A DNA stretch of 64,000 nucleotides from NCBI RefSeq assembly GCF_016026235.1, contig NZ_CP065613.1; one strand, written 5' to 3'. How positions within the stretch are numbered: position 1 is the first letter of the stretch; each line of letters begins with the position of its first letter. The stretch is from Escherichia coli. GTDB taxonomy: Bacteria; Pseudomonadota; Gammaproteobacteria; Enterobacterales; Enterobacteriaceae. Made by a program: the position numbers and the translations under genes. Shown here piece after piece: positions 1 to 64,000 of the stretch. A model generated the notes under the pieces. That model did not search any database, was not told the DNA's origin, and saw only the letters and a program-made list of their open reading frames with translations.

Positions 1-119
1 CACGGCGCGAAACAGGACGAAGACGGCGTTTACCGCGTACGAGTCCTAAAAATGGCGGGATAACTTGCCAGAGCGGCTTCCGAGCGAGTAACGTGCTGTT
101 AACAAATAAAGGAGACGTT

Positions 120-509
120 ATGCTGGGTTTAAAACAGGTTCACCATATTGCGATTATTGCGACGGATTATGCGGTGAGCAAAGCTTTCTACTGCGATATT
201 CTTGGTTTCACGCTGCAAAGCGAAGTCTATCGCGAAGCGCGCGACTCGTGGAAAGGGGATTTGGCGCTTAATGGGCAATATGTGATTGAGCTTTTCTCAT
301 TTCCGTTCCCGCCGGAGCGCCCCAGCCGACCGGAAGCTTGCGGCCTGCGTCATCTGGCTTTTAGCGTTGATGATATCGATGCGGCAGTGGCGCACCTTGA
401 AAGCCATAACGTGAAGTGTGAAGCCATCCGTGTCGATCCATACACGCAAAAACGCTTCACGTTCTTTAACGATCCGGACGGGCTGCCGTTGGAACTGTAT
501 GAGCAGTAA
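120..509 (+). CDS. yaeR: VOC/glyoxalase-family protein YaeR
   Basis: ORF 93..509; likely start at ATG 120 (MLGLKQVHH...) preceded by AAGGAG; translation recognised as YaeR-like and position upstream of tilS fits. Confidence 0.8.
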   Translation: MLGLKQVHHIAIIATDYAVSKAFYCDILGFTLQSEVYREARDSWKGDLALNGQYVIELFSFPFPPERPSRPEACGLRHLAFSVDDIDAAVAHLESHNVKCEAIRVDPYTQKRFTFFNDPDGLPLELYEQ

Positions 510-573
510 GGCTTGTCATCGCCGCATTTGCCCGGTAACGTGCCGGGCATTGCTACTGTAAAATCGCATCATC

Positions 574-1869
574 ATGACACTCACGCTCAATAGACAACTT
601 CTCTCCTCACGCCAGATTCTGGTGGCCTTTAGCGGCGGGCTTGACTCCACCGTTCTGCTGCATCAGTTGGTGCAGTGGCGGACGGAAAATCCGGGCGTCA
701 CTCTGCGCGCTATTCATGTGCATCACGGTTTAAGTGCCAATGCCGACGCCTGGGTTATGCATTGCGAGAACATCTGCCAACAGTGGCAGGTGCCGCTGGT
801 GGTCGAGCGCGTGCAACTTGCGCAAGAAGGACTGGGCATTGAGGCCCAGGCGCGGCAGGCGCGTTATCAGGCATTTGCCCGCACCTTGTTGCCCGGTGAA
901 GTGCTGGTCACCGCGCAACATCTCGACGATCAATGTGAAACCTTTCTGCTGGCGCTAAAACGCGGTAGCGGCCCTGCCGGGCTTTCGGCTATGGGGGAAG
1001 TCTCGGAGTTTGCCGGAACACGGCTTATCCGCCCGTTGCTTGCCCGCACGCGGGGGGAACTGGAGCAGTGGGCATTGGCGCATGGTTTACGCTGGATTGA
1101 AGACGAAAGTAATCAGGACGACTCATACGATCGTAACTTTCTGCGCCTGCGCGTAGTGCCGTTATTGCAGCAGCGTTGGCCGCATTTTGCGGAAGCAACG
1201 GCCCGCAGCGCCGCACTTTGTGCTGAACAAGAGAGTCTGTTGGATGAACTGCTGGCGGATGATTTAGCACACTGCCAAACGTCGCAGGGGACGCTGCAGA
1301 TTGCGCCAATGCTGGCGATGAGTGATGCCCGCCGCGCGGCGATTATCCGTCGCTGGCTGGCAGGGCAGAATGCACCAATGCCTTCCCGCGACGCGCTGGT
1401 GCGGATCTGGCAGGAAGTGGCGCTGGCGCGGGAAGATGCCTCCCCCTGTTTACGCTTGGGCGCGTTTGAAATCCGCCGCTATCAGTCGCAACTGTGGTGG
1501 ATTAAATCCGTCACCGGGCAAAGTGAAACCATTGTGCCGTGGCAGACGTGGCTACAACCGCTGGAATTACCGGCGGGGCTGGGAAGCGTACAGCTTACTG
1601 CGGGAGGCGATATTCGCCCTCCGCGTGCAGACGAAGCGGTCAGCGTGCGTTTCAAAGCGGCAGGATTGCTGCATATTGTCGGGCGCAACGGCGGACGTAA
1701 GCTGAAGAAAATCTGGCAAGAGTTAGGCGTGCCGCCGTGGCTACGTGACACCACGCCACTGCTGTTTTATGGCGAAACGCTGATTGCGGCGGCAGGGGTA
1801 TTTGTGACGCAAGAAGGTGTGGCTGAAGGTGAGAATGGCATAAGTTTTGTCTGGCAGCGAAACGCTTAG
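574..1869 (+). CDS. tilS: tRNA(Ile)-lysidine synthetase
   Basis: 431 aa ORF with N-terminal PP-loop motif SGGLDS ([13 protein letters not shown]); conserved synteny. Confidence 0.9.
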
Positions 1870-1896
1870 TTAAGTGAAGGCCGGATATGACGCATT

Positions 1897-2652
<756 letters not shown>

Positions 2653-2756
2653 ATCAGCATACTTGTCCTTAGCCTTCTGCAGTGACAGCTGGTAGTACAG
2701 CGTGCTTCTGGCCAGCCCTGCAGCCTTTAACAGGTCAGACTGGCAGTGTCCGCACT

Positions 2757-3287
2757 TCAGGCTCTGGATGACTTTCGTTTTTTCTCCAGCTCCTGGCGCT
2801 TTTTTTCCAGGAGATGCTCCTGCATGGCTTTCAGATATGCATTTTCTGCGCGAAGATAACGCAGCTCATTCTTCATCTCTTCCGGCGTCATGTTTCCCTC
2901 GTTTTCATGGGTATCATCAGAACGGGTCATGCTTTTCTCCTTCCTGCGCCTGATAAAGGCCTCATTACCAGATTTGCGGTAGCCTTTTATCCAGTTTTTA
3001 ACCATGTTGTGGCTGGGAATGTTAAACCGGGCGGCTACCCGGGGTAGAGACTCAGAATGCCCGAGAGCATAAAGAACCACGCAAAGTTTATCTTCAGGAG
3101 AATAGCTACGCTTGTGTCTGCAATCCAGTGCCTGAGGACCGTGAAGAAGAAAAAGATTAATCCAGTGTGAGAGGCTGGTGTGAGAAAGTTGAAAGAGTTT
3201 TGCCGTAGAAATGATGCCTGCATGACCGGCCAGGTAATGATTTACAGCGGCAAGTTTTACTTCAAATGAATGTTTCATAAACTGCAC
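2757..3287 (-). CDS. IS3-family transposase OrfA (HTH/leucine-zipper part)
   Basis: 176 aa ORF, basic and coiled-coil C-terminus typical of IS150-group OrfA; immediately upstream of the DDE ORF. Confidence 0.7.
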   Translation of the reverse strand: MQFMKHSFEVKLAAVNHYLAGHAGIISTAKLFQLSHTSLSHWINLFLLHGPQALDCRHKRSYSPEDKLCVVLYALGHSESLPRVAARFNIPSHNMVKNWIKGYRKSGNEAFIRRRKEKSMTRSDDTHENEGNMTPEEMKNELRYLRAENAYLKAMQEHLLEKKRQELEKKRKSSRA

Positions 3288-3356
3288 CTTCAGATGTCAG
3301 ATTATGTCCAACATTTGGGGTGCAGTTCATTAAGCGTCGCATCCGGCGAAAGTCAA

Positions 3357-3617
3357 TCAGGACTCGCTCACCACCACCGTACCGATTTCCGGGTGGCTAA
3401 AGCTGGTAATTTTATCCAGACGTAGCTCACGGGTTTCGCCAGCGGCCTCGACGACCAGATACTCCACATTTTTGCGGGAGACTAAATCGCTGGCTTTTGC
3501 CTGCAATTTTTCGCCATCTTTCAGCTCAAGTGTCAGCATTAAATGATGCTGGCAGGCGAGCTCAAGATTATCGTAATCATCACAATTGATTGGTTGATAC
3601 GTATCATTCATTGACAT
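3357..3617 (-). CDS. rof: Rho-binding antiterminator Rof
   Basis: 86 aa ORF recognised as Rof; conserved position next to yaeP. Confidence 0.8.
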
Positions 3618-3804
3618 AATCGCTCACCAGTAAGTTTGCCGCAGCGTATGCTGCTTTTTCCCTGACAGCCTCAGAAAGGGCGTCGTCGGCAGCCATTTCA
3701 TTCAGCACTTTCAAAACGCAGCCCAGCGCGTCCGGAACGTATCCTAAGTCTCCGCTGGCGATTTCCGCGTACCGCTTGCGTATTAACTCACAATATTTTT
3801 CCAC
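3604..3804 (-). CDS. yaeP: small protein YaeP
   Basis: ORF 3604..3822 overlapping rof start; likely internal start giving ~66 aa. Confidence 0.6.
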
Positions 3805-3969
3805 ATGCCCTCCTGTCAGCACTCTGACTTAACCGTGGATGCAAGTCTAAGCCTACGAAGATAAACTCTGTTTCGCAAGGTGACTATACCACACTCATTT
3901 CTGCAATATCAGCGCCGCAACTGCACGTATTCCGTTACAATGGCCTCCTGATTCGAAAGGAGTTTTCTT

Positions 3970-4515
3970 ATGGCGCTTAAAGCGACAATTTATAAAGCGA
4001 CGGTTAATGTGGCCGATCTCGACCGCAACCAGTTTCTCGATGCCTCTCTGACGCTGGCGCGCCACCCTTCAGAAACCTAGGAGCGTATGATGCTGCGCTT
4101 GCTGGCGTGGCTGAAATATGCTGATGAACGTCTGCAATTTACCCGTGGTTTGTGTGCCGATGATGAGCCGGAAGCGTGGCTGCGTAACGATCACCTGGGC
4201 ATTGATTTGTGGATTGAGCTGGGGCTGCCGGATGAGCGGCGGATTAAGAAAGCCTGCACCCAGGCCGCAGAAGTGGCGCTGTTTACCTATAATAGTCGGG
4301 CGGCGCAAATCTGGTGGCAGCAAAATCAGAGCAAATGTGTGCAGTTTGCCAATCTTTCCGTCTGGTATCTGGACGATGAACAACTGGCGAAAGTAAGCGC
4401 CTTTGCCGATCGTACCATGACGCTGCAGGCAACGATTCAGGATGGCGTGATCTGGTTATCGGATGATAAGAATAATCTGGAAGTGAACTTAACCGCCTGG
4501 CAACAACCTTCATGA
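3970..4515 (+). pseudogene. yaeQ: yaeQ interrupted by in-frame TAG at 4078..4080 (downstream ORF 4087..4515 retains residues ~40-181)
   Basis: ATG at 3970 encodes [36 protein letters not shown] then TAG in frame; reading continues as [10 protein letters not shown]... in the same frame. Confidence 0.55.
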
Positions 4516-4934
4516 TTGTGATTTCCCGACATGTTGCTATTCCCGATGGTGAGCTTGAGATCACCGCCATTCGTGCGCAGGGCGCGGGCGGGCAGCATGT
4601 TAATAAGACCTCAACGGCTATTCATCTGCGTTTTGACATTCGGGCGTCCAGCCTGCCAGAGTATTACAAAGAGCGTCTGCTCGCCGCCAGCCATCATTTG
4701 ATCAGCAGTGATGGCGTGATTGTCATTAAGGCACAGGAATACCGCAGTCAGGAACTGAACCGCGAAGCCGCTCTGGCCCGGCTGGTGGCTGTGATTAAAG
4801 AATTAACAACAGAACAAAAAGCCCGACGACCCACGCGGCCCACCCGTGCATCGAAAGAGCGCAGGCTGGCATCGAAAGCACAAAAATCAAGCGTGAAGGC
4901 GATGCGCGGCAAAGTGCGCAGCGGTCGGGAATAA
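4512..4934 (+). CDS. arfB: ribosome-rescue peptidyl-tRNA hydrolase ArfB (YaeJ)
   Basis: 140 aa with GGQ motif ([12 protein letters not shown]) and basic C-terminal tail. Confidence 0.85.
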
Positions 4935-4947
4935 AAAGAAGGAATGG

Positions 4948-5658
4948 ATGGTGAAAAAAGCGATAGTGACAGCGATGGCTGTAATCAGCCTCTTTACTCT
5001 GATGGGTTGTAATAATCGGGCCGAAGTCGATACGCTTTCTCCGGCGCAGGCAGCCGAACTGAAACCGATGCCGCAAAGTTGGCGCGGCGTGCTGCCGTGT
5101 GCCGATTGCGAAGGAATCGAAACCTCTCTGTTCCTCGAAAAAGACGGAACATGGGTGATGAATGAGCGTTATCTCGGTGCTCGTGAAGAACCTTCCTCCT
5201 TCGCTTCCTACGGTACATGGGCGCGAACCGCTGACAAGCTGGTATTAACCGACAGCAAAGGTGAAAAGTCATATTATCGGGCGAAAGGCGATGCGCTGGA
5301 GATGCTCGATCGTGAAGGCAATCCGATTGAATCGCAGTTCAACTATACGCTGGAACCGGCACAATCCAGTTTACCCATGACGCCGATGACCCTGCGGGGC
5401 ATGTATTTTTATATGGCTGATGCGGCGACCTTCACTGATTGCGTGACCGGAAAACGTTTCATGGTAGCGAATAACGCAGAGCTGGAGCGTGGCTACCTGG
5501 CTGCGCGTGGTCACAGTGAAAAACCGGTGTTACTGTCAGTAGAAGGTCACTTTACGCTTGAGGCTAATCCGGATACCGGTGCGCCAACCAAAGTATTAGC
5601 GCCCGATACGGCGGGTAAATTTTACCCGAATAAGGATTGCAGTAGTTTGGGGCTGTAA
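4948..5658 (+). CDS. nlpE: outer-membrane lipoprotein NlpE (CutF), Cpx envelope-stress sensor
   Basis: 236 aa with signal peptide and lipobox (LMGC), CXXC motif; synteny. Confidence 0.85.
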   Translation: MVKKAIVTAMAVISLFTLMGCNNRAEVDTLSPAQAAELKPMPQSWRGVLPCADCEGIETSLFLEKDGTWVMNERYLGAREEPSSFASYGTWARTADKLVLTDSKGEKSYYRAKGDALEMLDREGNPIESQFNYTLEPAQSSLPMTPMTLRGMYFYMADAATFTDCVTGKRFMVANNAELERGYLAARGHSEKPVLLSVEGHFTLEANPDTGAPTKVLAPDTAGKFYPNKDCSSLGL

Positions 5659-5689
5659 CCCGTCTTGAGACAGAAACAAACGCAAAACA

Positions 5690-5880
<191 letters not shown>

Positions 5881-5907
5881 GACCCGCCTTGATATAAATC
5901 CCTGGCT

Positions 5908-6735
5908 TCAGGTGCCCAACATACTGTAACTGCGTTTCTGCTTAAACGCAGAGACATCACCAATACGCATATGCATCAGATCGGCAGGGCTAATCCATCC
6001 CGATTGCGCCAGCGTAAGCGGATGCCCGGCTTTGGCAAATGCATCAGTGACAAATTCCGAACAAAACCACGACTTTTTGTCTCCTTCGCCCACACTGCTT
6101 AACTGCGCTTTCGCCAGGCCGCTGACGCACTGTTGGCGAAAATCCTCGGAGAACGGATTCAGTGAGCACATCTGGCGAGTCACCATAAAGGGAATAAATT
6201 CGACAATGCCGCGATAGTTATAACCGCTATCTTTGATTTTATTGGCAAACGCGGTGATATCTGTGGCTTGTTGCGGGGTAAGATCCGGGACTCGTAAGAC
6301 GAAAAGCTTATCACTATGCTTCATCGCTTTTTTAAGGGAAACGATCTGGACGCCAGCGCCTGTCGCTTCTGCAACGTTATTATCACCCAGATAGATTGCA
6401 ACGTGACTCACAGAGGAAGTGCTGAAGACGCGGATTCCAAATGAGGTTACCCCAAGGCTTGAGGAGAACAGCAAATCGCCGGGTTTGAGATCAGGTACCG
6501 TTATTTCTTTTATTGATTGTTCGGTGAAAGAGCTTTGATGCTGGAATTTGACAGCCCATGTTTTTGCCTCGGCATCTACTGCTGTGGCTGATGGGTCTGG
6601 CTGGCTGATATCAACGGTACAAGCCGAAAGTAAAAGAAAGCTGGGGAGAAACAGGCGGCAGTACGCCTTTGGTTTATCCATTTTATACAATCCATGTAAA
6701 AAAAGGGCCCTGAAATTCAGGACCCTTTCTGGCAT
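5908..6735 (-). CDS. yaeF: putative lipoprotein YaeF (NlpC/P60-related)
   Basis: 275 aa ORF with signal peptide and lipobox-like LSAC; synteny between nlpE and proS. Confidence 0.7.
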   Translation of the reverse strand: MPERVLNFRALFLHGLYKMDKPKAYCRLFLPSFLLLSACTVDISQPDPSATAVDAEAKTWAVKFQHQSSFTEQSIKEITVPDLKPGDLLFSSSLGVTSFGIRVFSTSSVSHVAIYLGDNNVAEATGAGVQIVSLKKAMKHSDKLFVLRVPDLTPQQATDITAFANKIKDSGYNYRGIVEFIPFMVTRQMCSLNPFSEDFRQQCVSGLAKAQLSSVGEGDKKSWFCSEFVTDAFAKAGHPLTLAQSGWISPADLMHMRIGDVSAFKQKRSYSMLGT

Positions 6736-8453
6736 CAGCCTTTAATCTGTTTCACCAGATATTCGACGATGTCACCAGTCTTAATTAACTGTTTCTCGCC
6801 GTTGCGACGATATTTATATTCGATATCGTCGTTGTCGAGGTTACGGTCGCCCAGCACAATAGTGTGCGGAATACCGATCAGTTCCATATCAGCAAACATC
6901 ACGCCCGGACGCTCTTTGCGGTCATCCAGCAGCACTTCGATACCTTGTGCACGCAGTTCGCTGTACAGTTTCTCAGCAAGCTCTTGTACGCGGAAGGATT
7001 TGTGCATGTTCATCGGCAGAATCGCCACCTGGAACGGCGCGATAGCGTCAGGCCATACGATGCCGCGTTCGTCGTAGTTCTGCTCAATCGCCGCAGCTAC
7101 CACACGCGTTACCCCGATACCGTAGCAACCCATCGTCAGGATTTGGTTACGGCCATCTTCACCCTGTACGGAGGCTTTCAGTGCTTCGGAGTACTTGGTA
7201 CCCAGCTGGAAGATGTGACCAACTTCGATACCACGTTTGATCAGCAGCGTACCCTGGCCATCCGGGCTTGGATCGCCAGCCACCACGTTACGGATATCTG
7301 CAACTTCCGGGGTAGCGACATCGCGATCCCAGTTGATGCCGAAGTAGTGTTTACCATCGATGTTAGCACCAGCAGCGAAATCACTCATCGCCGCAACGGT
7401 ACGGTCAATCACCACCGGAATCGGCATGTTTACCGGACCCAGTGAACCCGGACCGGCTTTAACCACAGCACGAATTTCTTCTTCGGTCGCGAAAGTCAGC
7501 GGGCTTGCAACCTGCGGCAGTTTTTCTGCTTTAACTTCGTTCAGCTCGTGATCACCGCGCACCAGCAGCGCAACCAGCGGGAAGCTGCTGCCTTCAACCG
7601 CTTTAACCAGCAGAGTCTTAACCGTTTTCTCAATCGGCAGATTGAACTGTTCAACCAGTTCCGCGATGGTTTTCGCGTTCGGCGTATCAACCAGCGTCAT
7701 TTCCTGGGTAGCAGCAGCGCGCGGTTCTTTCGGCGCGATAGCTTCTGCCAGTTCAATGTTCGCTGCATAGTCAGAGGTGTCGGAGAAGACCACATCGTCT
7801 TCACCGCTCTGCGCCAGCACCTGGAATTCGTGAGAGGCGCTGCCGCCGATAGAACCGGTGTCGGCTTGTACGGCGCGGAAATCCAGCCCCATGCGGCTGA
7901 AGATTTTGCTGTAGGCCGCATACATTGCATCGTAGGTTTCCTGCAGGGATTCCTGAGAAGTATGGAAAGAGTAAGCATCTTTCATCAGGAATTCGCGGGA
8001 ACGCATGACGCCGAAACGCGGACGCACTTCGTCGCGGAACTTGGTCTGGATCTGATAGAAGTTCAGCGGCAGCTGTTTGTAAGAGCTAAGCTCGTTACGA
8101 ATCAGGTCAGTGATAACTTCTTCATGAGTTGGGCCGAGTACGAACGGACGCTCGCCACGGTCAACAAAACGCAGCAGTTCCGGACCGTACTGTTCCCAAC
8201 GACCACTCTCTTGCCACAAATCGGCTGGCTGAACCACCGGCATCGACACCTCGATCGCACCGGCGTTGTTCATCTCTTCACGCACGATGTTTTCGACTTT
8301 TTTCAGAACGCGCACGCCGGTCGGCAGCCAGGTATATAACCCGGAGGCCAGCTTGCGGATCATCCCGGCGCGCAGCATCAGCTGATGGCTGATCACCTCG
8401 GCGTCGGCAGGTGTCTCCTTGAGAGTGGAGAGCAGGTATTGGCTAGTACGCAT
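6735..8453 (-). CDS. proS: prolyl-tRNA synthetase
   Basis: ORF 6735..8507; probable start at [20 protein letters not shown] (572 aa); class II aaRS. Confidence 0.9.
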
Positions 8454-8564
8454 GTTGTTACGGTTCCAGTTGGAAGGTAGAACAGGCTCAAGGCGAGCCT
8501 GGGACAAAAAAAAGTGATTTAGTTTACCAGTGCAAAAGAAATGTCAAAAGAGAAGGGCGTGAAT

Positions 8565-9272
8565 TTAACGCGGTTCCAGCGCAAAGACTTCAAAACCTGC
8601 GTCGGTGACGCGCCAGCGAACGTTAAAATCATGTAGCCAGACGGCATAGGTTTTGCCCGTTTCCTCACCTTTACGATAGGCCGGGCGCGGGTCCTGCGCC
8701 AGTACTTCGCGGATAAACAGCGTTAACTGCGGATAACGCTTCTCCAGCGTCAAAAGCTGCTTTTCGACCTCTGCGGTAAAACTCACCGCCATCTCTGCCG
8801 CTGGCGCACTTTGCGCATAGCTGGCACTGGCATCGGGAAGCGATTCGGCAAAGGGGAGATACGGTTTGATATCCACCACCGGCGTACCATCGACCAGATC
8901 CAGACTGCCGAGCTTCAGAATCACGCTGTCTTTATGGCAAACAACCTCTTTCAGCTCTACCAGCGACATACCAATTGGGTTAGGGCGAAAAGTGGAGCGC
9001 GTAGCGAAAACACCCATTCTGGCATTACCGCCAAGACGAGGCGGACGCACAGTCGGACGCCAGCCGCCTTCCATCGTTTGATGAAAGACGAAAAGGATCC
9101 ATAAATGGCTGAATGCTTCCAGGCCGCGAACGGCGTCGGCCTGGTTGTAGGGAGCAATGAGATGCAGTTCGCCGTTGGCGCTTTTTACCAGACCTGGCTG
9201 GCGCGGAACGGCGAACTTTTCTTTATAGGGCGAGCGAATAACGCCTATTTGCTCGAACTGGAAACTGCTCAT
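8565..9272 (-). CDS. tsaA: tRNA (adenine37-N6)-methyltransferase TsaA (YaeB)
   Basis: 235 aa ORF recognised as YaeB/TsaA; synteny. Confidence 0.8.
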   Translation of the reverse strand: MSSFQFEQIGVIRSPYKEKFAVPRQPGLVKSANGELHLIAPYNQADAVRGLEAFSHLWILFVFHQTMEGGWRPTVRPPRLGGNARMGVFATRSTFRPNPIGMSLVELKEVVCHKDSVILKLGSLDLVDGTPVVDIKPYLPFAESLPDASASYAQSAPAAEMAVSFTAEVEKQLLTLEKRYPQLTLFIREVLAQDPRPAYRKGEETGKTYAVWLHDFNVRWRVTDAGFEVFALEPR

Positions 9273-9673
9273 TTCGCCGTAATGTTAAGCGCAGAACCGA
9301 TACATACAGCCTGACGATAGCAGCCTGGCGTACCGCTGGTGACTTCGCAGCTATGCAGTAATACCGCATTGGCTTTCATTTTCGAGGCGTTGATTTGCAT
9401 CCGCTTACGTGCGGTTGGAATGCTCGGCGGAGAGTCCTGATTAGAGGCCTGGCAAGAGTCGCCACTGACTTCGCCGAGATCGCGGAACGGTTTGCCGACT
9501 AATTCTTCTGCATTGGTATAAATTCGGACCGGCGTGGCGCGCGGCGCTTTCGGTTTTGCAGGCTCCGCTTTCGGCTGGGGTGCAGTGCTTTGAACGGGTT
9601 CGACAGGGGATCTGCTTAACATGGAACAGCCGCTTAGCATGAGTGCTACTAAACAGATCGGTAAAGCACGCAT
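9269..9673 (-). CDS. rcsF: outer-membrane lipoprotein RcsF
   Basis: 134 aa, lipobox LSGC, proline-rich linker, conserved cysteines. Confidence 0.85.
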   Translation of the reverse strand: MRALPICLVALMLSGCSMLSRSPVEPVQSTAPQPKAEPAKPKAPRATPVRIYTNAEELVGKPFRDLGEVSGDSCQASNQDSPPSIPTARKRMQINASKMKANAVLLHSCEVTSGTPGCYRQAVCIGSALNITAK

Positions 9674-9790
9674 AGTATTTCCTCAATGTATGATCAAAAC
9701 GTCAATATTGAATCAGGAGCTTGTAAAAATGACAAGACGGGCAAGCGCCCGTCCTGAATGATATTACAAATTGTGGAAACAGCCTAAAAA

Positions 9791-10606
9791 TTACCAGCCT
9801 TTAACAGCGCCGCCGTTAAACACTTTGTTTGCTGCTTCGTAAACTTCATCAGACTGATAAGCCTGGACGAATTTCTTCACGTTCTCGGCGTCTTTGTTAT
9901 CTTCACGCGTTACGATCAGGTTTACGTACGGGGAGTCTTTATCTTCGACAAAGATACCGTCTTTCGCTGGAGTCAGGCCAATCTGGCTGGCATAGGTGGT
10001 ATTGATAACTGCCAGAGCGATTTGCGCGTCGTCCAGAGATCGAGGCAGCTGCGGTGCTTCCAGCTCAACAATTTTCAGATTTTTTGGGTTCTCAACAACA
10101 TCAAGAACGGTCGGCAGCAGGCCAACGCCATCTTTCAGTTTGATCAAGCCCACTTTTTGCAGCAGCAGCAGTGAACGACCAAGATTAGTTGGATCGTTTG
10201 GCACGGCAACCTGCGAACCATCCTGCAGTTCATCCAGTGATTTGATTTTCTTGGAGTAACCAGCAATCGGATAAACAAAAGTGTTGCCTACTGCGACCAG
10301 TTTGTAGCCACGATCTTTCAGTTGCTGATCAAGGTACGGTTTATGCTGGAAGGCGTTGGCGTCGATATCGCCTTTGCTCAATGCTTCGTTTGGCAGAACA
10401 TAGTCGTTGAAGGTTACCAGCTCAACGTCCAGGCCATATTTGTCTTTCGCAACTTTCTGCGCGACTTCTGCTACCTGCTGTTCGGCACCAACAATCACGC
10501 CGACTTTAATGTGGTTTGGATCTTTTTCATCCTGACCGCAGCCTACCAGTGCCAGTGATCCAATCAGGGCTCCCACTGCCGCAAAGGTTTTGAATTTGAA
10601 CGCCAT
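9791..10606 (-). CDS. metQ: D-methionine ABC transporter substrate-binding lipoprotein
   Basis: 271 aa with lipobox LVGC; sits in metNIQ operon order. Confidence 0.9.
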   Translation of the reverse strand: MAFKFKTFAAVGALIGSLALVGCGQDEKDPNHIKVGVIVGAEQQVAEVAQKVAKDKYGLDVELVTFNDYVLPNEALSKGDIDANAFQHKPYLDQQLKDRGYKLVAVGNTFVYPIAGYSKKIKSLDELQDGSQVAVPNDPTNLGRSLLLLQKVGLIKLKDGVGLLPTVLDVVENPKNLKIVELEAPQLPRSLDDAQIALAVINTTYASQIGLTPAKDGIFVEDKDSPYVNLIVTREDNKDAENVKKFVQAYQSDEVYEAANKVFNGGAVKGW

Positions 10607-10645
10607 ACCTTATTCCTTCTTCAATTATTTATGTTGTGTTGAACG

Positions 10646-11299
10646 TTACTTGCGAGTGACAGCCCGGACGATGCGGTCGCCTGCGAACTGAATTAAATAA
10701 ACCAGAATGACCAGCAATACCAGTACCGTATTCATCACCGTCGCGTTATAGCCGATGTAGCCATACTGATAGCCAATCTGACCTAAACCACCGGCACCGA
10801 CTGCACCACCCATCGCGGAATAACCGACCAGGGTAATCAGGGTGATAGTTGCCGCATTCACCAGACCCGGCAGTGCTTCCGGTAACAGCACCTTACGGAC
10901 GATCTGCATCGGCGTGGCACCCATTGCGCGGGAAGCTTCAATTAACCCGGTTGGGATCTCCAGCAGAGCGTTCTCGACCATACGGGCAATAAACGGTGCT
11001 GCACCAACGGTTAACGGAACAATCGCTGCCTGCAAACCAATCGATGTACCGACAATAACGCGGGTAAACGGAATCATCCATACCAGCAAGATAATGAACG
11101 GGATGGAACGGAAAATGTTCACAATCGCAGAAACGGTACGATACAGCTTCGCGTTAGCAATAATTTGCCCCGGGCGCGTAACATAAAGCAGGACGCCGAC
11201 CGGCAGACCAATCACAAAGCCAAAAAATCCGGATACGAAGGTCATTGCCAGCGTTTCCCATACGCCACGAACCAGCAACCACATCATCGGCTCAGACAT
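10646..11299 (-). CDS. metI: D-methionine ABC transporter permease
   Basis: 217 aa hydrophobic multi-TM protein between metN and metQ. Confidence 0.9.
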
Positions 11300-12323
11300 A
11301 ACCCAGTACCTCTACTTTTACATGGTGTTCCTGCAGCCAGGCAATGGCGGCTTGCGTATCTTGTTGTGTGCCGTGCATTTCAGTCAGCATGATGCCGAAC
11401 TTAACGCCACCGGCGTAATCCATCTGCGCGCTAATAATGTTGTTGTTGACGTTGAAACGACGCGCGGTTTCAGAAAGCAGCGGGGCATCGACCGATTGAC
11501 CGGTAAACTCCAGGCGCAACATCGGCACGCAGTCAGTAAATGGCTCCGCTTGCAGACGTTCCTGGTAATCTTCCGGGATATCCAGATGCAGGGTCGACTG
11601 AATAAACTTCTGCGCCAGCGGCGTTTTCGGATGCGAGAACACTTCACTTACCGTGTCCTGCTCGATCAGTTCGCCATTGCTGATGACCGCCACGCAATCA
11701 CAAATACGCTTCACAACGTCCATTTCGTGGGTGATCAACAGAATCGTCAAACCCAGACGGCGGTTAATGTCTTTCAGCAGTTCGAGAATAGAACGTGTCG
11801 TTGCCGGGTCTAGCGCGCTGGTGGCTTCATCACACAGCAATACTTTGGGATTGCTGGCTAATGCACGGGCAATCGCCACACGTTGTTTCTGCCCACCGGA
11901 AAGATTCGACGGGTAGCTATCATGCTTATCTCCAAGACCAACCAATGACAGCAATTCCGTCACGCGACGTTTGATCTCGTCTTTCGGTGTATTGTCCAGC
12001 TCCAGCGGCAGAGCCACGTTGCCAAAAACAGTACGCGAAGAGAGCAGGTTAAAATGCTGGAAAATCATACCAATCTGGCGACGAGCTTTGGTCAACTCGG
12101 ATTCTGACAGCGTGGTCAGTTCCTGGCCATCGACCAGCACGCTACCCTCGGTTGGGCGCTCCAGCAGGTTTACACAACGTATAAGCGTACTCTTACCCGC
12201 GCCTGAGGCACCGATAACGCCATAAATTTGTCCAGCTGGCACATGCAGGCTGACGTTGTTCAACGCCTGGATGGTGCGGGTGCCCTGGTGGAACACTTTG
12301 GTGATATTCGAAAGTTTTATCAT
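11292..12323 (-). CDS. metN: D-methionine ABC transporter ATP-binding protein
   Basis: 343 aa with Walker [10 protein letters not shown] and ABC signature LSGGQKQR. Confidence 0.9.
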
Positions 12324-12404
12324 TGATTATTTATTATCGTCATTAAGTTAGTCGTGGCATTTCGCATGCCTGAAACGGGCAACGCCGTCAATGAAATGGA
12401 TGTT

Positions 12405-12430
12405 AAGGCATCCAGACGTCTAAATCAATC
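12405..12430. promoter_or_regulatory. candidate MetJ operator (met box) in the metN promoter region
   Basis: AGACGTCT octamer at 12414..12421 within the metN-gmhB divergent intergenic region. Confidence 0.45.
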
Positions 12431-12510
12431 AGGTTTATGCGAAGAGCACTTTCTTGCAGGTCGAAACATGCGATACTAGCGTCACATGCCTTATTAAGGA
12501 GCTATAAAAG

Positions 12511-30052: not shown

Positions 30053-33000
30053 TTAATACAATGTATCCGGTAAACGGAACTGGCTGAACAGACCGCCGGT
30101 GAACGGGTTATCTTCGGTATCCACATGCACCCGGTAAACCATCGCGCCGCCGTCCACGTTAAAGCGCACGTTAAAGGTGTCACTGGTTACGTTGGTCAAC
30201 TGGCCCGCGCCGAACAGGCGGAACTGCGCCCACGGTCCACTGAACGCGATACTGCGCGGTGCTCCGCCGCTGGTGCCAATCAGCGTCAGCTTGCTTTCAT
30301 TGCCTTCACGCATGTTGTTCGGCCAGACCAGATGGGCGGTATAGTTGCGTCCCTGGCTGTAGTCCACTAACTGGCCGTCCAGGTTAAGTACGCTGCGCCG
30401 CTTATTGCCGGAAAGCGATACGGTTTCCACGGCAAACTGTGCGCCCAGTCCGTTCTGCTGGCTAAAGAAGATGTCGCGGATTTTCTGTGCGGTATCCAGT
30501 TGTTGCCGGATATCTTCACGGATCAGCACTCTGCCGTCGTCGCCAAAGGTCAGATCGTTTTCCAGGAACAGTCGCAGGTTGTCCCTGTAGAACGAGTCCA
30601 GAATGCCATCCGGTTTAAAGAAGCGCTCAAACGCATCCAGTGAGGCATCCTGTGGGGCGCGTGGATTAAACGGATAGTTACCGGCAAGCTGTTCGTTGAA
30701 GGGTTTCACCACATTGTCGCGCCAGTCCACTTCCATGTAATGAACGGCTTCCACCATCACTACATGCCAGGCCTGATCCGCCAGCTTGCCCACCCAGCGG
30801 TTAAGAGGCGCAGGCAGGGTTTTTGCCATCTGACGGGTGGCGAAGATTGGATCGCTGCTGTTTTGATCCAGCCGTAGCTGTACTGCTTTCAGCGCCGATT
30901 TCCCAGACACTGGCGAGTTCTGAATCGCCAGCAGGTAACGGTGCAGCTCGGTCAGTTGCTGGTACACGGCCTGTAGCGTACTCGCCTTGTCCTTTTGCTC
31001 CTCCAGTGCGCTATTTTCCGGCGCGAGCTCATGTCCCAGCCGGGATAACAGGCGGTAATCCATCTCATTTATCGCCGCTTCCCTCGCCTTATCATCCAGT
31101 TTGCCGGAGAGCGTCAGCGCGTGTGTATTATCGCGCAGCGCCGTCAGCGCACGCTGGAATGGCTGATCGCCGCTGATAATCTGCTCCAGCGCGTCGGTCA
31201 GCACCGGCATGGCCTCATAGTCACGGACGTTGAGATTATCCATTCCGGCACGCCATGTAGCGGTATAGTCACTGAGGTACTGTTCAGTGATATGGCGCTG
31301 GATCTCTTCACGGTCGGCCTCGCTGTAGGCGACGCTTTGCGTCAGGTTCAGCACCCACGAATCCAGCGCGGTCAACTCAACGAGACCGTCGTGTTGTTTG
31401 ATAAAATAGCTTTGCAGGCCATAGCGGGTGAGAAACTGCGGGATCACCAGTTTTTCATCATTACCGGCGACGAACACGTTGTCGAAGGTGGGACCAACCT
31501 GGTCGCGCAAATTCAAATCGGCGGGCAACACGCTTAATGCTTTGGTGCGCAGGGTCTGGTAGACACGCTGGTATATCGGCAGTTTGCTCAGTTCATGTTG
31601 CGCATTAATGACCGCTTTATCATAGGGTGTCCAGCGGCTGATGGCGTCGCTGTCGCCGCTCTGGCGCTGCGCGTGCCAGTCGGTGTGTTCCAGCGCATAG
31701 TCCAGATGTGCCATCAGTTGCGCCTGAATATCACGCTGGCCGTGAAATTCATTGCTCCAGCGCCGCGCCATGTACTGTTTTACCGCCTCGTTGTTGCGCC
31801 CACTTTTGTCTTCCATCATGCGCACTACGCGCAGCACGGCGAGTTTTTCTTCACTCTCAGGCGGGGCATTGTTCAGATCCCGGATCAGGCCGTTCATTAA
31901 CGAGGGGAGATAACGCTGCTCAAGAAGCTGAATGTAGGTTTGTTCCACATATGACCCTACGCGGACGCCCTGGTACAATCCCATATCCGCCAGAAAACCG
32001 TGATCGCGGTAATCGCCGTAGGCGAGGGTGGCATCGCGTACCGGGTTGAGTAACGGCAGTTGCAGATTGCCGAATTCATCCTTTCCCTGCGGTGGTGGTA
32101 CGTCCATAAAGGCTTTAGCCTGTGCCAGTACGTTAACGCCGGACTGCCAGTTCTGGTTGTAATAATGGTGCCAGCTTCCGACCAGCAATGCCGCCAGTGC
32201 CGCGCCACAGGCGGAAAAGGCGGTCAGCCTGCGCCGGGAGCTGTTCAGCCAGACGCTGTTTTCACCTGCAAGGTTTGGCTCGGCCAGCAGGACTTCCGGG
32301 AAGAGGCGGCGGGTGAAATACGGCGTTGTTTCCACCAGGGGCCAGGTCGCCAGCGAGCTGTTGCCCAGCCCGTACTGGCGGGCGGCGGACTGCGTGAAAA
32401 TATCATCCACCTGGCCGCGCTGTAGCGAGGATGTGAGCCAGACGCCGCGCAGCATCACATCCATATTCTCGCCGTCCAGCAATGCGGCGAGCAGTGAAGT
32501 GACGATTTCTCCCGTTCCCTGCATCTGACGGGAGAAACTGAACACGGCGCTGCGTAGCGCAGCACCGGTCTGCACGAGCATCAGGTCTGACAGCGCCAGG
32601 TTCATCTGTTGCCCCCACGTCTGCCAGAACGCACTCAGCTCACTGCGCCAGTCATCGTTTTCATGGGCGCGGCGGGTAAATGTGACGCCGAGGATCGCAT
32701 CGCGGCCTTTTTTATCCAGCGAATGGAAAAGTGCGGCAAAGCCAGTCAGCAGATCCAGCCGGGTCAGCACCACATAAACGGGCAACCGGCAGTGCAGGCA
32801 CTGGCGGATCTCCTGGAGTTGCTGACGCAGATTTTGTACCAGTGCTTCGCGGCGGGGTTTATCCGCCGTCAGCAGATCGGGAAGATCGAGCGTCAGGATC
32901 AGACCGTTGAGCGGCTGGCGTGCGCGTGTTTGCATTAGCCAGCCCAGCCAGTGTTCGCGCAGGCGGCGGTGGAGCAGATCATCCCCGCCGGGGGAGGTCA

Positions 33001-33580
33001 GTACACCGTCAACATCGAAAATCACCGCCTGGTTGCCCACTCGTGGTGTGATCAGCGGATGGTATTCCACACCCCGGATGCTTTCCGGCGTGTAAATAAT
33101 GTCAGATGGAAAGCTCTCACGCAACAGCGTGCTTTTACCGCTACCGGCAGGTCCAATGACCATATACCACGGCAGTTGCCACAGATAGCGGTGGTTATCC
33201 AGATGGCGGCGCAGGCGCAGCAGCCAGTGATCCAGATATTGCTGCTGGCGGTGGAGTTGCACGGTCAGCGGATCTTTTTCTTCCTCCCGCTGCTGTTTCT
33301 GCTGTTTTTCCAGCTTTTGCAGACGCTTCATTACCCGCCAGGTGAGCCAGATCAGAGCGGTAAGTCCCCAGACGGCAGTCGCAAGCCAGCGGTTTGCCAG
33401 GGGAGCCAGCCAGTGCTGCTCATAGAGCGTCCATTTCGGACCCTGCCACCAGATCCATACCAGCAGAAAAAACCATGCCAGCATCAGTAGCCAGGTGGCG
33501 GAAACTTTAAACCGCGGCATCGCTGGCCTGAGCGCAGATTTCAACGTGCTGAACAGTCGGGATGTGGGAAATTTGAACAC
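30053..33580 (-). CDS. tssM: T6SS membrane-complex protein TssM (IcmF/VasK)
   Basis: 1175 aa; N-terminal TM helices followed by Walker A GPAGSGKST; size and position. Confidence 0.9.
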   Translation of the reverse strand: MFKFPTSRLFSTLKSALRPAMPRFKVSATWLLMLAWFFLLVWIWWQGPKWTLYEQHWLAPLANRWLATAVWGLTALIWLTWRVMKRLQKLEKQQKQQREEEKDPLTVQLHRQQQYLDHWLLRLRRHLDNHRYLWQLPWYMVIGPAGSGKSTLLRESFPSDIIYTPESIRGVEYHPLITPRVGNQAVIFDVDGVLTSPGGDDLLHRRLREHWLGWLMQTRARQPLNGLILTLDLPDLLTADKPRREALVQNLRQQLQEIRQCLHCRLPVYVVLTRLDLLTGFAALFHSLDKKGRDAILGVTFTRRAHENDDWRSELSAFWQTWGQQMNLALSDLMLVQTGAALRSAVFSFSRQMQGTGEIVTSLLAALLDGENMDVMLRGVWLTSSLQRGQVDDIFTQSAARQYGLGNSSLATWPLVETTPYFTRRLFPEVLLAEPNLAGENSVWLNSSRRRLTAFSACGAALAALLVGSWHHYYNQNWQSGVNVLAQAKAFMDVPPPQGKDEFGNLQLPLLNPVRDATLAYGDYRDHGFLADMGLYQGVRVGSYVEQTYIQLLEQRYLPSLMNGLIRDLNNAPPESEEKLAVLRVVRMMEDKSGRNNEAVKQYMARRWSNEFHGQRDIQAQLMAHLDYALEHTDWHAQRQSGDSDAISRWTPYDKAVINAQHELSKLPIYQRVYQTLRTKALSVLPADLNLRDQVGPTFDNVFVAGNDEKLVIPQFLTRYGLQSYFIKQHDGLVELTALDSWVLNLTQSVAYSEADREEIQRHITEQYLSDYTATWRAGMDNLNVRDYEAMPVLTDALEQIISGDQPFQRALTALRDNTHALTLSGKLDDKAREAAINEMDYRLLSRLGHELAPENSALEEQKDKASTLQAVYQQLTELHRYLLAIQNSPVSGKSALKAVQLRLDQNSSDPIFATRQMAKTLPAPLNRWVGKLADQAWHVVMVEAVHYMEVDWRDNVVKPFNEQLAGNYPFNPRAPQDASLDAFERFFKPDGILDSFYRDNLRLFLENDLTFGDDGRVLIREDIRQQLDTAQKIRDIFFSQQNGLGAQFAVETVSLSGNKRRSVLNLDGQLVDYSQGRNYTAHLVWPNNMREGNESKLTLIGTSGGAPRSIAFSGPWAQFRLFGAGQLTNVTSDTFNVRFNVDGGAMVYRVHVDTEDNPFTGGLFSQFRLPDTLY

Positions 33581-33599
33581 AGTAACTCCTTGTTATCTT

Positions 33600-35042
33600 T
33601 TACTGTTCTGCCGTGAGTTTTTGTTCCAGTGCTTTCAGCAGGGAAGGCTCCCATTCGGGTAGCATCATGTGTAAGCCTGTTTTGAAGAGCATCCGGTACT
33701 GCTGTTGTGCAAGCTGAACCATACCGGCTTCTTCCAGTAACTGCGCGCCGAAAAATTGGCGATGAAACTGGTTACGGGGATCACCTTCGGGCAGGTTTTC
33801 CAGATACCGCAGCGCGGTTTCCAGCCCGTTCTCATCGAAGCACGCCCTGGCCGCCTGTAATTCTTCATCGGTCTGTACAGCTGCTGCGGTTTGGTTGCCT
33901 GAGCCCGATGGTGCCAGCCACTGTTTCGTCTGTTCGGACACAAACGGAGTGCGGTCGTTAAACAACAGGTTGATCAGTGCGGGCAGGCGGGCCAGAAACC
34001 CGGTAACTTCATCACGAATAGCATCCGCCACCTGTTTATAACCGAGGCGCAACGCGGTCTGTGCTGAGAGGTAATGGCCGTCCAGCCAGTACGGGGCCAG
34101 CAGCAGGCTTTTTTCCACCTGCTGCCATAGCGCCATGTCGGCATTGTTCAGCCGCGCCAGGTAATCATCCATCATATCGACAGGGAAGGCTGCCAGTGGG
34201 GTCCGTCCATCGCTTTCTGCCTGCGGAGTACTGGTGATGGTCTGCCACAGCGCATGGCGGCGCAGTCGGTAACCCTGCGGTGACTCCGGCTGGCGCTCAC
34301 AGAGAATGGCTGCCACCTTCAGCAGGGTGTCGCGCCATGCTTTATCGTCGTGGCTGTCAACAGTGACTTGCGGGATTGGAGTGGCTGCAGCAGGAGGCTG
34401 AGCGGCAACCGTGTGCGGTGACATATCCGGTACAGATCCGGTCGTGGCCTGCGGCGCACTGGCGGCGGTTCGTGCCGATGATGGCATTTCAGGCGCGACA
34501 TCACGAAACGCGCGCTGAAACAGGGCAAATAAATCGTCTGTCGCCTTAGCCAGCTCAGGCGCGTTGTGCGCCTGCCAGCACTGTGCCAGTTTTGCCAGCT
34601 CTCCCAGCAAAGCATCGCGCTGTGTTGTCGCAGCATTCCCGGCAAAGTCCTGAACGGCAGACTCAAAGCGTTTTATCACCTGGGCGGCAAAGCGTTTTTT
34701 GTGGGCCATGTTCTGCGGTGCGGCGCATGTCCAGTAGTGCTCTGTATATTGTGCCAGCATCCTGGAGGCCAGCAGAATATCACCGGCATGTTGCAGGGTA
34801 CGCAGCAGGTGGGCCAGCAGGCGAAAATCTTTGGTTTCTGAGGCCAGAAGCATCAGGCCCCGGCGCTGAAGTTCGGGGATATCAAGCTGGCTGTGCGCCA
34901 GTGAGCCTAGCTTGACGATTTCGCTGTCGATAAACTCCCAGTCTGCATTACCATCATCAAGCGCGGCGGACAGCTTATCTTCCGGCAGGTTTTCCAGCAG
35001 GTGTGCAAGCCATACATCAGGATTACGTAAGTCCATTGCCAT
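33600..35042 (-). CDS. tssA: T6SS TssA (ImpA/VasJ)
   Basis: About 480 aa from MAMDLRNPDVW; ImpA_N-like N-terminus; position between vasI-like gene and tssM. Confidence 0.75.
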   Translation of the reverse strand: MAMDLRNPDVWLAHLLENLPEDKLSAALDDGNADWEFIDSEIVKLGSLAHSQLDIPELQRRGLMLLASETKDFRLLAHLLRTLQHAGDILLASRMLAQYTEHYWTCAAPQNMAHKKRFAAQVIKRFESAVQDFAGNAATTQRDALLGELAKLAQCWQAHNAPELAKATDDLFALFQRAFRDVAPEMPSSARTAASAPQATTGSVPDMSPHTVAAQPPAAATPIPQVTVDSHDDKAWRDTLLKVAAILCERQPESPQGYRLRRHALWQTITSTPQAESDGRTPLAAFPVDMMDDYLARLNNADMALWQQVEKSLLLAPYWLDGHYLSAQTALRLGYKQVADAIRDEVTGFLARLPALINLLFNDRTPFVSEQTKQWLAPSGSGNQTAAAVQTDEELQAARACFDENGLETALRYLENLPEGDPRNQFHRQFFGAQLLEEAGMVQLAQQQYRMLFKTGLHMMLPEWEPSLLKALEQKLTAEQ

Positions 35043-35046
35043 ATTC

Positions 35047-35790
35047 TTATTCTCCCGCCCAGTGGCAGGCGTCGCGTAGCGGCGCAATAACCCGTGCCAG
35101 CCCGTCAATGTTAAAGGTCAGCTTTCCGGCGGCGTTGTCTGCGCCGGTATCCACCGTCAGCGTTTTTGCGCCGAACAGTTGCTTAATTTCATCAATCCCG
35201 GATAACCCCCTGCTGGACTCCAGCAGGGTGCCGTTCTCGCGCACAAACCAGTGGCTGCGCAGTGCCCGTGTGTCGGCATTCAGGGTGACGGCGATATCGT
35301 GGACATCCAGAGGGTGCATCAGCGCCACCTGCATCCGGGTAATATTGTCCACGCAACTGAACATCAGCACCGGGCGTGGCGGAACATGGCCGATAGCCGG
35401 GGTGGTTATCACCACCGTCGGGCGTTCCCCCGGCACCTGCGTCACCAGCAGCTCCGTGGTGTTGCCCTGGCGGCGTTTTTCCTGCTCTGTGGCGCGGGTC
35501 CAGGCTTCGCCCACAAAGCTGGCTTTGACCAGTGCGGCGTTGCCGAAGCCGGGCTGTTCCGGCGCAAGAATGCGGTCATAACAGTCAAGCCGCTCCAGCG
35601 CCGCAGACTCCCGCCGACAGGACTGCATGGCCTGTAACGTAGCTGTCGCATCCGGCGGGGTCGTGGTGGCGACGGCGACCGCCACACCGGCCATTGACGA
35701 TGTTTCTGCGGGCGCGGCACTGGCCGGTAAGCCCGCCATCAGGCCCGCGATAAACCATCCTGTCTGCCGGAAAACGCGCAACCTGCTCAT
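35047..35790 (-). CDS. T6SS-associated VasI-like secreted protein
   Basis: 247 aa with N-terminal signal peptide (FIAGLMAGLPASAAPA); between clpV and tssA as vasI is in the V. cholerae cluster. Confidence 0.5.
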   Translation of the reverse strand: MSRLRVFRQTGWFIAGLMAGLPASAAPAETSSMAGVAVAVATTTPPDATATLQAMQSCRRESAALERLDCYDRILAPEQPGFGNAALVKASFVGEAWTRATEQEKRRQGNTTELLVTQVPGERPTVVITTPAIGHVPPRPVLMFSCVDNITRMQVALMHPLDVHDIAVTLNADTRALRSHWFVRENGTLLESSRGLSGIDEIKQLFGAKTLTVDTGADNAAGKLTFNIDGLARVIAPLRDACHWAGE

Positions 35791-38519
35791 AAAACCATTT
35801 CATCCTCTGTGACGGACTCGTCGTCCTGAGCATCTTCCACGTCTGCCGTGAATGCACCGTCTGCCGCCGACAGGCGGATGCGGGCAATCGCCGTGTTAGC
35901 CGCCATTTTCTGCAACAGCAGCAGCGAGAGCGGCGGCAGCATGTCGCCGTCGATGACCGATTCGAGCATCCTCGCGCCGTTTTCCGCGCGGGTGACGCGG
36001 CTCATGATTTCGTCCGTCACTTCCGGCTCAATAACCACCTCCGCGCCAAAGCGGCTGCGCAGCACGTTATCCAGGCGGGCCAGTTTCCCGGCGATGATGG
36101 TGGCGAGCGTCTCTTTCGACAGCGGCAGGTAAGGCACCACCTCCATTCGCGCAAGCAGGGCAGGTTTAAAGAAGTCAGCCAGCACCGGATAGAGGGCTTC
36201 CTGCATGGTCTCCGGGTCATCCGCGTGTTCGACAATCATCTGGTAACCGAGGTTGGAGGTGAGGAAGAAGACGATATTCTTACAGTCAATCAGGCGGCCT
36301 TCGCCGTCTGCCATCTCGCCCTTGTCGAACGCCTGGTAGAACAGGTTGAGCACATCCGGGTGCGCTTTTTCCACTTCATCGAGCAGTACCACCGAGTAGG
36401 GTTTCTGGCGGATGGCTTCAGTCAGTACGCCGCCTTCGCCATAGCCGACATAGCCCGGAGGGGAGCCAATCAGCCGCGAGACGGTGTGCTTCTCCTGGAA
36501 CTCGGACATATTGATGGTGGTGAGGTACTGGCGACCGCCGTAGAGCAGCTCTGCCAGTTGCAGGACGGTTTCGGTTTTACCCACGCCGCTGGGGCCAGCC
36601 AGCAGGAACGCGCCGAGCGGGCGTCCCGGACGGCGCAGGTCGGCGCGTGCGGTCAGCAGGTGTTTATGCAGGCTGGCAATTGCCAGGTCCTGGCCTTTGA
36701 TGGTGTCACCAAGCCACTTCGGCAGGTCGGTGATGACCGACATTTCATTCTGCGACAGGCGGTTAAGCGGTACGCCGGTCCATTCGGCAATCACCGCCGC
36801 AATCTGTTTTTTATCGACGTGCGGGGAAACCAGCAACCGGTCGTTATGCAGGGCGTCCAGTTCGGCAGTGAGTTGTACTAGCTGCTGCACCGGGGAAACT
36901 GTTTCAGCGGTCTCTTCCGGCTGTGTACTGCCCGCATCATCAGCCGGTGCGGTACCGGTATTATCCTGTTCTGACTCTGGCGGCGTATCCACTACGGCAT
37001 CTGTGTCCTCTGTCACACCCAGCAATAGCTGGCGCAGCGCGATAATTTCCCGTACCAGCGTCTGCTGCTGGTGCCAGGCCGCTTCCAGTTCATCCAGCGC
37101 CGTCAGCGTTTCATCGTACTGCACCAGCACCTCAGTCATCCGTGAAGTGTCGGTACGCAGCCCGATGCGAAGCTCGCGCTCAAGCTGGCGAATTTCCGCC
37201 TCCTGCTGGTGGCTCAGGGTGGTCAGCGCCGAGATTTGCTTCGGTGGCGATGACAGGTTGATTGCCACACGTGCGCAGGCCGTATCCAGCACATCAATGG
37301 CTTTGTCTGGCAACTGACGCCCGGAGAGATAACGCTCACTTAATGTCGCAGCGGCCTGCAAGGCGTCATCATCAATCAGCACACCGTGAGACTGTTCATA
37401 GACCGAAGAGAGGCCGCGCAGAATAATGGTGGCTTCGGCAGCACTGGGTTCACTGACCTTCACCAACTGGAAGCGACGCGACAGGGCGGCGTCTTTCTCG
37501 AAGTATTTTTTGTACTCGCTCCAGGTGGTGGCGGCGATGGTTTTCAGCTCGCCACGCGCCAGTGCCGGTTTGAGCAGGTTGGAGATATCCAGCCCGCCCT
37601 GCTGGTTGCCCGCGCCAATCAGGGTATGCGCTTCGTCGATAAACAGAATGACCGGCACCGGAGAGGAAATGACCTCCGCCATCAGCCCCTTGAAACGTTT
37701 TTCAAACTCACCTTTCACCGATGCTCCGGCCTGCAATGCGCCCAGGTCAAGAGTCATGATATCGGTGTTTTTCAGCTTATCCGGCACCTGCCCTGCCACG
37801 ATGCGCAGCGCCAGCCCTTCAATCAGCGCGCTTTTGCCCACGCCGGCTTCGCCCACCACCACCGGATTGTTTTTACGGCGGCGGCAGAGAATGTCGATCA
37901 TCAGGTCGATTTCGTGGTCGCGGCACAGTACCGGGTCAAGTTTTCCGTTACGGGCGTCTGCGGTCATGTTTTTGGCGTAGCGGGCCAGCAGGGTGTCGCT
38001 GGTTTCCGTTGCGCGGGGCGTTTGCCCGCCAGCCAGATCCACGGATTCGGCGGATTCTTTTGTCCATGCGGCGAAATCCTGCTGTAACTGGTCGCGGTTT
38101 ATGGCCGTCAGCAGACGGGCAGCAGCGGGTGGAATATAGCGCAGCGGTGAATGCAACAGAGTAAGCAGCAGGACGCCGCTGCGCAGTTCGCTGTGCTGCA
38201 TCTGGGCCGAGGCCAGCAGCCATGACTCCTTGAGCCATTCGACCAGCATCGGGGAGAAGCTGGGATAGCCATCGGCGGAACGTCCGCCGGGATAACTCTC
38301 CACGGTCAGCGCCTGGCGTAAATCCTCCGCACTGATGCCTGTGCGTTCGGCAATCACCCTTACGTCGTTGCGCGGGATTGCCAGCATCTGTAACAGCACA
38401 TGGGCAACGGTGATCTCACTGGCCTGCTGGCTCATACACTCCGAGGCAGCCATTTCCAGCGCCTGTTTTGCAAAGGGGTTAAGCCGCTTTACCAGCGTGG
38501 CTAAATCAATCTGGATCAT
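35787..38519 (-). CDS. clpV: T6SS AAA+ ATPase ClpV (TssH)
   Basis: 910 aa, two AAA+ modules with Walker A GEAGVGKS and GPSGVGKT. Confidence 0.9.
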   Translation of the reverse strand: MIQIDLATLVKRLNPFAKQALEMAASECMSQQASEITVAHVLLQMLAIPRNDVRVIAERTGISAEDLRQALTVESYPGGRSADGYPSFSPMLVEWLKESWLLASAQMQHSELRSGVLLLTLLHSPLRYIPPAAARLLTAINRDQLQQDFAAWTKESAESVDLAGGQTPRATETSDTLLARYAKNMTADARNGKLDPVLCRDHEIDLMIDILCRRRKNNPVVVGEAGVGKSALIEGLALRIVAGQVPDKLKNTDIMTLDLGALQAGASVKGEFEKRFKGLMAEVISSPVPVILFIDEAHTLIGAGNQQGGLDISNLLKPALARGELKTIAATTWSEYKKYFEKDAALSRRFQLVKVSEPSAAEATIILRGLSSVYEQSHGVLIDDDALQAAATLSERYLSGRQLPDKAIDVLDTACARVAINLSSPPKQISALTTLSHQQEAEIRQLERELRIGLRTDTSRMTEVLVQYDETLTALDELEAAWHQQQTLVREIIALRQLLLGVTEDTDAVVDTPPESEQDNTGTAPADDAGSTQPEETAETVSPVQQLVQLTAELDALHNDRLLVSPHVDKKQIAAVIAEWTGVPLNRLSQNEMSVITDLPKWLGDTIKGQDLAIASLHKHLLTARADLRRPGRPLGAFLLAGPSGVGKTETVLQLAELLYGGRQYLTTINMSEFQEKHTVSRLIGSPPGYVGYGEGGVLTEAIRQKPYSVVLLDEVEKAHPDVLNLFYQAFDKGEMADGEGRLIDCKNIVFFLTSNLGYQMIVEHADDPETMQEALYPVLADFFKPALLARMEVVPYLPLSKETLATIIAGKLARLDNVLRSRFGAEVVIEPEVTDEIMSRVTRAENGARMLESVIDGDMLPPLSLLLLQKMAANTAIARIRLSAADGAFTADVEDAQDDESVTEDEMVL

Positions 38520-38528
38520 AAGATGTCC

Positions 38529-39302
38529 TTATCGGAGTAATTTATTGAGCTGATGCAGAATATCCTGTGTCTGGCTGTCCAGACGCAGCAGATAAAACAG
38601 ATAAAATACGGCCAGCACAACAAGACCTCCGCACATTACATGCCTGATGGTCAGCCGCCGGATTAACTGATAACGCCCACCCTGTATGTTGTTCTTCTGG
38701 TGAAGCAGCGGAAATGGCGCATCGCCGCGCAGTTTGTGCAGGGCATGGTGCAGGCGCTGGTAGATCCGCTCAAATTCATCCTGTTGCTGAATGGCAACCT
38801 TGTAGCGCCCGCGAAAGCCGAGCGAAAAACAAAGGTATAAAAATTCCAGCAGATCCTGGTAACGTATCGGCTCCCGGATAAGGCGTTCGAGCAGGATAAA
38901 CACTTTCTCGCCGCCCCAGGCTTCGTTATGAAAATGAACCAGCAGCGACTGTTTGATCCATTCGTTTTTGTTGGACCAGCCGTTGCCCAGCGCCGCTTCG
39001 TCAATAAACGTGCAGAGAATGTAGCGGAACGAAACAATGACGCCCGGTTCGTATCCCTGTTCCTGGAGTAGTTGTTCTACGGCCTGGACATCGGTTACCA
39101 CCTGGGCAAACAGATGTTCTGGCATGGCCTGGCTGTTCATGGTGGACAGACGCATCACCATGCCGAGCAACGGCGTGGCGGCGTCAATCATTGGGTTCAG
39201 GCTGTTGCCGCGAAGGGCGAGACGGTACTGACGTCCTGATGTTCCGCTCTCCGGCTCCATGGGAAAAACCGACGGTTCACCCATATCGCTGATATCGCTC
39301 AT
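38529..39302 (-). CDS. tssL: T6SS membrane-complex protein TssL (DotU)
   Basis: 257 aa with C-terminal TM helix (VMCGGLVVLAVFYLFYLL); position. Confidence 0.8.
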   Translation of the reverse strand: MSDISDMGEPSVFPMEPESGTSGRQYRLALRGNSLNPMIDAATPLLGMVMRLSTMNSQAMPEHLFAQVVTDVQAVEQLLQEQGYEPGVIVSFRYILCTFIDEAALGNGWSNKNEWIKQSLLVHFHNEAWGGEKVFILLERLIREPIRYQDLLEFLYLCFSLGFRGRYKVAIQQQDEFERIYQRLHHALHKLRGDAPFPLLHQKNNIQGGRYQLIRRLTIRHVMCGGLVVLAVFYLFYLLRLDSQTQDILHQLNKLLR

Positions 39303-39306
39303 TCAC

Positions 39307-40653
39307 TTATCCCCTTATCGCCCAGAGCTGAAGGTTCAGATCGGGGAAGGTGCCGGAGATATGCAGCGCCAGCGCGCCCGCTTTTATCACGTCCTGCCAG
39401 GCTGGGGTGCCTTTTTCCAGTTCGAAGTAAACATAACCTTCATGCCAGGGCAACTGACGCGGCGCAGCGGTAAGCGTGTGCAGCGGAATACCCGGCACCT
39501 GCACGCTGACCACGCTGCGGATTTTGTCGGTAGCGGCCACTTTCGACTGCTGGATGAACTGGCGTTGTACCTGGTCGTAGGGCATCCTGGCGCGCACTGC
39601 CAGTACCAGCTTGCAGGACTGCAACAGTGTGGGATCGTTGATGGTGGCGATCCAGGTCCCCTCTGAAAAGAACAGCGGCAGATTCTGCGCACGCGGCACC
39701 AGTACGGTATTGAGCGCGCGCCGCAGTTCCGGGATCACGGTTCTGGTGAAGGTCGCGGTAAGATCCCTGTGATTATATGGCTCCACGGTGCAGGGCAGGC
39801 GATTACCTTCGGTAAAGGTCATCAGTTCTCCCAGCAGCCCCACCAGATTCCGGTAGAAGGCTTCCGGATGCAGCGTGTGCAGTTGGGAACGATGCGTGAA
39901 CTGCATTTGATGGCGGTTAAGCATCTGCAACATCATAAATTCGGCTACATCGGCGATCCCGCTCTGTTCAGGCGAACCAATGCGCCCGGCCAGGTCAGCG
40001 GCGCGGGTGGCAAGTAGTCCCTGCACCTCGCCGGAGAATGCCCCGAGCAACCCGCTGACACGGACGGCCTGAATGGTGGGAATAAAGGTGTTGTCCAGCA
40101 CCAGCGCGCCGGTGGCATTTTTATTGAGGATACGGCACAGGGGGAGAGTCACCATCGCGCTGAGATCATCTGCGCCGCTGACTATCCTGGGGATCAACTG
40201 TCCCAGACCGACTGGCTGTTCGTCGCCTTCGTCAGTGTGAAAATCACGGACGCGGGTATGGGTGAGGCGGTAACGCTCCGTACCCTGACCGGCGCTGTGC
40301 AACCCCTGGATTTCATTGATCACGTCGCTTATCACCGGCAGCGCCAGATAAATACTGTGGCTCTCTTTCGATGAAAGGGTTCCCGGCTGGAAAGGTTCCG
40401 GCAGCAGATCCTGGTCGGGAATACTGAATACGGTGCCGTCAGGCATGCAGCCCGCCGCACGGTCAATCATAATTTTGCCCTGAGCAAGCAGTTCGGTATT
40501 GATGGAGAGTTCCGTAAAGCCCCAGAAAAAATCACCCAGTGCATCCAGACGACGGGTCAGCAGGTACTCGCAGTGACGCTGCTGTTGCTGAAAATGCTGC
40601 GGCAGGGCAAACAGCCCTTCCTGCCAGATCACCTTGTTTTTCATTGTTGCCAT
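39307..40653 (-). CDS. tssK: T6SS baseplate protein TssK
   Basis: 448 aa; size and conserved position between tssJ and tssL. Confidence 0.8.
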   Translation of the reverse strand: MATMKNKVIWQEGLFALPQHFQQQQRHCEYLLTRRLDALGDFFWGFTELSINTELLAQGKIMIDRAAGCMPDGTVFSIPDQDLLPEPFQPGTLSSKESHSIYLALPVISDVINEIQGLHSAGQGTERYRLTHTRVRDFHTDEGDEQPVGLGQLIPRIVSGADDLSAMVTLPLCRILNKNATGALVLDNTFIPTIQAVRVSGLLGAFSGEVQGLLATRAADLAGRIGSPEQSGIADVAEFMMLQMLNRHQMQFTHRSQLHTLHPEAFYRNLVGLLGELMTFTEGNRLPCTVEPYNHRDLTATFTRTVIPELRRALNTVLVPRAQNLPLFFSEGTWIATINDPTLLQSCKLVLAVRARMPYDQVQRQFIQQSKVAATDKIRSVVSVQVPGIPLHTLTAAPRQLPWHEGYVYFELEKGTPAWQDVIKAGALALHISGTFPDLNLQLWAIRG

Positions 40654-40655
40654 CG

Positions 40656-41180
40656 TCAGTTTTCCTCTTTTTTCATCTCAATCGCACTGGCGCGGATGTG
40701 CACCAGCAGGCGATAGTGGTGGCCGATACTTTCTACCGGCTCAATTTGTTTCCATTCTGTGGCCTGGTCGTCTGAAAAATAGGCAATGACACCGATATAA
40801 CTGGTTTTCTCATCCAGCTTGATCGGCGGCCGTGTTTTTACGGTGTCCGGCAACAGGTTGAAGTCCTGATGATCGATATAGTTTTTCCCCAGCACGTCGG
40901 GCAGCGCGGTGGTGGCAACCTGGTCGTAGTCGGCGGCCTGGAATTTGGAGTCGTCGCTCAGGTAAACCAGTTGGACATCCACCGGCGCAGCTTCGCCGTC
41001 CGCCGTCAGGTTGCTGTCCGGCTCGGTCAGCAGCGTGACGGTTAGCTCGGTTGACTGATCCATCAGCTTTCCGACCTGAATATCCGGATTGCGGATCACC
41101 TGGCTGATTTTTTTCGCTGTTTCACAGCCAGTTAATACGACGCTCATCAGAACGCAGGCCAGAAACGCTTTGCCGTTCAT
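40656..41180 (-). CDS. tssJ: T6SS outer-membrane lipoprotein TssJ
   Basis: 174 aa with lipoprotein signal (VVLTGC). Confidence 0.8.
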   Translation of the reverse strand: MNGKAFLACVLMSVVLTGCETAKKISQVIRNPDIQVGKLMDQSTELTVTLLTEPDSNLTADGEAAPVDVQLVYLSDDSKFQAADYDQVATTALPDVLGKNYIDHQDFNLLPDTVKTRPPIKLDEKTSYIGVIAYFSDDQATEWKQIEPVESIGHHYRLLVHIRASAIEMKKEEN

Positions 41181-51615: not shown

Positions 51616-52405
51616 TAATACTAGTGGGACTTCACAACCCGAGTCGCAAGTATGTGTAGTACCGCAAAAAATTACAAATAAATTTAAAATAATGATGAGT
51701 AAGGCTTGTAAAGCACAGAAAATGGTTTTATTGAAAAGAGCAGATGATATTATGTCATGGGAGGGGGAACAACAACGAGATTTTATTAAAGTTTTTGGCC
51801 TTAAAGGCGAGGACATTATAAAAATCAGAAAGGTTGGGGAAGATACTGGGAAACGAATGCAAGCGAGACTATTCATAATGGATGGCATCAGACGAATAAT
51901 GACGATTGCAAATGGTTTGACGATCGAAAGCTATAAAGATTATACGAACTGCAATGAATTTGCTGCTTTTATTAGTCCACATCTTGATCCTCCTTACATT
52001 GTAAATATCGGAGCGCATTTTGAATACAGACATGGTATAAAACAGTCGGTTACAGGTAGAGACTCTCATGTAAGTACACTTTGCCATGAAATGTCCCATA
52101 TATTTTGGTATTGGGGTGACAATCAAAAAGGTGGTATGTGGACTCAGGATTATACGGGTATTAATAAGTTCGCAACAAGTAATAAGGATGAAGTTAGCTA
52201 TGAGAAACATGTTTCAGTGGCTAATGATCTGGTTACATTGCGTAAAGATCAGTTATTTGAGAATGCATATAATGTTGAAAGATATTTTTATATAAAATTA
52301 AATGATGAAGATATTGAAGCTCAAGATGAGAATATGTTAGCAAAAAAAGTAGAGGATAAAATAAAAGAGATAGAAAAATGTTTTGATGAGTTGATGGGGA
52401 AATAA
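51602..52405 (+). CDS. VgrG-coupled HExxH protein, candidate zinc-metallopeptidase effector
   Basis: ATG 51602 overlaps the vgrG stop by 14 nt; 267 aa; HExxH in hydrophobic context (TLCHEMSHIFWYW) followed by WTQDYTG; low-GC cassette. Confidence 0.55.
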   Translation: MAGNNNTSGTSQPESQVCVVPQKITNKFKIMMSKACKAQKMVLLKRADDIMSWEGEQQRDFIKVFGLKGEDIIKIRKVGEDTGKRMQARLFIMDGIRRIMTIANGLTIESYKDYTNCNEFAAFISPHLDPPYIVNIGAHFEYRHGIKQSVTGRDSHVSTLCHEMSHIFWYWGDNQKGGMWTQDYTGINKFATSNKDEVSYEKHVSVANDLVTLRKDQLFENAYNVERYFYIKLNDEDIEAQDENMLAKKVEDKIKEIEKCFDELMGK

Positions 52406-52468
52406 GATGAAGAGGTTGGCTTTCTATAATCTAAATTATGTTGTACTGATGGTTTTTTTCTTTGTTTT

Positions 52469-53155
52469 TTGCCATTATCTATTGCAATTGCAATAGATAA
52501 TGAGAATCTTTTTGTAAAAAAATACAGATTCGGTTTTGAACGAAGAAGTGACAATGGGAAACCAATTATTTATCTTAGCCATAATTTAGCGCCAGAGGAA
52601 AATATAAGTAATGAATTAACAAATGATGTTGTTGTTAAATTGGTGGTTAAGCCACATGCTGAAAATATTTTAGCTACTATAACTTTTTATAACAGTAGTA
52701 CTAAATCGTATTTTCTCCCCAGAATATATTATCCAAAGAACTTCCAAAAAGGAAATGGAGATGTATTTGATGCTTTGTGTGATGACGAATTCTTGATTAC
52801 ATCAGGAAATATTAGCTTAGACTATCTAGGAGGCTTTTGTCCCTTTGAGCTTGATTTGAATTTGAGCCGATGGGTGGAAATTACGGCAGGTAAAAAAATA
52901 TCTTTTGATGTAAAATTGAATGATATGCATTCATTTCTCCCCAGTTTAAATAATTATCATATAAAAACATTAAACTACAAACTTGTTAGGAGAAAATGGT
53001 TTGTATTAAAATCAATTAATGAAACATTCCTCTCTATTTTGATGAAAAGATACTCATGTAATGAATATGATTTTAGAGCTATATCATTTAGTGGAGAGGG
53101 ATGTGATAATTATGAATTTGATAAAAATACGTTTTTTTTGTTAATCAAATATTAG
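52469..53155 (+). CDS. hypothetical protein, candidate cognate immunity/partner of the HExxH protein
   Basis: 228 aa ORF (TTG start in ORF track) directly downstream in a very AT-rich cassette; an upstream ATG at 52407 encodes a hydrophobic leader in a different frame. Confidence 0.4.
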   Translation: MPLSIAIAIDNENLFVKKYRFGFERRSDNGKPIIYLSHNLAPEENISNELTNDVVVKLVVKPHAENILATITFYNSSTKSYFLPRIYYPKNFQKGNGDVFDALCDDEFLITSGNISLDYLGGFCPFELDLNLSRWVEITAGKKISFDVKLNDMHSFLPSLNNYHIKTLNYKLVRRKWFVLKSINETFLSILMKRYSCNEYDFRAISFSGEGCDNYEFDKNTFFLLIKY

Positions 53156-53329
53156 ATAAAGATGATGAGCAACATTCTGTTCATATTAGGTCTAATGAAT
53201 TTTCCATCAATATCGATGGAAGCTTGGTAAAGCAACCTTATTGATTAAAATGTATCGCAGGTTTTATTTTCTGTAATGCTGGTGCATGTGCGTAAATATT
53301 TCTTAAGAGCCGGAAACACCTCTTCCGCC

Positions 53330-53732
53330 TTTATCGACGATAAACCTACCGCCAGAACCGGTGATGCCATTGACTGCGGTGGCGTGGTTAAAGGTGGCGG
53401 GCGATGTGGTGCTGGAGAGCAGCAGCCGGATAAGCCTGAAGGTGGGCGGTTCGTTTGTGGTCATCCATTCAGGGGGCGTGGACATCGTCGGGCCGAAAAT
53501 CAATCTCAATAGCGGCGGTAGTCCGGGAACGCCGGTGCCGACGCTGCAACCGGCGGTTCTGAAAGCGCTGGCAGATGATAAAAGTTTAGCGGCTGAGCAA
53601 AATGATAGTAATGCATCGTCCGATCAGAATGATAACAACGATGAGGGTGAGGAAGCGCCAGAAAAATCGGTGTGTAAGGAGTGCCTGAAAAGGGCGCAAG
53701 AAGCCGCCGCCGTTTTTGCGCCTCGTGGATAA
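53330..53732 (+). pseudogene. orphan vgrG 3' remnant
   Basis: 53394..53576 is a diverged repeat of vgrG 51109..51281 (...LESSSRISLKVGGSF(V/I)VI..GGVDI.GPKINLN.GGS.GTPV...) with a different C-terminal tail; no N-terminal vgrG body. Confidence 0.75.
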
Positions 53733-53738
53733 GGGAGA

Positions 53739-54509
53739 ATGACAATGATAACAGTATCGCCACACGCTACCGATCAAGACAAATATATTATCTGGCTGAA
53801 GCAAGCTGAATCATTCTGTTCTGCCGCTGGTTTGGATTACATAGATGTGCTTGTTGACCAGGCTGGAACCGACCAACCTTTGCAAAATGATATGCTTCAT
53901 CTGTGGCCAGCCATTCACTGGTATGCCCTGTTTGAAGGAACGCCTGAAGCTGAGACGATGGAGTATTCCCCTGTAGTGTTACGCCTGTACTTTGCGCTCA
54001 GTAGCCATCGCAAATTTCTGGCACAACTGATGGCGTCATTTGCTGATACGCCGCGTCTTACTTTGTTGATATCCCCTCTTACATTCGACCTGCTGGGGCG
54101 GCATCTTCAGGTATTGTCACAGGTTCAGTGGGAAGAACAGACCGGATTGCTGCGTTACTATGATAATCGGGTGTTCCCTTTACTGTTCACACATGTTTTG
54201 ACTAACGAGCAGCAGGCGACATTTACTGATATTGCGTTGTTCTGGAGCTGGTTAGACCGTGATGGTGAGATTAACTGGAAATCAGGAAGTTTTTCACCAG
54301 AACGCAGGCTTACTGACAACCCGGAGATGAATCGGGTGGATGATGTACAGGTGGGATTGATGGGCTGTATCTGCGACGCTGAAGTCCTGATGAAGGAGAA
54401 AGCAGTCAGTGAACTCAGTCAGGAAAGCTATTTTGCCCACTGTCTTGATATTGCTTTCAGAGCCAATGACGCGAAATATTTCGGAGCTTTGCGGGACTTC
54501 GAAGGATAA
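53739..54509 (+). CDS. putative T6SS effector adaptor (DUF4123/Tap-like by position and size)
   Basis: 256 aa ORF immediately after the vgrG remnant and upstream of the effector module; family assignment not verified. Confidence 0.4.
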   Translation: MTMITVSPHATDQDKYIIWLKQAESFCSAAGLDYIDVLVDQAGTDQPLQNDMLHLWPAIHWYALFEGTPEAETMEYSPVVLRLYFALSSHRKFLAQLMASFADTPRLTLLISPLTFDLLGRHLQVLSQVQWEEQTGLLRYYDNRVFPLLFTHVLTNEQQATFTDIALFWSWLDRDGEINWKSGSFSPERRLTDNPEMNRVDDVQVGLMGCICDAEVLMKEKAVSELSQESYFAHCLDIAFRANDAKYFGALRDFEG

Positions 54510-54822
54510 TATTGTGGTGATGTACGGGGAGATTTATCTGTTTAAAAGTCCGTAGCTGTTAATATCAAGAGATAATCGTGAAATAAACGGAAAATCAAGC
54601 TCGACATGTAATGGTAGTATCCATCATGTTGCATTTGTGTTCGATCGTAATGTCAGTTCACTTGGCTGCAATATATTTTGCGTAATATCATCAATGCTCT
54701 GTCGATATTCCAATGTGTGACAATCGAAAGATATGCATTTTATTTGCTTCTTTGTCAAAACTTTATTGTCGTAGAAACAATACCCATCAATTAAAATCTC
54801 TCAAAGTAAAAGAACCAGCAAC

Positions 54823-55377
54823 ATGTCCAGCAAAATAAGGAAAAGTATCAGTATGAGAGCGATTTTCAAATGTTATTCTCTAATGATTTTATTTGCAGTA
54901 TCAGGCTGTTCAATGGCAAAAAATAGCGGTGATTACACTGCTGTGGATATTAATGGGATAAATCATACGGATAAGGATATAAATTATATACACATCAATG
55001 GTTACGGCGGACCAAATATTGGCCCATTCGGAGACGGTGGAAGATATTGTTGCGTTATGCTGCCAGATAAGTGGCATTCTGGATTAAAAGCCCGAGTTGA
55101 GTGGGAGGTTGATCCAAATACAGCTCCTCTGCCTCCAGGCTATAAGGACAGGGAGAAATTTGAAGCATGGAAGAAAGTTGCGCTAAACAGTTTTAGAAAA
55201 TATTCAACAATTGTTGATATCCCGGAATATGATGCTGAGCTTTGTGGCCTGACCGTTCATTTTCTAACGTGTAATCAGATAAAAGTGACAACCGTCTGCC
55301 AGAAATATGGTACACCAAATTATCCTATCAAAGAACCCCGCGAGATGAAGGAACCAGCAACATGTCCAGCAAAATAA
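54823..55377 (+). CDS. lipoprotein, candidate Tle-family immunity protein (paralog 1)
   Basis: 184 aa with lipobox (FAVSGC); about 60% identical to the next ORF; conserved C-terminus ...IKEPREMKEPATCPAK. Confidence 0.6.
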   Translation: MSSKIRKSISMRAIFKCYSLMILFAVSGCSMAKNSGDYTAVDINGINHTDKDINYIHINGYGGPNIGPFGDGGRYCCVMLPDKWHSGLKARVEWEVDPNTAPLPPGYKDREKFEAWKKVALNSFRKYSTIVDIPEYDAELCGLTVHFLTCNQIKVTTVCQKYGTPNYPIKEPREMKEPATCPAK

Positions 55378-55904
55378 GAAATGGAATGAATATAACAAAA
55401 GTAGTTAAAGGCTGTCTGGTATTAATTTTGATGGTGATTTCGGGTTGCTCAGCAGCTAATTACGACGATTATACTGCAGGTGATCTCCGGGCAATAAATC
55501 ATATTAAAGGTATCAGTATTAATTGGTTCACCGTAAATGGTTATCGGGTCCATGGTTTGGGCGGTGGATATTGCTGCATAATGTTACCAGAGAAGTGGCA
55601 TTCTGGATTAAAAGCCCGGATCGAGTGGGAAGTAGACCCGAACCCCCTTGAACCTATTGCAATGAAAAAAGAAGGTTTTGGCTATGAAGAAGATGCTTAT
55701 GCTAAACATGCTGCAAATTATCAAAAATATAAAGTAATTGTTGATATCCCGGAATACGGCGCTGAACGTTGTGGCCTGACCGTTCATTTTCTGCCGTGTA
55801 ATCAGATTAAAGTGACAACCGTCTGCGAGGGCTATGGCACACCGAATTATCCTATCAAAGAACCCCGCGAGATGAAGGAACCTGCAACATGTCCAGCAAA
55901 ATAA
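55362..55904 (+). CDS. lipoprotein, candidate Tle-family immunity protein (paralog 2)
   Basis: 180 aa with lipobox (MVISGC); start overlaps stop of paralog 1 within the repeated motif ACATGTCCAGCAAAATAAG. Confidence 0.6.
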   Translation: MSSKIRNGMNITKVVKGCLVLILMVISGCSAANYDDYTAGDLRAINHIKGISINWFTVNGYRVHGLGGGYCCIMLPEKWHSGLKARIEWEVDPNPLEPIAMKKEGFGYEEDAYAKHAANYQKYKVIVDIPEYGAERCGLTVHFLPCNQIKVTTVCEGYGTPNYPIKEPREMKEPATCPAK

Positions 55905-57982
55905 GTGGTCTGGCTTTTCCGTGTTATGCCCCCCCGGTGTTCCCTGAAGATGGGCGATTAATATTATCTGAAGTGCAGGTAAACGCGAACTACCTAAAAC
56001 AAATCAATAAAACAGAGGAGCACAAAACCAACTGTAGTAAACAGGCTGGATTTAGAATTGGCTTTACGTGTAATCAAAGTCTGCATATTAGTCTGTTTTT
56101 TGATGGTACAAATAATAATGAATATAATGACACAAAAGTCTCTCATCCAACCAATATTGCGAAATTATTCCACACAAGTATCGAAGACCGTAATGCTGGG
56201 TATTTTTCCTATTACATACCTGGTGTAGGCACACCATTTCCCAAGATAGGTGAAATGGATTACAGCAACAGCGGACTGGAATTTGCCACCGGTGGTGAAG
56301 ACAGGATTAATTGGGCATTATTACGCCTCGTGGATGCTCTTAGCTATGCTATTGACCCTACCCAAAATGGGCTGAATGAGAAGGTGGCAAAAGAGCACAT
56401 TCCTGTCATGCGAGCTCACTGGCCGATGACTGGTGAAGTGAATCGTCGCAATGTGATTAACCCCTACCTGGAAAAATTACAGGGGCAGTTAGAACAAGCC
56501 AGTCCGCGCCTGCTAAACGTAAAGCTATTTATCTACGGATTTTCCCGTGGCGCAGCGGAAGCGCGAACCTTTGTTAACTGGTTGACTCAGTTAGCTTGCC
56601 CGCAGAGGCAACAGGTGATGCTGGCCGGTTTAGCTGTCAGTATTGAGTTTTTGGGGCTGCTGGATACCGTAGCTTCTGTGGGGGCGGCGCATGTTTTGCC
56701 GGGCGCTGCCGGTCATATGGGATGGGCCGATAGTACTCAGCAACTCCCTGATGAGCGGCACTTTCCCGGCCTGATTAAATGCTGTCGTCACTTCGTTGCC
56801 GCGCATGAGCAGCGGCTGTGCTTCCCGCTGGATTCAATCCGTCGTCCTGAAGGCAATTATCCTTTATATGCAGAGGAAGTGATCTATCCGGGGATGCACT
56901 CTGATGTCGGTGGTGGCTATCCCGTTTGCGATCAGGGGAAGTCCTGTGGAGGTCCAGATGAAATTCTCTCTCAAATTGCTCTGCATGATATGTATCTTGC
57001 GGCGTTTGATGAGGGCTCTCCATTATCAGTGCATCCTTTATTCATAACCAAAATGATAAAAGATATTTCACCATCAAGAGCTATGTCTGATTCATCAATT
57101 GCTGAATTTGTCATCGCTCCAATGTTGATTAAACGCTTCAACATCTGGCGTCAAGCGCTGCTGAACACCACCTTGCAGGGTACAGAAGAAATGATTGATA
57201 CGAGGGAAGGTTATCACTCCTATCAACTTGCCCAGGTTCTTGAAAGCGCAATTAGCGATCAGATCGGCTGGATCACCGCCTGGCGTATCGGTCGCTATGC
57301 GAATAACAGCCTTCTTGTGCAACCTTTTTATATTAAGGCGCCACAGCTGGATAAAGATGGACTTGATAAAGAGGCTAAAGCGCGTAAAGAACAAATGGAA
57401 AATATTGAAAAAGAACAGGCGAACAAGCAGAAAGGGAATGGCACACTTGATGAAAGTAATCAGGGCATTCCTATCCTTGACCCAACCAATGCTCAGTATC
57501 AGTTGCGAGAGGCAGCCCGAGAATTTCAGAGCGATTATAAAGGATGGACGCGCGATATTAACGGCAGCGTCATGGAGAAAGCCATTCAGATTCTTGTGGA
57601 TGTCATTCCTAAATATCCGGTGTATCTGATTAATGGCGATGATGAAGCAAAAGAATATCAGCAAATTAAGGCTATGGGAGACGGACTCTATCCACAATTT
57701 TTTATTGATTCACTGGGAACGGGAACGCGTACTCAGCCATGCGCTGAATTACTGGCTCTCTATGATGACCAGGTTCACGACTCCCGCGCCTGGTTTATGC
57801 AAAGTTCGCTGGGTGGACGCGAACCCTGGGGCGGTTATTTTCGCTACCGCATGATTTACTTCGGTGATGAGGCTAATAAAGAGCTGAAGCTAATCTCTGC
57901 AGATGGCAAAGTTGTTGGCGATCAGCCCACATCCAACCGGGTCATTTATTGGATGGAATCGAAAACGGTGAGCCGAGGTTAA
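55889..57982 (+). CDS. DUF2235-type alpha/beta-hydrolase, Tle1-family phospholipase effector candidate
   Basis: 697 aa; N-terminal FFDGTNNN motif and GxSxG lipase motif (GFSRG); start overlaps stop of lipoprotein paralog 2 by the same junction motif. Confidence 0.7.
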   Translation: MSSKISGLAFPCYAPPVFPEDGRLILSEVQVNANYLKQINKTEEHKTNCSKQAGFRIGFTCNQSLHISLFFDGTNNNEYNDTKVSHPTNIAKLFHTSIEDRNAGYFSYYIPGVGTPFPKIGEMDYSNSGLEFATGGEDRINWALLRLVDALSYAIDPTQNGLNEKVAKEHIPVMRAHWPMTGEVNRRNVINPYLEKLQGQLEQASPRLLNVKLFIYGFSRGAAEARTFVNWLTQLACPQRQQVMLAGLAVSIEFLGLLDTVASVGAAHVLPGAAGHMGWADSTQQLPDERHFPGLIKCCRHFVAAHEQRLCFPLDSIRRPEGNYPLYAEEVIYPGMHSDVGGGYPVCDQGKSCGGPDEILSQIALHDMYLAAFDEGSPLSVHPLFITKMIKDISPSRAMSDSSIAEFVIAPMLIKRFNIWRQALLNTTLQGTEEMIDTREGYHSYQLAQVLESAISDQIGWITAWRIGRYANNSLLVQPFYIKAPQLDKDGLDKEAKARKEQMENIEKEQANKQKGNGTLDESNQGIPILDPTNAQYQLREAAREFQSDYKGWTRDINGSVMEKAIQILVDVIPKYPVYLINGDDEAKEYQQIKAMGDGLYPQFFIDSLGTGTRTQPCAELLALYDDQVHDSRAWFMQSSLGGREPWGGYFRYRMIYFGDEANKELKLISADGKVVGDQPTSNRVIYWMESKTVSRG

Positions 57983-58238
57983 GTTCATAAGATTGAGGGG
58001 TTGGTGACCGGGAAAATGTAGACATGTAGTGCCTAATCACCCCAGTTCAAACCCATCCGCATCCCGCCATGCCGGAAACTTCACACTGTACTCCCAGGGA
58101 AAAATCACGTAATGCTGCTTTTTTTGTACTAAATAATTCGCATTTTATGTTCAATAATTGAGGTGTTCCTTATTACCTAAAGCTGTTTTTCATTGCTTAT
58201 ACATGATCAAATACTCATTGCATAATTAAGGGGGCAAA

Positions 58239-59065
58239 ATGGAACTTAAAAAATTGATGGAACATATTTCTATTATCCCCGATTACAGGCAAGCCTGGAA
58301 AGTGGAACATAAATTGCAGATATTCTATCTGTTAACTATTTGCGCCGTTATTTCTGGTGCATAATGCTGGGAAGATATAGAGGATTTGGGGAAACACAAC
58401 CCGATTTTTTGAAGTGATATGGTGATTTTGAAAATGGTATTCCTGTTCACGATATCATTGCCAGAGTTGTATCCTGTATCAGTCCTGAAAAATTTCATGA
58501 GTGCTTTATTAACTGGATGCGTGACTGTCATTCTTCAGATGATAAAGACGTCATTACAATTGATGGAAAAACGCTCCGGCACTCTTATGATAAAAGTCGT
58601 CACAAGGGAGCAATTTATGTCATTAAAATCCGTCTTCATATTGTTTGCATGTCTCTGATGAATTTATTGATTTTACGTTTGAATGGAAAGGGCTGAAGAA
58701 ATTATGCATGGCAGTCTCATTTCGCTCAATAATAGCAGAACAAAAGAAAAATCCCGAAATGACGGTCAGATATTATAGCATTTCTGCTGATTTAACCGCA
58801 GAGAAGTTCGCCACAGCGAACCGAAATCACTGGCAAGTGGAGAATAAATTGCACTGGCATCTGGACGTGGTAATGAATAAAGACGACTTTATAATAAGAA
58901 GATGAAATGCAACAGAATTATTTTCAGGGATACGGAACATCGCTATTAATATTTCAAAGAAAGATAAGATACTCAAGGCCGGGGCAAGATGTAAGATGTG
59001 AAAGCAGCTGCGGACAGAGACTACCTCGCGTCAGTCCTTTCGGGGGCGGGCTTTCGTAATCTTGC
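58239..59065 (+). pseudogene. yafF: H-repeat-associated (ISAs1-family) transposase remnant, yafF-like, multiply frameshifted
   Basis: [26 protein letters not shown]... then stops and frame changes; fragments in ORFs 58419..58658 and 58645..58905 and a C-terminal tail near 58920..59060. Confidence 0.6.
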
Positions 59066-59228
59066 TCTGCAAGGGATGATAAAAAGTGCAACTTTATTCC
59101 ACGCAGCTATTTAGACAGCGTACAGTAAACAAACGAAAGTTGTTATTTCAATGGTCAGGGCAAGAGCATGAAGTGTTTACTACACACTATGCTCTTGTAC
59201 TGGAGTCAGGTCTTGTTTGGAGGGATAA

Positions 59229-59732
59229 ATGGTAGATATTGTCGAGGCCGATAAAACGGATATTTATTTCATTCAGGAGAGTGTTTATGGCAAAATCGGG
59301 TTGCCAGCTTTTGGTAATACAATAGGACCATCCGCACAGCAAGTTGTTAAAAAGGTATTCGCTGTCGTTAAAGAACGAGATAAGACACATGCAAAACAGA
59401 GATTATTGTTGGAATATAATGGTAACAAACTCTGGATGAATGCTATTGATGGCAGTGAAGCTATCCTACCAACAGAATTTTCTAAGCGATACGAACTTTC
59501 ATTATTCAATACTACTAATTTTGGAGAAGATCCTTTTCCTGATGTTAATTTATATAATAATATGAAATCAAGTTTTTTTGTAAGGTTTGGTGGAACATCC
59601 CATCCCGAGGCTTGGGCTATTTATAATGCAAGTACGAAAGAGGTTAAATATATAGAAACTGCAAGAGAAATTGATAAAATATTCAGTGATTTTAACTTGA
59701 GTGGTACATTGCCAATTCACATTGGTCAATGA
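59229..59732 (+). CDS. hypothetical protein
   Basis: 167 aa ORF in low-GC DNA; no recognisable motif. Confidence 0.35.
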   Translation: MVDIVEADKTDIYFIQESVYGKIGLPAFGNTIGPSAQQVVKKVFAVVKERDKTHAKQRLLLEYNGNKLWMNAIDGSEAILPTEFSKRYELSLFNTTNFGEDPFPDVNLYNNMKSSFFVRFGGTSHPEAWAIYNASTKEVKYIETAREIDKIFSDFNLSGTLPIHIGQ

Positions 59733-59798
59733 TTTTTCAAATTGTGTGATTAAATAATTGAACATTAATGATGATTTATAGCATCATTATTCTATAAC

Positions 59799-60008
59799 AT
59801 GAATAAACGGATTGAATGTGTTATGTTAAAAATGAGTTTATACGTAATAATATTGTTATTTCCCTTTCAGATTAGTGCAGCCATTACTAGCAAGGAAAGT
59901 GAGGTTGTTTCACCATTATTAATGGATGTTAATTCTTCACTAACAATGGAAAATATTTCTGAATTATCCACATCATCGGAACCATCGCAACAGGGGGTAT
60001 TTCCCTGA
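59799..60008 (+). pseudogene. 5' part of a secreted-protein gene disrupted by an IS10-like insertion
   Basis: Signal-peptide-like N-terminus (MLKMSLYVIILLFPFQISAA); reading frame runs into the IS inverted repeat and resumes at 61299 (…QQGVFP | VICTRLHPGS…). Confidence 0.55.

Positions 60009-64000: not shown

Follow-up and report, generated by a model that had tools for sequence, protein, structure and literature searches.

A Q37 amber codon at a Dcm site in yaeQ of Escherichia coli: rarity, recurrence and probable loss of function

The yaeQ locus of the Escherichia coli DNA analysed here, a stretch of 64,000 nucleotides that we call the window, raises the question of whether a stop codon lying in frame near the 5' end of the gene is a genuine nonsense mutation and, if it is, how it arose and what it leaves of the gene product. 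The preliminary description of this DNA had read the codon as an amber that replaces a glutamine of yaeQ. Our analysis supports that reading and extends it by a mechanism of origin and a likely consequence, namely a Dcm hotspot, independent recurrence of the same change and the absence of a conserved segment from the product of a possible restart. We consider it highly probable that yaeQ in the window is a recent loss-of-function Q37amber allele that arose by a C-to-T change at the inner cytosine of a Dcm site.

A single-base amber change in yaeQ

The interruption is visible both in the letters and in the list of open reading frames. From ATG 3970 the frame runs through 36 sense codons into TAG 4078-4080 and continues in the same frame beyond it up to TGA 4513-4515, so that the list holds two ORFs in this frame, one of 36 aa (3970-4080) and one of 142 aa (4087-4515). 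The features discussed below are collected in Table 1. That the interrupted gene is yaeQ, as had been proposed, is borne out by a full-length match to the Pfam YaeQ family and by 99.8% identity to the intact yaeQ of complete E. coli genomes. A translation with Gln at codon 37 gives 181 aa and scores 239.3 bits against PF07152 (gathering cut-off 25), with residues 1-173 placed on profile positions 1-172 of 173, and it is identical to the sequence of PDB 3C0U. No uninterrupted frame in the window spans the whole PF07152 domain; the longest intact ORF is 4087-4515, which from ATG 4087 covers profile positions 40-172 only, with 164 bits.

The stop would be no interruption at all if yaeQ normally began at the downstream ATG, an escape that the preliminary description had left standing and that fails on two counts: reference annotations take the upstream ATG, at 3970 in the window, as the start and give 181 aa, and the 3C0U crystal structure spans residues 2-181, Gln37 included. 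A 661-base query (window 3900-4560) matched 5,424 of the 5,426 complete E. coli genomes, with 99.8% identity in the best case. Across these 661 bases the sole difference from the nearest complete genome, NZ_CP027355, is T in the window against C at 4078, which confirms that a single C-to-T change turned the Gln37 codon CAG into TAG, and the comparison with a K-12 derivative adds to 4078 one synonymous difference at 4065. Position 4078 of the window is a single-base nonsense change and not a chance pattern of reading frames.

Table 1. Coordinates of the yaeQ amber allele and adjoining features in the window
Feature	Position	Strand	Remarks
Native Shine-Dalgarno sequence AAAGGAG	3956..3962	+	7 nt 5' of ATG 3970; -8.2 kcal/mol with the 16S 3' end
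yaeQ frame, interrupted at codon 37	3970..4515	+	181 codons plus stop; pseudogene or nonsense allele
36-aa stub ORF (beta-hairpin and HPSE loop of YaeQ), ending at the amber	3970..4080	+	
Former Dcm site, ancestral CCAGG now CTAGG	4077..4081	.	mutated base is the inner cytosine, the target of Dcm
Amber TAG replacing CAG (Gln37)	4078..4080	+	C-to-T at 4078
Internal Shine-Dalgarno-like AGGAG, overlapping the amber	4079..4083	+	3 nt before ATG 4087, 6 nt before ATG 4090
Possible reinitiation ORF, without residues 1-39/40	4087..4515	+	142 aa from ATG 4087, 141 aa from ATG 4090
Second Dcm site, heptamer ACCCAGG; Gln98 CAG 4261-4263 in the same frame	4260..4264	.	intact in the window; internal control
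arfB, alternative ribosome-rescue factor	4512..4934	+	ATG overlaps the yaeQ stop (ATGA 4512-4515)

The surroundings of yaeQ look like those of an ordinary E. coli chromosome. The neighbours rof, yaeP, arfB, nlpE, yaeF and proS are as in E. coli K-12, the synteny rof-yaeP-yaeQ-arfB-nlpE is kept, and most neighbouring genes are intact in the window, as are the scanned ORFs of the T6SS cluster. Near yaeQ, yaeF is also frameshifted, a lesion that the window has in common with FDAARGOS_943, its closest complete relative. A comparison with K-12 had put forward yafE as a further pseudogene; we withdrew this candidate, as FDAARGOS_943 annotates an intact 771-bp gene there.

Rarity, recurrence and origin at a Dcm site

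The allele is rare. A 57-mer centred on the TAG had no exact match among the complete E. coli genomes, and TAG-bearing 33-mers in two flanking-haplotype versions, designed so that the CAG allele is unable to seed a match, hit 0 of 5,426 of them; the control 33-mer with CAG is present exactly in 4,456. In a large protein collection the exact 36-aa stub occurs on 193 contigs, the longest of 4.56 Mb. The relative FDAARGOS_943 carries CAG in an annotated, intact yaeQ and shares with the window not only the yaeF lesion but also the IS1397 junction between tilS and rof, with about 12 differing sites in 18 kb outside the rRNA operon. Because this closest complete relative retains CAG, the Q37amber is recent in the window lineage. 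No secondary decay of the window yaeQ is visible, its coding sequence being otherwise that of NZ_CP027355, and this is to be expected of a recent mutation. Programmed stop-codon read-through is excluded: the TAG is derived and rare, with the TAG and CAG probe counts and the CAG of the closest relative as given above.

Rarity is accompanied by recurrence. The same TAG was found in 10 of 10 inspected stub loci, whose yaeQ sequences lie up to 18 of 546 positions away from that of the window, and the backgrounds that carry it comprise at least eight yaeQ haplotypes (the window with L010; L003; L004; L005 with L011; L006; L007 with L012; L008; L009). One of these, L008, is the finished chromosome of Shigella flexneri 89-141. 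Another, L010 (GCA_900449985.1; UGFA01000002.1), matches the window without a single difference over 6,781 bases, the IS insertion beside rof included, and its TAG may not be independent of that in the window, since the two are possibly the same record. Among themselves the TAG haplotypes differ at 29-199 positions in 2,269 bp, where the distances near 175-200 all involve L003 and reflect an ungapped comparison inflated by an indel. For three divergent TAG backgrounds the nearest CAG genome was sought and about 10.9 kb compared. Between L007 and E. coli strain 104 a single base out of 10,901 differs, the codon-37 C/T, and L005 and L006 each differ at two bases in about 10.9 kb from SK1144 and 13P484A, respectively, both of which have CAG; in each pair one of the two bases is again the codon-37 C/T. 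Furthermore, the flanking polymorphic sites, one 13 bases 5' and the other 8 bases 3' of the TAG, are found beside it in each of the four possible combinations. On these sequence comparisons, independent origins of the TAG are the only economical reading, and the allele is sporadic across lineages rather than lineage-defining.

The same material bears on the concern that the T was introduced at 4078, within a methylated Dcm motif, by faulty base calling or consensus building in a strain that truly carries CAG. This CCAGG is error-prone elsewhere, where its conversion to CCAG or CCGGG produces 39-aa stubs (L013, L018, L031-L034) in assemblies that also have the neighbours tilS and nlpE split by frameshifts, and the best-matching carrier, L010, may be the window's own record. 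The errors at the motif, however, are indels and A-to-G changes and not a clean C-to-T, the neighbours in the window are intact or bear lesions common to a close relative, and the identical TAG appears in many multi-contig draft and run-level assemblies of diverse haplotypes as well as in the finished S. flexneri 89-141 (sequencing platforms inferred). We regard an artefact in the window as very unlikely. More generally, true mutations and sequencing errors (the latter as indels, and as A-to-G in error-rich assemblies) both concentrate at this CCAGG motif, and stubs ending there therefore need read-level checks before pseudogenes are called.

The context of the mutated base suggests how a genuine amber would have arisen. 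All comparators have the ancestral sequence ACC CAG GAG, in which CCAGG occupies gene positions 108-112 with the mutation at 109, and three marks of a Dcm hotspot are found together here: a CCWGG ancestor hit at its inner C, a C-to-T transition and independent recurrence. CAG-to-TAG at CCAGG is also the classic amber hotspot of lacI. According to PMC9520237, which cites Cherry 2018 (see also PMC13250602, PMC10710837), natural E. coli and Salmonella show a C-to-T rate about 8-fold higher at the CCWGG inner C, and repair of the T:G mismatch at CCWGG by Vsr is described in PMC9520237 and PMC13250602. In the sequence of events that we propose, Dcm would have methylated the inner C of CCAGG 4077-4081 to 5-methylcytosine, the 5-methylcytosine at 4078 would have deaminated straight to thymine, and the T:G mismatch would have evaded very-short-patch repair by Vsr and become fixed as CTAGG. 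We infer that the 4078 site is methylated in this strain and that deamination was the actual cause of the change; dcm and vsr lie outside the window.

Two observations on this site stand apart. The C-to-T at 4078 abolishes CCAGG and creates a CTAG, the sole one in the 3-6 kb part of the window; the tetramer is depleted in the window as a whole (22 observed against about 45 expected from trinucleotides). In L027 and L028 it is codon 38 that has become a stop, GAG to TAG, by a G-to-T change at the last G of the same Dcm site, which deamination does not explain.

A control for the hotspot reading is provided by the other nonsense sites of the gene. Among the four CCWGG sites of yaeQ, deamination of the inner C yields a stop at Q37, Q98 and W177. 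Exact-stub look-ups are comparable across Q37, Q98 and other early sites because the protein is invariant to residue 105 in the haplotypes at hand, and their results are given in Table 2.

Table 2. Exact-stub look-ups for yaeQ nonsense sites and arbitrary cuts; the entries number contigs or index blocks rather than independent events and include noise from partial genes at contig ends
Stub	Class of site	Contigs	Index blocks with longest contig at least 20 kb
Q37	Dcm site	193	51
Q98	Dcm site	148	79
E38 (37-aa stub)	non-Dcm, G-to-T	85	8
W47	non-Dcm	49	
Q56	non-Dcm	25	
W70	non-Dcm, two mutational routes	66	9
W81	non-Dcm	45	
Q113	non-Dcm	27	
Arbitrary 35-aa cut	n/a	0	
Arbitrary 50-aa cut	n/a	0	
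Arbitrary 90-aa cut	n/a	52	15

Because raw stub counts are noisy, blocks with long contigs and direct inspection of the DNA were added. The 52 contigs at the arbitrary 90-aa cut are in part contig-end partial genes and in part a real R91 nonsense allele (CGA to TGA) in CGA haplotypes. The Q98 stop proved to be a real C292T in 9 of 9 places inspected, on about 8 haplotypes, and the W70 stop was real in 6 of 10, on 6 haplotypes. Recurrence by itself thus does not prove a hotspot, given that the non-Dcm W70 allele is likewise found on 6 haplotypes. In these counts the two Dcm ambers, Q37 and Q98, appear several-fold commoner per mutational route than the non-Dcm nonsense alleles, an excess that is approximate in size because the counts are contigs or blocks and not independent events. 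Overall, yaeQ nonsense alleles are rare segregating variants. Polymorphism in the region is silent on the point: among window 3328-9700 and 13 related loci (6.4 kb, 14 loci), C/T or G/A polymorphism affects 3 of 40 inner positions of CCWGG against 256 of 3,197 other C/G positions, which is no enrichment in an underpowered sample, and the test is uninformative rather than contradictory because the variation is old divergence between phylogroups and the sample is small.

The recurrence could also stem from selection, with inactivation of yaeQ being positively favoured, a reading that is compatible with a Dcm origin of the mutation itself. Consistent with it are the many nonsense alleles (at Q37, E38, W47, Q56, W70, W81, R91, Q98 and Q113), the presence of one carrier in Shigella, a lineage of gene decay, and the frameshift in nearby yaeF. 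Against it, all of these alleles are rare, the Q37 amber being absent from every one of the complete E. coli genomes probed, intact yaeQ is near-universal, and the apparent excess is confined to the two Dcm sites, as mutation bias and not selection would predict. We judge adaptive loss to be highly unlikely, and mutation bias at the Dcm sites remains our preferred reading of the recurrence.

Consequences for YaeQ and arfB

In the window strain, translation from ATG 3970 would stop after 36 residues. A ribosome terminating there would do so on AGGAG, 7-10 nt from two in-frame AUGs, and some reinitiation would be likely, yielding a fragment of 141 or 142 aa. The calculated pairing of AGGAG 4079-4083 with the 16S 3' end, -7.3 kcal/mol for ATG 4087 and -7.8 kcal/mol for ATG 4090, comes near that of the native site (-8.2), and gene callers working on other assemblies pick the second ATG and report 141 aa. 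Restart after early ambers is known in lacI. Reinitiation at ATG 4087 or 4090 after the amber is thus plausible on the local sequence.

What such a fragment would lack can be read from conservation and structure. We aligned 58 full-length YaeQ family members that are 32-49% identical to the E. coli protein; of the 14 columns that are invariant or nearly so, 7 fall in residues 1-39 (M1, A30, H32, P33, S34, E35 and R39). A structure model of YaeQ (pLDDT 96.5; TM 0.95-0.97 to 3C0U) puts both strands of a long beta-hairpin (6-16 and 21-31), together with the loop 32-36 that bears HPSE, ahead of the stop, and the amber at the first residue of helix 37-49. The fold is a variant of PD-(D/E)XK (PMC3424549; PMC9252766), and the same two sources conflict on a link of YaeQ to RfaH. 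Because the restart product would be without the conserved N-terminal beta-hairpin and the HPSE motif, YaeQ function is probably lost in the window strain; in the mechanism proposed here, a fragment that starts after beta-strands 1-2 and the HPSE loop and has only half of the most conserved residues would most probably be inactive.

The restart context invites the alternative that YaeQ survives in split or shortened form, with the 36-aa and 141-aa pieces together, or the 141-aa piece alone, retaining function. The strong Shine-Dalgarno-like AGGAG at the stop, with its two AUGs 7-10 nt downstream, and a coding sequence that has decayed no further and is otherwise that of NZ_CP027355 are both in keeping with this idea. 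However, the absence of decay is expected of a recent mutation, and the piece from M40 or M41 would have neither the two long beta-strands nor the HPSE loop and would miss 7 of the 14 columns that are most conserved. The Q98 amber, which has no comparable restart context, is moreover about as common as the Q37 amber, so that no special tolerance of the latter is needed. YaeQ proteins of other taxa that start at Met41 offer no precedent either, being contig-end artefacts: a natural short isoform from Met40/41 was considered on the strength of family representatives in other taxa that start there and was rejected, the inspected ones lying 25-34 bases from a contig end. A functional split or shortened YaeQ is accordingly very improbable. 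Less probable again, and to our minds exceedingly unlikely, is that the Q37 amber is tolerated better than a plain knockout because of its position, with termination on AGGAG and restart at AUG 4087/4090 yielding a 36-aa beta-hairpin/HPSE peptide and a 141-aa remainder that reassemble non-covalently into working YaeQ, the coupling to arfB being kept; if this were true, the allele would be a naturally occurring, recurrently generated split protein.

Full-length YaeQ could alternatively be made by read-through of the amber, through a suppressor (supE-type glnV or glnX with a CUA anticodon) or a near-cognate tRNA-Gln. The appeal of this reading is that the UAG derives from a Gln codon, CAG to TAG, and insertion of Gln would restore the exact wild-type protein, Gln being what supE inserts at UAG. 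Yet the tRNAs in the 64,000-nt window (Ile, Ala, Asp and Asp only) include no suppressor candidate, glnV and glnX lying elsewhere in the genome, and it is not possible that every one of the at least eight unrelated backgrounds of the allele is a suppressor strain. Natural isolates rarely carry suppressor alleles, and the basal level of UAG read-through is low. Functional YaeQ by read-through is extremely unlikely, the least probable of the readings weighed here, and loss of function remains the preferred one.

The amber may also matter for the next gene. Because the arfB ATG overlaps the yaeQ stop and its Shine-Dalgarno sequence is almost absent (-1.5 kcal/mol with the 16S 3' end), arfB is probably translationally coupled to yaeQ. 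An early stop in yaeQ could thus lower ArfB, and restart could mitigate the effect; in practice, restart would then let ribosomes go on reaching the arfB start, which overlaps yaeQ and is Shine-Dalgarno-less, and it may mainly serve to maintain this flow. Rho-dependent polarity on arfB was considered and is unsupported: the 431 nt 3' of the amber contain 31% G and 22% C, with no obvious C-rich, G-poor stretch for Rho loading, and strong polarity is not predicted from a G-rich stretch after the stop.

For the annotation of the window this means that yaeQ ought to be listed as a pseudogene or nonsense allele, and expression of arfB in the window strain is possibly affected through lost or altered translational coupling. 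The locus raises no new question on the function of YaeQ and confirms that the gene is dispensable in nature. Its interest lies in being a clean natural example of a textbook mechanism, in which a small dispensable gene holds two Dcm sites, identical in heptamer and in frame, that repeatedly generate amber alleles across E. coli and Shigella.

Comparison with known systems

The closest parallel is lacI, where amber hotspots at CCAGG were reportedly traced to deamination of 5-methylcytosine by Coulondre, Miller, Farabaugh and Gilbert in 1978. The yaeQ allele resembles these hotspots, and the natural Dcm hypermutation described in PMC9520237 (Cherry 2018), in the CCAGG motif, the frame C, CAG, G, the hit on the inner C, the change of CAG to TAG and the recurrence. 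It differs from the lacI hotspots in being a chromosomal allele found in nature, whereas the lacI mutations were selected mutants. The possible restart has its counterpart in lacI as well, in the restart fragments after early amber mutations that Platt, Weber, Ganem and Miller are said to have reported in 1972, some of which retain partial function. The two cases have in common an early nonsense codon and a Shine-Dalgarno-like sequence with in-frame AUGs within a few nucleotides; unlike those fragments, the yaeQ restart is a prediction only, and the segment that it would lose holds the most conserved motif of the family.

With respect to the YaeQ family itself (PF07152, COG4681; PD-(D/E)XK-variant; PDB 3C0U, 2G3W, 2OT9, 7TCB), the locus has 99.8% identity to E. 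coli yaeQ, the synteny yaeP-yaeQ-arfB-nlpE and a match to the whole profile, but its frame is broken at codon 37, which makes it a pseudogene or nonsense allele and not a functional member. It also recalls the point-mutation pseudogenes of Shigella and host-restricted E. coli, in that a dispensable gene bears one nonsense change, with an IS and a frameshifted gene nearby, and in that S. flexneri 89-141 carries the same allele. In contrast to decay of that type, the window lineage resembles ordinary E. coli, the neighbouring genes are mostly intact and the allele is sporadic. Together, these comparisons place the Q37amber of yaeQ as a new instance of a well-known type of event, one that is real, recent, and rare but recurrent.

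Nonsense alleles and probable artefacts at the yaeQ Dcm sites

Codon 37 is not the only site of nonsense change in yaeQ. At a second Dcm site of the gene, Gln98 is converted to TAG (C292T) outside the window in approximately eight different haplotypes (loci L035-L043), and the resulting 97-aa protein is on record in 148 contigs. A different amber, E38* (GAG to TAG), lies one codon 3' of codon 37 in L027 and L028, two different haplotypes. It is a G-to-T change at the last G of the codon-37 CCAGG (gene position 112, window 4081; position 1612 of both loci), and is unexplained by cytosine deamination.

Other apparent lesions at the same motif are of a different kind. In L013, L018 and L031-L034 the codon-37 CCAGG is altered to CCAG or CCGGG, which yields 39-aa stubs with sequences such as SETQSV and SETRGV on up to 127 contigs, and in these assemblies the adjacent tilS, nlpE and proS are also split by frameshifts. 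These alterations look like base-calling errors that recur systematically where a motif is Dcm-methylated, and the motif is therefore a hotspot not only of real mutation but also of artefacts. Contig ends inside yaeQ likewise recur at a few positions in many short metagenome or run-level contigs from unrelated samples (L029 and L030 at gene position 113; L050-L053; L056-L062), and probably result from strain mixtures at nearby polymorphic sites. Such contigs inflate the counts of "truncated" YaeQ in the protein collection.

The start of arfB

The stop codon of yaeQ overlaps the start of arfB (ATGA, window 4512-4515), and Shine-Dalgarno complementarity upstream of arfB (window 4492-4511) is nearly absent, at -1.5 kcal/mol compared to -8.2 for yaeQ and -5.7 for nlpE. 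Together, the overlap and the near-absent Shine-Dalgarno sequence suggest that translation of arfB relies on ribosomes that come through yaeQ.

Surrounding features of the window

Across the first 20.5 kb, approximately 25 of the 37 differences between the window and FDAARGOS_943, its closest complete E. coli relative, fall inside an rrnH-type rRNA operon, a clustering that fits heterogeneity among rRNA copies or gene conversion better than ordinary divergence. In yaeF (window 5858-6681, minus strand) a one-base frameshift close to the 3' end places the first stop after 257 codons instead of 274; PGAP also flags the gene as frameshifted in FDAARGOS_943 and in 13P484A, a genome with CAG at yaeQ codon 37.

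Comparison with K-12 gave the initial impression that yafE is disrupted, as the window carries approximately 196 more bases (21640-21837), joined at a 26-base repeat. This impression is countered by FDAARGOS_943, where the annotation at this locus is an intact gene of 771 bp for a class I SAM-dependent methyltransferase; the shorter K-12 allele may therefore be the derived one. Also not in K-12 is an island of approximately 34 kb (window 27300-61828) that adjoins the tRNA-Asp gene aspV (26826-26902) and comprises a type VI secretion cluster.

Features located in the window
Feature	Position	Remark
IS3-family element	1896-3327	1,432 bp, between tilS and rof
orfB of IS3-family element	1930-2652	minus strand
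orfA of IS3-family element	2757-3287	minus strand
Second yaeQ Dcm site	4260-4264	ACCCAGG, Gln98; unmutated in window
rrnH-type rRNA operon	13400-18600	
16S 3' end	14977-14989	rrnH-type operon
tRNA-Ile	15058-15134	rrnH-type operon
tRNA-Ala	15177-15252	rrnH-type operon
tRNA-Asp	18602-18678	rrnH-type operon
TssM	30053-33580	type VI secretion cluster
ClpV/TssH	35787-38519	type VI secretion cluster
TssK	39307-40653	type VI secretion cluster
TssC	45765-47249	type VI secretion cluster
Hcp	48477-48995	type VI secretion cluster
VgrG	49216-51615	type VI secretion cluster
IS4-family transposase	60025-61266	type VI secretion island

The junction of the insertion between tilS and rof is identical in FDAARGOS_943, and in E. 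coli IAI39 and GMF054 PGAP annotates the same insertion as IS1397. REP/BIME sequences are targets of IS1397, which could explain why distant strains carry the element at one same site.

Follow-up and report, generated by a model that had tools for sequence, protein, structure and literature searches.

The 228-aa open reading frame (ORF) annotated behind an M35-like metallopeptidase gene in the window (the whole 64-kb stretch of Escherichia coli DNA analysed in this study) is a fragment of a longer gene. The window allele is doubly frameshifted relative to an intact gene with T8 and T9 tracts, which corresponds to 52407..53244 and encodes 279 aa, and the feature is very probably the broken immunity gene of an M35-like, VgrG-borne effector, with one T lost from each of two poly-T tracts (Table 1). 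Replication slippage would have shortened tract 1, at codon 17/18, from T8 to T7, and tract 2, at codon 244, from T9 to T8; the signal peptide would be detached by the former change and the conserved C-terminal strands removed by the latter, with a probable loss of function. The intact gene is proposed to encode a 279-aa Sec-exported periplasmic protein, probably translationally coupled to the M35-like zinc metallopeptidase effector. The effector would be carried on the VgrG spike of a type VI secretion system (T6SS), and the immunity protein would bind and block the M35 protease in the periplasm. Since slippage would have split both the leader and the C-terminus off a single gene, the 228-aa ORF that starts at the TTG is an artefact of annotating a pseudogene. 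Some rescue at a low level, through slippage of the ribosome or of RNA polymerase on the T7 run, is possible.

Table 1. Features of the frameshifted gene and its surroundings, numbered from the first letter of the window.
Feature	Position	Strand	Remarks
hcp	48477..48995		
vgrG, 799 aa, cassette-carrying spike gene	49216..51615	+	
M35-like (HEMSH) metallopeptidase effector gene, 267 aa, intact, 34% GC	51602..52405	+	overlaps the vgrG stop by 14 nt
Detached signal-peptide ORF, 29 codons and TAG	52407..52496	+	true 5' end of the presumed immunity gene
Poly-T tract 1	52453..52459	+	T7 here, T8 in intact alleles, T9 in others
T6 run	52465..52470	+	same length in every sequence compared; its end is overlapped by TTG 52469
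228-aa ORF, RefSeq WP_052239153	52469..53155	+	central body of the presumed immunity gene, without the leader or the C-terminal 35 residues
Perfect 30-nt palindrome, CATTATCTATTGCAA/TTGCAATAGATAATG	52473..52502	+	13-bp hairpin, -15.7 kcal/mol
Poly-T tract 2	53132..53139	+	T8 here, T9 in intact alleles; 5 codons before the stop of the 228-aa ORF
Out-of-frame C-terminal tail VNQILDKDDEQHSVHIRSNEFSINIDGSLVKQPY and TGA	53140..53244	+	34 codons, in another frame
3' remnant of an older vgrG	53361..53732	+	right-hand recombination scar of the AT-rich M35/immunity cassette

The stop codon of the M35 gene (TAA, 52403..52405) is followed by a single nucleotide and then by ATG 52407..52409, which is also the annotated start in the T8 genomes. 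From this ATG the leader ORF encodes MKRLAFYNLNYVVLMVFFFVFCHYLLQLQ and ends at TAG 52494..52496. A sequence-only reading of this DNA had described a hydrophobic ORF at ATG 52407, a T7 run at 52453..52459 between it and the 228-aa ORF, and a 228-aa ORF that lies in another frame, lacks an ATG and starts at TTG 52469; each of these was found in the sequence as described. The frame of the 228-aa ORF is offset by 2 (= -1) relative to that of the leader, and one T added to the T7 run fuses the two into a continuous MKRLAFYNLNYVVLMVFFLCFLPLSIAIAIDNEN... Because the addition of one T joins them, and 9 of 12 related complete genomes have the joined form as their annotated gene, the leader and the main ORF are not a chance juxtaposition. 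With one T missing from tract 1, the leader leaves the frame of the main ORF at codon 17/18, the T7, T8 or T9 run occupying codons 16-18, and the loss of one T from tract 2, at codon 244, turns residues 245-279 into LLIKY and a stop. One T added at tract 2 extends the frame by 34 codons, to TGA 53242..53244, and the tail gained in this way holds the most conserved motif of the family. The second frameshift tract (53132..53139) and the T6 run (52465..52470) are additions to what had been noticed earlier.

The cassette is present at an identity of at least 99.6% in 12 of 5,426 complete E. coli genomes, and the product reported depends on the lengths of the tracts. The T7/T8 allele of the window is shared with FDAARGOS_943 and 2018-05-2CC (RefSeq 228 aa from TTG), T8/T8 is found in four genomes (249 aa from ATG), T8/T9 in five (279 aa from ATG), and T9/T9 in GPT24-02 (258 aa from TTG). 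WP_052239153, WP_088129800, WP_105458168, and WP_335267381 are thus one gene given as 228, 249, 279 or 258 aa according to tract length. The annotation value of the analysis lies here, as a single gene has been divided into "hypothetical proteins" of 228, 249, 258/259, and 279 aa, and these RefSeq entries are never flagged as frameshifted. The gene is represented by only four 90%-identity clusters among 5.8 billion proteins. More distant homologues indicate the direction of change: a protein from Salmonella Moero (52% identity) has the in-frame leader "...LILLFFNKALA/NES," a metagenomic protein (47% identity) has the in-frame leader "...SFFFFLNETIA/RES," and both have the C-terminal tail "...SNEVxVKIxGSKxxxPY." In the DNA of the Salmonella gene, the two homologous positions are occupied by runs of T8 and T7, both in frame. 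Because both homologues have an in-frame leader and the C-terminal tail, the 279-aa T8/T9 form is, by this comparison, the ancestral one, and the window allele would be that form minus one T per tract. The earlier idea of a frameshifted gene for a secreted protein was therefore borne out, with the leader in frame both in close alleles and in divergent homologues (47-52% identity) whose N-termini are complete; in the proposed comparison with homologous cassettes, the homologues did not show an independent start in place of an upstream leader.

In an alignment of the window with 12 genomes, indels inside the gene are confined to the two T tracts, which are its two longest homopolymers. Over 4.5 kb in six genomes the lineages differ by 49-214 SNPs, yet the three tract columns are the only indels, and tract state differs even between sequences with identical SNPs over 1.9 kb. 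T7 is shared by four or more SNP backgrounds, among them the window type, 2018-05-2CC, L030, and L032, and five tract combinations have been observed: T7/T8, T8/T8, T9/T8, T8/T9, and T9/T9. Because tract length has changed repeatedly on different backgrounds, both tracts fit recurrent indel hotspots, and in this mutational sense the site is slippage-prone, as had been suggested, with T7, T8, and T9 all seen among otherwise near-identical sequences. Within a clone the tracts keep their state: five assemblies match the window exactly, and three Swiss isolates are all T8/T9.

Counted by the form read, the 249-aa product is present on at least 120 contigs, the 279-aa product on 96, the 228-aa product on 49, and the 258-aa product on 30. 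The immunity gene is intact in only about one-third of the carrier contigs counted, while the M35 proteins listed are nearly all full length. An intact effector beside a decaying immunity gene is the opposite of what is usually seen, and prompts the question of whether the truncated forms are still protective. Because the 249-aa allele is the commonest, and is also found in a genome with an intact M35 gene and T6SS core genes annotated as intact in the stretch examined, it may retain function, or immunity may be dispensable.

For the presumed immunity family, an exhaustive profile search returned 84 cluster representatives, mostly of 270-310 aa, to which a profile search of a word-indexed protein database added nothing. 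In an alignment of 47 sequences, a strongly hydrophobic N-terminal leader is found in 42, several cysteines are nearly invariant, and the motif that stands out most is "IRSNQVxVxIDGxxxxSxY" at the C-terminus; the family is matched by no Pfam or NCBIfam model. Judged by rule, the E. coli leader fits a Sec (signal peptidase I) signal, with a basic start (MKR), a hydrophobic stretch that reaches a 12-residue Kyte-Doolittle maximum of 2.96, and A27-I28-A29, which places small residues at -3 and -1. The sequence-only reading had also allowed for a lipoprotein, and this part did not hold: the lipobox [LVI][ASTVI][GAS]C was found neither in the intact form, which has FFLC, nor in the leader frame, which has FVFC, and only 3 of the 47 family members have a lipobox-like match.

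Structure prediction with AlphaFold gave a mean pLDDT of 83.8 on 47 sequences, but a pLDDT of 40, which is unusable, on 4 sequences. The predicted model consists of a leader helix, a β-sandwich at about residues 75-194, helices, and terminal strands at 258-261 and 266-271 with a pLDDT of about 95; both terminal strands and part of the preceding helix would be lost through the frameshift at tract 2, which falls at residue 244. At the level of the fold only, the predicted sandwich resembles the pro-form of AsaP1, an M35 aspzincin of Aeromonas salmonicida (PDB 2x3a/b/c), and the intracellular proteinase inhibitor of Bacillus subtilis (PDB 3isy). Unlike these, the 279-aa protein would be separate and trans-acting, with extra helices and a C-terminal hairpin, and it has no detectable sequence similarity to either; a profile-against-PDB sequence search gave nothing significant for the family. 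Based on the all-β character of the match and the known structure of AsaP1, we take the AsaP1 match to lie in the propeptide rather than in the catalytic domain. Because of this resemblance, the predicted sandwich may act as an inhibitor-like domain that blocks the M35 active site, which suggests how the immunity protein might block the toxin.

The presumed target of this protein is encoded immediately upstream. The order of the locus is hcp, vgrG, the gene for the 267-aa HEMSH metallopeptidase, the frameshifted gene, the 3' vgrG remnant, tla1, two copies of tli1a, and tle1. The GC content is 29% in the frameshifted gene and 34% in the M35 gene, compared with 51% in the window, and window 53386..53578 is 78% identical to vgrG 51101..51293. 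Because of the low GC and the identity of the vgrG 3' end with the downstream remnant, the AT-rich effector/immunity cassette is seen to have recombined into an older vgrG. RefSeq names the 267-aa neighbour peptidase M35, although the protein does not reach the gathering threshold of Pfam PF14521 (19.9 bits versus 30, E = 0.001) and has no NCBIfam match and no PDB sequence match. Its sequence WTQDYTG, identical in L014 and L017 (WTQDYTA in L016), is only partly like the GTxDxxYG motif, and is farther from HExxH than in M35 enzymes.

The pairing of the two genes extends beyond the window. The gene upstream of the family member is an HExxH homologue of the window M35 gene, at 27-64% identity, in four of six checkable loci (L014, L017, L023, and L025), and one of these four also has a VgrG-DUF2345 gene. 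Another 518 complete E. coli genomes carry a diverged M35 paralogue, which is followed by a gene of the same immunity family (hhalign E = 1e-38). Based on position, family-wide synteny, and analogy with tested pairs, the 279-aa protein is presumed to be the immunity partner of the adjacent M35-like effector. A family with neither a Pfam nor an NCBIfam model accompanies an M35-type T6SS toxin that is present in about 10% of complete E. coli genomes. The interest of the locus is modest and for specialists, in an uncharacterised putative immunity family whose predicted fold resembles a protease inhibitor, the frequent decay of immunity beside an intact toxin, and a palindrome described below.

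Two of the related loci have features of their own. In E. coli NRG 857C (L017), positions 3455..5055 hold a diverged PAAR-vgrG-M35-immunity module, of the kind carried by 518 complete E. coli genomes, and the vgrG at this locus is annotated as frameshifted; the immunity gene of this module has 28% GC and seven A/T runs of 7-8 bases, and may be similarly frameshift-prone because of these runs. On metagenome contig DRR526040_6559 (L016), at 3100..4754, the M35 gene is broken across several frames beside an intact immunity gene of 272 aa, so the direction of decay is opposite to that in the window.

Two experimentally studied systems are close to this arrangement. The toxicity of Pseudomonas aeruginosa VgrG2b is confined to the periplasm, where its immunity protein PA0261 also resides; PA0261 depends on DsbA and gives no protection without its signal peptide (PMC6899460). 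The M35 protein of E. coli PAR is toxic and is neutralised by the downstream gene, in a locus with the order VgrG/DUF2345/M35/immunity (PMC10673891). VgrG2b-PA0261 (Tpe/Tpi-type) and the E. coli PAR pair have, like the window, an HExxH metallopeptidase effector linked to a VgrG spike. VgrG2b-PA0261 and the window family further share an immunity gene directly downstream, an export signal, and conserved cysteines, and neither this family nor PA0261/Tpi1 has a Pfam or NCBIfam model. Targeting to the periplasm or envelope would hold for the intact allele and for the family, while the leader of the window allele itself is out of frame. There are also differences: the window effector is a separate gene of 267 aa while the VgrG2b metallopeptidase is a C-terminal domain of VgrG, the enterobacterial homologues of PA0261 are predicted by Wood et al. 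to be lipoproteins (PMC6899460) while the window family has Sec-type leaders without lipoboxes, and the immunity gene of the window, unlike those of both pairs, is doubly frameshifted.

Homopolymer pseudogenes of E. coli, like the one proposed here, arise by single-base gain or loss in A/T runs of 7-9, recurrently and across backgrounds, and their fragments are also annotated as shorter genes. As a phenomenon the feature is an ordinary pseudogene, though databases annotate a normal gene; what sets it apart from ordinary homopolymer pseudogenes is that two tracts of one 840-nt gene vary independently, in at least five combinations, and that the intact gene is left on only about one-third of the carrier contigs counted. 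Within E. coli genes, the heptamers UUUUUUU and AAAAAAA occur less often than expected, for which transcriptional slippage or a high indel rate has been suggested (PMC4066793).

If the arrangement were functional as it stands, then the two frames would be joined, in a useful share of the products, during expression by -1 frameshifting on T_TTT_TTC, or by slippage of RNA polymerase on U7, with the help of the hairpin. The heptamer at 52454..52460 is slippery in the leader frame, the shift needed is exactly -1 and would yield the protein of the T8 allele, and in E. coli U_UU.U_UU.C belongs to the heptamers that shift efficiently, exceeding 0.1% even when no stimulator is present (PMC4066793). 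The tracts are closely followed by a very stable hairpin, and the T7/T8 allele has been kept in a lineage that comprises about 49 assemblies. However, in-frame T8 is both the majority form and the outgroup state, so the frameshifted T7 state is derived rather than conserved. The hairpin starts 12 nt past the heptamer and 3 nt past the T6 tetramer, outside the 5-8 nt downstream at which frameshift stimulators usually begin (PMC4066793); it is equally present in alleles that are in frame, and absent from homologues. To obtain the full protein, a further -1 shift would have to take place at tract 2, and a single strong hairpin is lacking downstream of that tract. Programmed recoding is therefore an unlikely account of the locus.

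About equally improbable is phase variation, in which the poly-T tracts would be contingency switches, acting at high frequency in populations, for the export of the immunity protein and for its C-terminus. The first tract lies within the region coding for the signal peptide, as in classical phase-variable surface genes, and the five tract-length combinations are sometimes found on identical SNP haplotypes. Runs of T7-T8 recur in the leaders of six of the eight family genes with DNA, but 4.3 would be expected from leaders that are Phe-rich and biased to TTT. The alleles are stable within clones, with the exact M35 allele of the window on 48 contigs and the exact 228-aa product on 49, so that the effector and the 228-aa allele travel together. 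In E. coli with working mismatch repair, T runs of 7-9 change at a far lower rate than true contingency loci do, and there is no apparent selective logic in switching immunity off while the toxin is kept. The leader T tract was also considered as a family-wide designed switch, which was rejected by back-translation simulation.

The palindrome adjoining the T6 run is a feature of the E. coli alleles. It lies inside the codons P-L-S-I-A-I-A-I-D-N-E, around the predicted AIA/I signal-peptidase site, and is the longest perfect hairpin in the window, where simulations gave 0.1 hairpins per window with a stem of at least 11. It is present in all E. coli alleles and absent from Salmonella and the other homologues, relative to which E. 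coli has an insertion of four residues, and it may have arisen by a template-switch event; it also holds everted ATTATC...GATAAT hexamers. A terminator scan flags the hairpin, but the T run is 6 nt from the stem and the site is inside a coding region. The tracts and the palindrome could be taken together as a regulatory device that gives tunable low-level or heritably switched immunity while the toxin gene stays on, in which case the hairpin could promote ribosomal, transcriptional or local replication slippage, and a lineage could modulate self or kin recognition by its T6SS. This reading is improbable.

Errors of sequencing or assembly are a still poorer explanation. Both lesions are single-base deficits in long homopolymers, as is typical of some sequencing platforms, and under-calling in a true T8/T9 genome would produce both frameshifts. 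However, T7/T8 is also found in FDAARGOS_943, which is set apart from the window by IS21, IS600, and IS1 insertions, and in five further independent assemblies that match the window exactly across 3,087 bp, and the exact 228-aa product recurs across contigs as counted above. The two indels between the window and FDAARGOS_943 are not in long homopolymers. Because the allele is shared by independent assemblies and the indels elsewhere are not in long homopolymers, such an error is very unlikely. Equally hard to sustain is the arrangement as annotated, a hydrophobic leader peptide followed by an independent cytoplasmic protein of 228 aa from TTG 52469, perhaps by re-initiation: RefSeq has the 228-aa CDS, translation of the leader would unwind the hairpin, and the leader ORF ends 25 nt downstream of the TTG, but no homologue is arranged in this way, the product, if it behaves like PA0261 without a signal peptide, would not reach the right compartment, and the conserved C-terminus would also be missing. 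The TTG is not credible as an independent start. There is no ATG, GTG or TTG between the in-frame stop at 52424..52426 and TTG 52469, its Shine-Dalgarno pairing of -2.2 kcal/mol equals the local background (-5.5 kcal/mol at ATG 52407), and its initiation region is occluded, with an opening cost of 15.6 kcal/mol versus 8.6 at ATG 52407.

The T6SS genes around the cassette have lesions in several of the genomes. In the window, tssF (43487..45329, minus strand) has an extra A at 43892 that shifts the frame relative to FDAARGOS_943 and leads to a stop after about 480 of 613 codons, which suggests that the T6SS of this strain is probably inactive. FDAARGOS_943, the closest relative, has IS21 in tssC, a lesion independent of that in tssF. 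In 2018-05-2CC (L006) the vgrG is interrupted by IS600 and the M35 gene has a one-T deletion in a T5 run, at the equivalent of window 52285, so that the whole module is decaying there. All three T7 sequences among the complete genomes examined in detail thus have independent lesions. A tie between the loss of immunity and the inactivation of the T6SS was considered but is not supported by these genomes: genomes with intact immunity are damaged too, A30 by a stop in tssH and PapRG-04-4 by having no tss core genes in the 20 kb upstream, while JX21CE8 and GPT24-02, with broken immunity, have no annotated T6SS-gene lesions within the stretch examined.

Two further observations concern the DNA to the right of the cassette. 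At 54713..55904, the start (MSSKI...) of each of the two tli1a immunity genes and of tle1 falls within the 3' end of the ORF before it (...KEPATCPAK), and a remnant of this junction is also found before the first tli1a; immunity genes could be duplicated or lost through such a boundary repeat. A segment of about 1.3 kb at 60004..61298, with an ORF of 413 aa at 60025..61266 (minus strand), is absent from FDAARGOS_943 and is probably an insertion sequence.

What the first reader, a model, noticed from the sequence alone, without database searches (positions are those of the whole stretch)
53330..53732. Orphan vgrG 3' remnant indicating effector-cassette replacement
A ~180-bp diverged copy of the vgrG beta-helix end (53394..53576 versus 51109..51281) lies 1.7 kb downstream of the intact vgrG, followed by a different C-terminal tail and then the adaptor-like gene and the Tle1-like module. 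This suggests the Tle1 module was the ancestral cargo of a vgrG whose body has been replaced by the present vgrG plus HExxH cassette through recombination at conserved vgrG 3' sequence.
Basis: seen in the sequence. Interest (0 to 1): 0.6.

Follow-up and report, generated by a model that had tools for sequence, protein, structure and literature searches.

The report
Orphaned VgrG spike tail, PAAR-fused
This is a real leftover piece of a type VI secretion spike gene in E. coli, fused to a scrap of a PAAR gene, and it shows how one toxin module was pushed aside by another; this kind of relic is already known, so it is useful but ordinary.

Summary
Window 53386-53578 is an ungapped 193-nt copy (77.7% identity, E=7e-40) of the vgrG end at 51101-51293, followed by a different tail.

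The piece 53389-53732 is the last ~114 codons of the VgrG that sits intact in front of tla1(DUF4123)-tli1a-tle1 at this same chromosomal site in about 55 other E. coli genomes (98% identity). NCBI's PGAP pipeline already annotates it as a VgrG pseudogene.

The remnant's 5' edge does not abut vgrG or cassette DNA. It abuts a 5'-truncated PAAR gene fragment (~53287-53388), joined out of frame with about 2 nt of microhomology. This is the footprint of a ~1.9-kb internal deletion in a PAAR-vgrG gene pair lying behind another spike/cargo module, as strain A22 still has. It is not a crossover in conserved vgrG 3' sequence.

A Salmonella contig carries an independent PAAR'::vgrG' fusion before the same module.

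All 12 of 5426 complete E. coli genomes with the M35-like cassette carry the same relic, and none has that tail at a second place detectable at DNA level (protein-level search not possible).

This is a new member of a known kind (displaced 3' ends, as in Vibrio vgrG-3 and Rhs). Interest is modest.

The parts
49216..51615 (+). Intact vgrG1 (799 aa) with a C-terminal ~110-aa cargo domain (motif FHFTDDDGIPYSET)
   Evidence: ORF. NCBIfam TIGR03361 at 595 bits. The same tail family occurs on the ~800-aa VgrGs that precede M35-like toxins in Buttiauxella and at the E. coli yncG locus.
51101..51293 (+). Repeat copy 1: the end of the vgrG1 beta-helix
   Evidence: blastn gives 193 nt, 77.7% identity, E=7e-40 against 53386-53578.
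51602..52405 (+). HExxH toxin (267 aa), the cargo of vgrG1; support for the 'M35-like' label is weak
   Evidence: ORF overlapping the vgrG1 stop. Pfam Aspzincin_M35 reaches only i-E=0.0022. There are no NCBIfam or PDB sequence hits. It is a rare family of 9 clusters.
52407..53246 (+). Putative immunity gene; in this window two homopolymer indels break it, leaving ORF 52469-53155
   Evidence: Full length is 279-283 aa in L001/L006; the indels lie at 52450 and 53131. Homology to the related module in L014 ends exactly at 53246.
53244..53276 (+). AT-rich 33-nt element just upstream of the PAAR fragment, probably shared with the Salmonella locus L031
   Evidence: Local alignment score 26 against shuffles of 16.3+-2.5, p about 0.008, and the same position relative to PAAR' in both loci. 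It was not detected by blastn-short.
53287..53388 (+). PAAR gene fragment (about codons 47-84 of ~91-94), truncated at both ends; its 5' half is decayed
   Evidence: NCBIfam T6SS_PAAR_dom positions 59-91/94, E=6.6e-9. Window 53325-53400 matches annotated PAAR genes in ~500 E. coli genomes at 80-84%. Alignment to the A22 PAAR.
53388..53390 (+). Junction J2 between PAAR' and vgrG': illegitimate, out of frame, about 2 nt (TA) of microhomology with a GGTGG motif nearby
   Evidence: Three-way register comparison and variable-column table.
53389..53732 (+). vgrG 3' remnant: codons ~629-743 of the Tla1-linked VgrG (last beta-helix turns, acidic/Asn-rich linker, conserved tail, stop codon)
   Evidence: The match of window 53386-54529 (remnant + tla1) to A22 vgrG2 + DUF4123 is 97% identical. 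Positions 53409-53732 differ at 6 of 324 sites from A22. PGAP annotates the equivalent of 53388-53732 as 'VgrG, incomplete, missing N-terminus'.
53409..53446 (+). 38-nt block identical to 51124-51161, the longest perfect homology between the two copies
53364..53732 (+). Open frame (122 aa from the ATG; 123 from the GTG at 53361) that starts inside PAAR' in its +1 frame and runs through the remnant; no evidence of expression
   Evidence: ORF list. The Salmonella fusion has the same MPLTAV(A/V)WL start in frame (P0024). No strong ribosome-binding site or promoter signal.
53658..53729 (+). Conserved C-terminal tail PEKSVCKECLKRAQEAAAVFAPRG, the presumed docking site for Tla1/Tle1
   Evidence: Conserved in Escherichia, Salmonella and Superficieibacter tails while the linker varies. 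By analogy, the last 20 residues of P. aeruginosa VgrG4a dock Tla1 and Tle1 (PMC13133936).
53739..54509 (+). tla1 (DUF4123 adaptor/chaperone); its start lies 6 nt after the remnant's stop, with GGGAGA in between
   Evidence: NCBIfam NF053803 Tla1 equivalog, 218.3 bits against a cut-off of 200. Sequence read directly.
54823..55904 (+). Two tandem tli1a (DUF3304) immunity genes (54823-55377 and 55362-55904)
   Evidence: NCBIfam NF053804, 207.7 and 201.8 bits against a cut-off of 110. Repeat families D2-D4.
55889..57982 (+). tle1 phospholipase effector (697 aa), intact
   Evidence: Pfam T6SS_Tle1-like_cat and _C on identical homologues. PDB 4O5P (P. aeruginosa Tle1) E=1.9e-116; EAEC Tle1 6SJL_D only E=4e-7.

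Best explanation
Window 53389-53732 is a dead relic. It is the last ~114 codons of the VgrG spike gene that natively precedes the tla1 (DUF4123 adaptor) - tli1a (immunity) - tle1 (phospholipase) module at this site of the E. coli T6SS-1 locus.

It is fused, out of frame and without meaningful homology, to a fragment of a PAAR gene (~53287-53388). PAAR-vgrG is a standard adjacent gene pair, and the order and orientation are preserved here. The simplest history is therefore a two-spike array: hcp - vgrG1(cargo-domain tail) - HExxH toxin - immunity - PAAR - vgrG2 - tla1 - tli - tle1, comparable to strain A22. In that array an illegitimate ~1.9-kb deletion removed the end of PAAR and codons 1-628 of vgrG2.

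The finished block (vgrG1 tail through tla1) then spread among E. coli lineages by ordinary homologous recombination, with arms in the vgrG core on the left and in tli/tle1 on the right.

Consequence (inferred): the conserved C-terminal docking tail for Tla1/Tle1 now exists only on a fragment that cannot join a spike. Tle1 is probably no longer loaded, while the tli immunity genes remain useful.

What is shown: the homology, the junctions, the intact counterparts and the distribution. What is inferred: the order of events, the loss of Tle1 delivery, and the mode of spread.
For: (1) Intact counterparts exist at the same site. M-17 and FDAARGOS_144 have hcp-vgrG(743 aa)-DUF4123-DUF3304x3-Tle1. 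A22 has vgrG1-2 ORFs-ISAs1'-PAAR-vgrG2-DUF4123-.... The tail/tla1 junction occurs in 67 of 5426 genomes, once per genome, and the 12 cassette carriers among them are annotated there as a VgrG pseudogene.

(2) The remnant is 98% identical to those intact alleles over 53409-53732, with no indel or stop.

(3) The sequence directly 5' is PAAR: NCBIfam E=6.6e-9 and matches to PAAR genes in ~500 genomes. In A22 coordinates the joint links PAAR nt ~7064 to vgrG2 nt ~8998, which is 1.93 kb removed from a collinear PAAR-vgrG pair.

(4) A second, independent case exists. Salmonella contig L031 has PAAR'(codons 47-83)::vgrG'(from codon ~578)-DUF4123-DUF3304x2, with different upstream cargo but the same PAAR 5' truncation point.

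(5) All 12 genomes with the cassette carry the relic, and so do the further contigs that were aligned across it. The block 51200-54800 is nearly invariant among carriers, while the vgrG core differs by up to 21 per 200 nt and tli/tle1 differ by ~5%.

(6) The module is of the P. aeruginosa Tle1/Tla1 type: Tla1 equivalog above its cut-off and Tle1 vs 4O5P at E=1.9e-116. In that system the last 20 residues of the VgrG extension dock the adaptor and the toxin (PMC13133936). The corresponding motif is conserved across genera.

(7) Some carriers show decay of the module: tla1 truncated with tle1 lost (L015/L016), tle1 split (L020), and IS600/IS1A insertions in FDAARGOS_943.
Against: (1) No genome with the predicted precursor (M35 cassette followed by an intact PAAR-vgrG2) was found in 5426 complete E. 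coli genomes or in the contigs holding the toxin.

(2) The PAAR fragment is only 80-84% identical to any E. coli PAAR, whereas the vgrG part is 98%. The two pieces therefore differ in age or origin.

(3) The first ~20 nt of the remnant (53389-53408) carry 5 mismatches to A22 vgrG2. No vgrG copy outside the carriers, among the 640 E. coli genomes that hold a match, exceeds 90.3% identity over 53389-53450. This fits a donor-derived stretch better than a plain in-situ deletion.

(4) The E. coli and Salmonella PAAR-side end points lie only ~6 nt apart, which random deletions do not predict.

(5) Most carriers keep tla1, tli and tle1, so loss of Tle1 function is not demonstrated.

Confidence: 0.6

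Rival explanations
1. One-step insertion into a single vgrG. An M-17/FDAARGOS_144-like ancestor (hcp-vgrG-tla1-tli-tle1) received a 2285-bp piece (vgrG tail' - HExxH toxin - immunity - PAAR' - a few vgrG codons). The route was either homology-facilitated illegitimate recombination or Campbell-type integration of a circularised fragment through the conserved 38-nt block. This split the resident gene into a re-tailed body and an orphan tail. It is closest to what the first reader proposed.
For: The two copies are in exact register 2285 nt apart and share the 38-nt perfect block. In vgrG1, identity to E. coli paralogues falls from ~96% to ~76% right after that block. In the remnant, the ~20 nt before the block are unlike any other E. 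coli allele and the sequence after it is 98% E. coli-like. This is the reciprocal pattern expected of a crossover in the block. No two-spike precursor was found. The hcp-vgrG1 junction and the vgrG1 5' end are 97-100% identical to M-17. Kirchberger et al. propose this mechanism for Vibrio vgrG-3 (PMC5361080).
Against: The drop in identity after the block is a general core/tail boundary seen between any two vgrG alleles, so it is not a mapped crossover. The model needs a donor fragment that already ended in a doubly truncated PAAR, or a circularisation step with no known precedent here. Salmonella L031 shares the PAAR 5' truncation and upstream element but has other cargo and another vgrG break point. 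That is easier to explain if leader-PAAR'-vgrG2 was a resident structure.
Confidence: 0.22
2. The composite, including both junctions, formed in another enterobacterial lineage. It entered E. coli ready-made by double homologous crossover, left in the vgrG core and right in the remnant's conserved block or further downstream.
For: The cassette has 26-38% GC against 55-62% for vgrG. It is absent from other E. coli. Its relatives are in Buttiauxella and in unidentified AT-rich arrays. The PAAR' allele is foreign-looking. The variant KVEGDVVLESS at the remnant's start is seen in Salmonella vgrG fragments. A Salmonella locus has the same kind of fusion.
Against: Two scans of 100,044 species-representative genomes found neither the toxin (close patterns) nor a PAAR encoding FIDDKPTARTGDA. 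No donor is known. The remnant tail and tla1 are E. coli-like (97-98%).
Confidence: 0.12
3. The fragment is not debris but a retained small gene. The 122-aa ORF (53364-53732) would make a free VgrG tail that binds Tla1/Tle1 or keeps tla1 translated. Alternatively, the direct repeats would act as a switch that can delete the HExxH cassette and rebuild a Tle1-carrying spike.
For: The frame is open and free of indels in all carriers compared. Two independent fusions (E. coli and Salmonella) are both in frame with the same ATG inside PAAR'. The stop lies 6 nt before the tla1 start, with the ribosome-binding site inside the ORF end. A 193-nt direct repeat with a 38-nt perfect block is present. Most carriers keep the Tle1 module.
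Against: In-frame joining twice has about a 1-in-9 chance probability. There is no convincing ribosome-binding site or promoter. Gene callers pick different starts. Polymorphism is too low (4 sites) to test selection. Several carriers have lost or broken the module. A fragment lacking the gp27/gp5 core cannot be part of a spike (established T6SS knowledge).
Confidence: 0.06

Closest known systems
Displaced effector 3' ends and orphan immunity arrays in Vibrio cholerae T6SS clusters (Kirchberger et al. 2017, PMC5361080)
   Same: A new effector-immunity module with a stretch of conserved vgrG enters the cluster. The old 3' end and its downstream genes are pushed behind it and retained. Homologous anchoring plus an illegitimate joint is the proposed mechanism.
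   Different: Here the displaced unit is a whole adaptor-immunity-effector module with its toxin still intact, not just immunity genes. The relic's 5' edge is a PAAR gene fragment, which points to an intermediate with two complete spikes. The host is E. coli T6SS-1.
Orphan rhs C-terminal tips in Enterobacteriaceae (cited in PMC5361080; Koskiniemi et al. 2014, recalled from my own knowledge)
   Same: These are 5'-truncated copies of a polymorphic gene's 3' end. They keep a short stretch of conserved sequence plus a variable tip, lie downstream of the full gene, and are followed by cognate immunity. The shared stretch can recombine to reactivate the orphan.
   Different: A VgrG tail is a docking site for a separate adaptor and toxin, not a toxin itself. 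Reactivation by repeat recombination is untested here.
P. aeruginosa VgrG4a-Tla1-Tle1-Tli1a system (Lefebvre et al. 2026, PMC13133936; PDB 4O5P)
   Same: The module type is the same: Tla1 equivalog above its cut-off, Tli1a family, and Tle1 at E=1.9e-116 to 4O5P. The VgrG has a flexible C-terminal extension ending in a short conserved segment.
   Different: In the window the VgrG carrying that extension is reduced to its last 114 codons. Docking by the E. coli tail is inferred, not tested.
EAEC Sci-1 VgrG-Tle1 (PDB 6SJL)
   Same: It is an E. coli T6SS-1 spike that delivers a Tle1-family phospholipase through a C-terminal VgrG domain.
   Different: The relation is only distant: Tle1 E=4e-7 and the VgrG core E=1e-26. 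As far as I recall, the EAEC system uses direct binding to a VgrG C-terminal domain without a DUF4123 adaptor.

Membership tests
VgrG/TssI spike protein (functional gene) | N-terminal gp27-like and gp5-like core (TIGR03361 / TIGR01646) | tested here: not met
   The remnant ORF gets no NCBIfam hit, while vgrG1 scores 595 bits. Only residues equivalent to 630-689 of VgrG1 align.
VgrG/TssI spike protein (functional gene) | Uninterrupted reading frame from a vgrG start codon | tested here: not met
   Upstream of 53389 the sequence is PAAR-derived in another frame, and the vgrG frame has a stop at ~53303. PGAP flags the gene as 'missing N-terminus'.
Orphan/displaced 3' fragment of a polymorphic T6SS gene (Vibrio vgrG-3 / Rhs type) | Homology to the 3' conserved part of a full-length paralogue located upstream in the same locus | tested here: met
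   193 nt, 77.7% identity, E=7e-40.
Orphan/displaced 3' fragment of a polymorphic T6SS gene (Vibrio vgrG-3 / Rhs type) | Intact version of the same allele exists elsewhere with the same downstream genes | tested here: met
   About 55 E. coli genomes have an intact vgrG + tla1-tli-tle1 at the same site, at 98% identity.
Orphan/displaced 3' fragment of a polymorphic T6SS gene (Vibrio vgrG-3 / Rhs type) | Lies behind the effector-immunity pair of the full-length gene and in front of its own cognate module | tested here: met
   The gene order is vgrG1 - HExxH toxin - immunity - relic - tla1 - tli - tle1.
Orphan/displaced 3' fragment of a polymorphic T6SS gene (Vibrio vgrG-3 / Rhs type) | Formed by a homologous crossover in the conserved part plus one illegitimate joint | tested here: inconclusive
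   An illegitimate joint is shown at 53388/53390. The homologous crossover cannot be mapped because the vgrG core is a mosaic. The PAAR fragment suggests a deletion route instead.
PAAR protein (for 53287-53388) | Complete ~90-aa PAAR domain | tested here: not met
   Only profile positions 59-91 of 94 match, at 35.8 bits against a cut-off of 124. The PAAR motif itself reads PTAR.
Tla1-Tli1a-Tle1 effector module | DUF4123 adaptor matching the Tla1 equivalog model above its cut-off | tested here: met
   218.3 bits against 200.
Tla1-Tli1a-Tle1 effector module | Tle1-type phospholipase and Tli1a-type immunity | tested here: met
   Tle1 vs 4O5P E=1.9e-116. Pfam Tle1-like catalytic and C domains on identical homologues. 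Tli1a_fam at 207.7 and 201.8 bits against 110.
Tla1-Tli1a-Tle1 effector module | A full-length VgrG whose C-terminal extension docks Tla1 and Tle1 | tested here: not met
   The tail exists only on the relic, and each carrier has one place with this tail at DNA level. Binding itself is not testable with these tools.

The most novel reading that the evidence does not exclude
The PAAR'::vgrG' fusion is kept for a reason. Two independent fusions (E. coli and Salmonella) both place the vgrG tail in frame with an ATG inside the PAAR scrap. The resulting small protein, or simply its translation, may keep tla1-tli-tle1 expressed or hold the Tla1-Tle1 complex. In addition, the 193-nt direct repeats (with a 38-nt perfect block) may let cells delete the 2285-bp HExxH cassette by RecA recombination and rebuild a Tle1-armed spike. 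That would be a reversible choice of weapon comparable to orphan Rhs activation.
Probability: 0.12. Interest if true: 0.6.

Novelty: new member of a known kind. Interest (0 to 1): 0.3.

Why it matters
It gives a clean, datable example in E. coli of how T6SS weapon sets are rebuilt. A spike and its cargo are added in front of an older module, and the older spike is then destroyed, leaving its docking tail, adaptor, immunity genes and toxin behind.

The carriers are a natural experiment for two open practical questions. First, is a VgrG's C-terminal tail strictly required, in cis on a full spike, for adaptor-dependent toxin loading? Second, are displaced modules kept for their immunity genes?

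The PAAR scrap at the joint is also a useful marker for annotators. It shows that such relics can arise by deletion inside PAAR-vgrG pairs and not only by crossover within vgrG.

None of this changes how T6SS evolution is understood.

Tried and rejected
(1) A search for the toxin module in 100,044 species-representative genomes found nothing with close peptide patterns. A degenerate DNA pattern for a PAAR encoding FIDDKPTARTGDA also found nothing. No donor was identified.

(2) I suspected that contig L014 ended in another PAAR'-vgrG' joint (peptide LIKGDIL). The longer contig L025 shows unrelated sequence there, so I rejected this.

(3) Many short 'VgrG C-terminal' proteins in the big protein collection looked like further relics. 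The three that were checked were either contig-edge partials or frameshifted full genes, not orphan tails. Only P0024 (Salmonella) is a true PAAR'::vgrG' fusion. A second protein search with the PAAR-frame N-terminus found no more.

(4) Mapping the left crossover by sliding identity against A22, M-17 and the yncG-locus vgrG gave only a mosaic.

(5) The promoter/terminator scan of 52900-53900 was at chance level. Rfam gave no hit in 51000-55000.

(6) In-situ tandem duplication is rejected: the copies are 22% diverged with mostly synonymous changes, and the relic is 98% identical to intact alleles in other strains.

(7) Assembly artefact is rejected: the same structure is present in 12 independent complete genomes and in the further contigs that were aligned across it.

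(8) The 'transthyretin-like' nature of the vgrG1 tail got no Pfam support and was not tested by structure prediction. I therefore call it only a shared cargo-domain tail.
Full report
**Setting.** The region is the variable end of an E. coli T6SS-1 cluster. The gene order is:
- tssC (45765-47249, minus strand) and tssB (47272-47775, minus strand)
- hcp (48477-48995)
- vgrG1 (49216-51615, 799 aa)
- an HExxH protein (51602-52405)
- a putative immunity gene (52407-53246 in full-length form)
- the finding itself
- a DUF4123 gene (53739-54509)
- two DUF3304 genes (54823-55904)
- a 697-aa Tle1-like gene (55889-57982)
- ISAs1 debris

In related genomes yafV-ivy-fadE follow. The window is 100% identical over vgrG1 and the cassette to E. 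coli FDAARGOS_943, but it lacks that strain's IS insertions.

**Observation.** blastn of 53330-53732 against the whole window finds one non-self match. It is 53386-53578 vs 51101-51293: 193 nt, ungapped, 77.7% identity, E=7e-40.
- The copies lie 2285 nt apart and share one 38-nt perfect block (51124-51161 = 53409-53446).
- At protein level the match is 80% over 60 residues, E=2e-29.
- Of 35 differing codons, 21 are synonymous. These are two old alleles of a functional sequence, not a recent duplication.
- After 53578 the tails are unrelated. vgrG1 continues into an acidic linker and a ~110-aa domain (FHFTDDDGIPYSET...). The second copy continues into an Asn/Asp-rich linker and ends ...PEKSVCKECLKRAQEAAAVFAPRG.

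**What the fragment is.**
- In the related genomes examined, PGAP annotates the equivalent of 53388-53732 as 'type VI secretion system tip protein VgrG, incomplete, missing N-terminus'.
- The tail together with the start of the DUF4123 gene occurs in 67 of 5426 complete E. coli genomes, once per genome.
- In the 12 that carry the HExxH cassette it is the fragment. In the others it is the end of a full 743-aa vgrG, or in two strains an IS21-split one.
- M-17 and FDAARGOS_144 have hcp-vgrG-DUF4123-DUF3304x3-Tle1 at the same chromosomal place.
- A22 has hcp-vgrG1-two ORFs-ISAs1'-PAAR-vgrG2-DUF4123-DUF3304x3-Tle1.
- The match of window 53386-54529 (remnant + tla1) to the A22 vgrG2 end plus DUF4123 is 97% identical. 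Within 53409-53732 only 6 of 324 positions differ, and there is no indel or stop.

The fragment is therefore the last ~114 codons (about 629-743) of the VgrG that belongs to the Tle1 module.

**The downstream module.**
- The DUF4123 protein passes NCBI's Tla1 equivalog model (218 bits against a cut-off of 200).
- Both DUF3304 proteins are Tli1a family.
- The effector matches the P. aeruginosa Tle1 structure 4O5P at E=1.9e-116, but the EAEC Tle1 (6SJL) only at E=4e-7.
- For the P. aeruginosa system, Lefebvre et al. (PMC13133936) showed by co-purification, two-hybrid assays and mutagenesis that the last ~20 residues of the VgrG4a C-terminal extension dock both Tla1 and Tle1.
- The last ~25 residues of the tail studied here are conserved in Escherichia, Salmonella and Superficieibacter, while the linker before them varies.
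- In Superficieibacter the same tail precedes DUF4123-DUF3304-Tle1.

I infer, but cannot test, that this tail is the docking site. VgrG1 lacks the motif, and no second copy of the tail is detectable at DNA level in any carrier.

**What lies at the 5' edge.** Upstream of 53389 the sequence is neither vgrG nor cassette. It is a PAAR gene fragment.
- The ORF 53276-53512 matches NCBIfam T6SS_PAAR_dom positions 59-91 of 94 (E=6.6e-9).
- Window 53325-53400 matches annotated PAAR genes in about 500 E. coli genomes at 80-84%.
- Aligned to the A22 PAAR, the homology runs from about codon 47 (HPPHPRKI) to codon ~84.
- Its 3' half differs from E. coli PAARs only at synonymous sites. Its 5' half is badly degraded, and the PAAR motif reads PTAR.
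- A three-way register comparison places the PAAR/vgrG joint between 53388 (PAAR-like T) and 53390 (vgrG-like A). Only 'TA' is shared and a GGTGG lies nearby. The two reading frames do not match.

PAAR followed 18 nt later by vgrG is a standard gene pair (A22, GF60 and L010). A PAAR piece directly 5' of a vgrG piece, in the same order and orientation, is what an internal deletion of such a pair leaves. In A22 coordinates the deletion would be ~1.93 kb.

**An independent second case.** Among short proteins similar to the remnant, P0024 from Salmonella enterica starts with MPLTAVVWL. This is the +1-frame reading of the PAAR 3' end, the same as in the window ORF (MPLTAVAWL). Its contig L031 reads: three small low-GC ORFs - PAAR'(codons 47-83) fused to vgrG'(from codon ~578) - DUF4123 - DUF3304 - DUF3304.
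- The vgrG-side break differs from the window by ~150 nt.
- The PAAR-side break differs by only ~6 nt.
- The PAAR 5' truncation point is the same.
- A 33-nt AT-rich element just upstream appears shared (Smith-Waterman p about 0.008; not seen by blastn-short).
- The cargo genes upstream are unrelated.

This argues that 'element-PAAR'-vgrG2-tla1...' once existed as a resident structure and lost most of vgrG2 at least twice. Why the PAAR-side end points nearly coincide is unexplained. Possibilities are a hot spot, or selection for an in-frame start that preserves translation into tla1, whose ribosome-binding site and ATG sit 1-9 nt after the remnant's stop.

**The cassette in front.**
- The HExxH protein is a rare family of nine clusters. 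It has only a weak Pfam Aspzincin_M35 hit (i-E 0.0022) and no NCBIfam or PDB sequence match.
- Where the preceding gene could be seen, the toxin follows a ~800-aa VgrG with the same tail domain and is followed by a ~270-aa protein. This holds in Buttiauxella and at the E. coli yncG locus. An AT-rich array has the toxin and its ~270-aa partner, but the contigs start at the toxin.
- Homology to the AT-rich relative stops exactly at the immunity stop codon, 53246.
- GC content is 26-38% across 51500-53300, against 55-62% in vgrG.
- In E. coli the cassette occurs in 12 of 5426 complete genomes, always with the relic. The further contigs that were aligned across the region carry it too.

**Spread and mosaicism.**
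- Among carriers, 51200-54800 is almost invariant (0-4 differences per 200 nt).
- The vgrG1 core 49400-51200 differs by up to 21 per 200 nt, and tli/tle1 differ by ~5%.
- The finished composite therefore moved between lineages by homologous recombination, or the core is continually converted by paralogous vgrG copies.
- Either way, the original left crossover cannot be mapped.
- The first ~20 nt of the remnant (KV(A/E)GDVV) match no other E. coli vgrG well. The best non-carrier is 90.3% over 53389-53450, among the 640 genomes holding a vgrG match.
- That variant occurs in Salmonella vgrG fragments.

This keeps two rivals alive: a one-step insertion or Campbell-type event through the 38-nt block, and import of a ready-made composite from another genus.

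**Consequences.** Most carriers keep tla1, at least one tli, and tle1. Some show decay:
- tla1 truncated by an IS, with tli and tle1 gone (L015/L016)
- tle1 split (L020)
- IS600 and IS1A insertions in FDAARGOS_943

Non-carriers also show lesions, so this is suggestive only. Retention of tli fits the Vibrio model, in which displaced immunity genes protect against kin that still fire the old toxin (PMC5361080).

**Comparison with what is known.** Kirchberger et al. describe this class of event for V. cholerae. A module with a stretch of conserved vgrG enters, the old 3' end and immunity genes are shifted downstream, and homology-facilitated illegitimate recombination is the suggested mechanism. 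They point to the analogous 'orphaned 3' regions' of rhs loci. The present case is a further member of that kind, in E. coli T6SS-1. It has two local particulars: a complete adaptor-immunity-toxin module is stranded, and the joint runs through a PAAR gene. My literature searches found no description of PAAR'::vgrG' relics, but the library is partial.

**Verdict.** The feature is real and it is a pseudogene relic. It is not supported on the mechanism of the joint.
- Confidence that it is the orphaned tail of the Tla1/Tle1-linked VgrG: about 0.95.
- Confidence in the two-spike-then-deletion route: about 0.55-0.6.
- Confidence that Tle1 is no longer delivered: about 0.5.
- Interest: modest (0.3).

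Noticed in passing
window 52407-53246: The putative immunity gene behind the HExxH toxin varies among carriers at two homopolymer sites (a G at 52450 and a T at 53131). This gives ORFs of 241-283 codons. The window has the short state at both sites, so the hydrophobic N-terminal leader and the C-terminal end are out of frame. This is either a broken immunity gene next to an intact toxin, or homopolymer sequencing error.
   Followed up: partly
window 54780-55905: The tandem tli1a (DUF3304) genes have a 31-nt unit (AAGGAACCAGCAACATGTCCAGCAAAATAAG) at every gene boundary (54809, 55348, 55875). There is also a 3' stub of a further copy (ORF 54713-54838, ending KEPATCPAK). Copy number ranges from 1 to 3 among strains, which fits unequal crossing-over.
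   Followed up: partly
window 49400-51200: The vgrG1 core is a hot spot of variation among strains that share an otherwise near-identical locus, with up to 21 differences per 200 nt against 0-3 in hcp, tssBC and the cassette. This suggests frequent gene conversion with paralogous vgrG copies.
   Followed up: partly
L031 1574-2189 (Salmonella enterica GCA_029668525.1): This is an independent PAAR'::vgrG' fusion in front of DUF4123-DUF3304x2. The vgrG break point differs (codon ~578). The PAAR-side end point is nearly the same, and the in-frame ATG inside PAAR' is the same.
   Followed up: yes
L012 (FDAARGOS_943) and L015, L016, L020: Carriers show separate lesions of the stranded module. FDAARGOS_943 has IS600 between the relic and tla1, IS1A in tli, and IS21 in tssC. 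L015/L016 have tla1 truncated next to an IS3-family element, with tli and tle1 absent. L020 has tle1 split into two ORFs.
   Followed up: partly
L025 3500-8770 and L014: An AT-rich relative of the toxin-immunity module (68% nt identity) sits in a decayed array. The array holds three more small genes, a degenerate PAAR with an internal deletion, a group II intron reverse-transcriptase fragment, and a frameshifted vgrG with the same FHFTDDDG(I/L)PYSET tail. The organism is not identified.
   Followed up: partly
P0065 (Logan contig, 17 kb): A 112-aa ORF joins sequence antisense to tssC (compare window ORF 46818-47093) to a vgrG 3' end. This looks like a relic of a larger deletion spanning tssC to vgrG.
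   Followed up: no
window 58239-59060: Frameshifted ISAs1-family transposase fragments lie downstream of tle1. They are conserved at the same place in all compared strains, carriers and non-carriers alike. A22 also has such a fragment between its two spike modules, directly in front of PAAR.
   Followed up: no

What the first reader, a model, noticed from the sequence alone, without database searches (positions are those of the whole stretch)
54807..55905. Tandem paralogous lipoprotein genes joined to a Tle1-like gene by a repeated start/stop-overlap motif
The motif GAACC(A/T)GCAACATGTCCAGCAAAATAAG occurs three times (54812..54839, 55351..55378, 55878..55905). In one frame it encodes the conserved C-terminus ...KEPATCPAK-stop; in another it encodes the start MSSKI(R/S) of the next gene. 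So lipoprotein 1, lipoprotein 2 and the DUF2235 protein all begin with MSSKI and overlap their upstream neighbour identically. The first copy, upstream of lipoprotein 1, looks like the tail of a further lost copy. Such a module could drive expansion or contraction of an immunity array by homologous recombination and couple translation across it.
Basis: seen in the sequence. Interest (0 to 1): 0.75.

Follow-up and report, generated by a model that had tools for sequence, protein, structure and literature searches.

The report
Shared junction in toxin-immunity gene array
A 28-base motif repeated three times is the junction of a known E. coli type VI secretion toxin-immunity array: it encodes the tail of each immunity lipoprotein and the ribosome site and start codon of the next gene, and strains gain or lose immunity copies exactly there.

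Summary
The 28-nt motif occurs at 54812, 55351 and 55878, with none expected by chance.

The locus is a known kind of E. coli T6SS cargo module: a vgrG fragment, tla1 (DUF4123 adaptor), two Tli1a-family DUF3304 lipoproteins, and tle1 (DUF2235 phospholipase). RefSeq already names these genes. Tandem Tli1 arrays upstream of tle1 are published for Klebsiella and Pseudomonas.

Two things were added here.

1. Among 5,426 complete E. coli genomes, 69 carry the locus, with 0, 1, 2 or 3 immunity units (1, 11, 2 and 55 genomes). Several alleles differ by whole units with breakpoints inside the motif. One breakpoint lies in the conserved 182-nt 3' block.

2. The junction is conserved across the family. 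In 47 loci from Enterobacterales, Pseudomonas and Aquitalea, the Tli tail (M)KEPxxCP is written as AAGGAG-N7-8-ATG. The next gene's ATG lies 13 or 16 nt before the Tli stop. The codon before the tail Cys ends in A in 102 of 103 such junctions although its amino acid varies, against a background of about 13%.

Translational coupling is inferred and was not tested. The origin of the head copy from a lost unit is unresolved. Overall this is a well-supported but modestly novel detail of a known system.

The parts
53361..53732 (+). 3' fragment of a vgrG gene (pseudogene), the remnant of the spike gene that originally headed this effector module
   Evidence: The ORF translation matches the VgrG C-terminal region of the upstream full vgrG. 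RefSeq annotates the same stretch as 'VgrG, incomplete, missing N-terminus' in L001 and L003-L006. In L002 an intact tssI sits directly upstream of tla1.
53739..54509 (+). tla1, the DUF4123 adaptor/chaperone for Tle1
   Evidence: NCBIfam NF053803 Tla1 scores 218.3 bits against a cut-off of 200. RefSeq names it 'toxin Tle1 chaperone Tla1'.
54510..54811 (.). AT-rich spacer (33.8% GC) between tla1 and the array, conserved in all E. coli alleles examined
   Evidence: The alignment shows the spacer conserved across alleles, and one search gives its GC content. Promoter-like sites are not above the shuffle expectation. Salmonella (L086) and L091 have no equivalent; there the first tli abuts the tla1 stop.
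54809..54839 (+). Junction motif, copy 1 (head of the array): a weak SD-like AAAGAA, then ATG at 54823, then TAA in the -1 frame
   Evidence: locate it. It is present at the head of the array in every E. coli allele, and is diverged in the L002/L082 type, which reads ATGCCCGTCGAAATAAAG.
54823..55377 (+). tli1 copy 1: a DUF3304 / Tli1a-family lipoprotein with lipobox VSGC, Cys at 54907-54909, and an alternative start at 54853
   Evidence: NCBIfam Tli1a_fam scores 207.7 bits (cut-off 110). Pfam DUF3304 E=1.8e-28.
55197..55378 (+). Conserved 3' block of unit 1, 90% identical to 55724-55905 in unit 2, including synonymous sites
   Evidence: the repeat finder family D1. The codon-level profile shows 11-13 of 13-14 codons identical in the 3' block. 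The middle of the gene shows 0 of 8 identical codons for identical amino acids.
55348..55378 (+). Junction motif, copy 2: the tail of Tli copy 1 (KEPATCPAK-stop) plus SD AAGGAA plus ATG at 55362
55362..55904 (+). tli1 copy 2: a DUF3304 / Tli1a-family lipoprotein with lipobox ISGC, Cys at 55446-55448, and an alternative start at 55386
   Evidence: NCBIfam Tli1a_fam scores 201.8 bits. RefSeq annotates the 543-nt form, starting at the motif ATG, in L001, L002, L005 and L006.
55875..55905 (+). Junction motif, copy 3: the tail of Tli copy 2 plus SD plus the ATG of tle1 at 55889
55889..57982 (+). tle1: a T6SS phospholipase effector (DUF2235 catalytic domain plus Tle1 C-terminal domain), with the GFSRG nucleophile motif at 56537-56551
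   Evidence: Pfam PF09994 and PF22137 match. PDB 4O5P (P. aeruginosa Tle1) matches at E=1.9e-116 with GFSRG aligned. 2,357 homologues have E<=1e-20.
55929..55935 (+). C7 homopolymer in tle1 codons 14-16 (GCC CCC CCG)
   Evidence: The sequence is. The tract is C6 (frameshift) in L003, L004, L005 and L085. Their near-identical counterparts L084, L006 and L007 have C7.

Best explanation
The motif is the junction element of a Tli1-Tle1 immunity-toxin array that belongs to the type VI secretion system next door.

The same nucleotides do two jobs. In one frame they encode the conserved C-terminal tail of a DUF3304 immunity lipoprotein (KEPATCPAK-stop). In the +1 frame they carry a Shine-Dalgarno sequence (AAGGAA/AAGGAG) and, 9 nt later, the ATG of the next gene. 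The Cys codon TGT, preceded by a codon ending in A, makes that ATG. Every gene that follows a tli, whether another tli or tle1, therefore starts inside the tail of its upstream neighbour, 13-16 nt before that neighbour's stop.

Shown here:
- This architecture is conserved across gamma- and beta-proteobacterial Tle1 loci.
- The ATG is maintained at the nucleotide level regardless of the amino acid encoded.
- In E. coli the repeated junction, and the conserved 182-nt 3' block next to it, are the places where alleles differ by whole immunity units (0 to 3 copies).
- The unit ends are homogenised while the unit middles are anciently diverged.

Inferred:
- Ribosomes finishing a tli reinitiate at, or are handed to, the overlapping start. 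Toxin synthesis would then be tied to immunity synthesis.
- Copy-number changes arise by unequal homologous recombination or replication slippage between the direct repeats.
- The lipoproteins neutralise Tle1 in the periplasm, as their characterised homologues do.
For: Identity of the parts:
- The lipoproteins match Tli1a_fam at 208 and 202 bits; tla1 matches Tla1 at 218 bits.
- The lipoproteins match Pfam DUF3304. The effector matches the Tle1 domains and PDB 4O5P.
- An adjacent T6SS core is present: TssM, ClpV, TssB/C, Hcp and VgrG.

Motif: three exact or near-exact copies, with none expected by chance.

Copy-number variation in E. coli:
- 69 of 5,426 complete genomes carry the locus.
- Places per genome for a unit-specific probe give 11 genomes with 1 copy, 2 with 2 copies and 55 with 3 copies. 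One further genome has 0 copies (L004).

Breakpoints in the motif:
- L005 and L006 read spacer-motif-unit 2-motif-tle1.
- L003 and L084 read spacer-motif-unit 1 type-motif-tle1.
- L004 reads spacer-motif-tle1, with the crossover confined to the last 22 nt of the motif.
- A crossover in the 3' block is seen in the chimeric unit of L082. Mosaic units occur in L007 and L008.

Concerted evolution: the 3' ~55 codons are near-identical, including synonymous sites. The middle has 0 of 8 identical codons for identical residues.

Family-wide conservation, from 73 loci found with a Tle1 profile:
- In 47 loci with an upstream tli, the last tli stop falls 0-21 nt after the expected tle1 ATG.
- The junction consensus is ATGAAGGAGCC-N5-ATGTCC-N3-6-stop.
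- The overlap is 13 nt in 35 loci and 16 nt in 11 loci.
- The codon before the tail Cys ends in A in 102 of 103 junctions followed by a gene, with 9 different amino acids. The A3 background in the adjacent tle1 ORFs is about 13%. Terminal Tli genes downstream of tle1 show A in 6 of 10 (Fisher p=1.6e-4).
- 44 of 68 internal junction ATGs are in frame with the next Tli ORF.
- In Hafnia (L026), the junction ATG is followed directly, in frame, by the Tli signal peptide. In P. helleri (L016) no internal ATG lies between the junction ATG and the lipobox Cys.

Function of homologues:
- Tli1KP protects against Tle1KP, and four tandem copies lie upstream of tle1KP (PMC5649205).
- P. aeruginosa Tli1a is an outer-membrane lipoprotein that binds Tle1, in the same gene order vgrG-tla1-tli1b-tli1a-tle1 (PMC13133936).
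Against: - No expression data were used, so coupling is inferred from conservation only.
- Local RNA folding shows no structure that would hide the SD and make initiation depend on upstream translation (z = +1.3, -0.6, +2.2).
- Both E. coli lipoproteins have an alternative in-frame ATG 24-30 nt downstream. Each gives a more typical 19-21-aa lipoprotein signal peptide, and PGAP sometimes picks it.
- The head copy has a weaker SD (AAAGAA).
- The Tli tail is conserved as protein even where no gene follows, so part of the motif's conservation is a protein-level constraint.
- 28-31 bp is near the lower limit for RecA-dependent recombination (own knowledge). Some allele differences could instead reflect horizontal replacement of the whole module.
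- Direction (gain or loss) cannot be inferred for most alleles.
- In P. aeruginosa, co-expressed Tli1a did not rescue E. coli from periplasmic Tle1 (PMC13133936).
Confidence: 0.75

Rival explanations
1. The motif is a passive by-product of tandem duplication. It is repeated only because the tli gene was duplicated together with its ends, and it has no selected role in translation or recombination.
For: The units are clear paralogues with a 527-539-nt period. Tandem Tli1 arrays are common: 30 of 47 loci have two or more upstream copies, and K. pneumoniae has four copies at 94% identity.
Against: The two window paralogues are saturated at synonymous sites in their middles, yet the motif is identical between them. 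The same SD-ATG-stop arrangement is kept from E. coli to Pseudomonas and Aquitalea. The ATG is preserved through many amino-acid replacements, in 102 of 103 junctions. It is also present at single-copy tli-tle1 junctions, where no duplication is involved (17 single-upstream-copy loci).
Confidence: 0.08
2. The constraint is at the protein level only. Selection acts on the Tli C-terminal tail (KEPxxCP, perhaps a disulphide or a Tle1 contact). The embedded ATG is incidental, and the lipoproteins start at their internal ATGs (54853, 55386).
For: The tail is part of the NCBIfam Tli1a model, which matches to within 2 residues of each C-terminus. It is retained in terminal Tli genes with nothing to couple to. 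The internal ATGs give canonical 19-21-aa lipoprotein signal peptides. PGAP uses them in L003, L007 and L008.
Against: The third base of the codon before Cys is A in 102 of 103 junctions followed by a gene, across V, S, T, I, Q, E, L, K and P codons. The background is about 13%, and terminal genes show A in only 6 of 10. In Hafnia (L026) the signal peptide follows the motif ATG directly, and in P. helleri (L016) no ATG lies between the motif ATG and the lipobox Cys. tle1 has no other ATG that yields its conserved N-terminus.
Confidence: 0.12
3. The array is a record of effector displacement. Each upstream tli would be an orphan immunity gene left behind when a new tli-tle1 module recombined in at the junction, as described for V. 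cholerae auxiliary clusters and for Rhs/CDI orphan arrays (own knowledge). The paralogues would then protect against different Tle1 alleles rather than being redundant.
For: In Pseudomonas, Pantoea and Cedecea arrays (L012, L015, L023, L031), each unit carries a tle1 5' fragment after the junction. The Tli middles are highly diverged and mosaic. E. coli Tle1 alleles differ by up to 10%, with variable segments.
Against: In E. coli the Tli type does not track the Tle1 allele. L003 and L006 have 99.6% identical Tle1 but different tle1-proximal Tli types. No tle1 fragments lie between the E. coli units; only 17 nt of tle1 5' sequence is shared.
Confidence: 0.2
4. The motif is a site for a dedicated site-specific recombinase, giving an integron-like cassette system.
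For: The breakpoints are precise, at a short conserved sequence that flanks each unit.
Against: No recombinase gene is associated with the module in E. coli, Salmonella or the other loci. The neighbouring IS elements vary and are unrelated. One copy-number change maps to the 182-nt homologous block instead of the motif (L082). The motif is fully explained by its coding and translation-initiation content.
Confidence: 0.02

Closest known systems
P. aeruginosa vgrG4a-tla1-tli1b-tli1a-tle1 island (PA3294-PA3290)
   Same: It has the same gene order and families: a DUF4123 adaptor, two tandem DUF3304 outer-membrane lipoproteins upstream of a DUF2235 Tle1, with one immunity copy often degenerate (PMC13133936). 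The window's Tle1 aligns to its crystal structure 4O5P at E=1.9e-116. NCBIfam models named after this system are met above their cut-offs.
   Different: The E. coli Tle1 is shorter (697 aa against 884). The E. coli array sits behind a 302-nt AT-rich spacer that carries an extra head copy of the junction. The paper does not describe the overlapping start/stop junction or copy-number variation.
K. pneumoniae HS11286 Tli1KP x4 - Tle1KP
   Same: It has a tandem array of immunity genes directly upstream of tle1. The immunity function has been demonstrated in competition assays (PMC5649205).
   Different: The Klebsiella copies are 94% identical at the nucleotide level, indicating recent duplication. 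The two window copies are anciently diverged except at their ends. The Klebsiella locus itself was not examined here.
EAEC Sci-1 Tle1-Tli1 (Flaugnatti et al. 2016)
   Same: It is an E. coli T6SS Tle1 phospholipase with an outer-membrane lipoprotein immunity protein and a second, truncated immunity gene.
   Different: Its Tli1 is a DUF2931 protein encoded downstream of tle1. Tle1 binds the VgrG C-terminus directly, without a DUF4123 adaptor. It is a different immunity family and layout from the window.
Translationally coupled overlapping genes, such as type II toxin-antitoxin operons and ATGA/TAATG overlaps (own knowledge)
   Same: The start codon and SD of the downstream gene lie within the end of the upstream gene. 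The protective partner is encoded first.
   Different: Here the overlap is 13-16 nt. It is co-encoded with a conserved peptide tail, is conserved across orders, and is iterated through an array. Coupling has not been measured.
Orphan immunity arrays (V. cholerae auxiliary clusters, Bacteroidales AID, Rhs/CDI orphans)
   Same: They contain several immunity genes next to one effector, with modular exchange at conserved boundaries (mentions AID arrays; the rest is own knowledge).
   Different: In E. coli the Tli type does not track the Tle1 allele. There are no effector fragments between units and no associated recombinase.

Membership tests
Tli1a-family (DUF3304) Tle1 immunity lipoprotein | The sequence matches the family model above its curated threshold | tested here: met
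   NCBIfam NF053804 scores 207.7 and 201.8 bits against a cut-off of 110. Pfam DUF3304 E=1.8e-28.
Tli1a-family (DUF3304) Tle1 immunity lipoprotein | A lipoprotein signal peptide with a lipobox Cys and an outer-membrane sorting residue | tested here: met
   Read directly from the ORFs...LFAVSG-C-SMA and ...LMVISG-C-SAA, with Ser at +2 (no Asp). No dedicated predictor was run.
Tli1a-family (DUF3304) Tle1 immunity lipoprotein | Encoded adjacent to a tle1 (DUF2235) gene | tested here: met
   Both copies lie immediately upstream of tle1 and overlap it or each other by 16 nt.
Tli1a-family (DUF3304) Tle1 immunity lipoprotein | Binds and neutralises the cognate Tle1 | not testable with these tools
   Only homologues have been tested: Tli1KP protects, and Tli1a of P. 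aeruginosa binds Tle1.
Tle1 T6SS phospholipase effector | A DUF2235 alpha/beta-hydrolase catalytic domain with the GxSxG nucleophile motif, plus the Tle1 C-terminal domain | tested here: met
   PF09994 matches in two stretches and PF22137 at E=1.7e-57. GFSRG at residues 217-221 aligns with the same motif in 4O5P. S219 and neighbouring residues are invariant in 22 homologues.
Tle1 T6SS phospholipase effector | Genetic linkage to vgrG, an adaptor and a T6SS | tested here: met
   A vgrG fragment and tla1 lie directly upstream. The T6SS core genes TssM, ClpV, TssB/C, Hcp and VgrG are in the same window.
Tle1 T6SS phospholipase effector | Phospholipase activity and T6SS-dependent delivery | not testable with these tools
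Tla1 (DUF4123) adaptor | The sequence matches the equivalog model above its cut-off | tested here: met
   NF053803 scores 218.3 bits against a cut-off of 200. The margin is small.
Translationally coupled gene pair | The downstream start codon and SD lie within or next to the end of the upstream ORF | tested here: met
   The overlap is 16 nt, with AAGGAA 9 nt upstream of the ATG. The arrangement is conserved in 47 loci.
Translationally coupled gene pair | Downstream translation depends on upstream translation | not testable with these tools
   This needs reporter fusions or ribosome profiling. Folding gives no evidence for an occluding structure.
Integron-like / site-specific cassette array | An associated recombinase and a structured recombination site | tested here: not met
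   There is no recombinase in the annotated neighbourhoods, no significant RNA/DNA structure, and no Rfam match.

The most novel reading that the evidence does not exclude
The SD-ATG embedded in the conserved Tli tail may be an ancient, selected dual-coding device found across Tle1 loci of Proteobacteria. On this reading it does two things at once. First, it makes translation of the phospholipase toxin, and of each further immunity gene, contingent on translation of the preceding immunity gene, so that toxin is never made without immunity. Second, it gives every unit an identical portable boundary, so that immunity genes can be added, lost or shuffled by homologous recombination without ever uncoupling the toxin from an immunity gene. 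A side consequence would be that many Tli precursors carry a Tle1-derived N-terminal leader.
Probability: 0.4. Interest if true: 0.5.

Novelty: new member of a known kind. Interest (0 to 1): 0.33.

Why it matters
Effector-immunity modules decide who wins contact-dependent bacterial competition, and how immunity repertoires expand is an active question. This locus shows a concrete and simple route. A short dual-coding junction, kept identical by selection on both a protein tail and a translation start, doubles as the crossover point. At that point E. coli strains gain, lose or reshuffle Tle1 immunity genes (0-3 copies in 69 genomes).

If the inferred coupling is real, it would also explain why this family places immunity genes before the toxin: toxin translation would depend on prior immunity translation. 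Both ideas are directly testable with one silent point mutation (ACA to ACC).

The practical value is modest. The analysis improves start-codon annotation, which is currently inconsistent in RefSeq for these genes. It also flags a homopolymer in tle1 that may switch the toxin off.

Tried and rejected
- Homology of the 302-nt spacer to a lost tli copy. HMM search of its three frames found only the tail itself. Smith-Waterman against the window's own units was at shuffle level. Against the first tli of Salmonella and L091 there was one collinear 39-nt match, z about 2.6-2.9, reached by 6-8 of 300 shuffles. A global alignment was not significant, with 24 of 100 shuffles reaching it. Verdict: inconclusive.
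- Promoter and terminator scan of 53300-58300. It found 13 promoter-like sites against 10.1 expected, which is not informative.
- RNA structure around each motif copy. No z-score was below -0.6, and the SD and AUG are largely unpaired. Structure-mediated coupling was dropped.
- Rfam scan of 53000-58500 at E<=1 gave no match.
- Orphan-immunity-by-displacement as the origin of the E. coli paralogues. The Tli type does not follow the Tle1 allele. It is kept only as a minor rival.
- Search for a solved DUF3304 structure by sequence returned only chance-level hits.
- Literature searches for a description of the junction, coupling or copy-number variation in Tli1 arrays found none in the held library. 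Subscription papers, such as Russell et al. 2013 and Flaugnatti et al. 2016, could not be read.
- Structure prediction and fold search were not used, because the families were already resolved by sequence.

Full report
**1. The observation**

The 28-nt pattern GAACCWGCAACATGTCCAGCAAAATAAG occurs exactly three times in the 64-kb window. The copies are at 54812, 55351 and 55878, all on the + strand, and 100 shuffles gave none. The repeat finder extends it to 31 nt, with spacings of 539 and 527 nt.

The sequence and ORF list confirm the two readings. In one frame, copies 2 and 3 end the ORFs 54823-55377 and 55362-55904 with ...KEPATCPAK-stop. In the +1 frame, all three copies read ATG TCC AGC AAA ATA (MSSKI). 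That frame runs without a stop into lipoprotein 1, lipoprotein 2 and a 697-aa protein (55889-57982). Each overlap is 16 nt.

The one qualification is that both lipoproteins have a second in-frame ATG (54853, 55386). RefSeq annotators choose that ATG in some genomes and the motif ATG in others.

**2. What the genes are**

- The two lipoproteins exceed the curated threshold of NCBIfam 'Tli1a family immunity protein' (208 and 202 bits, cut-off 110). They contain Pfam DUF3304. Their lipoboxes are VSG-C and ISG-C, with Ser at +2.
- The upstream gene 53739-54509 is the DUF4123 adaptor Tla1 (218 bits, cut-off 200).
- The downstream protein has the Tle1 catalytic (DUF2235) and C-terminal domains. It aligns to the P. 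aeruginosa Tle1 crystal structure 4O5P at E=1.9e-116, with the GFSRG nucleophile motif in register.
- A vgrG 3' fragment (53361-53732) precedes tla1.
- A complete T6SS core lies upstream in the window: TssM, ClpV, TssB/C, Hcp and VgrG.

The window is E. coli. Strain FDAARGOS_943 is 99.9-100% identical over this region, apart from IS1 and IS600 insertions.

The arrangement vgrG-tla1-tli1-tli1-tle1 is the one published for P. aeruginosa PA3294-PA3290 (PMC13133936). Tandem Tli1 arrays upstream of tle1 are published for K. pneumoniae, with four copies and immunity shown experimentally (PMC5649205). The system is therefore of a known kind, and RefSeq already names its genes.

**3. Copy-number variation in E. 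coli**

Megablast of 54400-56300 against 5,426 complete E. coli genomes found the locus in 69. A probe for the conserved 3' part of a unit gave 180 places in 68 genomes. Combined with the fetched loci, this resolves to 11 genomes with one unit, 2 with two units and 55 with three units. One further genome has none (L004). The window's two-unit state is the rare one.

Reading the junctions in thirteen fetched E. coli loci (L001-L008, L082-L085 and L090) shows that alleles differ by whole units, with the breakpoints inside the motif:

- L005, L006 and L083: spacer-motif-unit 2-motif-tle1.
- L003 and L084: spacer-motif-(unit 1 type)-motif-tle1.
- L004: spacer-motif-tle1. The upstream flank and the A at motif position 6 are of the head type, and tle1 sequence follows directly, so the crossover lies within the last 22 nt.
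- L082: the surviving unit is a chimera (unit 1 body with unit 2 3' end), so that event occurred in the 182-nt conserved block rather than in the motif.
- L007 and L008: the units are mosaics of the two types.

In L004, the genome with no immunity gene, tle1 is frameshifted.

**4. Old paralogues with young ends**

A codon alignment of the two window units shows about 40% amino-acid identity in the middle. There, 0 of 8 codons are identical among conserved residues, which indicates saturation. In the last 55 codons, 11-13 of 13-14 codons are identical, and the motif is identical. This is the signature of gene conversion, or of nucleotide-level constraint, at the unit boundaries. It is not the signature of a recent duplication.

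**5. The junction is conserved across the family**

A Tle1 profile was used to scan one genome per species, and it returned 73 loci. An iterated Tli HMM found 1-6 DUF3304 ORFs per locus.

- In 47 loci with a tli upstream of tle1, the last tli stop lies 0-21 nt after the expected tle1 ATG. Taxa include Rahnella, Superficieibacter, Hafnia, Enterobacter, Photorhabdus, Morganella, Providencia, Cedecea, Pantoea, many Pseudomonas, and Aquitalea.
- The junctions read ...ATG AAG GAG CCn nnn nnA TGT CCn nnn stop. This is the tail (M)KEPxxCPx written so that AAGGAG is a Shine-Dalgarno sequence and 'A TG' forms the next gene's ATG.
- The ATG-to-stop overlap is 13 nt in 35 loci and 16 nt in 11 loci.
- The residue before the Cys varies (V, S, T, I, Q, E, L, K, P), yet its codon ends in A in 102 of 103 junctions that are followed by tle1 or another upstream tli. 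The single exception gives GTG.
- In the adjacent tle1 ORFs, A-ending codons for these amino acids make up about 13%.
- In Tli genes that end an array downstream of tle1, only 6 of 10 keep the A (Fisher p=1.6e-4).

The start codon is thus maintained by selection on the nucleotide, on top of selection on the peptide tail.

- 44 of 68 internal junction ATGs are in frame with the next Tli ORF.
- In Hafnia (L026) the signal peptide follows this ATG directly. In P. helleri (L016) no ATG lies between this ATG and the lipobox Cys. In P. saxonica (L048) and P. weihenstephanensis (L056) the signal peptide follows in frame, but a second ATG four codons downstream is also available.
- In Rahnella (L009) and P. 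helleri (L016), the Tli precursor begins with 16-19 residues copied from the Tle1 N-terminus.
- In L012, L015 and L023 each unit carries a longer tle1 5' fragment; in L031 the shared tle1 5' stretch is about ten codons.

**6. The head copy**

Every E. coli allele has the motif at the head of the array, behind a conserved 302-nt spacer of 34% GC. The MSSKI half of the motif is natively the conserved Tle1 N-terminus, and the KEPATCP half is natively a Tli tail. A complete motif must therefore derive from a tli|tle1-type junction, so the head copy was either left by a lost upstream unit or copied in by conversion.

In Salmonella (L086) and a related metagenomic contig (L091), the first tli abuts the tla1 stop and there is no spacer. 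In L091 that first unit is a pseudogene. This fits the lost-copy idea.

Direct evidence is weak, however:

- There is one collinear 39-nt local match to those first units, with z about 2.6-2.9.
- There is nothing against the window's own units.
- The global alignment is non-significant.

I leave the origin open. One other locus (P. weihenstephanensis, L056) also has a head copy; most do not.

**7. Mechanism**

Shown:
- the dual coding;
- its conservation;
- its use as a breakpoint;
- homogenised unit ends.

Inferred:
- Translation of each downstream gene is coupled to termination of the upstream tli, 13-16 nt past the start. This would tie toxin synthesis to immunity synthesis.
- Unit gain and loss arises by unequal recombination or slippage between the 28-31-nt repeats and the 182-nt blocks.

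Local folding gives no support for structure-dependent coupling, and Rfam finds nothing. If coupling exists, it would work by reinitiation or ribosome proximity. No expression data were available.

**8. Rivals**

- *Passive by-product of duplication.* This is contradicted by sections 4 and 5.
- *Protein-only constraint.* This explains the tail but not the A-ending codon.
- *Orphan immunity by effector displacement.* This fits arrays with tle1 fragments in other genera. It does not fit E. coli, where L003 and L006 have 99.6% identical Tle1 but different Tli types.
- *Site-specific cassette system.* This has no recombinase and is contradicted by L082.

**9. Novelty**

The genes, their order and tandem immunity arrays are known. 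I found no paper in the held library that describes the overlapping junction, its conservation or copy-number variation at it. Key subscription papers could not be read.

I rate the finding as a new member of a known kind, carrying an undescribed but unsurprising detail. Interest is about 0.33.

Noticed in passing
window 55929-55935 (tle1 codons 14-16); L003, L004, L005, L085 versus L084, L006, L007: There is a C7 homopolymer just inside tle1. It is C6, which frameshifts from the motif ATG, in four E. coli genomes. Their otherwise near-identical counterparts have C7, so the change arose at least three to four times, or it is long-read homopolymer error. PGAP then calls tle1 from a GTG next to the tract. 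The only genome with zero immunity units (L004) is C6. This could be an on/off switch for the toxin.
   Followed up: partly
window 49216-53732: A full vgrG (49216-51615) is followed by an M35-type metallopeptidase (HEMSH motif, about 51602-52405; RefSeq: 'M35 family metalloendopeptidase'). A 228-aa ORF (52469-53155) with no family match comes next. Then comes the orphan vgrG 3' fragment that heads the tla1-tli-tle1 module. In L002 an intact tssI sits directly before tla1 instead. It looks as if a second vgrG-effector module recombined into the original vgrG.
   Followed up: partly
L009 5453-5600; L016 4297-4430, 4854, 5411: In Rahnella bruchi and Pseudomonas helleri, the Tli precursors, read from the junction ATG, begin with 16-19 residues nearly identical to the N-terminus of their Tle1 (for example MSKISLALPAWAPPLF...). 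They then run into the lipoprotein signal peptide. In L016 there is no other ATG before the lipobox. These are unusually long, toxin-derived signal-peptide leaders.
   Followed up: partly
L012, L015, L023 (Pseudomonas, Pantoea): The array period is 670-1370 nt rather than about 530 nt. Each unit carries a 5' fragment of tle1 (50 codons or more), some with stops, between the junction and the next tli. This is reminiscent of orphan toxin fragments in Rhs/CDI arrays.
   Followed up: no
L001 (NZ_CP065615.1, FDAARGOS_943) 715-1871 and 3248-3945: This is the closest complete genome to the window, 99.9-100% identical over the module. It differs by an IS1A insertion that splits lipoprotein 1 and an IS600 insertion between the vgrG fragment and tla1. 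The window represents the uninterrupted state of this rare two-unit allele.
   Followed up: yes
L083 (NZ_JALDNN010000001.1): A spacer-motif-unit 2-motif-tle1 module sits in a different chromosomal context, after htpX and an S1C protease gene, with no tla1 or vgrG in the fetched flank. Here tle1 is split by IS903B.
   Followed up: no
window 58241-59100, 59229-59732, 60025-61266: Downstream of tle1 lie a degenerate ISAs1-family (H-repeat) transposase gene and a conserved 167-aa hypothetical protein (WP_000227712 in relatives, no NCBIfam match). An intact IS4-family transposase (360 bits) follows, before the core genes of the yafV/ivy/fadE type.
   Followed up: partly
L029, L030, L034-L042, L045, L046, L063, L067 (Pseudomonas): Many Pseudomonas loci have DUF3304 genes on both sides of tle1: one upstream with the overlapping junction and one to four downstream. 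Several downstream terminal copies have lost the ATG in the tail (ACG, TCG, TCT, GCC or GTC before Cys) or have extended tails.
   Followed up: partly

What the first reader, a model, noticed from the sequence alone, without database searches (positions are those of the whole stretch)
55889..57982. DUF2235-type phospholipase (Tle1-family) effector candidate
The 697-aa protein carries the N-terminal FFDGTNNN motif and a GxSxG nucleophile elbow (GFSRG), both characteristic of DUF2235 alpha/beta-hydrolases that include T6SS Tle1 phospholipases. It lies in a vgrG-remnant, adaptor, lipoprotein, effector arrangement. Unusually, the lipoprotein immunity candidates are upstream of the effector rather than downstream.
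Basis: partly seen in the sequence, partly recalled or inferred. Interest (0 to 1): 0.55.

Follow-up and report, generated by a model that had tools for sequence, protein, structure and literature searches.

The report
Known Tle1 lipase toxin module, orphaned
This is an ordinary, already annotated E. coli copy of the Tle1 phospholipase toxin that type VI secretion systems inject into rival bacteria; its helper and two protective lipoprotein genes sit in the usual order for this subfamily, but it has been cut off from its own delivery spike.

Summary
The ORF at 55889-57982 is real (697 aa) and is a clear Tle1-family T6SS phospholipase. It matches Pfam PF09994 and PF22137. Its sequence matches the solved P. 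aeruginosa Tle1 (4O5P) at E 1.9e-116, and the predicted fold matches at TM 0.70. The Ser219-Asp259-His337 triad is invariant in 117 homologues.

Upstream lie a Tla1 (DUF4123) adaptor and two Tli1a-family (DUF3304) lipoproteins. This is the published order in P. aeruginosa (vgrG4a-tla1-tli1b-tli1a-tle1), K. pneumoniae and V. cholerae Aux5. An identical gene is annotated in RefSeq (E. coli FDAARGOS_943, WP_038341297.1).

What is specific here is decay. A low-GC vgrG-M35 peptidase cassette has displaced the module, leaving only the last ~115 codons of its own vgrG. That vgrG tail occurs once per genome in related strains. The E. coli tle1 ends at a TAA where its closest relatives encode Glu. tssF in this window carries a 1-nt frameshift. 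Three of eight related loci have a frameshifted tle1.

The best reading is a known toxin/immunity module, probably no longer fired and kept at least for immunity. Interest is low.

The parts
55889..57982 (+). tle1: 697-aa Tle1-family (DUF2235) phospholipase effector of the P. aeruginosa Tle1 type. Predicted catalytic triad Ser219 (GFSRG), Asp259, His337.
   Evidence: ORF. Pfam PF09994 + PF22137. 4O5P E 1.9e-116, with the triad aligned to EAEC Tle1 S197/D245/H310. Motif positions. Triad invariant in 117 homologues. AF2 model pLDDT 80, Foldseek 4O5P TM 0.70. 100% identical to the annotated gene in FDAARGOS_943.
57983..58036 (+). Decayed former 3' end of tle1. Read in frame it gives VHKIEGLVTGKM*TCSA*, homologous to the EVHKVQDLVTGxTQTLSxNT tail of the closest relatives.
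   Evidence: In-frame translation past the stop compared with the alignment of relatives. The stop TAA sits where relatives have Glu.
55362..55904 (+). tli1 copy B: 180-aa DUF3304 lipoprotein, Tli1a family (lipobox ISGC, Cys29, Ser at +2). Overlaps the tle1 start by 16 nt. Immunity candidate.
   Evidence: NCBIfam NF053804 at 201.8 bits, cut-off 110. Pfam PF11745 at 2.3e-24. Lipobox read from the sequence.
54823..55377 (+). tli1 copy A: 184-aa DUF3304 lipoprotein, Tli1a family (lipobox VSGC, Cys29). Only 61% identical to copy B.
   Evidence: NCBIfam NF053804 at 207.7 bits. BLASTP of A against B gives 61% identity.
54803..54838 (+). Relic of the last 12 codons (KVKEPATCPAK*) of a third, lost tli1 copy. 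It includes the repeated junction that carries the next gene's ATG.
   Evidence: tblastn. Junction repeat AAGGAACCNGCAACATGTCCAGCAAAATAAG at 54809, 55348 and 55875. Related strains carry three copies.
53739..54509 (+). tla1: DUF4123 adaptor/chaperone for Tle1.
   Evidence: NCBIfam equivalog NF053803 'toxin Tle1 chaperone Tla1' at 218.3 bits, cut-off 200. Annotated as a DUF4123/tla1 gene in relatives.
53386..53732 (+). 3' remnant (about the last 115 codons) of the module's own vgrG, including the C-terminal tail ...EKSVCKECLKRAQEAAAVFAPRG.
   Evidence: 96.9% identical in DNA to the 3' end of the intact 743-aa vgrG of FDAARGOS_144, but only 79.7% over 177 nt to the window's own vgrG. Annotated as a vgrG pseudogene missing its N-terminus in relatives.
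49216..51615 (+). Intact vgrG (799 aa) with a different C-terminus: an acidic linker plus an extra ~75-residue domain. It belongs to the inserted M35 cassette, not to Tle1.
   Evidence: NCBIfam TIGR03361 at 595 bits. Tail alignment.
51602..53155 (+). Displacing cassette: an M35-like metallopeptidase effector candidate (51602-52405) and a 228-aa hypothetical gene (52469-53155, possible immunity). GC is 0.29-0.34.
   Evidence: RefSeq names it 'M35 family metalloendopeptidase' in relatives. The Pfam PF14521 match is only weak, 0.0022. GC values.

Best explanation
The ORF is a P. aeruginosa-type Tle1 effector: an alpha/beta-hydrolase phospholipase with a Ser219-Asp259-His337 triad and a helical C-terminal module. 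In this family the DUF4123 adaptor Tla1 loads the effector onto the short C-terminal tail of a dedicated VgrG spike. The T6SS fires it into the periplasm of neighbouring Gram-negative cells, where it degrades membrane phospholipids. The outer-membrane DUF3304 lipoproteins (Tli1) encoded just upstream neutralise it in sister cells.

Shown here: family membership, an intact triad, the adaptor, two lipoprotein immunity genes, and the canonical gene order.

Inferred from characterised homologues: phospholipase A activity, periplasmic site of action, Tla1/VgrG-tail loading, and immunity by Tli1.

In this genome the module is an older cassette pushed downstream by a newer low-GC vgrG-M35 cassette. 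Only the 3' end of its own vgrG survives. The tle1 3' end is eroded by a nonsense codon, and tssF is frameshifted. The toxin is therefore probably not being delivered at present. The likely current value of the module is the Tli1 immunity against E. coli strains that still fire this Tle1.
For: Identity:
- Pfam PF09994 and PF22137.
- 4O5P at E 1.9e-116 over residues 11-677; 9J3F at 3.6e-51.
- AF2 model with pLDDT 80.4 and pTM 0.87; Foldseek gives 4O5P at E 2.5e-43 and TM 0.70.
- Triad and FFDGTxNN invariant in 117 homologues.

Partners:
- Tla1 equivalog and two Tli1a-family hits, all above the curated cut-offs.
- DUF3304.
- Lipoboxes with Cys29.

Mechanism in homologues:
- PMC13133936: Tle1 is bactericidal in the periplasm; Tli1a is an outer-membrane lipoprotein that binds Tle1; Tla1 and Tle1 bind the last ~20 residues of VgrG4a.
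- PMC5649205: K. pneumoniae Tle1 is secreted by the T6SS and neutralised by the upstream Tli1.

T6SS context:
- TssB/C, Hcp, VgrG, TssM, ClpV, TssK/L/J/A and others.

Displacement and decay:
- Remnant is 96.9% identical to the intact cognate vgrG of another strain.
- The cassette has GC 0.29-0.34 against 0.47 for tle1.
- The cognate tail DNA occurs exactly once per genome in 67 of 5426 E. coli genomes, and only as the pseudogene in the remnant-type strains.
- tssF carries a +1 insertion at 43892.
- tle1 is frameshifted in 3 of 8 related loci, and the sister strain carries IS insertions.
- Nonsense-truncated 3' end.

The gene is not yet decayed:
- dN/dS is 0.28 against a divergent allele.
Against: - No enzymatic, secretion or immunity test is possible here.
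- NCBIfam has no model that names the effector itself (0 hits).
- The claim that it is not delivered is indirect. A VgrG with a compatible but divergent tail (below megablast sensitivity) could exist outside the window.
- VgrG heterotrimers or tail-independent loading are not excluded.
- The tssF insertion could be a sequencing error.
- tle1, tla1 and both tli1 genes are all intact in this window, which fits continued use as well as recent orphaning.
Confidence: 0.8

Rival explanations
1. The module is still a working weapon in this strain. Tla1-Tle1 would be loaded on another spike: a second vgrG elsewhere in the genome, a mixed VgrG trimer, or the M35-type VgrG. The T6SS fires normally, and the tssF change is a sequencing error.
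For: All four genes (tla1, two tli1, tle1) are intact. The catalytic residues are conserved. dN/dS is 0.28. The other T6SS core genes score as full length.
Against: The window's intact VgrG has an unrelated tail. In related complete genomes the cognate tail exists only once, as the pseudogene. In P. aeruginosa the last ~20 VgrG residues are needed for both the Tla1 and the Tle1 interaction. The tssF insertion is not in a homopolymer. Three of eight related loci carry a frameshifted tle1, and the sister strain carries IS insertions.
Confidence: 0.15
2. It is an EAEC-type Tle1, which binds the transthyretin-like domain of VgrG directly without an adaptor and is neutralised by a downstream DUF2931 lipoprotein.
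For: It has the same Pfam catalytic family and an aligned triad. The window's intact VgrG carries an extra C-terminal domain.
Against: Similarity to EAEC Tle1 (6SJL/6SKI) is only E 4e-7 with TM 0.22, against 1.9e-116 and TM 0.70 for P. aeruginosa Tle1. The neighbours are a DUF4123 adaptor and DUF3304 immunity genes upstream, not DUF2931 downstream. No lipoprotein gene follows tle1; an ISAs1 relic does.
Confidence: 0.03
3. It is a DUF2235 alpha/beta-hydrolase with a housekeeping or non-T6SS role, for example an anti-phage or metabolic lipase.
For: DUF2235 domains also occur outside T6SS loci (general knowledge).
Against: It sits inside a T6SS-1 island between tRNA-Asp and yafV, with a Tla1 equivalog and Tli1a immunity genes. 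It carries the Tle1-specific C-terminal domain PF22137. There are no PADLOC defence hits.
Confidence: 0.02

Closest known systems
Pseudomonas aeruginosa Tle1 (PA3290; PDB 4O5P) with Tla1 (PA3293), Tli1b/Tli1a (PA3292/PA3291) and VgrG4a (PA3294)
   Same: Same two-domain protein: E 1.9e-116, Foldseek TM 0.70, identical GFSRG elbow and aligned Asp/His. Same gene order: vgrG, DUF4123 adaptor, two DUF3304 lipoproteins, effector. The VgrG tail is of the same style, a short extension after the gp5 prism.
   Different: The E. coli protein is 697 aa against 882. It aligns only to about residue 708 of the PDB chain, so roughly the last 175 residues of the P. aeruginosa membrane-anchoring module have no counterpart. 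Its own vgrG is reduced to a 3' stub. Both tli1 copies look intact here, whereas PAO1 tli1b is proposed to be a pseudogene.
Klebsiella pneumoniae HS11286 Tle1KP / Tli1KP
   Same: An enterobacterial DUF2235 effector with a tandem array of immunity genes upstream. T6SS-dependent secretion and Tli1-mediated protection were shown experimentally.
   Different: It has four nearly identical (94%) tli1 copies, against two copies that are 61% identical here. A Klebsiella homologue in the search is about 48% identical and 781 aa.
Vibrio cholerae Aux5 TleV1 / TliV1a, TliV1b
   Same: Order hcp-vgrG-tap(DUF4123), then two DUF3304 genes upstream of a DUF2235 effector with nothing downstream. Only the gene directly upstream protects.
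   Different: TleV1 is very distant (19% identity to P. aeruginosa Tle1) and is reported to lack the GxSxG motif. Here GFSRG is intact.
Enteroaggregative E. coli Tle1 (EC042; PDB 6SJL/6SKI) / Tli1
   Same: Same species and same kind of T6SS-1 locus. Same Pfam catalytic family. The triad S197/D245/H310 aligns with S219/D259/H337.
   Different: A different subfamily: E 4e-7, TM 0.22. It has no adaptor and binds the VgrG transthyretin-like domain directly, and its immunity gene is a DUF2931 lipoprotein encoded downstream.
Sequential displacement of T6SS effector modules (V. cholerae; PMC5361080)
   Same: A new effector cassette recombines into vgrG and shifts the older module downstream. The older immunity genes are retained. 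Here the result is a vgrG 3' stub plus the old module behind a low-GC cassette.
   Different: In V. cholerae the old effector is usually lost and only the immunity genes stay. Here the adaptor and the effector are also still intact.

Membership tests
Tle1 family of T6SS phospholipase effectors (DUF2235) | DUF2235 / Tle1-like catalytic alpha/beta-hydrolase domain (PF09994) | tested here: met
   Two pieces of PF09994, residues 68-236 and 249-369, at E 9.2e-8 and 1.9e-13. Foldseek top hit is 4O5P at TM 0.70.
Tle1 family of T6SS phospholipase effectors (DUF2235) | GxSxG nucleophile elbow and Ser-Asp-His triad | tested here: met
   GFSRG at 217-221. S219, D259 and H337 align with EAEC Tle1 S197, D245 and H310 and with identical motifs in 4O5P. 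They are invariant in 117 homologues.
Tle1 family of T6SS phospholipase effectors (DUF2235) | Tle1-like C-terminal (membrane-anchoring) domain, PF22137 | tested here: met
   E 1.7e-57, but only model positions 1-265 of 353 are covered. The protein is the shortest of 117 homologues, and 107 of them have 50-79 more residues.
Tle1 family of T6SS phospholipase effectors (DUF2235) | Genetic linkage to vgrG / a T6SS cluster | tested here: met
   It lies at the end of a T6SS-1 island with TssA, B, C, F, J, K, L, M, ClpV, Hcp and VgrG.
Tle1 family of T6SS phospholipase effectors (DUF2235) | Adjacent periplasm-facing lipoprotein immunity gene (Tli1, DUF3304) | tested here: met
   Two Tli1a-family hits at 202 and 208 bits against a cut-off of 110. 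PF11745 at 2.3e-24. Lipoboxes with Cys29.
Tle1 family of T6SS phospholipase effectors (DUF2235) | Phospholipase A activity, periplasmic toxicity, T6SS-dependent export, neutralisation by Tli1 | not testable with these tools
   Known only for homologues (PMC13133936, PMC5649205).
P. aeruginosa-type Tle1 delivery module (VgrG tail + Tla1 + Tle1) | DUF4123 adaptor Tla1 encoded between vgrG and the immunity genes | tested here: met
   NF053803 equivalog at 218.3 bits against a cut-off of 200.
P. aeruginosa-type Tle1 delivery module (VgrG tail + Tla1 + Tle1) | Intact cognate VgrG whose C-terminal tail recruits Tla1 and Tle1 | tested here: not met
   Only the last ~115 codons remain (53386-53732). 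The intact 799-aa VgrG has a different tail. The cognate tail DNA occurs once per genome in related strains.
EAEC-type Tle1 / Tli1 (DUF2931) / VgrG-TTR | Close similarity to Tle1 of EAEC 042 and a downstream DUF2931 lipoprotein, with no adaptor | tested here: not met
   E 4e-7 and TM 0.22 to 6SJL/6SKI. The immunity genes are DUF3304 and upstream, and an adaptor is present. An ISAs1 relic lies downstream.

The most novel reading that the evidence does not exclude
The orphaned module is not inert. Either Tla1-Tle1 is still loaded by a non-cognate route (a mixed VgrG trimer, the M35-type VgrG, or even a translated stand-alone VgrG tail peptide from the 123-codon GTG ORF at 53361-53732), or the E. 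coli-specific loss of the C-terminal segment has changed how the lipase targets membranes. That would make this a natural example of effector re-use after displacement.
Probability: 0.07. Interest if true: 0.4.

Novelty: already known. Interest (0 to 1): 0.14.

Why it matters
As a discovery it matters little. The family, its structure, its adaptor, its immunity proteins and this exact gene order are published, and the identical protein is already named in RefSeq. It has modest value as a worked example of T6SS arsenal turnover in E. coli. An older Tle1 module has been pushed behind a newly acquired vgrG-M35 cassette and has lost its spike. Across sister strains it shows a graded series of decay: frameshifts, IS insertions, loss of the immunity array, and breakage of tssF or tssC. 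In this strain the effector, the adaptor and two divergent immunity genes are still intact. This fits the idea that immunity genes outlive the weapons they came with.

Tried and rejected
- A first AlphaFold run on a 14-sequence alignment gave an unusable model (pLDDT 42). It was replaced by a 117-sequence run (pLDDT 80).
- NCBIfam has no model that hits the effector itself, so naming rests on Pfam, PDB and fold evidence.
- PADLOC gave no hits for any gene of the module, so an anti-phage reading was dropped.
- The promoter/terminator scan was uninformative: 17 promoter-like sites against 11 expected, and one weak terminator inside the vgrG stub. No operon claim is made from it.
- I looked for a one-to-one match between the two Tle1 variable-patch alleles and the Tli1 types across nine loci. 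The pattern is mosaic and inconclusive.
- I considered that tle1 was truncated by the ISAs1 element downstream. This was rejected because the stop is a point nonsense codon, the old reading frame continues for about 17 codons, and the IS relic begins about 250 nt later.
- I did not map the published P. aeruginosa interface residues (R37, R47, K61) onto the E. coli protein, because the PDB chain numbering offset is uncertain.
Full report
**1. Observation**

The ORF at 55889-57982 (+) is open from ATG to TAA and encodes 697 aa. FFDGTNNN lies at residues 70-77 and GFSRG at 217-221. These motifs are not chance matches:
- Pfam reports the Tle1-like C-terminal domain PF22137 (E 1.7e-57) and the Tle1-like catalytic domain PF09994 in two pieces (1.9e-13 and 9.2e-8).
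- A sequence search of the PDB finds P. aeruginosa Tle1 (4O5P) at E 1.9e-116 over residues 11-677, phospholipase 9J3F at 3.6e-51, and the enteroaggregative E. coli Tle1 (6SJL) only at 4e-7.
- In that output the query Ser219, Asp259 and His337 align with S197, D245 and H310 of the EAEC enzyme, which is its published catalytic triad (bioRxiv 10.1101/2024.03.05.583533). They also align with identical GFSRG, DTVA and HSDVGGGY motifs in 4O5P.
- In an alignment of 117 homologues, S219, D259, H337 and F70/F71/D72/G73/T74/N76/N77 are invariant.
- An AlphaFold model built on that alignment (pLDDT 80.4, pTM 0.87) has 4O5P as its best PDB match (E 2.5e-43, TM 0.70). 9J3F 'phospholipase TleB' follows at TM 0.60, and EAEC Tle1 reaches only TM 0.22.

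**2. Surroundings**

The gene lies at the right-hand end of a T6SS-1 island between tRNA-Asp (26826-26902) and yafV/ivy/fadE. The island encodes TssA, TssM, VasI, ClpV, TssL, TssK, TssJ, TagH, TssF, TssC, TssB, Hcp and VgrG.

Directly upstream of tle1, in order, are:
- A 3' stub of vgrG (53386-53732).
- A DUF4123 protein that passes NCBI's equivalog model 'toxin Tle1 chaperone Tla1' (218 bits, cut-off 200).
- Two lipoproteins that pass the 'Tli1a family immunity protein' model (208 and 202 bits, cut-off 110). Copy B matches DUF3304 at 2.3e-24.

Both lipoproteins have a lipobox with Cys29 and Ser at +2. By the E. coli sorting rule (general knowledge) this predicts outer-membrane lipoproteins, as was shown for P. 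aeruginosa Tli1a. The two copies are only 61% identical.

A 31-nt junction that carries the end of one tli1 and the ATG of the next gene is repeated at 54809, 55348 and 55875. This explains why TliA, TliB and Tle1 all begin MSSKI. The last 12 codons of a lost third copy survive at 54803-54838. Related strains carry one to three copies.

**3. Is the order unusual?**

No. Upstream tandem DUF3304 immunity genes are the published norm for this Tle1 subfamily:
- K. pneumoniae HS11286 has four tli1 genes upstream of tle1, and the upstream Tli1 protects against T6SS delivery (PMC5649205).
- V. cholerae Aux5 has two DUF3304 genes upstream of a DUF2235 effector and nothing downstream (PMC6691524).

This protein is only distantly related to that subfamily.

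**4. Already annotated**

The gene is 100% identical in DNA to a CDS of E. coli FDAARGOS_943 (WP_038341297.1, 'T6SS phospholipase effector Tle1-like catalytic domain-containing protein'). About 70 of 5426 complete E. coli genomes carry a tle1 of this type. The 90%-identity protein cluster has 662 members. Newer RefSeq annotations already label the neighbours tla1 and tli1a. DUF4123/DUF2235 modules behind vgrG genes of E. coli T6SS-1 have also been noted in the literature (PMC10711316).

**5. Mechanism**

These steps are inferred from characterised homologues:
- Tla1 binds the catalytic domain of Tle1.
- Both dock on the last ~20 residues of the cognate VgrG.
- The T6SS delivers the complex.
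- In the prey periplasm the membrane-associated enzyme is bactericidal.
- Outer-membrane Tli1a binds Tle1 without occluding the pocket.

Only the parts list and the conserved catalytic residues are shown here.

**6. What is particular to this locus**

(a) The module is displaced.
- The stub at 53386-53732, together with the sequence through the start of tla1, is 96.9% identical to the 3' end of the intact 743-aa vgrG that directly precedes tla1 in strain FDAARGOS_144.
- The window's own intact 799-aa VgrG shares only 79.7% over 177 nt with the stub and ends in an unrelated acidic linker plus an extra domain.
- Between them sits an M35-like peptidase gene and a 228-aa ORF with GC 0.29-0.34, against 0.47 for tle1 and 0.57 for vgrG.
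- This is the 'sequential displacement' pattern described for V. cholerae (PMC5361080).
- The cognate tail DNA occurs once per genome in 67 of 5426 genomes. In the remnant-type strains that single copy is the pseudogene. In those relatives no intact spike carries the matching tail.

(b) The 3' end of tle1 is eroded.
- The stop TAA sits where the closest relatives (Kluyvera and Salmonella, 720-728 aa) have Glu.
- The old frame continues as VHKIEGLVTGKM*TCSA*, against EVHKVQDLVTGxTQTLSxNT in the relatives.
- Of 117 homologues the E. coli form is the shortest, and 107 have 50-79 more residues.
- All nine E. coli copies examined stop at the same codon or, for the three frameshifted copies, span the same alignment extent, so the truncation is fixed in the species.
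- dN/dS against a divergent allele is 0.28, so the body of the gene has been under purifying selection.

(c) There are signs of decay around the module.
- tssF carries a one-base insertion (A at 43892, not in a homopolymer) relative to FDAARGOS_943. This cuts TssF at 485 of 613 aa.
- In the sister strain, tssC is split by IS21, IS600 sits between the stub and tla1, and IS1 splits a tli1 copy.
- Three of eight related loci share a 1-nt deletion at nt 41 of tle1. One of these has also lost the whole tli1 array.
- One further locus has a damaged tla1.

**7. Conclusion**

The finding is a correct identification of a known kind of gene in its normal arrangement. The single feature offered as unusual is the family norm. 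The locus-specific story is an orphaned, slightly eroded toxin module in a T6SS that appears to be breaking down, probably retained for its immunity genes. That story is coherent but is also a well-described evolutionary pattern. Interest is low and the novelty class is 'already known'.

Noticed in passing
window 43892 (tssF, 43506-45347, minus strand): There is a single-base insertion (A) relative to the otherwise 99.9% identical tssF of FDAARGOS_943. It shifts the frame, and the ORF stops at 485 of about 613 aa. The T6SS-1 baseplate would be inactive unless this is a sequencing error.
   Followed up: partly
window 51602-53155: A low-GC (0.29-0.34) cassette sits behind the intact vgrG. It holds an M35-like metallopeptidase effector candidate (HExxH-type CHEMSH; the Pfam PF14521 match is only 0.0022) and a 228-aa ORF with no family hit, presumably its immunity gene. 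The immunity ORF differs in length among strains, at 228, 249 and 279 aa.
   Followed up: partly
window 55889-57982, residues ~85-105, 155-170 and 380-417: tle1 exists as at least two E. coli alleles that differ in discrete patches (64-83% nt identity there, against 95-100% elsewhere). The 380-417 patch roughly corresponds to the region of P. aeruginosa Tle1 (438-446) that is predicted to contact Tli1a. No simple pairing with Tli1 types was found.
   Followed up: partly
L001 (33F4), L005 (2018-05-2CC), L007 (JX21CE8): nt 41 of tle1: Three remnant-type strains share a 1-nt deletion that stops tle1 at codon 24. In L005 the tli1 array is absent and tle1 starts where tli1 normally starts, consistent with deletion between the repeated MSSKI junctions.
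   Followed up: partly
L003 (E. coli FDAARGOS_943): This sister strain has identical tla1, tliB and tle1 but has IS21 in tssC, IS600 between the vgrG stub and tla1, and IS1 in a tli1 copy. This is an independent route to inactivation of the same locus.
   Followed up: no
window ~58240-59115 and 60025-61266: A degenerate ISAs1-family transposase relic lies downstream of tle1 and is conserved in all related strains. A full IS4-family transposase ORF (NF033591, 360 bits) on the minus strand is absent at this position from the related loci examined.
   Followed up: partly
window 59229-59732: A conserved 167-aa hypothetical ORF (GC 0.35) has no NCBIfam or PADLOC hit. It is present behind the ISAs1 relic in most related strains.
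   Followed up: no
window 28684-30183 (minus strand): A second TssA-like ORF (499 aa) scores well below the TssA cut-off (88 bits against 230), next to a bona fide TssA at 33600-35108. This is probably the accessory TssA-related protein of T6SS-1 clusters.
   Followed up: no
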